Shown here: positions 1 through 11,847 of the stretch, in pieces
Position numbering within the stretch: the stretch's first letter is position 1
Layout: each line of letters opens with the position of its first letter
Source of the DNA: Candidatus Aenigmatarchaeota archaeon
GTDB taxonomy: Archaea; Aenigmatarchaeota; Aenigmatarchaeia; QMZP01; QMZT01
NCBI GenBank assembly: GCA_041489155.1
Contig: JBGPQP010000020.1
Coordinates: 1 to 11,847, forward strand
Direction of reading: 5' to 3'
Length of the DNA stretch: 11,847 nt
Notes under the pieces: model-generated
Seen by the model: only the letters and a program-made list of their open reading frames with translations
Told to the model about the DNA's origin: nothing
The model's database searches: none
Made by a program: the position numbers and the translations under genes

Positions 1-348
1 AAAAACCATTCACATATAAATCTGAGGCTTCTTTTAGTCTGTCCAAAACCCATATATTAAGTGAAATTTTATTGATTTTAGGAATGTCTCTTATGTTTTT
101 TTATTGATTTTAGGAATGTCTCTTATGTTTTTTATTTTTTCTCCGTCTTCTTTAACGACATTTATTGTCCAAATAGATTTTTTCCAATCTTCAATAATTT
201 CTTTTTTACTATTTTCATTTAACTCATTTATATTTTCCGGTATTTTTTCCGGTATTTTGTTCCAATAAAAATATTCATCTCCCGCGAATTCTTTACCAAA
301 CCATTTATGTCGTTTTTTTATCTTTTTTGAATTTTCATTATGTCTCAT
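1..348 (-). pseudogene. AT-rich hypothetical gene frameshifted by a 32-bp tandem duplication; runs off the window start
   Basis: ORF 91..348 ends ...KNIRDIPKINKKT*. A second minus-strand frame reads KNIRDIPKINKISLNIWVLDRLKEASDLYVNGF with no stop to position 1. The frames join at the duplication 71-133. Confidence 0.6.
71..133. repeat. Tandem duplication, period 32 bp (ATTGATTTTAGGAATGTCTCTTATG + T7/T6)
   Basis: Copies at 71-102 and 103-133, identical except for the length of the final T run. Confidence 0.95.
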
Positions 349-522
349 ATTTCAGAATTCGAACTTTGCCTTAAAAGTCATGTTTAAACACAAAAATCCC
401 CGTTTAGGGCCCTTATATGTCAGCTACTCCAATATATATCATACAATTAGGATAACGGTTAGGAGAATAATGTGAACATCGGAATTGAAAGGTCGCCAGG
501 AAAGTTTATTCTCAATCGTATC

Positions 523-633
523 ATGCAAAATCTGTGCACCGTGTGCGGCAAGGATTCGACCAACGCGGTCCAGATATATCCGTCGCAAGCTTGGGAATAT
601 TACTGCAGGGAATGTTACGATAAGAGGAAATAG
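523..633 (+). CDS. Small zinc-finger protein (CxxC-x19-CxxC), 36 aa; alternative GTG start at 472 (53 aa)
   Basis: Manual translation MQNLCTVCGKDSTNAVQIYPSQAWEYYCRECYDKRK*. The in-frame GTG at 472 is preceded by AGGAGA (461-466). A hairpin plus T-tract follows the stop. Confidence 0.7.
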   Translation: MQNLCTVCGKDSTNAVQIYPSQAWEYYCRECYDKRK

Positions 634-649
634 TCGAACCAATATCTGA

Positions 650-672
650 GCGGGAAAGACCCGTTTTTCTTC
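650..672 (+). terminator. Putative terminator downstream of the zinc-finger ORF
   Basis: GCGGG-AAAGA-CCCGT hairpin followed by TTTTCTT, between convergent genes and nested in an ATCTGAG...CTCAGAT inverted repeat (644-691). Confidence 0.45.
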
Positions 673-718
673 GGTATCGGATAACTCAGATTCAAGTCCG
701 CCGGTTTTTGCGTGGCCC

Positions 719-1456
719 TTAGCGCGGAAGCTTGAGGTCGCGCTTATCGATTATTAGATACCGCTTCCCTTTGAAGTCAAGGTTTTCTAACCTAAGGCCT
801 CCGATTGCCACGCGCCTCAGCGAAACCACGCTGTTACCTAGCACCTCGAACATCTTCTTCACCTGGCGCTTCCTGCCTTCATTGATTCCTATTTCAACCC
901 GCCTTTCATCAAGCCTTTTGATCGCGATGGCCTTTACGAAAAACGCCTTATCCGTGTCGTCGTCCTCGATTTCGACTCCGCGCTGCAGCGCCGTTATGTC
1001 ATCATCGCTGACAGGGGCGGCGGTCCCGACGGAATACGTCTTCAGGACCCGGTTCCCGCTTTTCGTGAGCAGCTTCTCCAGCTGGCCGTCGTTCGTCACT
1101 ATTAACAGGCCTTCAGTGTCTCTGTCCAGCCTGCCGACGCAGAAAAGACCCGCCCGCGTCTTCGGGTCGATTTCTTCCATGGACGCTATAACGTCATATA
1201 CCGATTTTTCCTTGTCCGTCTTCTGGCAGACCATGCCGGCTTCCTTGTTCAAAATCATATAAACGAATGGCTTCACCTCGAGCGGATGCCCGTCGAGTTT
1301 CACGGCAGCATGCGCCTTTACCGAATGGCCCGGGTTCGTGGCCTTCGCTCCGTCGACGGTCACGCGGCCGTCGAGGACGGCCTGTTCCGCCGCGGACGAG
1401 CGTTCGAAATCGCCGGAGCGCATGAGCAGCGATAGCAAACGAAGTTTTTTAGACAT
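719..1456 (-). CDS. RsuA/RluB/E/F-family rRNA pseudouridine synthase with N-terminal S4 domain
   Basis: Catalytic motif VGRLDRDTEGLL; S4-like N-terminus (GRVTVDG); YMILNK; EGRKRQVKKMF and LRRVAIGGLRL C-terminal motifs. Confidence 0.93.
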   Translation of the reverse strand: MSKKLRLLSLLMRSGDFERSSAAEQAVLDGRVTVDGAKATNPGHSVKAHAAVKLDGHPLEVKPFVYMILNKEAGMVCQKTDKEKSVYDVIASMEEIDPKTRAGLFCVGRLDRDTEGLLIVTNDGQLEKLLTKSGNRVLKTYSVGTAAPVSDDDITALQRGVEIEDDDTDKAFFVKAIAIKRLDERRVEIGINEGRKRQVKKMFEVLGNSVVSLRRVAIGGLRLENLDFKGKRYLIIDKRDLKLPR

Positions 1457-1531
1457 AATGAGTAAATGAAATTCTCGGATTTTTATTTATGGTTCCCATA
1501 ATAATACCGGAAGGATTGAGGTTGTTGGTTT

Positions 1532-1996
1532 ATGAAAAGATCCGCAAACATCAAGGCGCAGTCCGCGATGGAATATCTGATGTCGTATGGCTGGGCCATC
1601 CTGGTTCTGGTGATAATGGGGGCGGCGTTTTATGCCCTGGGTCTGTTCAATCCAACGACATTTGCAGGCCGCACGGTGACGGGCTTTCAGGTGCTGGGAA
1701 CCCCGCTTGACTGGGAACTGACGAGCGCTGACGGCAAGATGACGCTAAACCTTGTAAACGGCAGGTTTTCAACGCCAGTGACCATATACCAAATAACAGC
1801 CACGATAAACGGGCAGGGCGCCTCATACGACACGGGCAATCTGGTAATCGAGCCGGGCGCCTCCAGCACGGTAACGTTCCCGATGGCGCAGGCGCTGCCG
1901 AAAGGGTCAACCTATTCTGTCAAGGTCGCGATAGTGTACAATTCAGGCGGGCTCAACCACACGGACATGGGAACCGTGACCGGCTTGGTGAACTAG
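1532..1996 (+). CDS. Class III signal peptide (archaeal type IV pilin-like) protein
   Basis: Basic N-terminus, KA/QSAMEYLMSYGWAILVLVIMGAAF with Glu at +5 and a hydrophobic helix, then a beta-rich Ser/Thr/Gly domain. Confidence 0.85.
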   Translation: MKRSANIKAQSAMEYLMSYGWAILVLVIMGAAFYALGLFNPTTFAGRTVTGFQVLGTPLDWELTSADGKMTLNLVNGRFSTPVTIYQITATINGQGASYDTGNLVIEPGASSTVTFPMAQALPKGSTYSVKVAIVYNSGGLNHTDMGTVTGLVN

Positions 1997-2044
1997 AGAA
2001 AATTATTTCACAATCTCTTTTTGATTTAACTCTTTATTCGGTTA

Positions 2045-2072
2045 ATATTTATATATTTAAATAAACAAATAT
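2045..2072. promoter_or_regulatory. Putative ArsR operator overlapping a TATA-like promoter
   Basis: ATATTTATATATTT|AAATAAACAAATAT: 14+14 inverted repeat with 12/14 matches directly upstream of the ArsR gene. The AT-rich context raises the chance-match risk. Confidence 0.6.
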
Positions 2073-2079
2073 GTTTCAC

Positions 2080-2337
2080 ATGGACAAGGTCATACTTTTC
2101 AGGGCGCTGTCGGATGCCACCAGGCTGAAGATACTCGAACTTCTCAGGAGCGGCGAGAGATGCGCCTGCGAGATTCCGTCGAAAGTGGGGAAATCGCAGC
2201 CCAACGTTTCGCTGCATCTCAAGATACTGAAAGACGCCGGCATACTCGCCAGCAGGAAAGACGGCAAGAAGATTCTTTATCGTGTCGCTAGGCCCGAAAT
2301 TTACAAACTAATCGAAGGGGCGAAAAAGATAAAATGA
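2080..2337 (+). CDS. arsR: ArsR/SmtB-family metalloregulatory repressor
   Basis: FRALSDATRLKILELL, ERCACEI (compare ELCVCDL of As(III)-sensing ArsR), SQPNVSLHLKILKDAGI winged HTH. Alternative start 2071. Confidence 0.92.
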   Translation: MDKVILFRALSDATRLKILELLRSGERCACEIPSKVGKSQPNVSLHLKILKDAGILASRKDGKKILYRVARPEIYKLIEGAKKIK

Positions 2338-2346
2338 AGTGATTTG

Positions 2347-3459
2347 ATGGAAAACAGGAGTGCGTTTATCATTCTGGTCGTGGTTTTTCTGGCCCTTTAT
2401 TTCATGCCGGCCGGTTCCCTGCTCTTTGACGGGGCGATACTCAACGCCTTTTCGCTCCTGCACGAGTACGCGACCCAGCACGTCATAACGTGCCTTATAC
2501 CCGCGCTTTTCATAGCCGGTGCCATATCCGTCTTCATCAAAAAAGATTCGGTCATAAAATACATGGGCCCTTCCGCGAAAAAATACATGTCCTATACCAT
2601 AGCATCAGTATCGGGGGCGATACTCGCGGTGTGCTCATGCACGGTCCTTCCGCTGTTCGCCAGTATCAGGAAGCGTGGTGCGGGACTCGGACCGGCCGTG
2701 ACGTTCCTCTTCTCCGGCCCGGCGATAAACATAACTGCCATGTTCCTGACCATCAGCGTGCTCGGCTGGCAGATAGGCGCCGCCAGGATTGTTGCGTCCA
2801 TATCGCTGTCAATACTCGTCGGGCTGACCATGGCTTTCATCTTTCGGGAGAAGGCCGGGAGAGGCAAGTGGAAAATCAAGAAAAGGAAGGCCAAGCCGGA
2901 CGCCAAGGCTTTCGTTGCCGTGCTTTTCCTTTCACTCGTCGGCATACTAGTAGTCAATGGAATACAGACGGGCTTTTTCATAAAATATGCTGTCATGGCC
3001 GCGCTTGCGGTGATTGCAGTCTTCGTAGGCATTTTCGGCTTGAACAGGGAATCCTCGAAAGAATGGCTTGGAGAGACGTGGTTCTACGCCAAAAAACTTA
3101 TTCCCATGCTTTTCATCGGTGTTTTCATAGCCGGAGTCATCATGTATGTTATCCCGGAAGAATTTATCAGAAGTGTAGCCGGGCAAAACACTTTCTTGGG
3201 AAACCTTGCGGTCTCCGTATTCGGGGCTTTCATGTATTTCTCGACGCTTACAGAGATTCCGATAATGCAGGCGCTTATGACCAAGGGCATGCACGCAGGT
3301 CCTGCGTTGTCTTTGCTGTTATCTGGTCCGACCCTGAGCCTTCCCAGCATGCTGGCGATAAGGCAATTCATGGGCAACAAAAAGACGATAGCCTACGTCT
3401 TGCTGGTGATAATTTACTCCGCACTGGCCGGCTTTATTTTCGGGATGATTGCGACTTAG
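2347..3459 (+). CDS. ArsP/DUF318-family permease
   Basis: Polytopic membrane protein with LAVCSCTVLPLF, GPAVTFLFSGPAIN, YFSTLTEIPI and GPTLSLPSM motifs; 9 nt downstream of arsR. Confidence 0.88.
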   Translation: MENRSAFIILVVVFLALYFMPAGSLLFDGAILNAFSLLHEYATQHVITCLIPALFIAGAISVFIKKDSVIKYMGPSAKKYMSYTIASVSGAILAVCSCTVLPLFASIRKRGAGLGPAVTFLFSGPAINITAMFLTISVLGWQIGAARIVASISLSILVGLTMAFIFREKAGRGKWKIKKRKAKPDAKAFVAVLFLSLVGILVVNGIQTGFFIKYAVMAALAVIAVFVGIFGLNRESSKEWLGETWFYAKKLIPMLFIGVFIAGVIMYVIPEEFIRSVAGQNTFLGNLAVSVFGAFMYFSTLTEIPIMQALMTKGMHAGPALSLLLSGPTLSLPSMLAIRQFMGNKKTIAYVLLVIIYSALAGFIFGMIAT

Positions 3460-3521
3460 AACGTGAAGTGTCTTTCATTGTATTCTTTTTAAAGTGTGGC
3501 CGATGTATATCGATTTGACCC

Positions 3522-3597
3522 AAGCCCCAGGAGGGCAAAGAACTGAATTCTCAGATAAGAGGTTTCTACCTATTTATTATCAAGAAAGTTTAAAAGA
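3522..3597. repeat. 76-bp end module A (tRNA 3' copy + conserved block + 20 nt + GTTTAAAAGA)
   Basis: Aligns with 4251-4326: AAGCCC(C)AGGAGG, 23/29 identity over AGAAC...GGTTTCT, 20-nt unrelated stretch, identical GTTTAAAAGA. Confidence 0.85.
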
Positions 3598-3670
3598 GTG
3601 GTGTTTTTTAATAATTTACATGCAAAAAGGAAAGGAGGCGATGCACCCCAAAAGCAAACGAATTTCTGAC

Positions 3671-3934
3671 TTACTGTTTTTTGAAATTCCTGGCTGCATC
3701 AGCGACTTTTTTCCCTTCGTTGTCCAATACTTCTAGAACCCTTTTTTTAATATCCGCACTTGTCACTTCATTTCTGCTCTTGAAATGTTCCTCAACGTCT
3801 CTTACAGCACTGTCTGCTATTTCCGTGGACCTATTTTTGTCGATGTTTGCGTCTGCTGCTGCCCTTTCAATAGCTCTTCTAAGTTTATTACTGTCGAAGT
3901 CCTCTCGCTGGTCATCTCTTTTTATAATTTTCAT
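3671..3934 (-). CDS. Stand-alone ATP-cone domain protein
   Basis: MKIIKRDDQREDFDSNKLRRAI...VTSADIKKRVLEVL matches the ATP-cone pattern also present in NrdR and the RNR in this window; SD GGAGGT upstream. Confidence 0.88.
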   Translation of the reverse strand: MKIIKRDDQREDFDSNKLRRAIERAAADANIDKNRSTEIADSAVRDVEEHFKSRNEVTSADIKKRVLEVLDNEGKKVADAARNFKKQ

Positions 3935-4002
3935 AACAAATACCTCCAGTATTAAAGTAAGTGAAGATTAACCTGAGGGCATATAAAGTAATCTAGGAGG
4001 GG

Positions 4003-4197
4003 CTATGACGCATCAGTCCTTTTCCTGTTGGCATACCTCTCCAGCACATCCTTTTTTATGAACCAGTTCCTGCCCAGTTTGACTGCTTCAATTCTGTCTT
4101 TCCTGACAAGCTCGTAATCCAGAAACCGGGTTATGATTTCGTGATTGTTTTCGCTGGTAGAATTAAGCAGTCTTTCCTCACATCTTCCATACTCCAC
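4003..4197 (-). pseudogene. Excisionase-like (HTH_17/MerR-like) DNA-binding domain, probably N-terminally degenerate
   Basis: The C-terminal half YELVRKDRIEAVKLGRNWFIKKDVLERY fits the xis-type wing motif; the usual N-terminal 'T..EvA..L' helix is not recognisable. Confidence 0.55.
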
Positions 4198-4250
4198 GAG
4201 GACAGAAGACCCAGGACTGTGGACAATGGGGGATTTAAACCCCAGGTTGA

Positions 4251-4326
4251 AAGCCCAGGAGGACGTTAGAACCGAATTCCCATTTAGAAGGTTTCTTTGG
4301 AGTGGTTAGGACTTTGGTTTAAAAGA
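4251..4326. repeat. 76-bp end module B
   Basis: AAGCCCAGGAGGACGTTAGAACCGAATTCCCATTTAGAAGGTTTCT-N20-GTTTAAAAGA; same layout and length as 3522-3597. Confidence 0.85.
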
Positions 4327-4347
4327 TTTTGTTTGGACATGGATATG

Positions 4348-4917
4348 CTAGCTAATTGCAGGTATTACTTTCAGGCCCATGCCCTCCAGTCTTTTCTTTA
4401 ATTTTCCGAGGGCTTTGTGTATATCTTCAATGTTCCTGCCGCCCGCACATATTATTTTTCCTGATCCGAAAAGAAGGAAAACTATCCTAGGATTCCTCAT
4501 CCTGTAGACTAGTCCGGGAAATCTTTCAGGGTCGTACTCAACTTCGTTCATTTGTATTGCCATATCCTCCAGCATCAGCTTCGGTTTTGCTTCAATCTTT
4601 GTTGAGGCGACTATGTTTTCAATTATTATCGTGAATTTTTTGGGCATCGGTATTCCTGCCTTTCTTATGTCGTCCACCACCTTATTTATTGCCTCCTTTG
4701 CCATTTCTGTTGTTTTCGCTCCTGTGCACACAATCTTTCCCGTGGAGAATATGAGTGCGGAAGCTCTCGGATTGCTTATCCTATAGACCAGACCAGGGAA
4801 ACGTTCTGGATTGTATTCCGTGTTATTCATCTTTTCAACAAGTTTGTTAAGAGAAATTTTTCTGTTAAGAACTGCAAATGCCACGACGTTTTCTATCTTG
4901 ACCTGAAATTTAACCAT
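4348..4917 (-). CDS. tbp: TATA-box-binding protein (possibly an accessory paralog)
   Basis: Two TBP repeats: IENVVA...YNPERFPGLVYRISNPRASALIFSTGKIVCTGAK and IENIVAS...YDPERFPGLVYRMRNPRIVFLLFGSGKIICAGGR. ATG 4917 preferred because TTTTAATT lies 24-31 nt upstream; the ORF track starts at 4938. Confidence 0.96.
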   Translation of the reverse strand: MVKFQVKIENVVAFAVLNRKISLNKLVEKMNNTEYNPERFPGLVYRISNPRASALIFSTGKIVCTGAKTTEMAKEAINKVVDDIRKAGIPMPKKFTIIIENIVASTKIEAKPKLMLEDMAIQMNEVEYDPERFPGLVYRMRNPRIVFLLFGSGKIICAGGRNIEDIHKALGKLKKRLEGMGLKVIPAIS

Positions 4918-4955
4918 GAGAAAGTTTATCCGTAACATCTAATTAAAACAAGGTA

Positions 4956-5105
4956 AGCCCCAGGAGGGATTTGAACCCTCAACCTATCGATATCTTATGC
5001 GAATGACATGCACTGCATGCATGTCGGCATGCTGAAGTCATCAGCCGCGAAGGCTTCTTCATATCGATACAAGTCGATCGCTCTACCAGGTTGAGCTACT
5101 GAGGC
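4956..5105 (-). tRNA. tRNA-Thr(UGU) with a 76-nt intron at 37/38 (intron 4992-5067); CCA not encoded
   Basis: Minus strand: GCCTCAG TA GCTC AACCTGGTA GAGC G ATCGA CT TGT A [intron] A TCGAT AGGTT GAGGG TTCAAAT CCCTC CTGGGGC T. C32-U33-U34-G35 pairs with intron UAAG, followed by a 3-nt AU/A bulge (relaxed bulge-helix-bulge/loop). Confidence 0.95.
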
Positions 5106-5188
5106 AACGTTTCGATGGACGCAGGTGGAACCTGCGTCTGTGGCTTGTCCAGCGGATGACAATTGCTTGCGCAATTGTCGGCTTGCTG
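5003..5188 (-). repeat. Three related GAC...GTC hairpin units (tRNA intron 5003-5034; upstream 5115-5147 and 5156-5188)
   Basis: Perfect 8-9 bp stems GACATGCA/TGCATGTC, GACGCAGGT/ACCTGCGTC and GACAATTGC/GCAATTGTC, with shared flanks ATG(G)AC... and GGC(A/T)TG. Confidence 0.7.
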
Positions 5189-5274
5189 TCTGTCTGACTA
5201 ATTAACTTTTTTGCGCTTGAATGTTTAAATTAATGACTGCGACCAAATAAGAATATAATTATCAGGCGATAGGC

Positions 5275-6447
5275 ATGTTTGGCAGGCTGACGAAAGGGAT
5301 CGACGACCCGGACTACAGGAGAGCGCTAGTCATATTGTTCTTCTTTGCCCTGTTCTTCTCGTTCACTTCATTCACCCTTCCCGTTTACATGTCCTCGATA
5401 GGCATGAACGGCTACGAGATAGGCATCCTCATCGCGTTATATACCGTGGCCTCGATATTCGTCACCTTCCCGACCGGCGTGATAAACGACAAGTGGACGA
5501 TAAAGCTCACCGTGATAAGCGGCTTCCTCATGCTCTCGGTTTACTTCTTCGGCCTGGGCTTTTTCGAGAGCTTCGTGATATTCATGCCGCTCTTCCTCAT
5601 CGGAGGGCTTGGCAACAACATATGCGACATCTCGCTGCGCTCGCTGGCTTTCAAGACTGACATGAAGGGCATGGAGGGCAGGAAGTTCGGAACGTTCAGC
5701 CTTGTAAAATTCCTCTCGGCTTCTCTGGGTCTTTTCATCGGCGGCTCGCTAGTCTTCCTCGTCGGCTTCAAGCTCGGCTTCGAGATAATGGGCCTGCTTT
5801 ACCTGCTGGTCATACCCTTCATCTCATTCAAGTCGATTTCCAAGAGTACAATAAAGCTCGGCCAGTACAGGAAGGACGTCCTCACAAAAAAGGTGGTTTT
5901 CCTCGCCGTGGTGATGTTCATCTTTTCTCTGCACTGGGGCTCGGAAAGGACGACGTTCGGCCTCTTCCTGAAGAACGGCCTGGGACTTGACATATTCTGG
6001 CTGGGAGTTTACACTTCGCTTTCGCTCCCCTTCTTGGGCATAGGCTCGTATTACTTCGGCAGGAGAATAGACGCAGGCAAGAGCAACCTGAAGCTCGTCT
6101 ATGTCGCCGGCATGATGATGTCAGGCGTTTCCTACATTCTCAATACAGTGCCTGTCCCGTGGTTCTCTTTCGTCATGCGCATGTTCCACGAGTTCGGCGA
6201 CGGCATGGCCGACATAGCGGTTTACTTCTGGATATCGAAGCTGTTCAAAGTCGAGCGCGTGGGCGGCAGCTCCACTGTATTGTTTACTGTGATGCTGCTG
6301 GGGCAGATAACGGGCTCGCTGATATTCGGCCCGCTCGGGCAGATTGCCGGCTACCATGTGCCCATCATAATAACCGGCATAACCTCCATCGCAAGCGCAT
6401 TACTGCTGCTGGTCTTTGTGAAAATATTCAAAGTCAGCGAGAAATAG
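5275..6447 (+). CDS. Major facilitator superfamily transporter
   Basis: 390 aa with about 12 hydrophobic segments; motif A-like GVINDKWTIK after TM2 and GRRIDAGK in the second half. Confidence 0.88.
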   Translation: MFGRLTKGIDDPDYRRALVILFFFALFFSFTSFTLPVYMSSIGMNGYEIGILIALYTVASIFVTFPTGVINDKWTIKLTVISGFLMLSVYFFGLGFFESFVIFMPLFLIGGLGNNICDISLRSLAFKTDMKGMEGRKFGTFSLVKFLSASLGLFIGGSLVFLVGFKLGFEIMGLLYLLVIPFISFKSISKSTIKLGQYRKDVLTKKVVFLAVVMFIFSLHWGSERTTFGLFLKNGLGLDIFWLGVYTSLSLPFLGIGSYYFGRRIDAGKSNLKLVYVAGMMMSGVSYILNTVPVPWFSFVMRMFHEFGDGMADIAVYFWISKLFKVERVGGSSTVLFTVMLLGQITGSLIFGPLGQIAGYHVPIIITGITSIASALLLLVFVKIFKVSEK

Positions 6448-6450
6448 CAG

Positions 6451-7020
6451 CTAGCCCTCGGACTTTGCGATGCCTAGCTTTTTGGCGAGGGCGATTATTG
6501 CCTTGCGGAATTCGCTGAATGTGCCGTCATTGCTGACCGCGAGGTCAGCGAGTTTTATGGTCTCGTTTATTATCTTTTCCGTCTCCCTCTGCTCGATTTC
6601 CAAAAACTGCTTCATGGTCAGACGGCCCTCGCCCTTCGTGCCGCGCCTGACGACGCGCTCGTAGCGTTTCTTTGTGCTGCAGCTCACATAAACGAGCCTG
6701 AAACCGTCGCCGAACCTTTTCTTGAAGTAGCTGACTTCCTCTGGATAGCGCACGCCACTTATCGCCCAATAGCCTTCGGATTCTATCTTGTCGCAGATGA
6801 GTTTTGTCAGGATATGCTTGCCGCCCTTCCTGCGCATTTCCAGCGCCAGGTCTATAAGGTTTTCGCGCGTCACTTCCTTCCCCGTCTGTCTGAGGAGCGG
6901 CGAGAGGACGTCGTTCGTATACGTCAAGACGCGGAAGCCGTACTTCGCCTTGAGATATTCGGCCATCGTGTCCTTCCCCGATCCCCGCTTGCCCGTCAGG
7001 CCCAGAACAAGGAATTCCAT
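6451..7020 (-). CDS. P-loop nucleotide kinase-like protein (dephospho-CoA kinase/NMP kinase-like, archaeal COG0237 type)
   Basis: N-terminal Walker A GLTGKRGSGKDT, SGVRYPEE, lid-like RYERVVRRG and ADLAVSNDGT. Confidence 0.8.
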   Translation of the reverse strand: MEFLVLGLTGKRGSGKDTMAEYLKAKYGFRVLTYTNDVLSPLLRQTGKEVTRENLIDLALEMRRKGGKHILTKLICDKIESEGYWAISGVRYPEEVSYFKKRFGDGFRLVYVSCSTKKRYERVVRRGTKGEGRLTMKQFLEIEQRETEKIINETIKLADLAVSNDGTFSEFRKAIIALAKKLGIAKSEG

Positions 7021-7075
7021 TTATAGAAATTGCAGAGTGGACTTAAATAAAATTTACTATAATAGGTGTGATATT

Positions 7076-7116
7076 TTTAAAAATAACGGAAGCGCCCGCT
7101 ACCCCGGGCGTTCTGT
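7076..7116 (-). terminator. Putative terminator after the coiled-coil gene
   Basis: CGCCCG-6nt-CGGGCG stem (7093-7110) followed on the minus strand by CTTCCGTTATTTTT. Confidence 0.45.
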
Positions 7117-7125
7117 CGGTTTCGC

Positions 7126-7551
7126 CTAACCCCTGATTTCCTGGTCGAACTGGGCGATCTGGTGCTTCAGGGTTATCAGCATGTCATTCGTTTTCTGCAG
7201 AGATTTCTCGGCCATTTCCTTCTCTTTCCTGATGTTCCTTATCTGCTGGTTGAGGGTGAGCTTGTCTGATTCCATCGCGGCCTTGTCATCTTTCAGCGCG
7301 ATGACCTTTGACTGGAGCTCTTCTTCTTCCTCTTCTTTCCTTTTCATCTCTTCCTGCATCTTGTCCCTGGTTTTCTTGAGGTGGTCCACTACTTCCTTCA
7401 GCTGGATCTCCTCGTCCTTGAGCTGCCTTACCTTTTTCTCCAGAATCTTGCGCTCTTCCTTTATGTCCAAGGCCTTTACAACATCCTCGTTCAGCGTGGT
7501 CAGGACTTCGTCCAAACCTTCATGCACCTTAGCCATCGACTTCGTTGTCAT
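7126..7551 (-). CDS. Hypothetical coiled-coil protein
   Basis: E/K/Q/L-rich heptad pattern along the whole length; SD GAGGTG 5 nt before ATG 7551. Confidence 0.8.
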   Translation of the reverse strand: MTTKSMAKVHEGLDEVLTTLNEDVVKALDIKEERKILEKKVRQLKDEEIQLKEVVDHLKKTRDKMQEEMKRKEEEEEELQSKVIALKDDKAAMESDKLTLNQQIRNIRKEKEMAEKSLQKTNDMLITLKHQIAQFDQEIRG

Positions 7552-7616
7552 CAAGACACCTCGCTTATTTTATATTATAACACTTAATTTCTATATAAAA
7601 CCTTTGACGCCATCCG

Positions 7617-8000
7617 CTACTTCCCCTTCATTCTGTGGTGCTCTAACATCCTCAGTATCTCGGCTAGCTGCAGGTTTATGCTGTCCACGCTTACGCTGGA
7701 GGGAGCGAGTTCTACCCTGCCCTGCTGCAGCGCTTCCTTCTCCACCCAGCCGCCGTGCTCGTAAGAGTAAACATACTTGCTGCTTATGTTCAGGTCGTCG
7801 GTCAGCTTCTTTATCTTGCCTTCCATTATCTCGACGAGCTGCACGAGGGTTTCGTTGTTCTTCTCAAGCCTTCTGATCTGCTCCCTCAGCCCGGAGTTCT
7901 CCGCCTTCATCTTCCTGACAAGCTCCTGGTCCTTCTTGAGAATCTTTTTCGGGTCCCCCATGGAGGACGCGATGATTTTCTTTTCCCAGTAATCGGCCAT
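7617..8000 (-). CDS. Hypothetical protein with N-terminal coiled coil
   Basis: 127-aa ORF, heptads MKAENSGLREQIRRLEKNNETLVQLV, codon usage like neighbouring genes. Confidence 0.75.
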   Translation of the reverse strand: MADYWEKKIIASSMGDPKKILKKDQELVRKMKAENSGLREQIRRLEKNNETLVQLVEIMEGKIKKLTDDLNISSKYVYSYEHGGWVEKEALQQGRVELAPSSVSVDSINLQLAEILRMLEHHRMKGK

Positions 8001-8063
8001 AATAATTCTTATTGGCCCGTGCCCTTAAAAAATAATTCGCGCTTGCATGGCTTTGAAAGAGAA

Positions 8064-8399
8064 TCAGCAGAGCGATACGCCAGTCACTATGTCCCTGTCG
8101 CGCATGAGCTTGCACATCTTGCAGAATTCGAGCGCGGTATGATCCGGCCTGACTTCGCCTCTGGCTATCCTTTCGGTCGCCTTTTCGATGAAAGCGAGCA
8201 GCTCATGGTGCTTAAGGAAGACTGAAGTCTTCCTGCCGCGCAGCTCGCGCCTGTACTGCGAGATTGCGGGCTGCGTCGTGTCGAGCAGTTCCGCGACTTC
8301 GGTCTGCGAGAAGCCGTGGTCTTCCATGAGCTTCTTCGCGACGAGCGCTCGGAAGCCGGGCAGCATTTCGCTTATCATGTATTCGCATAAAGGTTTCAT
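8064..8399 (-). CDS. Archaeal HTH transcriptional regulator (COG2522-like) with C-terminal CxxC
   Basis: MKPLCE...LPGFRALVAKKL...GFSQTEVAELLDTTQPAISQY...RG and FCKMC; alternative starts 8408 and 8411. Confidence 0.85.
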   Translation of the reverse strand: MKPLCEYMISEMLPGFRALVAKKLMEDHGFSQTEVAELLDTTQPAISQYRRELRGRKTSVFLKHHELLAFIEKATERIARGEVRPDHTALEFCKMCKLMRDRDIVTGVSLC

Positions 8400-8453
8400 G
8401 TAAATCATCACAAATTTTCTTGGATTGATGTATTGGCGGAAGGGTTTATAAAC

Positions 8454-8470
8454 ATATCACGCTGTTATAT
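8454..8470. promoter_or_regulatory. Imperfect palindrome next to the TATA box of the HTH regulator gene
   Basis: ATATCAC-GCT-GTTATAT adjacent to TTTATAAA (8445-8452); the 11-mer ACGCTGTTATA recurs at 8798-8808. Confidence 0.45.
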
Positions 8471-8537
8471 TTCCCTCGAAACCAGTTTCGCAAAGTTGGT
8501 TTAAAAGGGCTCCCCCTTTCCGCATTATTTAAAAAAA

Positions 8538-8765
8538 TTACCTTAGTGAATGAGCTTTGTCACCAAAGCTCTCTTCAAATTCCTTGCGGAGTTTGTTTAA
8601 TTCCGAAGACGACTTGATTGCCCTTATCATTTTTTCCAGATCTTCTGTTTTAGGAAGCCATTCATATTTTTTACCGTAATCATCCGTAAATTCCGCCATT
8701 ATCGAGAAGTCTCCGGATTTGGTTTGTTTTTTATTTACCACCCATTTTACAAATTTCAGATTCAT
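8538..8765 (-). CDS. Hypothetical protein (~75 aa)
   Basis: MNLKFVKWVVNKKQ...; TTTAAA about 25 nt upstream of ATG 8765 suggests this start rather than 8855. Confidence 0.6.
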   Translation of the reverse strand: MNLKFVKWVVNKKQTKSGDFSIMAEFTDDYGKKYEWLPKTEDLEKMIRAIKSSSELNKLRKEFEESFGDKAHSLR

Positions 8766-8889
8766 CGTTAATAGTTTAAATTTTGATTTAAAAAGCGACG
8801 CTGTTATAATTTTTCCCGGCCCTGCCGTGCAAAGCAATTTAAAAGTTGCTTTCAATTATCAAGCGACCTTTTTTTGCGTTTATACCAGG

Positions 8890-9279
8890 ATGGTTGTCTT
8901 CATGTATGGAAACTCTGCATATGATAACGGCAGAATCAAGAACTGGTACGGCTTCACGGCAAGAAGGCATAACTCCTTGCTGAATTTTTATATTGATCCC
9001 GCCATTCCGGGCGATTTCATAGAACTCAAGATAAAATACCTGCTTGAAGGCGCTAGGAGAGCGGAAGAGAGCTTGAGAGGGCTTGCCGGTTTTTATGCTG
9101 ACATTGAAAAAAGGTGCGGCAAGATTATGGAGTACAGGGCAAGGCTGGGGGGAAAACATGCCGAAAAACTTCTCCTCCTTATTCTCATTTCGATTGCTTT
9201 GCCAAAGCTCGCGGTTTCGCAGCCACTTCTGAATGGCATTTGCAGCAAGATATCCCTGTTGTACCAGTCACTCAATTAG
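8890..9279 (+). CDS. Hypothetical protein
   Basis: 3' part of ORF 8719..9279 from ATG 8890 (or 8902); fills the gap and stops 4 nt from the convergent DUF362 gene; no motif recognised. Confidence 0.55.
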   Translation: MVVFMYGNSAYDNGRIKNWYGFTARRHNSLLNFYIDPAIPGDFIELKIKYLLEGARRAEESLRGLAGFYADIEKRCGKIMEYRARLGGKHAEKLLLLILISIALPKLAVSQPLLNGICSKISLLYQSLN

Positions 9280-9283
9280 CAGA

Positions 9284-10312
9284 TCAGACCTTCACAATTT
9301 CATATGTTCTTTTCCCCATCCCGAGCTTTTCCGCGTATTGCGGTTGGACGGAGACGTCGATCTTGTTGGCGTCCCTGAAGACGTCTCTGCCTGCCTTGTT
9401 TATTATCATATCTATTGAGGCCTGCTCTATCGCCACGACATCGCTGGACGCGAGGATGCCGATGTCCCTCACCATCGGTTTGCCGGAATCCGCGAGGCAG
9501 TCGCAGTGCGGCGTGATGTTGAGCAGGAAGTTAAAGTAAAGCGTCTTGATTTTATTCGTGATGCCGCAGGCGTATTCGACTATGCGTTCCTGTATCTCTT
9601 CGGCGGTCGTGTTGAACCATGGGATTTCGACCGCGCCGTAAGGGCAGACTGCGATGCAGGTCGCGCAGCCGATGCATTTCGCCTTGTCCATGACCGCGTA
9701 TTCTTCGAGGACGATCGCGTCCGCCGGGCAGTTTTTGACGCAAAGGCCGCACGCTTTGCATTTGTTTTGTTTGAAGACGGGCTTGACCTTCGCGTGCATT
9801 TCGAGCTTGCCCGCGCGGCTGCCGAGGCCCATGCCCACGTTCTTGAGCGCCCCGCCGTAGCCTGCGATGGCATGGCCTTTGCAGTGCGTGACAGCGATCA
9901 TCATCTTGTAGTTCTTCAGGCCTGCGCCGACCTTTATTTTCTTGAAATGCTTCCCGCGGATCGGGATTTGCCACTCCTTACCGCCGTCGTCGCAGATGAC
10001 GACATGCGCGAAATCGAAGCCGTGCCTTTTCGCGAGCGAGAGATGCGTTTCAGTTTTCAGGCGTTCCCCGCGGTAGAGCGTGTTGCACTCGACCAGCTCC
10101 GGCTCGCCGCCGCGGATGCGGACGATGTCGCATATCTTCTTCGCGAACGCCGGGTCGAGATGGGTCTTGTTACCCTTCTCGCCGAAATGCATCTTGATGG
10201 CGACGCGCTTGCCGCGGACGCCGAAGTCCTGCGATATCTTCTCATAGAGCTTCTCTATCGCCTGCAGCATTTCGTCCTTCGAAACCTCCGGTGAAAAGTA
10301 GACCTTTGACAT
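9284..10312 (-). CDS. DUF362-domain protein with a 2x[4Fe-4S] ferredoxin insert (COG2768-like)
   Basis: VAIKMHFGEKGN, CNTLYRGER, HCKGHAIAGYGGALKNVGMG, CKACGLCVKNCP, CIGCATCIAVCP, NITPHCDC, DIGILASSDVVAIEQAS. Confidence 0.92.
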   Translation of the reverse strand: MSKVYFSPEVSKDEMLQAIEKLYEKISQDFGVRGKRVAIKMHFGEKGNKTHLDPAFAKKICDIVRIRGGEPELVECNTLYRGERLKTETHLSLAKRHGFDFAHVVICDDGGKEWQIPIRGKHFKKIKVGAGLKNYKMMIAVTHCKGHAIAGYGGALKNVGMGLGSRAGKLEMHAKVKPVFKQNKCKACGLCVKNCPADAIVLEEYAVMDKAKCIGCATCIAVCPYGAVEIPWFNTTAEEIQERIVEYACGITNKIKTLYFNFLLNITPHCDCLADSGKPMVRDIGILASSDVVAIEQASIDMIINKAGRDVFRDANKIDVSVQPQYAEKLGMGKRTYEIVKV

Positions 10313-10371
10313 GCTAATAATTTCGCTGAATGGAATATAAAATTAAAATAAAAACCGGAAAGAAAAAGCGG

Positions 10372-10680
10372 TTACTTCTTCACGACTTTTTGCTCCTTGA
10401 GAATCATCTTCGCTATCAAGAAGATGACGAAGGCGATTATCACGAAGTTTATGATTGCGCTCAGGAACGAGCCCCATTTCAGTATTACCGGCCCTATCTG
10501 GAACGTTGATACCTTCCAGTCGCCCGTCGCTGAAAGTGCAGGCGAAATCACCGGCATTATTATGTCGTTGACAAGCGACTGCACGAGCGTCGTGAGCGCG
10601 GCGCCTATGATGAAGGCGATGGCGAGGCCCATTACCTTGTATTCGTCAAGGAACTGTTTGAACTCTTTTATAATACCCAT
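10372..10680 (-). CDS. mscL: Large-conductance mechanosensitive channel
   Basis: IKEFKQFL, GLAIAFIIGAA, LVQSLVNDIIMP, WGSFLSAIINFVIIAF; SD GGAGGTG. Confidence 0.93.
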   Translation of the reverse strand: MGIIKEFKQFLDEYKVMGLAIAFIIGAALTTLVQSLVNDIIMPVISPALSATGDWKVSTFQIGPVILKWGSFLSAIINFVIIAFVIFLIAKMILKEQKVVKK

Positions 10681-10784
10681 CTGGACACCTCCTGTTGAAG
10701 TGAATACAAAGGTTAAATAAAAACTTTTGCGCGGCCTTCAGCGGAAAAAATTTTGCAAATTCCGAAAATATATGTCGCAGCATA

Positions 10785-10798
10785 GAAAAGTTTATAAA
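10785..10798 (+). promoter_or_regulatory. BRE/TATA promoter of the nrdR-RNR operon
   Basis: GAAAAG followed by TTTATAAA (10791-10798), just upstream of the NrdR boxes. Confidence 0.65.
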
Positions 10799-10808
10799 GG
10801 ATACCCGA

Positions 10809-10855
10809 CTACTATATATTGGTGTTTTAAGGCGAACGAACACAATATATTGTGT
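10809..10855 (+). promoter_or_regulatory. Tandem NrdR boxes
   Basis: ctaCTATATATTGgtg (10809-10824) and the perfect palindrome ACACAATATATTGTGT (10840-10855) match acaCwAtATaTwGtgt and start 31 bp apart. Confidence 0.9.
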
Positions 10856-10905
10856 TTTCTGTCGGTAGTGAAAATCGCCTTATTTCATAAAAAGCGAGGG
10901 AAAAA

Positions 10906-11361
10906 ATGCGCTGCCCGTACTGCTCGAGCGACGAACTGAAGGTGCTTGACAAGAGAACTTCTGACGAGAAATCAATATGGCGGAGAAGGGAGTGCCTGAA
11001 ATGCGGCAAACGCTTCACCACGTACGAGCGCGTCGAATCCGTCGATCTCATCGTCGTGAAGAAGGACGGCAGGCGCGAGCGCTTCGACAGGAACAAGCTG
11101 AAATCAGGCATCCTCAAGTCGTGCGAAAAGAGGCCGATAACCAACGAGATGATAGAGAAGACGGTGGACGAGATAGAAGGCGAACTGCGCGGGGAGGACA
11201 GCATCGAGATACCGAGCAGGAGGATAGGCGAGCTCGTCATGAAAAAGCTGAAGAAGCTGGACAAAGTTGCTTACATCCGCTTCGCGTCGGTTTACAGGGA
11301 GTTCGAGGACATCGAGAGCTTCCAGAACGAACTGAAGAAGCTCACGGGGGGGAAGGTGTGA
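10906..11361 (+). CDS. nrdR: Transcriptional repressor NrdR
   Basis: MRCPYC...RRRECLKCGKRFTTYER zinc ribbon, ATP cone VVKKDGRRERFDRNKL, and LDKVAYIRFASVYREF. Confidence 0.97.
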   Translation: MRCPYCSSDELKVLDKRTSDEKSIWRRRECLKCGKRFTTYERVESVDLIVVKKDGRRERFDRNKLKSGILKSCEKRPITNEMIEKTVDEIEGELRGEDSIEIPSRRIGELVMKKLKKLDKVAYIRFASVYREFEDIESFQNELKKLTGGKV

Positions 11362-11365
11362 ACGC

Positions 11366-11847
11366 ATGGTTCTGAAGAAAGTTAAAAAGAGGGATGGACG
11401 CATAGTGGACTTCGACATGGACAAGATTATCAACGCGGTTTTCAAGGCCGCCAAATCTGTCGGCGGCGAGGACATGGAGCTCGCCAAGAAGCTCGCCGAG
11501 CAGGTGATGCAAGAGGTAGACGAGAAGTTCCCGAAGGAAATTCCGTCGGTCGAGGACATACAGGACATAGTCGAGAAGGTCCTGATAGAGAACGGCCACG
11601 CCATGACCGCGAAGGCGTACATACTTTACAGGAAAGAAAGGGAGGAGGCGAGGAAGGCGAAGGAGATGCTCGGCGTGAGGGACGAGCTCAAGCTTTCGGT
11701 AAACACGATAAAGGTCCTGAAAGCGAGATACCTTATAAAAGACGAGGAAGGCAACGTCATCGAATCGACCTCGGAGATGTTCAGGCGCGTAGCGAGGCAT
11801 ATCGCGCTGGCAGACATCCTTTACCACTACCTTGTCTTCGACAAGGA
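11366..11847 (+). CDS. nrdJ: Ribonucleotide reductase with N-terminal ATP cone, probably class II (B12-dependent); truncated by the window end
   Basis: Manual translation MVLKKVKKRDGRIVDFDMDKIINAVFKAA...SVEDIQDIVEKVLIENGH..TAKAYILYR...LSVNTIKVLKARYLIKDEEGNVIES..EMFRRVA; open to the end. The post-cone motif fits class II/Ia, not class III. Confidence 0.85.
   Translation, partial: MVLKKVKKRDGRIVDFDMDKIINAVFKAAKSVGGEDMELAKKLAEQVMQEVDEKFPKEIPSVEDIQDIVEKVLIENGHAMTAKAYILYRKEREEARKAKEMLGVRDELKLSVNTIKVLKARYLIKDEEGNVIESTSEMFRRVARHIALADILYHYLVFDK

Follow-up and report, generated by a model that had tools for sequence, protein, structure and literature searches.

The window, by which we mean the whole stretch of 11,847 nucleotides that was analysed, comes from an Aenigmarchaeota (DPANN) genome (G000, the genome under study) and contains a compact group of genes and repeats beside a tRNA-Thr(TGT) gene (Table 1). 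Reading away from the tRNA, one meets a TBP gene, module B, a small HTH-type ORF together with an ATP-cone gene, module A, and the permease, in the order that the original prediction had given. The tRNA gene carries an intron of 76-78 nt, placed after the anticodon loop. Under the Rfam tRNA model, whose gathering score is 29, the stretch 5105-4956 scores 55.1 bits and contains a 78-nt insert. Intron-mode ARAGORN places a tRNA-Thr(tgt) with a 76-nt intron at c[4956,5105]; default ARAGORN missed the gene. The tRNA-Thr gene of the original prediction is therefore real.

Table 1. Features of the array and its flanks, in window coordinates
Feature	Position	Strand	Evidence or remark
ArsR-family regulator, distal flank	2071-2337	+	Pfam HTH_5 60.8 bits
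ArsP-type permease, distal flank	2344-3459	+	ArsP_1 272 bits
Whole insert	3462-4954		1,493 bases between permease and tRNA
60-nt spacer, permease stop to core A	3462..3521		missing at empty site of G004
Module A: exact core (3522-3535) + 62-nt arm of unit 1	3522..3597		model R1 69.1 bits
Stand-alone ATP-cone protein, 87 aa, unit 1 cargo	3671..3934	-	Pfam PF03477 50.6 bits
64-aa chimeric ORF	4003..4197	-	BLASTP + HTH_17 profile
Unit 1 tRNA-proximal arm, integrase-upstream type	4198..4250	-	79% identity to G004:C1 stretch
Module B: degenerate core (4251-4262) + 62-nt arm of unit 2	4251..4326		model R1 76.7 bits
Unit 2 = TBP cassette: short tRNA-proximal end, TBP gene, arm B	4263..4954	-	
TBP paralogue, both repeats intact	4348..4938	-	Pfam PF00352 183.3 bits, 2 stretches
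Core copy 1 = tRNA 3' end, AAGCCCCAGGAGGG on + strand	4955..4968		exact repeat
tRNA-Thr(TGT) gene with intron	4956..5105	-	Rfam RF00005 + ARAGORN intron mode

A repeat search of the window returned AAGCCCCAGGAGGG at both 3522-3535 and 4955-4968 (14 nt, 100% identical) and a degenerate copy of the tRNA end, with one base missing, at 4250-4263, which confirms the exact and the degenerate (4251-4262) repeats noticed in the letters. Past the cores, 3539-3567 and 4268-4296 agree at 79% of 29 nt (23/29), and GTTTAAAAGA is present in both copies at an equal offset of 729. The 76-bp modules described from the sequence hold up as well: aligned without gaps, modules A and B agree at 47/76 positions and are mutual best matches, the next best in the genome (2,260,024 positions, both strands) reaching 40 and 41. 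Without the 14 tRNA-derived bases, the arms agree at 39/62 positions, with next best matches of 36 and 34. The arm consensus consists of a block AGAACYGAATTCYCA..TARRRGGTTTCT, then ∼20 A/T-rich bases, then GTTTAAAAG; this block and the palindrome GGGGTWTAAAKCCCC are candidate integrase-binding stretches. The expectation that this genome would hold more modules was disappointed: a two-module nhmmer profile gave none below E 0.7, a BLAST search with module A did not recover module B itself, and the only other core-like site of this genome, on contig C9, has a different arm.

In the congener G004, the positions that correspond to window 3461 and 4955 are adjacent, with 2 nt separating the stop codon of the permease from the end of the tRNA; the TBP unit is absent from this matching tRNA-Thr(TGT) site. 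The G+C content of the insert is 0.385-0.445 vs 0.48-0.56 in the flanks. Both the empty site sought in relatives, where the permease joins the tRNA directly, and the sliding G+C check therefore came out as the original prediction had it. The stretch 3462-4954 is an insertion, and its integration target (attB) is the 3' end of tRNA-Thr(TGT).

The unit next to the tRNA encodes a TBP, both halves of which were also recovered in the genome search. The ORF spans 196 aa from ATG 4938 or 189 aa from ATG 4917, the latter being the likelier start, and a TATA-like TTTTAATTA was seen by eye in the tRNA-proximal end of the unit. The cassette protein shares 70.6% amino acid identity with the TBP on contig C3 of this genome and is 84% identical to a chromosomal copy in G014, near which there are no cores. 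Neither were cores found beside this genome's other TBP loci (C3, C14, C16). TBP as a generally element-borne gene was a reading that we rejected from these core-free loci in both genomes.

Unit 1 carries the ATP-cone ORF, which is retained in G003, L049, L050, and L064, and the chimeric ORF, a fusion in which residues 10-33 are left over from the N-terminus of an integrase and residues 28-59 represent the 3' half of an HTH_17/excisionase-type domain. The remnant matches residues 1-24 of the 365-aa G004:C1 integrase at 15/24 positions (E 7e-9, BLASTP), and the same 24-aa remnant occurs in L049, L050, and L064 (tblastn). The ORF had been called xis-like, which needs correcting: its HTH_17 match, at 23.9 bits, stays under the Pfam cut-off of 27, and its N-terminus is an integrase fragment. 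On the tRNA side of the ORF, the 4198-4250 stretch, 79% identical to the interval between tRNA-Thr(CGT) and the integrase in G004:C1, contains the palindrome GGGGTTTAAATCCCC and a second core-like stretch (4206-4219); the GGGGTTTAAATCCCC motif opens four further units in L049. Because the integrase N-terminal remnant survives, unit 1 is, judging from its sequence, a deletion derivative that descends from an integrase-bearing element. The TBP unit holds no integrase remnant, and its origin by deletion is assumed.

The cargo is free of any integrase, as predicted, with no PF00589 match in the window; in the whole genome, PF00589 matches only a 192-aa minimal recombinase on contig C15 and a broken trace on contig C2. 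When the G003 integrase was used as a query on this genome (an assembly 89.65% complete), only the C15 protein was found, with 29% identity over 144 residues. This recombinase, as the genome's own helper, was considered and rejected, given that low identity and its having no link to tRNA-Thr. The integrase that the original prediction sought elsewhere was not found in this genome; integrases of the matching element family occur in G003 and L067, where they adjoin the tRNA and the module closes the element on its far side. At the tRNA-Thr(TGT) gene of G003, also a congener, lies a 9.6-kb element whose 374-aa integrase (PF00589, 80.5 bits) adjoins the tRNA and is followed by Rep_1 and an Mrr-like nuclease; the far end of the element is an arm and core, after which comes a copy of unit 1 (88.7% identical) that ends in a further arm and core. 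The arrangement in L067 runs from tRNA-Thr(CGT) through an integrase 68% identical to that of G003 and a Rep gene to an arm and core, a 0.4-kb unit, another arm and core, and the TBP unit, here downstream of the integrase element. Part of the arm motif also stands inverted beside the integrase gene of L067 (938-977, E 8.6e-4). We note that, by eye, part of the motif is inverted beside the G003 integrase gene too. The integrase family occurs in 24 of the 91 genomes of the order at E<=1e-20, and 14 of 30 integrase loci have a same-strand tRNA ending <=400 nt upstream, which in six cases is a tRNA-Thr (one miscalled Tyr by ARAGORN). Together, arm and core form the attachment arm on the integrase-distal side of a family of small (4-10 kb) integrative elements that resemble plasmids, encode a Rep protein, and have their tyrosine integrase gene directly adjoining tRNA-Thr. 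For free (episomal) forms of these elements, a search of IMG/VR with the L067 integrase returned no relative, and the 29-nt degenerate arm motif gave 0 matches there.

Further modules beside tRNA-Thr with other cargo, which the original prediction anticipated, are found in relatives: the arm model gives 18 matches in 16 sources, and the arm family is present in 7 of the 23 genomes of the family. Across the order, 12 of 91 genomes match at E<=0.001, only 6 of them besides G000 strongly. Local duplication as the source of the two modules was rejected, since the two units carry unrelated cargo and members of the arm family are found in other genera. Core-bounded copies of the TBP unit, 93-98% identical, occur in G004, L049, L050, L051, and L067, and the unit has at least six contexts, at tRNA-Thr(TGT) and tRNA-Thr(CGT), in which it is always cut at tRNA-end copies. 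All of these relatives are metagenome assemblies, and the TBP unit of G004 lies 528 nt from a contig end. From the tRNA outward, the order in G000 is tRNA(TGT), TBP, unit 1; L050 has tRNA(CGT), TBP, unit 1 (97.9% over 1,433 nt), and G004 an Imm5-like unit, TBP, and a small membrane-protein gene (97.8%). The metagenome contig L049 bears six integrase-less units in tandem, mostly toxin-antitoxin pairs, and the third and fourth of them are the counterparts of the TBP unit and unit 1 (94.5%); in L051 the TBP comes last, ahead of a Fic flank (95.8%). A nucleotidyltransferase-HEPN unit precedes TBP in L051 and follows it in L049. The flanking chromosomal DNA is 72-73% identical in L049 and L051 and 72-88.6% identical in G004.

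This pattern makes it unlikely that the array consists of fixed scars, that is, of two integrase-bearing elements that integrated serially, decayed in place, and never moved after losing the integrase. Units with identical boundaries and 89-98% identity sit at two tRNA-Thr genes among differing neighbours and orders and in flanks ∼72% identical, and identical independent deletions are implausible. The remnant in unit 1 agrees with decay in place, as do the searches that found no cognate integrase in this genome and a report that archaeal elements lose the integrase after integration (PMC8371274). The related objection that the modules are decayed ends of ordinary elements is correct insofar as unit 1 is integrase-derived, but this unit has retained both of its ends, and copies 89-98% identical turn up in other contexts.

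Where the similarity stops also bears on whether real insertions were reshuffled by homologous recombination or gene conversion via cores, arms, or whole tRNA genes, with no integrase in trans. Between contexts, similarity breaks off within the 13-14-nt cores, at window 4254 and 4967, and that of the TBP unit to the G004, L050, and L051 copies stops inside the core at 4955-4968. Neighbouring arms, only ∼60% alike (47/76), are short and divergent for such exchange, and integrase elements with the same arms occupy the same arrays. Although both tRNA-Thr loci have related arms and identical cores, and module exchange between tandem integrated archaeal elements has been proposed (PMC8371274), we give reshuffling of this kind little credence.

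The explanation that we consider probable is that 3462-4954 holds an array of two mini-elements of the cis-mobilizable type, each without an integrase and flanked by att sites, inserted site-specifically at the tRNA-Thr(TGT) 3' end and moved by the integrases of small integrative plasmids. Non-autonomous mini-elements stacked at tRNA-Thr, as put forward in the original prediction, are supported by the insertion, the arm family, and the recurrence in other contexts. Each unit has the same plan, namely a tRNA-proximal end, one or two genes, the conserved 62-nt arm, and a copy of the last 13-14 tRNA bases. From the sequences compared, we infer a recombinase that would act in trans and recognise the module. 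Recombination between any two cores would yield a circle with a complete attP (arm, core, proximal end), for whose re-insertion a co-resident or incoming element would supply the integrase. The circle could re-insert alone or joined to its neighbours and into either tRNA-Thr gene. Cassette arrays would then grow by accretion, with units that act in the manner of cis-mobilizable elements. Because no cognate integrase was found in this genome, its array is probably at rest.

It is very improbable that the modules are small RNA genes or split-tRNA halves: by eye, the gene strand has a TTTAAA box at the start, the tRNA 3' end at the finish, and GTTC at the T-loop position, in a lineage with heavily disrupted tRNA genes, but Rfam at E<=1 reports the complete tRNA only, the match to the tRNA is confined to 14 nt, no T arm can form because the 5' strand of its stem is missing, folds are not consistently better than shuffles (z -2.2, +1.0, -1.8, +1.5), and the modules are insertion boundaries in every comparison. 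That the repeats mark chimeric joins between strains, introduced by assembly or binning, is just as hard to credit; every source is a metagenome assembly and G004 contigs break at or near cores, but L050 has the identical two-unit tandem, and contigs from other runs cover the core A junction (X3 record 2) and core B (X4 record 12, X6 record 30). Parts of window 3300-5200 are contained in 24 runs from 20 studies, none of them recorded as RNA, and the Logan contigs of four of them (X3-X6) were examined. The array junctions thus recur in independent assemblies: X3 record 2 spans the junction between permease and core A with 0 differences, and X4 record 12 and X6 record 30 bridge core B. The circle junctions for which the original prediction asked did not appear, and neither did excision products or unit-skipping joints, in the contigs of the four runs, a weak result in that contigs drop rare variants; stretches that these contigs leave uncovered are uninformative. 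Joints of other kinds in the X3-X6 contigs fall within the tRNA intron or the MFS region, where they derive from other tRNAs or strains.

In bacteria, CIMEs, the Dehalococcoides ssrA islands, and tycheposons have already established the principle that elements flanked by att sites but lacking an integrase can accrete. CIMEs and site-specific accretion were defined for ICESt1/ICESt3-type islands of Streptococcus thermophilus in the account given by PMC5704250, which cites Pavlovic 2004 and Bellanger 2011 as the primary papers on CIMEs. As that account describes them, CIMEs have lost the integration and transfer genes and kept attL and attR, arise by decay of an integrase-bearing element, adjoin functional elements in a tandem series at a target gene's 3' end, and can move together as composites (PMC5704250). 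The array resembles them in the lost genes, the retained att sites, and the tandem placement, and its unit 1 also in its descent by decay. Its units have cores and arms at both ends and hold no genes other than TBP, the ATP-cone gene, and the chimeric remnant, and an integrase element adjoins the same units in G003 and L067. Unlike CIMEs, the array units measure 0.4-1.4 kb, carry one or two genes, stand up to six in a row, and reside in a DPANN host; their helper belongs to the small, plasmid-like integrative elements of Rep type rather than to the conjugative elements, and mobilisation here is deduced from comparison. Among the Dehalococcoides ssrA islands, 15 without an integration module have been suggested as CIMEs (PMC3146451). 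Those islands, too, lie in tandem by one small-RNA gene, with short 3'-end direct repeats and an adjoining conserved motif, but the system is bacterial, uses a serine recombinase and tmRNA, and consists of several-kb islands with rdhA cargo (PMC3146451). Prochlorococcus tycheposons, which build islands at tRNA genes (bioRxiv 10.1101/2020.12.28.424599), share with the array serial integration at few tRNA genes, partial tRNA copies between the elements, integrase remnants, and "plug-in" cassettes, whereas as described they carry their own integrase and replication modules; most units here have neither and share the 62-nt arm.

Archaeal tRNA-targeting elements whose integrase stays intact on integration are of class II or pNOB8-type (PMC8371274), and tandem integration of such elements is also described in PMC6563490. 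The G003, L067, and G004:C1 elements are like these in that an intact integrase lies beside the tRNA, a tRNA-end repeat lies on the far side, and the site is occupied in tandem; the window, by contrast, has only integrase-less derivatives. In the parts of the literature that our searches brought up (including PMC8407114), there is no description of such single-gene arrays or of this element family in Aenigmarchaeota. A literature search on mobile TBP genes gave no relevant title among the 10 listed.

Integrons consist of IntI, attI, and attC cassettes, which form mostly single-gene arrays in which each cassette ends in a conserved recombination site, with variable cassette order and frequent toxin-antitoxin cargo. 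The array has in common with them its mostly single-gene units, conserved end site, variable order, and toxin-antitoxin cargo. It differs in that there is no resident integrase or attI beside the array (window, L049, L051), the anchor is a tRNA gene, and the TBP cassette seems, by eye, to have its own promoter. Folding the two arms as DNA, each strand separately (z -2.19, +1.03, -1.83, +1.53), revealed no shared structure of the kind expected of attC-like hairpins. The description "integron-like" accordingly survives as an analogy only, with neither a resident integrase nor a folded attC-type site. We offer, tentatively and as a possibility that we hold to be somewhat less than even, that Aenigmarchaeota run a tRNA-anchored analogue of the integron, in which single-gene cassettes (∼62-nt arm plus tRNA tail) would be cut out, passed from cell to cell, and stacked anew at isoacceptor tRNA-Thr genes by integrases lent by small integrative plasmids. 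If so, these genome-reduced symbionts would draw on a common stock of genes for toxin-antitoxin systems, for immunity, and even for basal transcription (TBP).

The genomes of DPANN archaea are tiny, and how they gain genes is little understood; here the hot spot is two tRNA-Thr genes that collect one-gene units. Units 93-98% identical where neighbouring genes are ∼72% identical point to a concrete, testable route of gene flow through an integrase and its arm-and-core substrates, and the arm model provides a search handle for cargo in metagenomes. An intact extra TBP is carried as cassette cargo, as are genes for immunity and toxin-antitoxin systems, so that the mobile pool includes a general transcription factor, and a mobile TBP bears on the origin of multi-TBP repertoires in archaea. 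Capture may extend to the distal flank, since in G004 the ArsR/ArsP pair sits between the tRNA and a core copy; the pair (2071..3459) may itself be a captured unit.

The final 14 bases of the tRNA-Thr gene, AAGCCCCAGGAGGG on the plus strand, recur in an exact copy and in a degenerate copy with one base missing relative to the tRNA 3' end, and a repeat search confirmed both as originally predicted. ARAGORN with default settings finds no tRNA in the window; its intron mode calls the gene with a 76-nt intron, and Rfam also recognizes a tRNA at 5105-4956 (minus strand, 55.1 bits), placing an insert of 78 nt past the anticodon loop. The predicted 76-nt modules, each a core (the tRNA copy) plus a 62-nt arm, are also present: the non-tRNA continuation is identical at 23 of 29 positions, and GTTTAAAAGA occurs in both at an identical offset of 729. 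The modules agree at 47 of 76 positions and are reciprocal best matches when all 2,260,024 genomic positions are scanned (the runners-up reach 40 and 41), and the arms, taken without the 14 tRNA-derived nucleotides, agree at 39/62 (next best in the same scan, 36 and 34). Because both scores exceed the next best genome-wide, the similarity of the modules is not due to chance. The window is the entire contig C20 (11,847 bp) of a 1.13-Mb assembly in 39 contigs, 89.65% complete, and its gene content is as the original prediction stated.

Features of the array and of related loci, with their coordinates
Feature	Location	Strand	Remark
ArsR-permease pair	window 2071-3459		flank, ArsP-type permease and ArsR regulator
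MFS transporter			flank
Insert	window 3462-4954		1,493 nt
Exact core copy, module A	window 3522-3535
Shared continuation, module A	window 3539-3567
Second core-like stretch	window 4206-4219		CAGTCTTGGGTCTT
Degenerate core copy, module B	window 4251-4262
Shared continuation, module B	window 4268-4296
64-aa ORF, unit 1		-	HTH_17 sub-threshold, 23.9 vs 27 bits
ATP-cone protein, 87 aa, unit 1		-	50.6 bits
TBP, unit 2		-	183.3 bits
tRNA 3' end	window 4955-4968
tRNA-Thr(TGT)	window 4956-5105	minus	ARAGORN intron mode
T stem, tRNA-Thr(TGT)	window 4969-4985		GAGGG/CCCTC
T stem, tRNA-Thr(CGT)	C9:43815-43843		CTGGG/CCCAG
T stem, G004 tRNA-Thr(TGT)	L024 2950-2975		CTGGG/CCCAG
Region of the ArsR-permease pair, G004	L024 (G004:C2) 2985-4520
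Imm5-like unit	C9:43721-44470		locus L103
Core copy of Imm5-like unit	C9:44348-44361		CCCTCCCGGGGCTT
Six-unit array	L049 2549-9890		7.3 kb
Inverted arm motif	L067 938-977		E = 8.6e-4
Locus of arm and core, G021:C29	L033 1501-1992
End of G004 contig C2	L025 7200-7252
Minimal recombinase	C15:4651-5229		L010 1438-2016
Complete TBP	C3:55414-55974
TBP cut by contig end	C16:19268-19570
TBP fragment	C14:471-656

The empty site sought in a relative is present in the congener G004. When window 2300-6450 was searched against 41 related genomes and the matching regions were compared by BLAST, window 2045-3461 (88.6% identity) was found to abut 4955-7052 (72.1%) directly in G004, with the permease stop two bases from the tRNA end. 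The intervening sequence is missing from G004 at this tRNA, and its G+C content of 0.385-0.445 in the window is lower than that of both flanks (0.48-0.56). The alignments show a site-specific insertion at the end of the tRNA-Thr gene.

The ArsR-permease pair of G004 is bracketed by the tRNA and a further copy of the core, beyond which an integrase-upstream-type remnant and then a Fic gene follow. The pair is 88.6% identical between the two genomes, against 72-77% for the other flanks, and could be another unit captured at this site. The Fic gene occurs at this site without the permease in the congener G003 and in loci L049 and L051, and the permease without Fic in the genome of the window. A 60-nt spacer (3462-3521) separates the permease stop from core A and is lacking at the empty site of G004. 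The T stem of the window tRNA is shared with G003 and L050; the changes to the CTGGG/CCCAG form are compensatory, and that form may be less suitable as a target or may have arisen through integration.

Integrase-bearing elements end in the same module. In G003, a tyrosine integrase of 374 aa (PF00589, 80.5 bits) directly adjoins tRNA-Thr(TGT). Behind it come genes for a Rep_1-type replication protein and an Mrr-like nuclease, then others that are unannotated, and the element closes after 9.6 kb with arm and core; directly behind it lie unit 1 at 88.7% identity, with its own module, and the Fic gene. On metagenome contig L067, tRNA-Thr(CGT) precedes an integrase 68% identical to that of G003 (PF00589, 81.1 bits) and Rep, then arm and core, a 0.4-kb one-gene unit, a second arm and core, and the TBP unit. 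Both elements end in the module, which is thus the attachment arm at the integrase-distal side of small, plasmid-like integrative elements that form one family. The arm motif recurs in part, inverted, beside the integrase gene in L067 and, by eye, in G003, an arrangement that would fit putative recombinase-binding sites on both sides of the crossover region. The conserved arm block reads AGAACYGAATTCYCA..TARRRGGTTTCT, then ∼20 A/T-rich bases, then GTTTAAAAG. A sequence-only arm model built from five modules gave 18 matches in 16 sources among the sequences collected for comparison; within the family it matches 7 of 23 genomes (two genera strongly, a third weakly) and within the order, at E ≤ 0.001, 12 of 91, weakly outside the family. 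Integrases of this family are common across the order (24/91 genomes, E ≤ 1e-20). ARAGORN places same-strand tRNA ends ≤400 nt upstream of the integrase in 14 of 30 loci, six of them tRNA-Thr, including the G003 gene that it miscalls as Tyr; at the other 16, tRNAs with unusual introns may have escaped it. In another genus, arm and core lie 424 nt from the 3' end of tRNA-Thr(CGT) on G021:C29 with no ORF of at least 60 aa between them, as though the unit were empty or had eroded.

The gene of unit 1 originally called "xis-like" must be reassigned. Residues 10-33 of this 64-aa ORF are identical at 15 of 24 positions to residues 1-24 of the G004:C1 integrase (E = 7e-9), a 365-aa protein (PF00589, 93 bits) directly after tRNA-Thr(CGT), and the remainder carries a partial HTH_17 match. 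At the DNA level, the stretch running from core B into the beginning of the ORF shares 78.7% identity with that G004 locus. The ORF is therefore a deletion chimera of integrase and HTH, and unit 1 derives from an integrase-bearing element. The arm is common to integrase-bearing elements and integrase-less units, and unit 1 has lost the integrase. The proximal sequence of unit 1 comprises the core, the GGGGTWTAAAKCCCC palindrome and a second core-like stretch, and this type also opens four further units in L049. That stretch, CAGTCTTGGGTCTT, lies ∼20 nt beyond the palindrome in the window and in the L049 units, and the recombinase may bind at these two sites as well. In the TBP unit, the proximal end is short and of another type, a TATA-like TTTTAATTA was noted by eye ∼25 nt ahead of the second ATG, and there is no integrase remnant.

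Modules beside tRNA-Thr with other cargo, a further expectation, were seen in relatives and metagenome contigs. In tRNA orientation, the window reads tRNA(TGT), TBP, unit 1, and the TBP unit (window 4254-4967) recurs in L050 as tRNA(CGT), TBP, unit 1 (97.9% over 1,433 nt); in G004 between an Imm5-like unit and a small Cys-rich membrane-protein gene, the flank of the tRNA-Thr(CGT) locus (715 nt at 97.8%, with the contig end 528 nt away); in L049, where tRNA(TGT) has six units, in third place ahead of unit 1 (94.5%); in L051 as the last unit ahead of the Fic flank (95.8%); in L067 behind the integrase element (99% over 104 nt, to the contig end); and in L064 as a TBP end, unit 1 and a further unit (89.5%). 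TBP and unit 1 are adjacent in the window, L049, L050 and L064, and in contigs of sequencing runs X4 and X6. In every context, similarity ends inside a core, and identity of the chromosomal flanks is much lower (73.1% in L049, 72.4% in L051, 72-88.6% in G004). The L049 array has no integrase and carries, between tRNA-Thr(TGT) and the Fic gene, six units: ParE with RHH; MazE/PIN together with a nucleotidyltransferase and a DUF2283 protein; TBP; unit 1; a KaiC-like ATPase paired with a small membrane protein; and an HTH-nucleotidyltransferase with HEPN. The order in L051 is ParE-RHH, nucleotidyltransferase-HEPN, TBP, Fic; two shared units (87% and 93% identity) stand in reverse order relative to L049, and deletions alone are therefore insufficient. 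On these comparisons, the units are discrete and recur, re-ordered, at two tRNA-Thr genes. The L049 cargo is mostly toxin-antitoxin-type pairs (ParE/RHH, MazE/PIN, nucleotidyltransferase/HEPN) plus the KaiC-like ATPase.

A third integrase-less unit of the genome lies on contig C9, at an intron-bearing tRNA-Thr(CGT) that ARAGORN calls Ser. It carries a 133-aa Imm5-like gene (149.4 bits, 58% identical to that of G004) followed by an arm of more distant similarity and by a copy of the core, beyond which comes the small Cys-rich membrane-protein gene. The 1.1-Mb contig C2 of G004 ends a few bases from the expected core, just before its Imm5-like unit, and the 15-kb contig C1 (L026) stops within the tRNA-Thr(CGT) integrase element; the assembly breaks at this array, perhaps because of a mixed population there.

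Recombination between two cores would release a circle whose junction rebuilds arm, core and proximal end, an attP, and the integrase of a neighbouring or incoming element could re-insert it; neighbouring units could travel together. Integrases of the matching element family lie beside tRNA-Thr in G003 and L067; in the genome of the window, neither a PF00589 profile search nor the G003 integrase as query detected a cognate one, and its units are therefore probably immobile until a helper arrives. No excision product or unit-skipping joint was seen in assembled contigs of four runs, and no episomal form in IMG/VR. The 192-aa minimal tyrosine recombinase on C15 (catalytic domain only, PF00589, 124.7 bits), which adjoins a 201-aa unannotated gene, is only 29% identical to the G003 integrase and unrelated to the tRNA-Thr elements.

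The original reading stands in substance, with its integron comparison dropped: an integron is ruled out by the lack of a resident integrase and of hairpin folds in the arms. The array is instead most probably a CIME-type accretion array. Cis-mobilizable elements keep att sites and have lost integration and transfer genes, and section 2.3 of PMC5704250 describes accretion in three steps (an element integrates, decays while keeping its att sites, and is joined by another that integrates), a close fit to the window. The Dehalococcoides ssrA islands are a bacterial parallel; the relevant passages of PMC3146451 describe many in tandem, each repeat being accompanied by a conserved motif, and 15 of the islands lack an integration module. 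Tycheposon islands at tRNA genes, as outlined in bioRxiv 10.1101/2020.12.28.424599, are another. Passages of PMC8371274 and PMC6563490 record tandem integration and integrase loss in archaea; the literature retrieved and the integrase passages of the Aenigmarchaeota paper PMC8407114 describe no such arrays in this phylum. What is new relative to these systems is the one- or two-gene units, the defined 62-nt arm, the DPANN host and the TBP cargo.

No core copy lies near the other TBP loci of the genome, on C3, C16 and C14. The C14 locus encodes a fragment of 60 aa that runs into a stop, and the complete TBP on C3 shares 70.6% amino acid identity with the cassette TBP.

Follow-up and report, generated by a model that had tools for sequence, protein, structure and literature searches.

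Paired modules behind an archaeal tRNA-Thr gene as att-junction arms of tRNA-targeting integrative elements, with a candidate promoter reading across the insertion site

The window (the whole 11,847-nt stretch of DNA analysed here, contig C20 of the 1.13-Mb, ca. 90% complete archaeal genome G000) carries on its minus strand two copies of a 75-base module, and these modules belong to a known class, the attachment (att) junction arms of integrative elements that target tRNA genes. In our preferred reading, to which we would assign a probability of about 0.6, they would be the element-side arms and cores of junctions left by tandem elements directed at tRNA-Thr, and the TATA-like box at the start of each would act as a promoter reading through the core. 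Along the minus strand the order is the tRNA-Thr gene, a TBP gene (4938-4348), module A, a short “xis-like” ORF, an ATP-cone ORF, module B and the 3' end of a convergent ArsP permease gene. The features are as follows.

4956-5105, minus strand: tRNA-Thr(UGU) with an intron of ca. 76-78 nt, the integration target (attB side of attL); Rfam RF00005, 55.1 bits, E 7.4e-10; ARAGORN -i, tRNA-Thr tgt i(39,76)
4955-4968, minus strand: att core copy 1, CCCTCCTGGGGCTT (tRNA 3' end plus one T), an exact repeat of 3522-3535; the homology of the TBP unit between G000 and the congener G004 stops here, at 4967
4264-4954, minus strand: body of the TBP cassette, with a 37-nt left arm that has its own TATA-like box, the TBP paralog gene (Pfam TBP, E 6.7e-55) and the module A arm
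4317-4326, minus strand: TATA-like box of module A, TCTTTTAAAC, of the type found in G000 tRNA and ORF promoters
4268-4296, minus strand: conserved 29-mer of module A, AGAAACC...GAATTCGGTTCT, homologous to the left arm of the attP inverted repeat of the congener G003; predicted transcription start at 4296
4251-4263, minus strand: att core copy 2, TCCTCCTGGGCTT, one G short (repeat comparison)
4198-4250, minus strand: P' (left) arm remaining from a decayed integrase element; it contains the palindrome GGGGTTTAAATCCCC and is homologous to the G004 sequence between tRNA-Thr(CGU) and an intact integrase
4003-4197, minus strand: “xis-like” ORF, an integrase N-terminal remnant (by homology to the G004 integrase) followed by a partial HTH_17/excisionase-like stretch; probably a pseudogene
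3671-3934, minus strand: stand-alone ATP-cone ORF, cargo of cassette 2 (Pfam ATP-cone, E 2.9e-13), intact in G003 (92 aa)
3588-3597, minus strand: TATA-like box of module B, TCTTTTAAAC (composite pattern)
3539-3567, minus strand: conserved 29-mer of module B, predicted start at 3567
3522-3535, minus strand: att core copy 3, CCCTCCTGGGGCTT, identical to the tRNA 3' end (repeat comparison)
3462-3521, minus strand: 60 nt from the last core to the resumption of homology with the G004 empty site
2344-3459, plus strand: ArsP-type permease gene, the convergent chromosomal flank (Pfam ArsP_1, E 7.3e-81), directly beside the tRNA 3' end in G004

Both modules (A, 4326-4251; B, 3597-3522) share one layout. 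In module A the box TCTTTTAAAC (4326-4317) is followed by a spacer of 20 nt (4316-4297), the 29-mer AGAAACCTTCTAAATGGGAATTCGGTTCT (4296-4268), AACGT and CCTCCTGGGCTT (4262-4251), while in module B the same box (3597-3588) and again 20 nt lead to AGAAACCTCTTATCTGAGAATTCAGTTCT (3567-3539) and CCCTCCTGGGGCTT (3535-3522). Both 29-mers read AGAAACCT-N9-GAATTCRGTTCT, with GAATTC(G/A)GTTCT as the 3' half, and 4-5 nt beyond them stands CCTCCTGGG(G)CTT. A first-pass annotation, made from the sequence of the window, had noticed this repeated two-part structure, and it is real: the composite TCTTTTAAAC-N20-AGAAACCT-N9-GAATTCRGTTCT matched the window twice with 0 mismatches and did not match any of 200 dinucleotide shuffles with 3 mismatches tolerated. 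Equally genuine is what it had called the tRNA target sequence, since the final 13 nt of the tRNA-Thr gene that Rfam detects at 5105-4956 are repeated at the end of each module (13-14 nt of tRNA are present in all), the core of module A having one G fewer than the tRNA 3' end. The anticodon of this tRNA was read from the Rfam alignment (anticodon loop CUUGUAU) and the gene ends in ...CCCTCCTGGGGCT; ARAGORN overlooks it when run without the intron option and detects it with -i. The tRNA 3' end is thus found as a direct repeat, in the same orientation as the tRNA, at 4955-4968, 4251-4263 (one G short) and 3522-3535, delimiting two core-bounded units, one of 715 nt with the TBP paralog and one of 729 nt with an integrase remnant and the ATP-cone ORF. 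The orientation that had been proposed, with module B pointing into the “xis-like” ORF, has to be corrected: it is the module at 4326-4251 that points into 4197-4003, and the one at 3597-3522 faces the 3' end of ArsP. As for coding across the modules, the plus-strand ORFs at 3494-3736 and 4145-4309 have no Pfam family and the pattern of conservation is not codon-like, and this candidate was rejected.

Two congeners of G000 show the same place empty and occupied. In G004 the 3' end of tRNA-Thr(UGU) adjoins the ArsP flank, and in G000 1494 nt lie between the two; in this empty-site alignment 60 nt beside the last core belong neither to a core-bounded unit nor to the homologous flank. In G003 a 9.6-kb element occupies the position behind this tRNA; it encodes, among others, a tyrosine integrase of 374 aa (Pfam E 1.6e-22) and a rolling-circle Rep and ends in a module (a), beyond which lie the ATP-cone cassette 2 and a second module (b). 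Window positions 3522-4296 are 88.7% identical to G003, with the homology starting exactly at 4296 (the A of AGAAACC), and identity between the two genomes is ca. 70% on the tRNA side and on the far chromosomal side. G004 has in addition a tRNA-Thr(CGU) with the same 3' end, behind which there is sequence homologous to window positions 4250-4100 and then an intact integrase of 365 aa, only 30% identical to that of G003.

A further comparison concerns the TBP unit. From core to core (4254-4967) it is 97.8% identical to the end of the main contig of G004, while G000 and G004 share 69-89% identity in flanking chromosomal DNA. It is located behind tRNA-Thr(UGU) in G000 and, in G004, past the core that comes after another ORF (ORF X), and in each genome the other site is empty: contig C9 of G000 represents the second locus without the unit, and the G004 copy is an insertion of 712 nt exactly past the core, preceded by ORF X and a degenerate module. 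The large difference in identity and the core-exact insertion indicate that the TBP unit moved recently as a discrete, core-bounded piece of DNA without a recombinase of its own. The TBP ORF itself (4938-4348, likely start at 4917) is 71% identical to the TBP on contig C3, in an alignment that begins at M8. Assembled contigs from the DNA runs X3, X4 and X5 hint at variable junctions: tRNA-bearing contigs diverge from the window at 4955/4956, and one X4 contig ceases to match it at 3539. The hint is weak, since some of these tRNAs may come from other organisms. The contigs of four DNA runs, an assembly product that drops rare forms, contained no back-joint of the circle type.

The 29-mer together with a core was found in eight copies, distributed over 6 of the 91 genomes of the order and 2 of its 45 genera; the five genomes other than G000 carry them at tRNA-linked sites, and always at element ends. 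By comparison, the integrase family is present in 25 of 91 genomes of the order and in 106 of 371 of the class. The core tracks the local tRNA, with CTGGGGC in genus g1 and CTGAGGC in g9 (in G021 both tRNA and module have CTGAGGC). A TATA-like box precedes AGAAACC in every copy, and if a related copy in G018 is included, the distance from box to 29-mer is 20 nt in seven of nine, 19 nt in G021 and 41 nt in G003-b. The first-pass annotation had described “exactly 20 non-conserved nt” and had named a freely varying spacer length as an argument against its promoter reading. The length holds in both window modules and in most of the homologs, with G021 and G003-b departing from it, and the lack of conservation holds only in part: the spacer sequence mostly differs between copies, but the motif CAAAGTYC recurs in G000-A, G004, G017, G022 and G018. 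The G018 copy belongs to a 4-kb integrase element on a different tRNA core, with a far end made of CTTTTAAAT, 20 nt and AGAAACCCC, and its spacer is nearly identical to that of G017. Four further matches in the order to the pattern with two mismatches had no flanking similarity and were left out as chance. In public genome contigs a loose pattern hit at least 119 stretches, and among the matches listed the one real case was the already known G017 contig; a tighter pattern gave nothing in viral contigs and two matches, both by chance, in metagenome contigs.

What the 29-mer might be is suggested by the intact relatives. We analysed 31 integrase loci and retained by eye 13 elements (9 of 15 in a first batch and 4 of 16 in a second), which are mutually related. 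Dropped from the first batch were L207, L217 and L220 (no repeat) and L209, L212 and L218 (ambiguous repeats of 11-12 nt); the second started from 20 regions, of which L260, L263, L267 and L272 were too short and were left out, and its drops include L273, L274 and L278, with repeats at or inside the integrase start or AT-rich. Because ARAGORN -i overlooked tRNAs (of the 14 long loci it gave one in only 3, and at least one known tRNA escaped it), the att sites were located by repeat search. The attP of each element was then rebuilt by a script that joined far arm, core and integrase-side arm, and the product was folded and compared with shuffles. The z-score was below -2 for the attP of 10 of the 13 elements (-3.8 in G003), against 1 of 13 attR and 2 of 13 attL chromosomal junctions. 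In other words, attP in these relatives is a long imperfect inverted repeat centred on the core, and five of the nine first-batch elements have exact inverted repeats of 7-11 nt at similar distances on either side of it. The left arm of this repeat in G003 begins at G2 of AGAAACC, and GAATT..GTTC, in six oriented loci (the window, L026, L027, L028, L029 and L044), occurs only in the modules and just past the tRNA core in G003 and G021. Conservation would therefore resume at AGAAACC because the arm of a recombination site starts there, and the 29-mer likely holds predicted recombinase binding sites. The fallback offered by the annotation, recombinase arm sites, was right in part, as the intact G003 element has the 29-mer as the left arm of its attP inverted repeat. 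The hypothetical circle junctions of the window's own units form no palindrome (z 0.08, -0.96 and 0.83), and these units appear to be relics or chimeras.

Pfam found no integrase gene in the window, which retains only a 24-residue N-terminal remnant of one, and the whole of G000 (ca. 90% complete) has a single PF00589 match, on another contig, and no match to the G004 integrase at E<=1e-20; the modules of the window are, on this basis, best seen as relics. The cognate integrase beside the tRNA-side junction is absent for the window's copies and present in the relatives G003 and G004. The remnant is the beginning of the 64-codon “xis-like” ORF, in which 15 of 24 residues are identical to the N-terminus of the G004 integrase (E 7e-9), and its start lies 53 nt past the core of module A, a position that fits the 49-62 nt found between core and integrase ATG in 10 of the 13 elements. 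An excisionase gene had been suspected here; the HTH_17 score is 23.9 bits against a cut-off of 27, TIGR01764 is likewise under its cut-off, and the ORF is not open in G003. By sequence comparison, what remains here is part of an integrase and not a gene for an excisionase.

We propose the following scenario. Elements targeting tRNA-Thr would have integrated in tandem behind tRNA-Thr(UGU) and left their junctions there, so that each module would consist of the element-side “P arm” plus the 13-14-nt core of one junction. In the intact relatives the P arm is complementary to the integrase-side arm, both together making up the long inverted repeat of attP, with the 29-mer as its left half. Transcription would start from the box at about AGAAACC and go on through the core. 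In the excised circle such a transcript would run via the attP palindrome into the integrase gene, led by a Shine-Dalgarno-like (SD) motif, and in the integrated state the promoter would be directed outward, into the next unit or the chromosome. What had been taken for a 46-nt RNA would then be the 5' leader of this transcript and not the product of a separate RNA gene.

The evidence on the promoter begins with G000 as a whole. Boxes of the form TTT[AT]A[AT][AC] peak 20-23 nt before the ATG of long ORFs (91 matches among 789 upstream regions, mode 21, with at most 9 at any other distance), which means that most mRNAs of this genome are leaderless and that the distance from box to start is known. 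As the module boxes are at 20/21 nt from AGAAACC, exactly the modal distance from TATA box to start in G000, the predicted start falls at AGAAACC. The tRNA genes of G000 have the same box types behind A-rich stretches, and the module boxes are likewise A-rich upstream. Six of the 13 elements have a core-directed box that ends 50-59 nt short of the core, compared with 0-3 in the other 10-nt bins, although this bin was defined post hoc and the elements are related. Identity among the integrases of the box-bearing elements is no more than 30-45%, and the arms of these elements cannot be aligned. Upstream of the integrase ATG, five of the six elements with a box have an SD-like motif, as does one of the seven without (one-sided Fisher ca. 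0.025, calculated by hand). Across 789 ORFs of G000 an SD-like motif was found in 168 and a leaderless-type box in 80, but both in only 3, so that the two almost never coincide. Transcription of an SD-led integrase gene has to begin further upstream, where the circle has nothing but the core and the far arm.

The strongest alternative accepts the same att-junction arm and denies the promoter: the TATA-like box would be an A/T-rich site for an architectural or arm-type protein, or sequence carried along by descent, held at a constant helical spacing from the recombinase sites. All the att-junction evidence applies equally to it. A flank PWM trained on genuine leaderless promoters gave the module boxes intermediate scores of -1.1 to 3.5 (63rd to 84th percentile of all boxes, with a training mean of 6.8), TATA-like heptamers are common in the AT-rich spacers of G000 (2041 in total), and in G003-b the box has moved out to 41 nt. 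Downstream of module B no gene lies in its orientation, and the genes past the cores (those of TBP, a small membrane protein and a radical-SAM enzyme) have TATA-like boxes of their own 20-24 nt before the ATG and so do not need the module. Moreover, the P' arms of L262 and L276 carry leaderless-type boxes 21-23 nt before the integrase ATG, which indicates that an upstream promoter is not universally required. On the other hand, a site specific to an integrase would be expected to diverge with it, and the host type of TATA box is kept across those divergent integrases and unalignable arms; its spacing coincides with the host mode from TATA to start, it has the same A-rich upstream sequence as the tRNA promoters, and it co-occurs with the SD-bearing integrase genes (5/6 vs 1/7). 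We regard an inert or architectural box as rather unlikely, and put the odds of the single claim that TCTTTTAAAC is a real archaeal promoter at about even. The outward promoter across att, one of the options raised in the first-pass annotation, survives as a plausible prediction, which fits the junction arm, the host-modal spacing and the boxes at 50-59 nt in 6 of 13 elements, with the PWM scores remaining middling.

The other option raised there, and its main idea, was that each module is the gene for a discrete small RNA (ca. 46 nt, or up to 60 nt in a wider version) copying the 3' end of tRNA-Thr, which could serve as a tRNA-fragment mimic, as a trans-splicing piece or as a recombination guide. 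A decoy for the tRNA 3'-processing or CCA-adding enzymes would be a further possible role. The promoter geometry suits such a gene, and the predicted 5' end lacks a start codon, in a genome where most mRNAs are leaderless. In G021 and G022 the outermost cores are followed by a T-rich trailer (TTTTTATTTTTT or CCTTTTT), a possible terminator for the archaeal RNA polymerase that would yield a short RNA. The core does co-vary with the local tRNA (CTGGGGC in g1, CTGAGGC in g9), but this is expected from att duplication anyway. The sequence after the core differs in every copy, so that there is no conserved 3' end, and the two copies of the window have no T-tract. No Rfam family matches over the modules (E<=1). 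Folding z-scores of the eight copies go from -0.97 to +1.20, with different structures and none better than shuffles, although with related copies the power is low, and the RNAalifold consensus is only -3.1 kcal/mol. In the helix AGAA(A)CC/GGUUCU, whose covariation had been suggested as a check, four of the six pairs are invariant and the other two only break, in 4 of 48 cells, without a single compensatory change among the eight copies. The module is moreover restricted to 6 of the 91 genomes of the order, always at element ends, and 13-14 nt of tRNA without the 5' strand of the T-stem can form neither a tRNA half nor a substrate for tRNase Z. A split or trans-spliced tRNA half was rejected separately: neither module contains GAGGG, the 5' strand of the T-stem, and an intact tRNA-Thr with an ordinary intron is present. 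A small-RNA gene is for these reasons quite improbable, and a promoter reading across the insertion site is probably the better description.

That the two modules merely reflect a local tandem duplication, or chance similarity of low complexity, with no link to mobile elements, is hardly credible: G000 has only the two copies, in one orientation and 729 nt apart, but the shuffles gave 0/200, tRNA-linked homologs occur in five further genomes from two genera, the site has been seen in both the empty and the occupied state, and the sequences between and upstream of the two copies are unrelated.

Returning to the att-junction reading, it has a more speculative extension. Short units that lack a recombinase, are bounded by recombination sites and accumulate in arrays are known as CIMEs (cis-mobilisable elements) and as the gene cassettes of integrons. 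The TBP unit resembles them, as a recombinase-less unit found at two different cores and presumably moved in trans by an integrase encoded elsewhere. There are also differences. The array described here has no resident integrase, attI or common cassette promoter, and it starts at a tRNA gene; its sites consist of an attP-type arm and a tRNA-derived core and not of an attC hairpin, and the single-strand fold of the module is no better than that of shuffles. It is tempting, though doubtful, to think of tRNA-anchored, integron-like arrays (holding the TBP paralog, the ATP-cone protein and ORF X) in which the module of ca. 75 nt would be both the capture and release site for an integrase acting in trans and a cross-junction promoter, with cassettes shuffled between cores and between species. 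In full elements the same arrangement would provide an excision-state switch, as the attP hairpin would form in the transcript, and the transcript would extend to the SD-led integrase gene, in the circle only.

Several described systems come close to parts of this picture. In the bacterial ICEKp1, ICEclc and ICEEc1, the accessible part of PMC13023037 reports that int is driven by the tRNA promoter when the element is integrated and by a promoter at the 3' end once it is excised. As here, the element lies behind a tRNA gene with int beside the tRNA and, in the integrated state, downstream of the tRNA promoter; as proposed here, the far-end promoter reaches int only once the ends join, and the int 5' UTR is structured. 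These are, however, sigma-70 promoters of large conjugative elements, experimentally shown (same part of PMC13023037), while here we have an archaeal TATA-type box read from sequence, elements of 0.7-15 kb and a genome of ca. 1 Mb, and the structure in the int 5' UTR would be the attP inverted repeat itself. Among archaea, the haloarchaeal pleolipovirus SNJ2 integrates at a tRNA gene by means of a tyrosine integrase, and according to the accessible text of PMC13107129 (for the integrase see also PMC5861418) its circularisation creates a transcription unit and an ORF that span attP. Shared with the present case are an archaeal tyrosine-integrase element at a tRNA and a circle-spanning transcription unit, which is only predicted here; the hosts are unrelated, and the accessible text of PMC13107129 describes no TATA-N20-29-mer module. 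The integrases studied here have their closest likeness among pleolipovirus integrases and are distantly related to that of another pleolipovirus, Geoglobus acetivorans pleomorphic virus 1 (GacPV1; 31% identity, E 3e-42); the far end of GacPV1 falls inside the Rep gene, so that it has no intergenic end module and is not comparable. For archaeal elements in general, the portion of PMC8371274 at hand describes the 3' parts of tRNA genes as targets, tandem integration, later loss of the integrase and exchange of modules between tandem elements. The core-type sites discussed in that portion lie beside a 7-bp overlap and the SSV-type integrases are split on integration; in the elements studied here the integrase stays whole, the identity block is of 13-17 nt and attP has ca. 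35 nt per arm.

An apparent small-RNA gene is in this way reinterpreted as the end structure of a widespread family of integrative elements in very small archaeal genomes. Should the box prove active, the promoter switching recently shown in bacterial ICEs, between the integrated and the excised state, would have an archaeal counterpart. For annotation, a fragment of a tRNA 3' end preceded by this module should be taken as an element boundary, neither a tRNA pseudogene nor an RNA gene. The TBP paralog, a general transcription factor, travels between species on a 715-nt unit without an integrase, and this bears on how regulators are gained and lost in reduced genomes.

A unit of 715 nt that is bounded by att cores (13-14-nt copies of the tRNA-Thr 3' end, found at element junctions) and has no integrase carries a TBP paralog, which is 71% identical to the TBP encoded on contig C3; at least three TBP loci are found in this genome (G000). 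The unit and the loci related to it are as follows:
Window 4251-4967, minus strand: TBP unit
End of contig C2 of the congener G004 (locus L028, 6006-6724): copy of the unit
Contig C9 of G000, 44348-44378: related locus
Between the two species (G000 and G004) the unit is 97.8% identical, as against 69-89% for their chromosomal DNA, and the core that it occupies differs from one to the other.

The arm 3' of the core of module A (one of the ~75-nt element ends) contains a palindrome, GGGGTTTAAATCCCC (window 4225-4243, minus strand), whose loop is TATA-like; the palindrome becomes GGGCTTTAAAGCCC in G004 (L024, ~1530-1545) and GGGGATTAAATCCCC in the other congener, G003 (L026, ~10270-10285), with compensatory changes in both cases. 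It could serve as a site for a protein, or else form a hairpin. We also compared 13 integrase-bearing elements (loci L026, L208, L210, L211, L213-L216, L219, L262, L271, L276 and L279), in 10 of which the integrase start codon lies 49-62 nt 3' of the att core; their cores and arms are unrelated despite this similar distance.

Three ATP-cone proteins are encoded within one 12-kb window:
Window 3671-3934: stand-alone ATP-cone ORF of 87 aa, inside the integrated unit
Window 10906-11361: NrdR-type regulator
Window 11366-11845: ribonucleotide reductase N-terminus
The mobile ORF is also intact in G003. Close to the contig start, the window has a perfect 32-nt tandem duplication (TTTTATTGATTTTAGGAATGTCTCTTATGTTT x2, 67-130, plus strand).

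A second tRNA-Thr locus is found in G000 (contig C9, 43721-44600), with an intron-bearing tRNA-Thr(CGU), called Ser by ARAGORN, after which come ORF X (its ~130-aa protein is rich in alanine and histidine), a degenerate module (GGAATAAGTGCT..CCCTCCCGGGGCTT) and the gene of a small Cys/His-rich membrane protein, which is also 3' of the module in G004 and in the related genome G022. Long introns (25-177 nt) are frequent in the tRNAs of G000, appearing in 20 of 30 ARAGORN -i predictions, among which some isotype calls are plainly wrong.

Leaderless mRNAs appear to predominate in G000, and its TATA-like boxes peak 20-23 nt before the ATG. The tRNA-Thr(UGU) gene, the integration target, seems to have a ~95-nt leader with two hairpins (window 5106-5230, minus strand). 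The 5' end of the mature tRNA is ~120 nt downstream of the strongest promoter-like box, TTTAAAC (5229-5223), whose flank score (a weight matrix of the surroundings of leaderless promoters) is in the 98.8th percentile among all boxes of the genome. Two other runs gave contigs that lack a stretch of 77-85 nt within the leader (5121/5124 to 5202/5207).

The corresponding site in G004 is empty:
Locus L225 of G004, 1350-1500: tRNA-Thr(UGU), unoccupied
The T stem of this tRNA is CTGGG/CCCAG, versus GAGGG/CCCTC in the occupied tRNAs of G000 and G003, and two positions of its 3' end, CCCAGCTGGGGCT, are unlike the element core. Such differences may be the reason why the site is empty.

Follow-up and report, generated by a model that had tools for sequence, protein, structure and literature searches.

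A hairpin shared by the leader and intron of an archaeal tRNA-Thr gene as a probable REP-like repeat of one archaeal family

The present study concerns a single tRNA gene of a Candidatus Aenigmatarchaeota archaeon that carries what looks like one hairpin element three times, once in its intron and twice in its leader. The gene lies on the minus strand of the window, by which is meant the whole 11,847-nt stretch of DNA that was analyzed, in a genome denoted here G000; G001 to G004 are its relatives in the genus and L-numbers label further entries of the comparison. The Rfam match to the gene included a 78-nt insertion, and ARAGORN called tRNA-Thr(tgt) when introns were allowed and made no call with default settings. 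Exon borders (Table 1) are our own reading of the bulge-helix-bulge, for which the constrained fold lies no more than 2.3 kcal/mol from the unconstrained minimum. Units of the kind described below explain tRNA genes missed by standard finders in these genomes; ARAGORN also missed a tRNA-Gly at C6 of G000. The genome encodes a splicing endonuclease (a 396-aa ORF with two PF01974 domains) and the RNase P proteins Pop5 and Rpp29; the RNase P RNA model RF00373 had no match in G000, yet both proteins are present and the idea that leaders are removed without RNase P was dropped. A bulge-helix-bulge at the junction of leader and tRNA-Thr was rejected by eye, there being no complementary trailer.

Table 1. 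Features of the tRNA-Thr(UGU) locus, in positions of the window
Feature	Position	Strand	Sequence or basis
tRNA-Thr(UGU) gene	4956..5105	minus	Rfam RF00005, 55.1 bits; ARAGORN intron mode
tRNA-Thr 5' exon	5068-5105	minus	bulge-helix-bulge reading
tRNA-Thr intron, 76 nt, position 37/38	4992-5067	minus	bulge-helix-bulge reading
tRNA-Thr 3' exon	4956-4991	minus	bulge-helix-bulge reading
U1, hairpin in 3' part of intron, 8-9 bp	5005..5025	minus	arms GACATGCA/TGCATGTC
U1 tail, 13 nt	4992..5004	minus	AUUCGCAUAAGAU; sequence and constrained fold
U1 5' flank	5026..5034	minus	CAGCAUGCC; sequence
U2, distal leader hairpin, 9 bp, loop gcaa	5158..5179	minus	GACAATTGC gcaa GCAATTGTC
U2 tail	5150..5157	minus	AUCC-GCUG; minimum-energy fold
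U2 5' flank	5180..5188	minus	CAGCAAGCC; sequence
U3, proximal leader hairpin, 9 bp, loop tcc	5118..5138	minus	GACGCAGGT tcc ACCTGCGTC
U3 tail, 12 nt from hairpin to tRNA position +1	5106..5117	minus	CAUCGAAACGUU; sequence
Second intron hairpin, outside the GAC...GTC family	5037..5062	minus	GA-[AGCC uucgc GGCU]-GAUGA
Candidate TATA box TTTAAA	5224-5229	no strand	palindromic; kept in orthologues

The three hairpins are where the earlier note placed them, the intron holding one and the leader the others, and all are perfectly paired 8-9 bp GAC...GTC stems; the GNRA loop that it had described on the tRNA-sense strand is that of U2. Positions 4940 to 5240 contain three perfect hairpins with stems of 8 bp or more and loops of 3-5 nt, a number reached in 0 of 5000 dinucleotide-preserving shuffles of this interval (mean 0.014, maximum 2), and the genome-wide density of such hairpins is 0.034 per 301 nt. 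Conservation of the flanks, which had also been claimed, holds for U1 and U2, with CAGCAWGCC (8/9) and ATYCG (4/5) in common, and is weaker than claimed for U3, whose 5' flank matches the other two only after a shift (AAGCC-ACA) and whose tail reads CATCG. In the constrained fold of the intron, the UCG of the U1 tail pairs with the CGA at the intron start, UAAG pairs with C32-G35 and AU lies in the 3' bulge, and the pair C32-G of this tail becomes U32-A in G002 and G003. The U3 hairpin is identical at 21/21 nt to a hairpin elsewhere in the genome (G000:C3:5606-5626; 93% over 28 nt), and its 12-nt tail also follows the single leader hairpin of G001. Two further elements surround the units. TTTAAA is present upstream of the leader as had been reported, is kept in 5/5 genus orthologues (one as TTTAAG), where the TTTAAA-like box stands 39-50 nt upstream of U2, and judging from the sequence is likely the TATA box of the tRNA-Thr transcript; it also lies 46 nt upstream of a divergent MFS gene. 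The second intron hairpin, whose stems are changed but still paired in 5/5 genus orthologues, is a candidate K-turn or C-box-like element. A K-turn reading of the GAC...GTC unit itself was rejected, its 3' strand having UC where GA is needed.

A covariance model, R1, was built from the units, as the earlier note had proposed, and scanned over genomes, with U1 (41 bits) and U2 (40.7 bits) giving strong matches in G000, the former its best. The scan found further copies in tRNA introns, leaders and a trailer, together with rRNA spacers in relatives, an enrichment of the sort that the earlier note had named as support. G000 has 15 places at E <=1.8, the two strands of a place being merged, and 11 of these lie in or within 100 nt of one of 31 tRNA genes, a space that makes up 0.88% of the genome (binomial P 3e-20). 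Four tRNA genes have intron copies, namely the tRNA-Thr of the window, genes at C3:6549-6744 (copy at C3:6612) and C9:8170-8423 (copy at C9:8233), and a tRNA-Lys on C2 (C2:49830); other leader copies are on C7, C6, C13 and in the Asp-Lys spacer of C2, a trailer copy is at C2:17632, and further copies adjoin protein genes. Copies in relatives also adjoin rRNA genes, with positions within the 16S-23S spacer, some 60 nt upstream of 23S, and on the downstream side of 5S, and some copies in the family sit just before ribosome-binding sites. By hand count, the 52 copies of the genus comprise 22 in leaders, 13 in introns, two in trailers, one upstream in antisense, three beside rRNA, one preceding a tRNA-like fragment and, with no tRNA nearby, 10 next to protein genes; 41 of the 52 are inside or beside stable-RNA genes. 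Within the taxonomic family to which G000 belongs, R1 matched 20 of 23 genomes. When 151 genomes sampled from the phylum were scanned, 11 of 12 family members had matches; none was found among 138 genomes from 27 further families, and a 28th family had a single match, in one of its seven genomes. Three genera of the same family had none or one copy (g2 0, g4 0, g8 0-1). Some units adjoin a module of another kind, whose arms are homopurine/homopyrimidine and which includes a purine tract (G000:C3:6520-6600 and L070).

What is conserved in 61 distinct copies is the foot of the hairpin and what follows it. Conservation extends over the closing GAC/GTC, the three GCA/TGC pairs that follow it and a 3' tail W-T-T-C-G, with C47/T14, G54, T58 and C61 in the last four stem columns, GACG at the other end of the palindrome and, after W-T-T-C-G, A/C, A/T and A in the tail (T58, C60 and G55 of the 61 copies in the T-C-G); the 5' flank is weakly conserved, with consensus A-G-A/C-Y-Y. 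The upper stem covaries, 98.8% of 720 cells being paired over nine modelled pairs, eight of which change on both sides, in an alignment fitted to the model and counting both strands of some places; this level was reached in 0 of 500 shuffles. Loops are most commonly of 3 nt (GAA 25, GCA 12, GTA 5 and TTC 5 of 99 copies; CTTG 6), and a few stem types recur across several genera (GCATAC 18, GCAGGT 11 and GCAGAT 7 of 99 copies). The 5' flank pairs with the distal tail in U2, where GCUG of the tail and CAGC (5185-5188) form a helix in the minimum-energy fold; as a family feature such pairing was rejected, its excess being weak (longest helix 3.48 on average against 3.31; 72 of 2000 permutations at least as high).

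On balance, we consider it probable that U1, U2 and U3 are copies of a lineage-specific REP-like palindromic repeat, closest to the CGTC-tagged REPs of bacteria and tolerated in RNA that is discarded. This is in line with the earlier note, which had proposed a REP-like mini element colonizing tRNA introns and leaders, and is supported by copies that are scattered through the genome and across a single archaeal family and have been gained, lost, nested, arrayed in tandem and homogenized. Within the genus, U1 is present in four of five orthologues and absent from G001, a second leader hairpin occurs in only two of five (G000 and G004) with differing sequences, the tRNA-Trp leader unit occurs in one of four and is missing from G002, G003 and G004, and the tRNA-Gly leader unit occurs in three of four, with three different stems, and is missing from G002. 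TCG borders the empty sites (TTTCG|TAGG) as well as the filled ones (CTTCG|ATAAGCC-hairpin-ATTCG|C). One unit lies inside the loop of another in L087, and three units are arrayed head-to-tail in L041/L056. Beside stable-RNA genes the repeat is found in either orientation, which also favors a REP-like reading. The leader and intron copies of one gene have been homogenized in G002 and G003, with those of G002 identical over 28 nt, and a tail CGCTGGTCAY is common to Thr, Gly, Leu and another tRNA in G002-G004. On a DNA contig of another sample the U3 loop GGA is replaced by its reverse complement TCC (one contig, depth 4.3). The empty sites are possibly hairpin-stimulated deletions as opposed to sites before insertion, and so the pattern of gain and loss falls short of mobility in the strict sense.

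The core of the repeat would be the stem foot GACGCA/TGCGTC with a single-stranded WTTCG tail, the upper stem and a loop of 3-4 nt being free to vary as long as the stem is paired. Copying probably occurs at the DNA level; copies would recombine or undergo gene conversion with one another, and the short TCG repeats at the borders of units would allow copying by slippage as well. Copies would then persist where the transcript is discarded or untranslated, i.e. in tRNA leaders, introns and trailers, rRNA spacers and the spacers before ribosome-binding sites, and since a unit folds on itself in RNA the host RNA would be left undisturbed. In the tRNA-Thr intron, the U1 tail would provide the UCG strand of the inner helix beside the bulge-helix-bulge that the splicing endonuclease cuts. 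No mobilizing enzyme for the repeat was found in the class searched (Y1/HUH, PF01797), of which G000, at 89.65% completeness, has none; only four of the 23 family genomes have one, with no relation between its presence and hairpin counts, and mobilization by IS200/RAYT was rejected given that 19 of 23 have no Y1 transposase. No description of this hairpin repeat was found in the full-text literature searched, whose coverage excludes most subscription journals.

The spacing of the copies is an observation that a REP-like repeat accommodates poorly. In all 26 leader-proximal copies that could be measured, the end of the hairpin lies 11 (7 copies), 12 (11 copies) or 13 nt (8 copies) upstream of tRNA position +1, whereas a fixed distance from promoter to hairpin was rejected, the interval from a TATA-like box varying from about 14 to 50 nt. 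In introns at position 37/38 the hairpin is 11-15 nt from the 3' splice site (13 for U1, 12 in G002 and G003, 13 in G004 and L089, 14 in L043 and 15 in L010), and in four of eight mRNA cases it is exactly 12 nt from GGAGG or AGGTG, the ribosome-binding site. The tight 11-13 nt register is not predicted by a neutral or selfish repeat. Likewise U2 is fully paired in 5/5 genus orthologues through compensatory changes in its stem (AATT, CATG and GCATGC cores) despite diverged flanks, which counts against a REP-like repeat. The recurrence of a few stem types across genera, and a foot and tail that are conserved beneath a free upper stem, count against it too. A possible explanation, albeit one we hold to be on the unlikely side, is that hairpin and tail form a cis-acting RNA signal by which, in pre-tRNA, pre-rRNA and some mRNAs, the sites of processing are set or protected, a reading close to the earlier note's alternative of a protein-binding motif in pre-tRNA processing; its reader would be a lineage-specific protein, or else RNase P or the splicing endonuclease; an example could be a 5'-terminal protective hairpin kept 11-13 nt from the RNase P site, and copies would have spread since the module is useful. 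The register and the retention of U2 are consistent with this, as are the conserved foot and WTTCG tail beneath a covarying upper stem, by analogy the pattern of a protein-binding site, and the presence of genes for Pop5, Rpp29 and the two-domain endonuclease. Among 42 copies beside stable-RNA genes, 36 are sense and six antisense, by hand count and on the strand chosen by the model, and this bias also favors an RNA signal. So does the excess of G-T/T-G over A-C among non-Watson-Crick cells of the 61 copies (25 versus 4), which is biased by the model picking the better-pairing strand; as a test of the transcribed strand this count was discarded as confounded by that choice, antisense copies being few and mostly perfect. 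Yet such a signal would have to be dispensable site by site, given the absence of leader units from tRNA-Trp in G002-G004 and tRNA-Gly in G002 and of U1 from G001, the RNA of the six antisense copies would be the reverse complement, and genera g2, g4 and g8 of the same family manage with none or one copy and other families with essentially none. Moreover, no candidate binding protein was identified, and tail length could instead come from descent and gene conversion with the 5' end of the tRNA, as the common CGCTGGTCAY tail may indicate.

Stated in its strongest form, the hairpin and WTTCG tail would be a portable 'punctuation' ruler, read as RNA by a lineage-specific protein or RNase P, with the functional RNA (a tRNA at its 5' end, a 3' exon, or a processed mRNA at its ribosome-binding site) starting 11-13 nt downstream and the module spreading because its service comes along with it. 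We regard this as doubtful. Were it true, stable RNAs of these archaea would have a type of sequence-defined processing signal not described before in that domain.

It is improbable, in our judgment, that the units are simply old parts of leaders and introns, locally duplicated and swapped between tRNA genes by gene conversion with neither mobility as a family nor function, the conserved exon sequences supplying the homology (the 'intron transposition' of Fujishima 2010). Units do abut conserved tRNA segments (position +1, the D-loop and position 37/38), leader and intron copies are homogenized within one gene in G002 and G003, tails are common to several tRNAs of one genome, and Thermoproteales are known to have introns that resemble one another in different tRNAs, according to the part of PMC4033280 available to us. 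This would not account, however, for the 10 of 52 genus copies beside protein genes with no tRNA nearby, the copies in rRNA spacers, the copy nested in the loop of another, or the identity of U3 with the hairpin at C3:5606, an unlinked locus whose flanks are unrelated. An intrastrand triple-helix element, in which the hairpin would be joined by a mirror-image third tract, is very improbable indeed despite the purine-tract module, a different one, that adjoins some units, as flanks fit their own arms no better than the arms of other copies, direct or mirrored (99 copies, eight tests, none significant, the lowest result having 226 of 2000 permutations at least as high), arms are of mixed sequence (mean purine fraction 0.61, i.e. 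not homopurine/homopyrimidine, and a longest purine or pyrimidine run of 2-3 nt in 88 of 99), and the same tail occurs whatever the stem. Known intrastrand triplex repeats (PIT, BoxC, TMECO) were rejected in turn, there being no homopurine/homopyrimidine arms and no covarying third tract. A CRISPR repeat (hairpin and tail of ~30 nt) was rejected as well, copies being solitary or in tandem without spacers; searches of G000 for Cas6 (PF01881) and Cas1 (PF01867) gave 0 each.

If the units are indeed a REP-like repeat, then in very small archaea of one family such a hairpin fills the cut-away parts of tRNA, rRNA and some mRNA transcripts. REP-like repeats are known in bacteria and look-alike tRNA introns in Thermoproteales, and the finding connects the two. 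It also offers a concrete model for the growth and spread of archaeal tRNA introns, since one and the same module can stand in a leader, make up part of an intron or constitute an entire mini-intron; in L049, by our reading, the unit is the whole 40-nt intron. Should the register reflect a reader protein or RNase P, this would be a new kind of processing signal, and should there be no reader, it would be a clean example of genome compaction shaping a selfish repeat.

Several known systems resemble the archaeal repeat in part. In the split and intron-bearing tRNAs of Nanoarchaeum and Caldivirga, as the part of PMC4033280 available to us presents them, sequence before a tRNA piece likewise resembles an intron, but there the complementary leaders of two half-genes pair into the splice motif, whereas here leader units fold on themselves, the tRNA is unsplit and no bulge-helix-bulge is read at the leader junction. 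Intron transposition (Fujishima 2010, as reported in the same portion of PMC4033280) is alike in having near-identical modules in introns of different tRNAs and at different positions, and we count as alike also the many non-canonical introns and broad-specificity splicing endonuclease of the archaeon concerned. It moves a whole intron, however, and the archaeal repeat is a hairpin and tail of ~30 nt except in mini-introns like that of L049: U1 is a 21-nt module and tail inside the 76-nt intron, not itself bounded by bulges, and U2 and U3 are outside any intron. The repeat also belongs to another lineage and is equally common in leaders, trailers and rRNA and mRNA spacers. GTAG REPs and REPINs (RAYT) and the ends of IS200/IS605 likewise have a hairpin with a conserved foot and a short single-stranded motif beside it, and filled sites of the archaeal repeat are bounded by the same short motif, TCG; unlike GTAG REPs, the archaeal repeat has no GTAG, its stem starting with GAC, no doublet (REPIN) and no Y1 transposase in G000.

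The closest likeness is to the CGTC-tagged REPs, for which the comparison is one of described features. As characterized in the available part of Di Nocera et al. (2013, PMC3733652), these are short stem-loops with 8-9 bp stems ending in CGTC, often TGTC and also CCTC, from five bacterial phyla only, including the small host-dependent genomes of Rickettsia and Wolbachia, with a tail consensus CCA, loops of 4-5 nt and a predominance of head-to-head dimers downstream of genes. On that account, both are 8-9 bp stem-loops with a CGTC/TGTC end and a short unpaired tail, have sub-types that differ in stem or loop, and are dispersed in small host-dependent genomes with no dedicated transposase. Measured against the same account, the differences are that the present repeat is archaeal as opposed to bacterial, has a tail WTTCG in place of CCA and loops mostly of 3 nt, and occurs singly, head-to-tail or nested and not as head-to-head dimers, and that its copies are placed inside introns and leaders of tRNAs and in rRNA spacers, keeping the 11-13 nt register to position +1.

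The three perfectly paired hairpins that the earlier note placed in the intron and upstream region of the tRNA-Thr(UGU) gene were confirmed in position and pairing, each of them beginning with GAC and ending with GTC, and the loop of U2, the distal leader unit, reads GCAA on the tRNA-sense strand. Similarity of the flanks, which had also been claimed, holds between U1, the intron unit, and U2 (CAGCAWGCC, ATYCG), but U3, the proximal leader unit, has to be shifted on its 5' side to match. Chance does not account for three perfect hairpins (8 bp or longer) in a stretch of 301 nt: 5000 dinucleotide-preserving shuffles gave a mean of 0.014 and none reached three, and the density of perfect hairpins across the genome is 0.034 per 301 nt. 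That genome (G000; 1.13 Mb in 39 contigs, 49% G+C) has numerous tRNA genes with introns when ARAGORN is run with introns allowed; without intron mode it found no tRNA in the window. The TBP gene (4348-4938, minus strand; PF00352, E 6.7e-55) starts 17 nt past the tRNA 3' end, too close for it to have its own TATA box; it is thus probably co-transcribed with tRNA-Thr and would be freed by tRNA processing. A palindromic TTTAAA (5224-5229) precedes both the tRNA and, at 46 nt from its ATG, a divergent MFS transporter gene; it may be a shared or bidirectional promoter of the two.

Features of the tRNA-Thr locus in the window, and places of GAC...GTC units in G000 (C2, C3 and so on are its contigs)
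Feature	Position	Strand	Basis
tRNA-Thr gene	4956-5105	minus	Rfam RF00005, 55.1 bits, 78-nt insertion; ARAGORN intron mode, tRNA-Thr(tgt)
tRNA-Thr 5' exon, 38 nt	5068-5105	minus	own reading
tRNA-Thr intron, 76 nt, position 37/38	4992-5067	minus	own reading
tRNA-Thr 3' exon, 36 nt	4956-4991	minus	own reading
U1 hairpin, in intron	5005-5025	minus	hairpin scan
U2 hairpin, upstream region	5158-5179	minus	hairpin scan
U3 hairpin, upstream region	5118-5138	minus	hairpin scan
MFS transporter gene, divergent	5275-6447	plus	PF07690
Units in tRNA leaders (n=6)	U2, U3, C7:13602, C6:11143, C13:16852, Asp-Lys spacer C2:49933		
Units in tRNA introns (n=4)	U1, C3:6612, C9:8233, C2:49830		
Unit directly 3' of tRNA-Tyr (n=1)	C2:17632		
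Unit before tRNA-like fragment (n=1)	C4:38071		
Units beside protein genes (n=3)	C3:5606, C4:72984, C2:26706		

A scan for perfect hairpins found others of the same kind in or beside further tRNA genes of G000. The covariance-model scan that the earlier note had proposed was run with a model (R1) of 17 aligned units, nine from G000 and eight from the tRNA-Thr orthologues of four congeneric genomes, and it found further copies in other tRNA introns and leaders, in rRNA spacers and beside protein genes. R1 marks 15 places in G000 (E up to 1.8, both strands of a place merged), 11 of them in or at most 100 nt from 31 tRNA genes, a space of 0.88% of the genome (binomial P ~3e-20). Within the taxonomic family 20 of 23 genomes matched, with 1-34 matches each, a count in which palindromic copies often figure on both strands. 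Among 151 sampled genomes of the phylum (E up to 1e-5), a set that is also the specificity control for R1, 11 of 12 family members matched, as did 1 of 7 genomes of one further family, by a single match, and none of 138 genomes of 27 other families; this pattern shows that the repeat is specific to one lineage. The genus set of 52 copies (15 of G000, 8 Thr orthologues and the 29 best further matches), classed by hand from Rfam hits and flanking sequence, held 22 tRNA-leader, 13 intron and 2 trailer copies, one antisense copy in an upstream position, three next to rRNA genes, ten next to protein genes and one preceding a tRNA-like fragment; other genera have copies within the 16S-23S spacer, and ~60 nt ahead of the 23S gene (L033, L034). 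Beside stable-RNA genes 36 of 42 copies were sense and 6 antisense, strand being that preferred by R1. The tRNA-like 5' fragment of G000 (AGCCCCGTGTTGTAGCGGTCAAGCA; C4:38104-38130, locus L094) stands 12 nt after its unit and is followed by TTTAAA; neither Rfam nor ARAGORN called a full tRNA there. Both ARAGORN and the Rfam tRNA model missed a tRNA-Gly(GCC) gene with a D-loop and a T-loop intron (G000:C6:10950-11130, minus).

In 61 distinct copies from relatives, aligned by fitting to R1, the closing pairs G-C, A-U and C-G hardly vary, and G-C, C-G and A-U prevail at the three positions above them, which gives the stem a foot of GACGCA/TGCGTC; three upper pairs vary and keep their pairing. The tail 3' of the hairpin reads W-T-T-C-G (T 58, C 60 and G 55 of 61) and then AAA or CTG, and a 5' flank A-G-A/C-Y-Y is weakly conserved. 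In a larger set of 99 copies the loop is mostly of 3 nt (GAA in 25, GCA in 12), and a few stem types recur across genera (GCATAC 18/99, GCAGGT 11/99, GCAGAT 7/99). Of 720 stem cells 98.8% are paired and 152 carry double changes, eight of nine pairs are changed on both sides, and none of 500 shuffles reached these covariation values; in an alignment fitted to R1 and including both strands of some places, the covariation supports the stem.

The observation of hairpins is confirmed and its interpretation, as a REP-like element or a processing motif, is supported. On balance we favor the reading that the GAC...GTC unit is a REP-like repeat of this lineage, which is copied and lost at the level of DNA and tolerated in RNA that is discarded. 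Among orthologous tRNA-Thr loci in the five genomes of the genus (G000 and G001-G004), the TTTAAA box is kept in all (TTTAAG in one), as is U2, with stems that differ yet pair (cores AATT, CATG and GCATGC), while a second leader hairpin occurs in G000 and G004 only, with unrelated sequences. Four of the five loci have U1; G001 lacks it, and its empty site reads TTTCG/TAGG, as against the filled CTTCG/ATAAGCC-hairpin-ATTCG/C of G003. The single leader hairpin of G001 combines the stem of U2 with the tail of U3 and looks like the product of deletion between two units. The tRNA-Trp leader unit of G000 is absent from G002, G003 and G004, and that of tRNA-Gly, found in G000, G003 and G004, has a different stem in each of the three and is absent from G002. 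In G002 the tRNA-Thr leader unit matches the intron unit base for base over 28 nt, and in G003 the two hairpins differ by one base, a case of concerted evolution. The U3 hairpin is identical over 21 nt to that at C3:5606, in front of a protein gene; the spacer between tRNA-Asp and tRNA-Lys of G002 has one unit nested in the loop of a second (L087, G002:C18:23227-23673), and three units stand head-to-tail with a 38-nt period in two other genomes (L041, L056). The U3 loop GGA is replaced by its reverse complement TCC in one DNA contig of another sediment sample (depth 4.3, weak evidence), a swap that template switching within a DNA hairpin would be expected to produce.

The main rival, which we consider possible but distinctly less probable, is that the unit is a signal for processing or stability read by a protein, and it is kept alive by the conserved foot plus tail and by a register of 11-13 nt to the tRNA start. 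In 26 leader-proximal copies, many of them orthologous and hence non-independent, which cover about a dozen different tRNA genes, the distance from the hairpin end to tRNA position +1 is 11 nt in seven, 12 nt in eleven and 13 nt in eight. Starts were placed by an Rfam or ARAGORN hit or by a 7-nt acceptor strand followed by U8, and the count leaves out C4:38071 (tRNA-like fragment only), L013:1750 (start unclear) and the tRNA-Gly unit of G004 (diverged stem, ~15 nt). The distance from hairpin to nearest TATA-like box varies from ~14 to 50 nt. Introns at position 37/38 have the unit at their 3' end, with 11-15 nt between it and the 3' exon; exactly 12 nt separate hairpin and GGAGG/AGGTG in four of eight mRNA cases (L030, L040, L088, L092), and 12 nt also lie between the discriminator base of tRNA-Tyr and the antisense copy after it, as in two other genera (L036, L007). 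Candidate causes of the register are a minimum distance that RNase P needs for steric reasons, together with strong compaction pressure, a reader protein, or descent and gene conversion of the leader with the tRNA 5' end.

The tRNA-Thr intron can form a standard bulge-helix-bulge, with an outer helix of positions 27-31 and 39-43, a central helix of C32-G35 with UAAG, covarying to U32 with UAGA in G002 and G003, bulges UAU and AUA, and a 3-bp inner helix of CGA at the intron start with UCG of the U1 tail. The predicted energy of this conformer (-29.1 kcal/mol) is 2.3 kcal/mol higher than the unconstrained minimum (-31.4), and U1 would be a side hairpin on the inner helix; it is dispensable to the intron, as the U1-less G001 shows. 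In a relative's tRNA-Thr(CGU) (L049), by our own reading, a unit in opposite orientation is the entire 40-nt D-loop intron, with a clean bulge-helix-bulge. The splicing endonuclease of G000 is a single 396-aa ORF with two catalytic-type tRNA_int_endo domains (C7:38508-39698; L098:859-2049), presumably similar to that of ARMAN-2, which is of the broad-specificity epsilon2 type. G000 also encodes the RNase P proteins Pop5 (C8:1973-2260) and Rpp29 (C6:42506-42754), and the RNase P RNA is either divergent or unassembled, with no match to archaeal Rfam RF00373 in this genome of 89.65% completeness. Another hairpin lies in the 5' half of the tRNA-Thr intron of the window (5037-5062, minus; AUGAAGA-AGCC-uucgc-GGCU-GAUGA, with GA 5' and GAUGA 3'); it is kept in all five orthologues with stems that differ and still pair, and looks like a candidate K-turn or C-box-like site for L7Ae. 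Other intron repeat families adjoin or replace the GAC...GTC unit (G000:C3:6520-6600, L070:100-200, and L057-L059, the tRNA-Trp of G002-G004); in one, a purine tract comes after a homopurine/homopyrimidine hairpin (AAGCTCTTTT...AAAGAGCTT), and another is an AAACCC-TTTTGCGC...GCGCAAAA-GCGTTTACGG module of D-loop and T-loop introns.

A RAYT or IS200-type element is rejected on present evidence: G000 lacks a Y1 transposase, just 4 of the 23 family genomes have one, and its presence is unrelated to copy number. A CRISPR repeat is rejected, as G000 has neither cas6 nor cas1 and the copies have no spacers; a triple-helix element likewise, the arms of 99 copies being of mixed sequence and the flanks no closer, direct or mirrored, to their own arms than to those of other copies. 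Identity of the unit as a K-turn was also rejected. An outer helix between the flanks is present in U2 and is a weak tendency across the family.

Among described elements the nearest is the bacterial super-family of CGTC-tagged REPs, whose stems of 8-9 bp end in CGTC or TGTC and whose tails are short and unpaired; it comprises several sub-types, lacks a dedicated transposase, is present in reduced genomes too, and is reported from bacteria only (PMC3733652). The GAC...GTC unit agrees with it in stem length, in ending with CGTC/TGTC and in having no transposase, whereas the tail is WTTCG here and CCA there, and loop length, dimer organisation and location differ (PMC3733652). Because of these differences and the bacteria-only reports, we term the GAC...GTC element REP-like and not a member. 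No description of it was found in the full-text literature searched, which covers few subscription journals. It also resembles the 'intron transposition' of Thermoproteales, in which look-alike introns occur in different tRNAs (PMC4033280), and it carries this phenomenon beyond introns, into leaders, trailers and the spacers of rRNA and mRNA.
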